NCBI GenBank assembly: GCA_045805065.1
Contig: JBJMMA010000062.1
Span: 1 to 12,719 of the forward strand
Source of the DNA: Bdellovibrionia bacterium
GTDB taxonomy: Bacteria > Bdellovibrionota > UBA1018
Reading direction: 5' to 3'
Length of the DNA: 12,719 nt
In this document: piece by piece, positions 1-12,719 of the stretch
Layout: every line of letters starts with the position of its first letter
Position numbering within the stretch: position 1 is the first letter of the stretch
Translations under genes and position numbers: made by a program
The notes under the pieces: model-generated
Database searches by the model: none
What the model was told of the DNA's origin: nothing
The model's input: only the letters and a program-made list of their open reading frames with translations

Positions 1-1
1 C

Positions 2-106
2 TGGAAAGGAAGGGTACTCCACGGGCAGGATCGCGCGGTTCTGAAAGAACTTTCTCGCGGCGACGTCATGAAACGAAGCGCGAACGCCCTGAATCGCTAC
101 TTTTAG
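2..106 (+). CDS. 3' end of an unidentified CDS entering from the left edge (…WKGRVLHGQDRAVLKELSRGDVMKRSANALNRYF*)
   Basis: Frame 2 is open from the window start to TAG at 104-106 and converges on aroC. It is too short to assign a function. Confidence 0.5.
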   Translation, partial: WKGRVLHGQDRAVLKELSRGDVMKRSANALNRYF

Positions 107-144
107 CGGAGTGGATAAAGGAGTAGATGACGAATCAGTCCCTT

Positions 145-1233
145 TCACGTCATCTCCACTTTTGCAGATCGATTACGAAGCAGGTGATCGGCCAGAATGA
201 TTGCTGCCATCGACTCGACGATGGGGACAGCTCTTGGGACAACGCAAGGATCATGACGACCGCGGCCTTCGACCGTGACTTCTTTTCCCTCTTTGTCGAC
301 TGAGCTTTGGGGGCGCATGAGGGTTGCGACAGGCTTGAAAGCAACGCGAAACTCAATTGGCATTCCATTGCTGATTCCGCCCTGAATTCCACCCGAATGA
401 TTAGTGAGTGTCTTGACGCTGCCGCCTTCGTTGATGAACGTGTCGTTATGTTGCGAGCCGCGGAGTTCGACTCCGGAAAAGCCAGAGCCATATTCAAAAC
501 CTTTTACGGCATTGATGCTCAGCATAGCTTTGCCCAGATCCGCATGAAGCCGGTCAAAAACAGGCTCTCCAAGACCTACGGGAGTGCCTTGAATCACGCA
601 GCTGATGACGCCACCGATGGTATCGCCATCTTTTCTCACTTTCTCGATCAGAGAGATCATCTGTGCGGCAGTCTCTGGATCAGGACAGCGAATCATATTG
701 GATTCGGCCTCAGTGAGATCGAGCTCATCTGACTTTTTATTGAGTCGAATCGATCCCACCTGAGAGACATAAGCTGAAATCTCAATTCCAAACCCTTTGA
801 GCAAAAGCCTTGCGATCGCACCTGCTATGACTCGAGTCGCCGTTTCTCGCGCAGAAGAGCGGCCACCCCCTCGATAGTCGCGGTGACCGTACTTTTTGTC
901 ATAGGTGAAGTCCGCATGGGAAGGGCGATACTGATCAGCGATATGGGAGTAGTCCTTGGAGCGCTGATCTTCATTTGCAATCAGTGCCGCAATCGGTGCG
1001 CCTGTGGTCTTTCCTTCAAAAATCCCTGACACAAAGCGGACTTTGTCGGATTCCTTGCGTTGGGTTGTGATCTTGGATTGGCCTGGCTTTCTACGATCCA
1101 GTTGAAGCTGAACAAATTCTTCATCGATAGCAAGGCCCGCAGGGCAGCCGTCAATGACAACACCGATCATCTCGCCGTGGGATTCGCCAAAAGTAGTGAC
1201 GCGAAAAAGCTGTCCGATGCTATTACCTGCCAT
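145..1233 (-). CDS. aroC: Chorismate synthase
   Basis: 362 aa with signature motifs [40 protein letters not shown] and GRHDPCV. Confidence 0.98.
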
Positions 1234-1236
1234 AGC

Positions 1237-1698
1237 TTACCTCTTGCCTCGCGATTGAAGATGATTTTTGAACTCATCAATTGCGGCCGTATAGGAGTTG
1301 AATCCGAGCCCTGAGATCTGCTTCAGGCAGACCGGGGCAATTACGGATGTCTTTCGGAACTCTTCGCGCTTATGGATATCGCTGAGATGCACTTCAATGG
1401 TTGGAACCTGGATGGCGGCCACGGCATCACGAAGGGCGTAAGAGTAGTGAGTATAGGCGCCAGGGTTGAAGACAACCGCGTCGGCCCATCTTCGGTTCTT
1501 ATGAAGGAGATCAATCAGATCACCTTCGCTATTGGATTGGTGAGCGCGCATTTCAAAGCCCTGGCTTTTGGCGTAGGCCTTCAGCTTCTTCACAAGCTCA
1601 GGAAGAGTCATGGAGCCATAGACCTCAGGCTCGCGCTCGCCCAATAAATTGAGGTTTGGGCCATTCAGAACTAGAAGTTTTGTCAGTTTCTTGCTCAT
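1237..1698 (-). CDS. aroQ: Type II 3-dehydroquinate dehydratase
   Basis: 153 aa with LNGPNLNLLGEREPEVYG, QSNSEG, NPGAYTHYS and EVHLSDIHKREEFR. The start overlaps the aroB stop (ATGA). Confidence 0.97.
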   Translation of the reverse strand: MSKKLTKLLVLNGPNLNLLGEREPEVYGSMTLPELVKKLKAYAKSQGFEMRAHQSNSEGDLIDLLHKNRRWADAVVFNPGAYTHYSYALRDAVAAIQVPTIEVHLSDIHKREEFRKTSVIAPVCLKQISGLGFNSYTAAIDEFKNHLQSRGKR

Positions 1699-2816
1699 GC
1701 GCTTCCTTTCTGAAGGAGCTCAAAAGCACGAGCAATATCATCGGGAGTGACACCCGAGTCCGATACGGTTTTTCCTACGTCCTTGAGCAAGACAAAGTGA
1801 ATCTTTCCGCCGCGAACCTTTTTGTCTTTTGTCATGAGCTCAAAAAACTCATTTGGGCCAAATGTCTGCGGAAGGGCAGGGACATCAAGGCGAGCCAGCA
1901 ATGAATCCAGGCGTTCACGTTTTTTAGAGCTCAGTTTCTTGCGCACTTGAGAGAGGGCCAGGGCAAAGCGCATTCCCCAGATGACAGCTTCGCCGTGCTG
2001 GTAAGTCTCATAACGGGTCAGCGATTCGAGCGCATGGCCAAAGGTATGGCCAAAGTTCAATGCTTCACGAATGCCTTTCAAATCGAGCTCATCGCGTGCC
2101 ACCACCTTGGCTTTCCATTGGACGGACTTCTGGATCGCGCGAGTCATCATCGCAGAATCTTGAGCTAGAAGGAGGTCCAAGTTCTTGTCGAGTTCAGTTA
2201 AAAGTTTTGCATCATAAATGATGGCGTATTTTGCCACTTCTCCAAGCCCGGAGATGATTTCGCGGCGACTCAGAGTCGTTAGGAAATCCGTGTCGCAAAC
2301 CACGAGAGAGGGTTGATGAAAGGTTCCGATCAGGTTTTTTCCGGCAGCATGATTGACTGCGGTCTTTCCGCCAATTGAGCTATCGACTTGTGCCAGGAGA
2401 GTCGTGGGAACACCGACCCACGCGATTCCGCGAAGGTAAGTGGACGCAAGAAATCCCGCGGCGTCGCCCACGGATCCGCCGCCCAGTGCGAAAAGGACGG
2501 AGTCGCGGTTTGCCTTGAGTTTCAACAGCTCGCCATAAAGTGGATAGAGGTTCTTGAAGTCCTTGAGTGATTCGCCAGCCTGGACCGGGATCTCATAAGT
2601 TTCCCAGCCAGCGCTCTTCAGGCTATTCATCAGTGTTGTGCGCGCAGCGGAGAGTCGCTCATCTGCAACGATGAAGGCGCGCTTGGAAGGTGCTTTCTTC
2701 AGAAGCTTTCCGATGGATGCCGTGATCCCGGATCCAACGCAGATATCGTAGGAGCGCTTACCGAGGGAGAGGCGAACAAGAGAGGATTTCGACTTTGAGT
2801 TTGTCTTTTTTTTCAC
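1695..2816 (-). CDS. aroB: 3-dehydroquinate synthase
   Basis: 373 aa with ALGGGSVGD, PTTLLAQVDSSIGGKTAVN, KNLIGTFHQP, LNFGHTFGHALE, HGEAV and DKK. The GTG start overlaps the upstream stop (GTGA). Confidence 0.97.
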   Translation of the reverse strand: MKKKTNSKSKSSLVRLSLGKRSYDICVGSGITASIGKLLKKAPSKRAFIVADERLSAARTTLMNSLKSAGWETYEIPVQAGESLKDFKNLYPLYGELLKLKANRDSVLFALGGGSVGDAAGFLASTYLRGIAWVGVPTTLLAQVDSSIGGKTAVNHAAGKNLIGTFHQPSLVVCDTDFLTTLSRREIISGLGEVAKYAIIYDAKLLTELDKNLDLLLAQDSAMMTRAIQKSVQWKAKVVARDELDLKGIREALNFGHTFGHALESLTRYETYQHGEAVIWGMRFALALSQVRKKLSSKKRERLDSLLARLDVPALPQTFGPNEFFELMTKDKKVRGGKIHFVLLKDVGKTVSDSGVTPDDIARAFELLQKGSA

Positions 2817-4189
2817 AGGAGCTTTTCCCTGATTTCTTGGGCGGCTTGTTCAGGAGTTTTGGATGTCGTGTCGACCCTGAACGCAGCTAGATTATAGACT
2901 GGCTCACGTTCCTTGAGAAGAGACTCGATCTTGCGGCGTCTTTCTTCTTCACTGAGTTGAGCAAGGAGCGGACGGTCGTCTGATGTGCTTTTCAATCGAT
3001 GATAAAGAGTTTCAGGATCGGCACTGAGAAGAACCAACCGACCGGTTTTGACCAGAAGATCGCGTGTTTTGGGATGGATAAGGGAGCCTCCGCCCAACGA
3101 GATGACTGTCCGGGGCTGGAAGGCGTGCTTTTGAATGACGCTGTTTTCAATGTCCCGAAAGTAAGCTTCCCCTTTCAGGCGAAAGATCTCAGGGATCGAG
3201 AGGCCTGCTTCTCGAACGATTTCCTGATCCGTTTCGACGAAAGCCCAGCCGAGTTCCCGGGCCAGAAGGGGCCCGATGGTTGATTTACCCGCGCCCATAA
3301 AGCCAGTTAAAAAGATCGGGCGATAACGAAGATAGTCGCCAAGCTCGGCCGCTGGCTTTATTCCAAACCAGACTCTCCACGTCTCCAAGGCTTGCTCAAT
3401 CAGCATGTTCAGGCCGCCGATTGGAAGCAGTCCCTGTTTTTTGGACTCCTCAAGAAAGGGGGTCCATTCGGGACGATAGATGAGATCAAAGGCCCAGGCC
3501 TCTGAGTTGAATTTCAAGCCTTGAAGCTGAGAAAAGTAATCGGACGCGGGAATGCCCTCTCGCGTTTTTGGCTGAGAGCTCATGCCGAGCGGAGTGGATT
3601 GAGCGATCAGGGACCAGGCTTCGCTCTTCTTCTCAGGCTTAAGATCGCTCCAGTCTTTGCAGGACTCAAACCGGGTGTTTTTGAAGTGAGGCTGAATGGC
3701 TGAGATGAGCGCGTGAGCTCGCTCTTGATTGGGAGTGAGAAGAATCACTTGTGCCGCATTTTTCATTCCCAGAGCATAAGCCACGGCGCGCGCGGCCCCG
3801 CCGGCGCCAACAATGATCGCGTTTTTTCCGGCAAGCGAGACGCCATGCTTTTCAAATGTTCTCAAGATGCCGTAGACATCCGTATTGTAGCCTTTGAGGC
3901 CTTTCTGGGTTCTGTGAACAACGTTAACCGCGCCGATGGCTTGAGCTTCGATCGCCGTGTCGTTCAAAAGCGGAATGATTGATTCCTTATGGGGAATCGT
4001 CACGTTGAATCCGACGCCATCTAATTCGCGCCCAAAGCGCTCGACAAACTGAGCGAGCTCCTCCGGCGCGATTTCTTTTGCCGTGTACTCAAGGTCAGTG
4101 ACACCTAAGCGATTTGCCAGGAAACCGAAGATCGACGGAGACAAAGAGTGGGAAATCGGTTTTCCAATGACTGCCGCTTTTCGAGTCAT
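2813..4189 (-). CDS. aroE-aroK: Bifunctional shikimate dehydrogenase (N-terminal, aa ~1-289) / shikimate kinase (C-terminal, aa ~290-458) fusion
   Basis: AroE motifs: GKPISHSLSP, GFNVTIPHK, GAVN, GYNTD, GAGGAA, DLIY and GLNMLIEQA. AroK motifs in the same frame: IFLTGFMGAGKST (Walker A), GEAYFR, SLGGG, RPLL and REPVY. Confidence 0.93.
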   Translation of the reverse strand: MTRKAAVIGKPISHSLSPSIFGFLANRLGVTDLEYTAKEIAPEELAQFVERFGRELDGVGFNVTIPHKESIIPLLNDTAIEAQAIGAVNVVHRTQKGLKGYNTDVYGILRTFEKHGVSLAGKNAIIVGAGGAARAVAYALGMKNAAQVILLTPNQERAHALISAIQPHFKNTRFESCKDWSDLKPEKKSEAWSLIAQSTPLGMSSQPKTREGIPASDYFSQLQGLKFNSEAWAFDLIYRPEWTPFLEESKKQGLLPIGGLNMLIEQALETWRVWFGIKPAAELGDYLRYRPIFLTGFMGAGKSTIGPLLARELGWAFVETDQEIVREAGLSIPEIFRLKGEAYFRDIENSVIQKHAFQPRTVISLGGGSLIHPKTRDLLVKTGRLVLLSADPETLYHRLKSTSDDRPLLAQLSEEERRRKIESLLKEREPVYNLAAFRVDTTSKTPEQAAQEIREKLL

Positions 4190-5496
4190 CCGGTCGTCAG
4201 GTCCTTCAACGTGTCAAAGAAGCCGGGGTAGGAGATCCCAACGCACTCAGGGTGCTGGATTTCCGTCTCACCTTGAGCAATGAGGCCTGCGATGCTGAAG
4301 GCCATCGCGATGCGATGATCATGAAAGCTGTTGATCTGAGCACCACGAAGCGTTTGAGGGCCTTCGATCCGGTAGCCATCAGGGCGCACTTCAATCTGAG
4401 CGCCCATTGCGCGCAAATTCACGGCAACTGCTTCGATGCGATCGGTTTCCTTCACGCGAAGCTCTTCCGCTCCTTCCACTTCTGTGACGCCTTGAGCTTG
4501 CGATGCAAGGACTGCAAGCATCGGGAGCTCGTCAATCAGAGTAGGGACTTCTTCTTTGGAGATCTTGATGCCGCGAAGTTTGCCCGCACCCATGCCCGTG
4601 ACGCGAATCGTTCCGATAGGCTCAGGATTCTCAGAGGTCATTTGCGTTTGAACATTGGCGCCCATTCTTTCAAGCGCGCGCAAAAAACCAATGCGGGTCG
4701 GGTTGAGGACGATGTTATGAAGCTCCACTTCAGCGCCTGGGATCAGACTTGCTGCAGCCATCCAGAATGCGGCCGTGGAAGGATCTCCCGGAACCTGAAC
4801 CGTGGCCGCCTTCATCTTTTGCCCGCCCACGATGGAGACAGAGTCCGGGCGGACGTCCATTTTCACACCGAAATGCTTTAAAAGCCTTTCCGTATGATCG
4901 CGGCTATGGATCTCGCCTGTAATCGTGGTGGTACCATTTGCCAGAAGACCAGCCAGGGTGATGGCCGTTTTGATCTGTGCGCTTGCAACCTTGAGCTCGT
5001 AGGTAACGCCTTGAAGCTGAGTCCCTTTGACGGTGAGGGGAGCATAATCCTCGTTTGTGAGCGCGAATTGCGCGCCCATCTTGCGAAGTGGATCAGCAAC
5101 GCGCTTCATAGGACGGCGAACCAGAGAGTCATCGCCAGTCATGCGGGTTTCAAAACTTTGTCCGGAGAGAACTCCCATCAGAAGGCGAATCGTCGTGCCC
5201 GAGTTTCCGCAGTCCAGGGTTTCACGTGATGCTTTGAAGCCATAAAGGCCCACTCCATCGACATAAGTGCGATTTCCGCTTTTGGTGATTTTCACGCCCA
5301 GCTGCTGCAGACAGCGCGCCGTGGATTGGACGTCTCCGCTTTCAAGAATATCGATCACCTCGGTTCGACCTTCTGCAAGTGCTCCGAAGATCAATCCGCG
5401 ATGAGAGATGGATTTGTCTCCCGGAATCAGCGGACGGCCTTTGAACTTTTGAGTGGGGCGAATTTTAACGGAGGGGGTGCTCATAGTGAGATCCAT
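4186..5496 (-). CDS. aroA: 3-phosphoshikimate 1-carboxyvinyltransferase (EPSP synthase), class II-type
   Basis: Motifs PGDKSISHR, LDCGNSGTT, RRPM, SAQIK, RDHTE, NPTR, IDELP, ELRVKETDRI and DHRIAM. The true start may be the second ATG at 5484, which has GGA about 7 nt upstream. Confidence 0.97.
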   Translation of the reverse strand: MDLTMSTPSVKIRPTQKFKGRPLIPGDKSISHRGLIFGALAEGRTEVIDILESGDVQSTARCLQQLGVKITKSGNRTYVDGVGLYGFKASRETLDCGNSGTTIRLLMGVLSGQSFETRMTGDDSLVRRPMKRVADPLRKMGAQFALTNEDYAPLTVKGTQLQGVTYELKVASAQIKTAITLAGLLANGTTTITGEIHSRDHTERLLKHFGVKMDVRPDSVSIVGGQKMKAATVQVPGDPSTAAFWMAAASLIPGAEVELHNIVLNPTRIGFLRALERMGANVQTQMTSENPEPIGTIRVTGMGAGKLRGIKISKEEVPTLIDELPMLAVLASQAQGVTEVEGAEELRVKETDRIEAVAVNLRAMGAQIEVRPDGYRIEGPQTLRGAQINSFHDHRIAMAFSIAGLIAQGETEIQHPECVGISYPGFFDTLKDLTTG

Positions 5497-5607
5497 GTTA
5501 TGAGAACCGACTCGACATCGCCAATGCGATTTATTCCACGATCTCTAAAAATGTTCAGAGAACAGGCGTCAACAAATTGCCAGATAAGTGGGCTTCCATC
5601 GCTTAAG

Positions 5608-5636
5608 TTGCTTACCTTGTTCTGCTGCCTTAATCT
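5608..5636 (+). promoter_or_regulatory. Putative sigma70 promoter for the glutamate-synthase-family gene (TTGCTT-N17-TAATCT), with the -10 box 6 nt before the ATG
   Basis: TTGCTT at 5608-5613, a 17-nt spacer, TAATCT at 5631-5636 and ATG at 5643. Confidence 0.4.
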
Positions 5637-5642
5637 GGAGAG

Positions 5643-7220
5643 ATGCGCACTTTGTTTTTCGCGATTTCGGCTGTCCTCTTTGCTGCTGATGGAATGCTGG
5701 CCTATTTCTGGTCGCCCGCCATTTGGGGGCTGGCCGCACTCGTACCACTTTTTATTCTAGGATTGTGTGACATCCTGCAAAAGAAGCATTCGATCCGAAG
5801 AAACTTTCCGGTCATTGGCCATGGCAGGTATCTTCTTGAGCACATCCGGCCGGAGATCAATCAATACTTCGTCGAGTCCAACTGGGACGGGATGCCTTTC
5901 AATCGCTCCAAGCGATCCGTCGTTTACCAACGCGCGAAGGGCGTGACGGACACGGTACCTTTTGGAACTCAAACGGATGTCTACGAGACAGGTTATGAGT
6001 GGATCAATCATTCACTTGTTCCGAAACCGGTTCTCAAAGAAGAGCCTCGGGTAAGGATTGGCGGTAAAGATTGTCGTCAGCCTTATTTTGCATCGGTGTT
6101 CAACGTTTCTGCCATGAGCTATGGGTCGCTCAGTAGTAATGCGGTTCGTGCTTTGAACAGAGGCGCAAAACTGGGCGGCTTTTATCATAATACGGGCGAG
6201 GGGGGCTTAAGCCCTTATCATTTGGAGGATGGCGGAGACATCGTCTGGCAAATCGGTACGGGATACTTTGGATGCCGCGATGCTCACGGAAATTTTGACG
6301 AAGAGAATTTCAGAAAGCGCGCCACGCTTCCTCAAGTAAAAATGATCGAGCTCAAGCTTTCTCAGGGCGCAAAACCCGGGCACGGTGGCATTCTGCCTGC
6401 TGCAAAAGTCACTGAGGAGATTGCCGAGATTCGTGGTGTGGCGCAAGGCAAGGACGTGCTGTCTCCCCCGGCCCACAGTGCTTTCTCAACGCCGCGAGGA
6501 TTGTTGGAGTTTCTCGCCCGACTCAGAGAGCTTTCCGGAGGAAAGCCTGTGGGCTTCAAGCTCTGCCTTGGAAAGCATCGCGAGTTCCTGGGAATCTGCA
6601 AGGCCATGCTTCAAACGGGGATTCTTCCTGACTTCATCACAGTCGATGGGGGTGAAGGAGGAACAGGAGCGGCTCCGATGGAGTTCGCGGACTCGATCGG
6701 CACGCCTTTGAATGACGGACTCATCTTCATCCACAACTCGCTTGTCGGTATTGGGGTGCGCGATCAGATCAAAATCATCTGCTCCGGCAAGATCACAACG
6801 GGCTTTGCAATCGCCTCAAAGCTTGCTTTAGGCGCGGACCTTTGCAATTCGGCCCGTGGAATGATGTTTGCGATCGGCTGTATTCAGGCTCTGCGTTGCA
6901 ACAATAACACTTGCCCGACAGGCGTTGCGACTCAGGATCCTGATCTTGTCAAAGGACTGGACGTGGGTGACAAATCCGTCCGAGTAAAAAACTTTCACCA
7001 TGCAACCGTTCACAGCTTTTTTGAGGTCATCGCTGCTGCTGGACTATCGCACCCAAGCGAGCTCAGGCCCTGGCACATTCAGCGGCGAGTGAGCGCATGG
7101 GAAGTAAAGCATTATGGAGAGATGTATCCCTATATCGAAGCGGAAGCACTGCTGAGAACAGAGGTGCCTCAGACTTATGCACGGCCCTGGGCTGCTGCAA
7201 ACGCTGAAAGCTTTTCTTAA
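5643..7220 (+). CDS. FMN-binding glutamate synthase family protein (stand-alone synthase/FMN domain, YerD-like) with an N-terminal membrane anchor
   Basis: 525 aa with a hydrophobic N-terminus (aa 1-45), SAMSYGSLS, NTGEGG, IELKLSQGAKPGHGGILP, DGGEGGTGAAP and the [3Fe-4S] motif CIQALRCNNNTC (CX5CX4C). It has no glutamine amidotransferase domain. Confidence 0.9.
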   Translation: MRTLFFAISAVLFAADGMLAYFWSPAIWGLAALVPLFILGLCDILQKKHSIRRNFPVIGHGRYLLEHIRPEINQYFVESNWDGMPFNRSKRSVVYQRAKGVTDTVPFGTQTDVYETGYEWINHSLVPKPVLKEEPRVRIGGKDCRQPYFASVFNVSAMSYGSLSSNAVRALNRGAKLGGFYHNTGEGGLSPYHLEDGGDIVWQIGTGYFGCRDAHGNFDEENFRKRATLPQVKMIELKLSQGAKPGHGGILPAAKVTEEIAEIRGVAQGKDVLSPPAHSAFSTPRGLLEFLARLRELSGGKPVGFKLCLGKHREFLGICKAMLQTGILPDFITVDGGEGGTGAAPMEFADSIGTPLNDGLIFIHNSLVGIGVRDQIKIICSGKITTGFAIASKLALGADLCNSARGMMFAIGCIQALRCNNNTCPTGVATQDPDLVKGLDVGDKSVRVKNFHHATVHSFFEVIAAAGLSHPSELRPWHIQRRVSAWEVKHYGEMYPYIEAEALLRTEVPQTYARPWAAANAESFS

Positions 7221-7248
7221 TCAACAACCATTGTTGGCCCCATTGGCA

Positions 7249-8994
7249 TCATTGACCAACCGCTGCGCCTTCGCCTCGAGGATCGGGAACACCCACGATG
7301 CGGTGATCCGGTAGTCTTTCAACCGCGTGAACAACTCCGAGTCTTGGGCTCTCCTCGGTCTTGTAGCCTGACTTTTTCAAGGACTCTCGCACTTCAAACG
7401 GAAATGAGAGTTTTTCAAAAAGCACCGTCTCGGGTTTCCATTGATGGTGAATTCTTGGGGCAGCCACCGCGTCGGTCAACGGCATGCCGTACTCAAGTCG
7501 GTTCAGTAGACTTTGAAAAACAGCCGTGATGATCTTGGGTCCTCCTGCGGCGCCGATGGCAATCCGAACTTCTCCCTTGGAGTCGCGCACGATGGTGGGC
7601 GTCATGGAGCTCAGGGGACGTTTGCCGGGTTGGACAGAATTGGCTTCTGCTCCCACCAAGCCAAAAAGATTGGGAACGCCGGGTTGCGCGCTGAAGTCAT
7701 CCATTTGATTATTCATGACAACTCCGGTTCCGGGCGGAACAAATCCTGAGCCGAAGTTATCATTCACTGTGATGGTCATTGCGACCGCATTGCCCATCGA
7801 ATCAATGACCGAGAGGTGAGTTGTGTGAGAGGGCTCCGTGACGGTTTGACCTGCGCCCGCTGCGATGTGCGCATGATCCGGATTAAAGCTTTTCCAACGT
7901 TCATCCAAGTAATGGGAATCCAGCAGCTGGGCGAGGGGCACTGGATAAAAAGCAGGATCGCCTAAATGTTCGGCACGGTCTGCAAATGCGAGAGACATGG
8001 CGTAGGCTTCAGCGTTCAGGCTTTGAGCGGCACCCGGTCCGTTTTGCAGGAGGCGGTGATCGCGAGCTCGGTCCATGAACGCTAGCATCTGAAGCAGGGC
8101 AACTCCTCCCGAAGAAGGAGGTGGCATGGTCACAATCTCAAAGCCATGAAATTGACCTTTGAGCGGGGCGCGGGTTTCGGATTGATAATCCTTTAAGTCA
8201 GCAATTTGTAAGATACCGCCTGCGTTTTGAACTCCCGAGGCGATCTTTTCAGCGACCCATCCCGTATAGAAGCCTTGAGTTCCTTTTTTGGAGATTTCCC
8301 TCAAAGTCTTTGCAAGATCCTGTTGCTTAAGAAGAGATCCCACTTCGCAGGGATGGTCGAGGTGACCGCACCCAAAGATTCTCCTGGCCTCAGCATTCAT
8401 GATCCCCCAGCGCTCCAAGGCGGCGCGCTCTGTGTGAGTGCTGACGCGAACTCCGCGCTCTGCCATCTGAATGGGACGAATCAGAAGACTTGCACGTGAC
8501 TTGCTGCCAAAGCGCTCAAGCGCCTGAAGCCAGCCTGCGACGTTTCCGGGCACGCCCGAGGCCAGAGCACCGTTTCGGGATAAATTGGTGTCGGCTTTTC
8601 CATTTCTAAGATACATATCCCGCTTTGCGGCGCCGGGTGCTTTCTCTCTAAAATCCAAGGCCTTGCACTCTTTGGAAGCCGGGCAAAAGATCATGAATCC
8701 GCCCCCACCGATTGAGGCAAAGTGCGGTCGTGTGACGGACATGGCAAATGCGGTGGCGATGGCAGCGTCGACGGCGTTTCCGCCTTTGCGCAAAACTTCC
8801 GCCCCCCAGGAGGCTGCTTCCCGATCGTCGGCTGCAATCATGCCCTGGTTCTGAGTGCCACCCACGGGCATGCGGATGCTCTCTCCATAAAGGGGATCAG
8901 CGGCGTGACTGATGCGCGGGAAGGTGCCTAGAAGAAGAGAAAGGGAGACAAGAAGAGATAAAGATGCGTAAGTGGGTGGGAGGCGACGGTGCAT
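7249..8994 (-). CDS. ggt: Gamma-glutamyltransferase (glutathione hydrolase), exported
   Basis: 581 aa with a signal peptide, GGNAVDAAIA, SIGGGGFM, DFRE, GVPG, PPPSSGG, the autocleavage/nucleophile site HTTHLSVID, NNQMDDFS, PGKRPLSSMTP, GAAGG and DPRGEG. Confidence 0.96.
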   Translation of the reverse strand: MHRRLPPTYASLSLLVSLSLLLGTFPRISHAADPLYGESIRMPVGGTQNQGMIAADDREAASWGAEVLRKGGNAVDAAIATAFAMSVTRPHFASIGGGGFMIFCPASKECKALDFREKAPGAAKRDMYLRNGKADTNLSRNGALASGVPGNVAGWLQALERFGSKSRASLLIRPIQMAERGVRVSTHTERAALERWGIMNAEARRIFGCGHLDHPCEVGSLLKQQDLAKTLREISKKGTQGFYTGWVAEKIASGVQNAGGILQIADLKDYQSETRAPLKGQFHGFEIVTMPPPSSGGVALLQMLAFMDRARDHRLLQNGPGAAQSLNAEAYAMSLAFADRAEHLGDPAFYPVPLAQLLDSHYLDERWKSFNPDHAHIAAGAGQTVTEPSHTTHLSVIDSMGNAVAMTITVNDNFGSGFVPPGTGVVMNNQMDDFSAQPGVPNLFGLVGAEANSVQPGKRPLSSMTPTIVRDSKGEVRIAIGAAGGPKIITAVFQSLLNRLEYGMPLTDAVAAPRIHHQWKPETVLFEKLSFPFEVRESLKKSGYKTEESPRLGVVHAVERLPDHRIVGVPDPRGEGAAVGQ

Positions 8995-9000
8995 GCCGCG

Positions 9001-9029
9001 ATTATTTCACTTGCCGGTTCCATTGACAA
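9001..9029 (-). promoter_or_regulatory. Putative sigma70 promoter for ggt (TTGTCA-N17-AATAAT with an extended TGn), -10 box 6 nt before the ATG
   Basis: The minus strand reads TTGTCA atggaaccggcaagTGa AATAAT cgcggc ATG. There is no Shine-Dalgarno sequence before the ggt ATG. Confidence 0.4.
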
Positions 9030-9105
9030 ACCACACGGCAGCCGAAATTAAATTCCGTTTGATAAAGCAGAATTGTTGATTAAACTAGAAGACTAACCAA
9101 TTAAA

Positions 9106-9546
9106 GTGAGCGGCAAGATGAACGATATGAAACAAGCCTCTTCACAGTCTTCGAGTACCTTGAAGCGATCCAAAATAGTCATTATCGATGATGAAGCGCT
9201 TTTGGCTGAGACGTTGGGATGCTGGCTTGAGAACGATCATGATGTTTCTGTTTTTTCGGATTCCGTTGCGGCGTTCTCCGCGCTGAAAACGATGGACCGG
9301 TGTGACGTGATTTTCTGCGATCTCATGATGCCGAAGATGAACGGCATGGAGATCTATAAACAGCTCAGCAAAGAGGGAAAAGGTCTTGAGAAGCGCATGG
9401 TCTTTATGACAGGTGGCGCGTTCATTCCGAGCACGATTGAGTTTCTCGAGAAAGTTCCCAATCACCAGCTGGAAAAACCATTTACCATGCAGGCAGTGAA
9501 CTCAGTGATTCAAGTGATCCTGAGCGAGCAGGCGCGATCGCGTTAA
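9106..9546 (+). CDS. Single-domain (CheY-like) response regulator
   Basis: KIVIIDDE acidic pocket, DVIFCDLMMPKMNG phospho-Asp, VFMTG and LEKPF. It has no output domain. The start is uncertain: GTG 9106, ATG 9118 or ATG 9127. Confidence 0.92.
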   Translation: MSGKMNDMKQASSQSSSTLKRSKIVIIDDEALLAETLGCWLENDHDVSVFSDSVAAFSALKTMDRCDVIFCDLMMPKMNGMEIYKQLSKEGKGLEKRMVFMTGGAFIPSTIEFLEKVPNHQLEKPFTMQAVNSVIQVILSEQARSR

Positions 9547-9548
9547 GG

Positions 9549-12035
9549 TCACAGCAATCCTTTGAGCTCCTGGACTACGCAAGAGGGATGGAAAGTGTTT
9601 TGCACGGACTCCCCGGCCCTAAAAGCGGCTCTGAGGTTTTGAAGGCTAGGCGGGGCACCATTCGTCAGGCGACGAAGCTCGGGATGATCTTTCCAATGAG
9701 GAAGGTGGAGAATTGGCGCAAGGTCATCATCCGCGGTCCCGGCTTTCACGAGTGTCTCGATCCATTCCGGATGGTCTTTCCATTGAGGTTGAGAAAGGAC
9801 AAATCGAGCGATACGCCAATATTGAAAATTAGCTGTATTGAAATCCGTGACTCCTTTTTTAACGACGGAGTCGATCCATTCTGGATGATTTTTCCACTGG
9901 GGCTGAGAGAAGACATGTTCGATGAGCTCCGCTTTAGCTGTGTCTTTTTTCAGAAGGCGCTCGACCCATTCCGGATGATCTGCCCAATGAGGTTGGGAGA
10001 AAACATGTTGAGCAAGAAAGTGATCGAAGTCTCCTCGCTCTAACAGAGATTCGACCCATTCGGGATGATTCTTCCAGTACGGCTTGGAGAGGACATCTAT
10101 AGCAACGCGGATCAGTGCATCTCTGGGCGTGTTCTTATCCTTCAGTAGAGTCTCGATGAGTTCAGGGTGCTCGGTCCAATGAGGCTGCGAAAGCACCATT
10201 TGGACCGTCCAATACATGTCGCCTCTTTCCTTTAAAAGTTCGCGGACAAGTTCGGGGTGATCCTTCCAGACAGGCTGCGACAGGACGAACTTTGCGATCA
10301 TCCGATGTTGCTTGGCTTGAATGTAGTGACTGACCCATTCTGGGTGATTGTTCCAGTGAGGTTGGGTCAAGACGTTTTGCATGATCCAATCATCCATCGT
10401 CCCTTTTTTAATCAGCTCGTCGACCAGCTCGGGGTGACGTTTGGATATTGGATGCGAGAACCACTCGGTGAGAAGTGGAGTTGCTTTTTCTTCCGCAGTC
10501 TCCATGTCCGCGCGGACGATTTTGACTAATTCTCGCTCCTGGGATTCGTTGACTGCATGCAGTTTGCTTTCAATCCTTCGTTTGAGCTTTTCCAGTATGC
10601 CACGATCATCTTTGGTGAGTTGCTTGTCGTTTGCCAGCATCTGAAAGAACTCAACAGGCCCGATATTGAGGCTTTCCGGAATGACCCGGAGGGCAGCTTT
10701 GTTTTTGATGATGATATAGTCATCCGAAGCAACGGTGAAATCGGTACCTTCACGGGCACCGGGCTCCAGGTGAAAACGCACGGTGAGACCGGTTCCCCGT
10801 GCTCCCGCTCGTCCGATCCGGGTGTAAAATCCATCTCCAAACGTCGCGAGCTCGCCGCTCGCGTCATTGCGTGAAATCAGGACGTTGGAATCTCCGGTGT
10901 GAGCGCGCGTGATGCTCTCGTAGGCCAGGAAGTTATTGGTCTCGTGTGCGACGAGGTCCAGGCCGAGCTCTTTTGCGGTTTTGCCGGATCCCACTCCGAG
11001 GGGATGTGTTCTCAGTGGCTCTTTGTTCATCCACCAGGCAAGCGATTCAACAGTTGCGGGATTGCCCTGAATGGCTTCGAGTTTTTTTCGGAGCCCAAGT
11101 TTCTCGAGCGTGTCCCAGGCGTACTCGATATTGACGGCGTTCTGGATCAGCTTTTTGCCGTTTTTCTCGATCCAGTTTTTTACGTAAGGATTTTGGGTGT
11201 CTTTCTTCGGATCGAACGAATCAATGATCGCATTGATCCTGGCGGTATCTTCGGGGCGAATCTTGAGCTCGTATTGAAACGCCTTGGTGAGAAAGCGAAT
11301 CGCGGAGAGAATCGGCGGGTTGCGTCCGTCTTTGGCGAACTTCGTCGTCTCATGAAGCGGAGAGAAGTAGTAATGCAACATTCCGTCATGGACGTCCTTC
11401 AGAAAGTAAGGCTCTTTTGACTTCCAGTCTCGGACGTCTCTCACGACCGATTCACCGGCATAAGGCTTTGTGAGTTCGATCATACCCGTGGAGTTTGAGT
11501 CCGTATGCTGATTCATGAAGTCCGGGTTGTTGACGATCGCTTGTTTATCGCCCATGTCTTCGGTGAGAAGTCTGACTTCCCAGGCTGTCTTTGAGCCTTG
11601 AAGGTGAGGATATTTTTGCGCAAGCAGGTTTTGAAGCGCCTCGGCTTGCTGAGCGTTACCGTCGATCACAACGTCGAGATCCTGGGTGGATCTGTAAATA
11701 TTGGTGTAGTCGTAGTCGAAGCGATCCGGCTGAAAACGATGATCGCCCTTTTCCCGCTGCATGTCCCATTTCACATAATGAGCGTATCCGGCGGCCGTCC
11801 CGCCGAAGAGCCAGGCACGCACGCCAAGCTTTGCAGCCTCTGCCTGGATGAACCTGAACTCTTGGACTCGCGTGAGGCGATCGGCGATCCCATGCCCAAG
11901 CTCATGCAGAGAAGGCGTAGTTGAAGTGTGATAATTTTCGGCTGCCAGTGCCTGTGAGGGCAGGGGGGCGGAGTAAGATGCAAAAATCGCAAGGAACATC
12001 GCTATTTGAGCAATGAAACTAACTGAGGCCCTCAT
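9549..12035 (-). CDS. Predicted exported multidomain protein: signal peptide + CCA/poly(A)-polymerase-like nucleotidyltransferase + ADP-ribosyltransferase-like domain + ~30-aa HPEW helical repeats
   Basis: 828-aa ORF with a signal peptide ending ALA|A at about aa 31. NTase-like motifs are WLFGG, DLDVVI, WEVR, FLKDVHDGML and ILSAIRF. ART-like motifs are VAHET, FGDGFYT and DDYIII. Nine HPE repeats follow. The ORF is near certain, but the domain calls are by motif inspection only. Confidence 0.75.
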   Translation of the reverse strand: MRASVSFIAQIAMFLAIFASYSAPLPSQALAAENYHTSTTPSLHELGHGIADRLTRVQEFRFIQAEAAKLGVRAWLFGGTAAGYAHYVKWDMQREKGDHRFQPDRFDYDYTNIYRSTQDLDVVIDGNAQQAEALQNLLAQKYPHLQGSKTAWEVRLLTEDMGDKQAIVNNPDFMNQHTDSNSTGMIELTKPYAGESVVRDVRDWKSKEPYFLKDVHDGMLHYYFSPLHETTKFAKDGRNPPILSAIRFLTKAFQYELKIRPEDTARINAIIDSFDPKKDTQNPYVKNWIEKNGKKLIQNAVNIEYAWDTLEKLGLRKKLEAIQGNPATVESLAWWMNKEPLRTHPLGVGSGKTAKELGLDLVAHETNNFLAYESITRAHTGDSNVLISRNDASGELATFGDGFYTRIGRAGARGTGLTVRFHLEPGAREGTDFTVASDDYIIIKNKAALRVIPESLNIGPVEFFQMLANDKQLTKDDRGILEKLKRRIESKLHAVNESQERELVKIVRADMETAEEKATPLLTEWFSHPISKRHPELVDELIKKGTMDDWIMQNVLTQPHWNNHPEWVSHYIQAKQHRMIAKFVLSQPVWKDHPELVRELLKERGDMYWTVQMVLSQPHWTEHPELIETLLKDKNTPRDALIRVAIDVLSKPYWKNHPEWVESLLERGDFDHFLAQHVFSQPHWADHPEWVERLLKKDTAKAELIEHVFSQPQWKNHPEWIDSVVKKGVTDFNTANFQYWRIARFVLSQPQWKDHPEWIETLVKAGTADDDLAPILHLPHWKDHPELRRLTNGAPPSLQNLRAAFRAGESVQNTFHPSCVVQELKGLL
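9666..10463 (-). repeat. Intragenic tandem protein repeat, 9 units of ~29-38 aa, consensus (V)(L/F)SQP(H/Q)W(K)xHPE(W/L)(V/I)xxL(L/V)KxG
   Basis: HPE occurs at aa 534, 564, 593, 623, 657, 687, 717, 755 and 784, with spacings of 30, 29, 30, 34, 30, 30, 38 and 29. The DNA shows degenerate ccattc(c/t/g)ggatg copies. Confidence 0.92.
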
Positions 12036-12043
12036 CAGTGAGC

Positions 12044-12071
12044 GTATCGGCAGTTTTTGACGTAAACTGAA
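12044..12071 (-). promoter_or_regulatory. Putative sigma28 (FliA) promoter for the 828-aa gene
   Basis: The minus strand reads TTCAGTTT-N12-GCCGATAC, against the consensus TAAAGTTT-N11-GCCGATAA. GCCGATA (12051-12045) ends 9 nt before the ATG at 12035. Confidence 0.55.
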
Positions 12072-12226
12072 ATACTTCTATATGAATTTTAGGAGATCTG
12101 AGGGCGCAGCGGCTTTTACGCTATCTCGTTCGTCGAAGACTTGGACGGTGATCAAAAGTTAGTCTTCCAAAGCATGGTTTGAGCGCAAATTCTCTTGAGA
12201 AGTTAAGGCCCGTTTAGCCGACGCGT

Positions 12227-12242
12227 TGGCGCTGTTGTTGCT
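12227..12242 (+). promoter_or_regulatory. Putative sigma54 (RpoN) -24/-12 promoter
   Basis: TGGCGC-TGTTG-TTGCT has exact GG-N10-GC spacing and matches TGGCAC-N5-TTGC(A/T). It lies 35 nt upstream of the ATG at 12278. Confidence 0.65.
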
Positions 12243-12277
12243 CCATCTTGCCTAAATCAAATCAGGGAATGTGTTAC

Positions 12278-12719
12278 ATGAAAACCATTTATGAATTTGG
12301 TATATGGCTGATCTGCGGCGTTTTGATGGTTTCCACTCAAGCAGGACTCAGTCTTGAGACTCTGGCTTTTGGCCAAGGGCCCCGAGATTCGCAAGAGCGC
12401 CAAGATCCCCAAGATCCAATGTCTGCCGAGGAGCTGGCCCAAATCAACAGCCTCACTAAAAAATACATCAAGCCATCCAATGAATCTCTCGTGAAAATTA
12501 AGGATTCGGACCAGCACCTGAAATCCAAGAGCCTGGACGAGCCTTCAATCCAGCTTCCGGAGCCCAATGAAGTGACTCATCAGCCAGAACTGACGCGCTC
12601 ATCGGATCCGGTTGCTCAAAAGTTTGTTCTTCAGGATAAGATCACAGTTCCCGGTGGCGTCGAGGTTCGTCCTGAAGTGGGAAAATTCTCAAGCTCCAAT
12701 TTTGACATCGCCGACCGGA
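12278..12719 (+). CDS. 5' part of a predicted exported/membrane-anchored hypothetical protein, truncated by the window edge (not in the supplied ORF track)
   Basis: Open frame MKTIYEFGIWLICGVLMVSTQAGLSLETLAFGQGPRDSQERQDPQDPMSAEELAQ…SSSNFDIADR with no stop before the window end. It has an AGGGA RBS-like element at 12264-12268, a hydrophobic N-terminus and an alternative in-frame ATG at 12269. Confidence 0.75.
   Translation, partial: MKTIYEFGIWLICGVLMVSTQAGLSLETLAFGQGPRDSQERQDPQDPMSAEELAQINSLTKKYIKPSNESLVKIKDSDQHLKSKSLDEPSIQLPEPNEVTHQPELTRSSDPVAQKFVLQDKITVPGGVEVRPEVGKFSSSNFDIADR

Follow-up and report, generated by a model that had tools for sequence, protein, structure and literature searches.

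A putatively exported Bdellovibrionota protein combining a CCA-enzyme-like domain, an ADP-ribosyltransferase-like domain and a variable repeat tail

An 828-aa ORF occupies positions 9549..12035 (minus strand) of the window, by which we mean the whole 12,719-nucleotide stretch that was analysed. As judged from structure models, its product looks like a putatively exported protein in which a CCA-enzyme-like domain is followed by an ADP-ribosyltransferase (ART)-like domain and then by a repeat tail that varies. The family to which it belongs looks like an undescribed group of secreted enzymes. An earlier note had described a diverged class II CCA/poly(A)-polymerase at 11076..11858 (minus strand). 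This span corresponds to aa 60-320, is carried entirely by the 828-aa ORF and lies inside the nucleotidyltransferase domain; it is real, with its motifs in place, but incomplete, as the putative signal peptide, the ART-like domain and the tail all fall outside it. The proposal of a lone RNA-end polymerase of altered specificity is too narrow a reading because the protein appears to be exported, ends in a repeat tail that varies and is one member of a large family that has undergone expansion.

The first 31 residues (11943..12035, minus strand) read in translation as a putative Sec-type signal peptide, with a charged start, a hydrophobic core and A29-L30-A31 ahead of a putative cleavage site; no lipobox Cys is present within aa 1-31 of the translation. 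A similar hydrophobic region precedes the catalytic module in 177 of the 195 relatives having at least 20 residues there, and the paralogues from the same genome also have a signal-peptide-like N-terminus. On the strength of these N-terminal sequences, the 828-aa protein is probably exported.

The nucleotidyltransferase domain extends over aa ~47-339 (11019..11897, minus strand) and comprises a class II (CCA/poly(A))-like head, a neck and a short helical stretch, as delimited from the AF2 model, Foldseek, VIA structural alignment and conservation. All nine motifs on which the class II assignment had been founded occur where they were placed in the 828-aa translation: AWLFGG (aa 74-79), DLDVVI (aa 119-124, with D119-D121 at nt 11681-11673), WEVR (aa 152-155), DFMNQHTDSNSTGMIEL (aa 172-188), FLKDVHDGMLHY (aa 211-222), KFAKDGRNPPILSAIRF (aa 232-248), ELKIRPEDTARI (aa 256-267), WIEKNGKKLIQ (aa 288-298) and AWDTLEKLGL (aa 306-315).

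The class II assignment finds its support in the predicted fold but not in sequence profiles. The 828-aa protein matched PolyA_pol in neither Pfam nor NCBIfam at E ≤ 10, and PF01743 recognised none of 38 family members at E ≤ 10 and none of 47 at E ≤ 0.001. PDB sequences gave no match either, by phmmer or with the family profile. When the N-terminal part of the family was compared by hhalign with 24 canonical class II enzymes of Bdellovibrionota, three short collinear local matches were obtained (GG, DxD and 'ILSAIRF'), with scores of 24.5, 22.5 and 18.7, against 17.0 for a reversed control and 13.0-22.4 over ten column shuffles. This similarity is at noise level and does not go beyond the shuffle controls, and no sequence profile ties either domain of the protein to its proposed superfamily. 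One other candidate, the Legionella type II secretion substrate NttE/Lpg0189 (PF24274, NF037977; PMC7325957), gave E-values of 0.083 and 0.086 and 12-12.5 bits where the cut-offs are 27 and 100; as only 1 of 38 members matched, it was dismissed as chance.

At the structure level, the models indicate that the motif resemblance exceeds chance. The AF2 model of the module (pLDDT 92.9, pTM 0.91) retrieved 3h3a_B by Foldseek with an E-value of 3.5e-5, and CCA- and A-adding enzymes came topmost among 23 matches at E ≤ 0.001. By VIA, 3h39_B aligned with model residues 18-357 (Z 11.6, 209 residues, rmsd 4.3), and in the exhaustive VIA comparison the PDB representatives with Z of at least 8 were all class II tRNA nucleotidyltransferases or their relatives (8 of 8, Z 8.1-11.6). 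The sole neighbours in a viral structure library were likewise of the tRNA nucleotidyltransferase type, with E about 1e-3. Other nucleotidyltransferases were more distant: the eukaryotic FAM46/TENT5 non-canonical poly(A) polymerases (6JYJ, 6W36, 8EXE), which also have a nucleotidyltransferase head and a helical domain, gave a clearly weaker match (Z 6.5-7.7) than class II enzymes, and minimal nucleotidyltransferases (1wot, 8xeh, 1no5) reached Z 4.0-4.9 against the model. These models argue for the presence of a Pol-beta-type head and helical neck fold.

The head and neck fold is common to the class II enzymes, represented by the CCA-adding enzyme of Thermotoga maritima (3H39/3H3A/5HC9), the A-adding and CC-adding enzymes of Aquifex aeolicus (4WBY/1VFG and 3WFO) and E. 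coli PAP I (3AQL), with Z 10.1-11.6 over 209-266 residues. The hGG motif and the DxD also appear to be shared, together with a third carboxylate that lies on the following strand. The motif B Asp lies here in a 'D-S-N-S-T-G-M' context, like 'D-F-T-I-N-A-M' in class II enzymes, and the neck helix reads 'ILSAIRF' where class II enzymes have 'LLRAVRF'. In a set of 236 sequences diverged to about 49% identity, the putative metal-binding carboxylates are kept, as had been claimed: D119 and D121 are each present in 235 of 236, and position 153 is acidic throughout (229 E, 7 D). G78/G79 are conserved in 234 of 236 relatives; R155, Q176, D179, S182, G184, H228 and N239 are found in all 236, and R247 is also among the conserved residues of the domain.

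The same alignment bears out the loss of the RRD and EDxxR motifs. At the RRD site, matched by motif context and not by superposition, the family reads H177 (212/236), T178 (206/236) and D179 (236/236), the RR thus being replaced by H/T and D179 being the sole invariant residue. In the EDxxR region (aa 233-241), position 236 is variable (E in 117, A in 30, Q in 22 and D in 12), position 235 is K or R, and H228, T231 and N239 are invariant instead. The spacing between GG and DxD is indeed 39 residues, a conserved insert where class II enzymes have about 12. Judged from the conserved residues and the predicted fold, the nucleotidyltransferase domain is probably catalytically competent, though strongly diverged.

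The protein also differs from class II enzymes in being putatively exported, in its fusion to an ART-fold domain and a repeat tail, in its roughly 20 copies per genome, and in lacking the helical body and tail. Of the 'head-neck-body' architecture that had been proposed, the head and neck therefore stand and the body does not: structural alignments stop near aa 339, beyond which the model becomes beta-rich, and the class II helical body/tail for tRNA gives way in the next 127 residues to an ART-like fold.

This second domain (aa ~343-469; 10629..11009, minus strand), delimited from VIA, a domain-only model, an Atlas search and conservation, is predicted to have an ADP-ribosyltransferase fold, with Z-scores of at most 5.7. 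When the whole module was submitted to VIA, KptA (9ld6_A, Z 5.7) and PARP10/12/14/16 (Z 5.2-5.5) aligned on model residues 314-440. The domain-only model (pLDDT 90.1) was compared exhaustively by VIA with 48,161 chains: the top Z was 5.2, and about 45 of the best 50 matches were ART-fold proteins, as judged from their titles and background knowledge. Matches include KptA/Tpt1, PARPs and diphtheria-toxin-like chains, as well as the pseudo-PARP 6tl1_B. The top match in the Atlas structural search was an RNA 2'-phosphotransferase (TM 0.50). By Foldseek, the isolated domain gave nothing at E ≤ 0.001; Pfam ART models did not match it, and the Tox-ART-HYD1 and Tox-ART-HYE1 models found no match in the genome at E ≤ 10.

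The domain is most readily likened to the H-Y-[E/D] clade, namely the NAD+ lobe of Tpt1/KptA (9LD3/9LD6), PARP10/12/14/16 and the diphtheria toxin catalytic domain. Tpt1/KptA is two-lobed, and its N-terminal RNA-binding lobe carries the catalytic Arg-His-Arg-Arg tetrad. Only the NAD+ lobe aligns here (chain residues 91-180); the Tpt1 N-lobe is absent, and the Tpt1/KptA family (PF01885) gives no Pfam match. As modelled, the domain appears to share with the clade a split beta-sheet core (about 110 residues) whose first strand bears an invariant His, a G-x-G-F-Y strand with an invariant Tyr and, further on, a near-invariant acidic residue. Among the 236 relatives, H364 is present in 236, S388 in 235, R389 in 233, G402-x-Y404 in 235 and D432 in 234. 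H364, Y404 and D432 are equated with the H-Y-acidic triad by strand order in the model and not by superposition. The Tyr strand reads 'GDGFYT', and 'GFY' is listed in PMC3482391 as the signature of Tox-ART-HYD2, one of the Tox-ART-HYD families of polymorphic toxins. The domain departs from H-Y-[E/D] ARTs by its Z of 4-5.7, by the likely use of Asp rather than Glu as third residue and by its position C-terminal to a nucleotidyltransferase. The choice of third residue follows from conservation only; the variable position 439 precedes a 'YIII' strand, as the PARP Glu does.

A protein with one catalytic domain only would accommodate some of these features: the nucleotidyltransferase-like domain could be a regulator of an active ART or a platform for it that binds nucleotide or RNA, or the ART-like domain an NAD+/ADP-ribose-binding module for an active nucleotidyltransferase. 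The loss of the RRD and EDxxR template motifs, the uncertain third catalytic position and weak similarity of the ART domain, and the presence of pseudo-PARP domains (6tl1_B) among its neighbours all point this way. However, the expected catalytic residues are near-invariant in both domains over 236 sequences, which is hard to reconcile with a pure scaffold, and we regard this reading as rather unlikely.

The remainder of the protein (aa 470-828; 9549..10628, minus strand) is a variable C-terminal tail with eight repeats of ~30 residues containing 'P-x-W-x-x-H-P-E' (aa 559-786). The tail matches no Pfam family, and no DNA tandem repeat underlies its protein repeats; it is probably an alpha-helical solenoid. 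Between the 21 paralogues, median identity falls from 69% in the module to 22% in the tail, where 63 of 210 pairs gave no HSP. In some relatives the tail is of HEAT_2, Ank or FGE-sulfatase type. The tail may serve as a targeting device.

The genome holds 27 matches to the family, of which 21 are full-length ORFs, with tandem arrays of 4, 3 and 3. On a different contig it also encodes one canonical PolyA_pol protein (PF01743, 124.3 bits) with the motifs GGSVRD, RRDFTINA and EDALRLLRAVRF, the sole hit when the whole genome was searched for this family. This canonical gene, the putative signal peptide and the 21 full-length paralogues agree with the earlier note that the protein is not a housekeeping CCA enzyme. 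They equally tell against a stand-alone nucleotidyltransferase of the CCA/poly(A)-polymerase type that would act on 3' ends of the cell's own RNA with a changed preference for NTP or acceptor. The class II fold, the conserved carboxylates and the collinear order of the motifs would suit such an enzyme, but the tails of the paralogues vary and an ART-fold domain sits where the tRNA-binding helical body/tail would be; this makes it very unlikely in our view.

The gene lies between a shikimate/GGT neighbourhood on one side and a response regulator on the other. Promoter and terminator scans gave chance-level results only. Within the window, no immunity gene stands beside it and no dedicated secretion partner is obvious. 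The absence of a neighbouring immunity gene is unusual for a cytotoxic enzyme.

The lack of such partners in the window, together with the putative Sec signal and with variable repeat tails resembling binding modules, would be compatible with an envelope or surface family of the producer itself, such as adhesins or sensors with ligand-binding tails, whose head modifies the cell's own periplasmic or surface components. Both putative transferase sites are strictly conserved, though, and the periplasm ordinarily offers neither NTPs nor NAD+; we hold this possibility to be unlikely. A component of anti-phage defence, combining a nucleotidyltransferase with an NAD+-using effector, seems hardly probable at all. 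Defence systems repeatedly contain nucleotidyltransferase and NAD+-consuming domains, and an Atlas search on language-model features placed clusters of the Gad2 type (Gad2, PF26128) nearest, at a score of 0.87-0.88 and with 122-125 features in common; this is no more than a lead. Against it stand the lack of any PADLOC match to 3 family members at E ≤ 1, the putative signal peptide, the twenty paralogues per genome and a locus outside any defence island.

On balance, with little more than even confidence, we favour a Sec-exported modular enzyme with a two-enzyme head, in which constant catalytic domains are combined with variable targeting tails and act in another cell. The signal peptide would direct export by Sec, and the nucleotidyltransferase domain, packed against the H-Y-D ART-fold domain, would form with it one conserved 'head' of ~435 residues. 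Once the protein is outside, its paralogue-specific helical-repeat tail would bind a target, which the head would then modify covalently by two chemistries. The first would be transfer of NMP from NTP by a putative two-metal site (D119/D121/E153), with a putative nucleotide pocket (H228, T231, N239 and R247, and H177-T178-D179 in place of RRD) that is the same in all paralogues and unlike the CCA template. The second would be transfer of ADP-ribose from NAD+ by H364/Y404/D432. Since NTPs and NAD+ are cytoplasmic, the head would most likely act inside another cell, prey or host, or on its contents. The roughly 20 paralogues would then form an arsenal in which a single warhead is combined with many different targeting tails. 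The analysis shows the gene, its motifs, two folds as predicted, the conservation of residues, the expansion into paralogues and a head that stays constant while the tail varies; export, catalysis, the substrates, activity in a foreign cell and targeting by the tail are inferences.

A functional analogy may exist with MenT/AbiEii-type nucleotidyltransferase toxins, which are reported to extend tRNA acceptor ends (PMC10435456), in that a Pol-beta-superfamily enzyme would serve as a weapon against RNA 3' ends. MenT toxins differ from the present family in being minimal nucleotidyltransferases, having antitoxins and being cytoplasmic.

The two active sites might also work in series on one substrate, producing a combined modification beyond the reach of either enzyme class by itself, with the roughly 20 variable tails directing it to different targets in prey or host; we think this improbable. 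The CCA-like domain could, for instance, bind an RNA 3' end (a tRNA acceptor end, say) or lengthen it, while the Tpt1/PARP-like domain would ADP-ribosylate the terminal ribose or a neighbouring 5'-phosphate. Or protein-bound ADP-ribose could be the substrate that the nucleotidyltransferase caps or lengthens. If true, a series mechanism would make these proteins of uncultured Bdellovibrionota a lineage-specific, programmable arsenal of effectors.

In public data, the family comprises 647 clusters at 50% identity, and its named relatives all come from uncultured Bdellovibrionota-type MAGs. Both folds are already known. None of the Pfam, NCBIfam and PADLOC models searched covers the family, its architecture or its scale, and the literature search returned no description of it. 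If active, the favoured two-enzyme head would define a new class of secreted dual-chemistry enzymes in a phylum known for predatory bacteria, and the class II scaffold, otherwise known from tRNA 3'-end and poly(A) synthesis, would here have been recruited for conflict. Its changed nucleotide pocket makes specificity accessible to direct testing, and the constant head with a variable tail offers a ready experimental handle on target recognition. Distant relatives with only the nucleotidyltransferase or only the ART domain occur in two other genomes, and none is explained by Pfam. The short 'stand-alone' forms look like truncations, one of which stops just past the ART His.

The segment 11076..11858 (-), which an earlier note had read as a diverged class II CCA/poly(A)-polymerase, corresponds to residues 60-320 of a single long ORF (9549..12035, -; 828 aa). 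Its motifs were located by script in the translation and checked at the residue and nucleotide levels: AWLFGG lies at aa 74-79, DLDVVI at aa 119-124 (D119-D121, nt 11681-11673), WEVR at aa 152-155, DFMNQHTDSNSTGMIEL at aa 172-188, FLKDVHDGMLHY at aa 211-222, KFAKDGRNPPILSAIRF at aa 232-248, ELKIRPEDTARI at aa 256-267, WIEKNGKKLIQ at aa 288-298 and AWDTLEKLGL at aa 306-315. Since every motif, as well as the 39-residue gap between GG and DxD, is found where it had been placed, the original observation is correct as a description. The resemblance to class II enzymes built on it could not be demonstrated by sequence methods but was supported by predicted structure. Neither the protein (Pfam/NCBIfam) nor any of 38 aligned relatives matched PolyA_pol even at E<=10, none of 47 further relatives did so at E<=0.001, and nothing relevant was retrieved from all PDB sequences with phmmer or with the family profile. 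The N-terminal 300 columns of the family were also compared by hhalign with an alignment of 24 canonical class II sequences taken from genomes of this phylum. The three highest-scoring local alignments ran collinear and fell on the motifs of the earlier note, pairing 'GVRAWLFGG' with canonical 'GfxAYLVGG' (GG motif, score 22.5), 'RSTQDLDVVIDG' with 'pKDFDIATSA' (DxD motif, 24.5) and 'ILSAIRF...ELKI' with 'LLRAVRF...GFSL' (18.7). Taken alone, these alignments lack significance, since the controls scored no weaker (reversed query, 17.0; top scores of ten column shuffles, 13.0-22.4).

By predicted structure, the likeness to class II enzymes is clear. AlphaFold2, run template-free on a 38-sequence alignment, gave a model of residues 30-470 with a mean pLDDT of 92.9 and a pTM of 0.91. 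Foldseek against the PDB gave 23 matches at E<=0.001 (best 3h3a_B, E 3.5e-5), and every top row was a CCA-adding or related tRNA nucleotidyltransferase. VIA-align superposed model residues 18-357 on 3h39_B with a Z of 11.6 (209 residues aligned, rmsd 4.3) and gave the same Z for 4wby. VIA was also run exhaustively over 48,161 PDB representatives, without relying on Foldseek; eight chains reached Z of at least 8, each of them a class II tRNA nucleotidyltransferase or a relative (4wby_A 11.6, 3h37_A 11.2, 3wfo_A 10.6, 3aql_A 10.1, 1miv_A 9.8, 1ou5_A 8.6, 9kma_A 8.4 and 2la3 8.1); the next family was FAM46B, at Z 6.5. The structural neighbours of the Atlas's own model are likewise PolyA_pol clusters (TM 0.40-0.50).

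Conservation was assessed on 236 family members, down to ~49% identity, aligned to the family HMM. The putative metal-binding carboxylates are retained: D119 and D121 in 235/236 sequences each, and position 153 as E in 229 and D in the other 7. The model places D121 on a strand, with D119 immediately ahead of that strand and E153 on the next one, an order consistent with the usual Pol-beta arrangement. G78 and G79 are kept in 234 members and R247 in 235, while R155, Q176, D179, S182, G184, H228 and N239 are invariant. The family signature 'H-T-D179-S-N-S-T-G-M-I' resembles canonical 'R-R-D-F-T-I-N-A-M', with the Asp of RRD (motif B) retained and H177 (212/236) and T178 (206/236) standing in for the two Arg. 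At the expected place of EDxxR, the 236 sequences share no conserved Glu-Asp pair (position 236 is E in 117, A in 30, Q in 22 and D in 12); the invariant residues nearby are instead H228, T231 and N239. The 39-residue insert between GG and DxD is itself well conserved. With the carboxylates conserved and the RRD and EDxxR residues altered, it is reasonable to suppose, as the earlier note did, that the enzyme is probably active and that its nucleotide pocket has changed.

Three features of the protein go beyond the earlier note: a putative ART-fold domain, a likely signal peptide and a variable tail. Alignments to class II structures stop near residue 339, and the next ~127 residues are beta-rich in the model. 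In the whole-module VIA search, this part resembled KptA/Tpt1 (9ld6_A, Z 5.7, 79 aligned, rmsd 3.0) and the PARP10/12/14/16 catalytic domains (Z 5.2-5.5), and the Atlas's top structural row for it was an RNA 2'-phosphotransferase (TM 0.50). Folded alone, aa 325-490 reached a pLDDT of 90.1; Foldseek with this model gave no match at E<=0.001, and exhaustive VIA gave Z of at least 5 for only three chains, KptA (5.2), diphtheria toxin (5.2) and a cyanophage ejectosome protein (5.1). Judged by title, ~45 of the 50 VIA rows listed are NAD+-using ART-fold proteins, including PARPs, Tpt1, diphtheria-toxin homologues, MbcT, RES, ParT, Tne2, Scabin, DarT, Arr, ExoS, exotoxin A, cholix and pertussis toxin. 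H364 (236/236), S388 (235), R389 (233), Y404 in 'GDGFYT' (235) and D432 (234) are conserved, and position 439, just before the 'YIII' strand, is variable. We assign aa ~343-469 to an H-Y-D type ART domain, though only provisionally, because the Z-scores are low and no Pfam ART model matches the family. One of the two head domains may alternatively be a non-catalytic platform, a reading to be weighed against the strict conservation of both transferase sites. In another genome of the phylum, a 612-aa protein (L114, G142:C52, ORF 1871..3709, -) matches the ART-fold part only, at 35% identity over module-query residues 301-439 of 441 (aa ~330-468 of the studied protein), so the two head domains also occur apart.

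In the translation, aa 1-31 resemble a Sec signal peptide, with a charged start, a hydrophobic core and A-L-A before the predicted cleavage site, without Cys. Ahead of the module, a similar hydrophobic stretch is present in 177 of the 195 relatives with at least 20 residues there (41 others, whose start lies too near the module to judge, were left out) and in all full-length copies of the own genome. In one paralogue (C176:3342..6950, -), ~440 residues of the longest ORF lie ahead of the module, where the other 20 copies have 30-55; its start codon may be misassigned, or an additional domain may be present. Long N-terminal extensions also occur in seven public-data relatives. The tail (aa 470-828) contains eight ~30-residue repeats with 'PxWxxHPE' and matches no Pfam family; segments of HEAT, ankyrin, FGE-sulfatase or RasGEF-like type occur now and then in the tails of relatives. 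Taken together, the results best fit a modular enzyme that is exported. Its constant head would combine a diverged nucleotidyltransferase of class II type and an ART-fold domain, and its variable repeat tail has a probable role in target selection. Since NTPs and NAD+ belong to the cytoplasm and the head appears to be exported with both transferase sites strictly conserved, its most likely place of action is another cell, or the contents released from one; the phylum is known for predatory bacteria. The cytoplasmic RNA enzyme of the earlier note would have to accommodate the signal-peptide-like stretch, and an envelope role in the producer itself, compatible with export, would have to accommodate the cytoplasmic location of NTPs and NAD+. 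For the exported enzyme, the nearest structural relatives of both domains (CCA-type enzymes, Tpt1/KptA) work at the ends of RNA, pointing to nucleic-acid termini as possible substrates, whereas tails of protein-binding type suggest proteins instead.

The own genome (4.22 Mb, 262 contigs, 94% complete) gave 27 tblastn matches and 26 ORFs matching the family HMM, 21 of them full-length, including tandem arrays of four, three and three genes. Median identity among these paralogues is 69% for heads and 22% for tails, 63 of 210 tail pairs having no significant HSP. Public data yielded 546 relatives among 7,999 candidates scored (90% clustered set); at 50% identity there were 647 clusters, of which 468 had E<=1e-30. 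In a collection of species-representative genomes, 169 stretches encode relatives; the 78 loci listed all come from uncultured MAGs, many multi-copy, labelled Bacteriovoracaceae, Pseudobdellovibrionaceae, Bdellovibrionales/-ia/-ota, Oligoflexia or the older Deltaproteobacteria/Proteobacteria. An even sample of the phylum gave matches in 13 of 201 genomes, so the distribution is patchy. A component of anti-phage defence is a further but unlikely alternative to the exported enzyme, to be weighed against the signal-peptide-like stretch and the number of paralogues. Although neither fold is new, no description seems to exist of the family, its architecture or its expansion. Full-text literature searches (Bdellovibrio with ART and nucleotidyltransferase; ART fused to CCA-adding enzyme) gave no account of such a family, the papers on Tox-ART-HYD do not cover it, and a comparative genomics paper on Bdellovibrionota (PMC11656739) does not mention nucleotidyltransferase, ribosyl, signal peptide or paralog. 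In a second genome (L113, G103:C27:6000-24000), three ~1150-1230-aa proteins (1997..5437, 5551..9060 and 13809..17495) carry a distant nucleotidyltransferase part only (25-28% identity), none of them explained by Pfam; they flank a 1525-aa double-AAA+/peptidase M41 (FtsH-like) protein (9205..13782).

The own genome carries a single canonical PolyA_pol gene, complete in its class II motifs, on another contig, and 30 of 31 sampled genomes of the phylum also have a canonical gene; the studied protein is therefore not the housekeeping CCA enzyme, in agreement with the earlier note. No candidate immunity or partner gene is evident in the window. A stand-alone response-regulator receiver protein (9106..9546, +; 146 aa) is convergent with the studied gene, their stop codons 3 nt apart, and a divergent unannotated ORF (12248..12718, +; 157 aa, open at its 3' end) has no Pfam match at E<=0.001 and runs off the contig end. 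A gamma-glutamyltranspeptidase gene (7249..8994, -) adjoins one for a 525-aa protein with the Glu_synthase conserved region only (5643..7220, +). The remainder is a compact shikimate-pathway operon (145..5496, -) with overlapping or abutting genes for EPSP synthase (4186..5496, -), a fused shikimate dehydrogenase-shikimate kinase (2813..4189, -; 458 aa), 3-dehydroquinate synthase (1695..2816, -), type II dehydroquinase (1237..1698, -) and chorismate synthase (145..1233, -).
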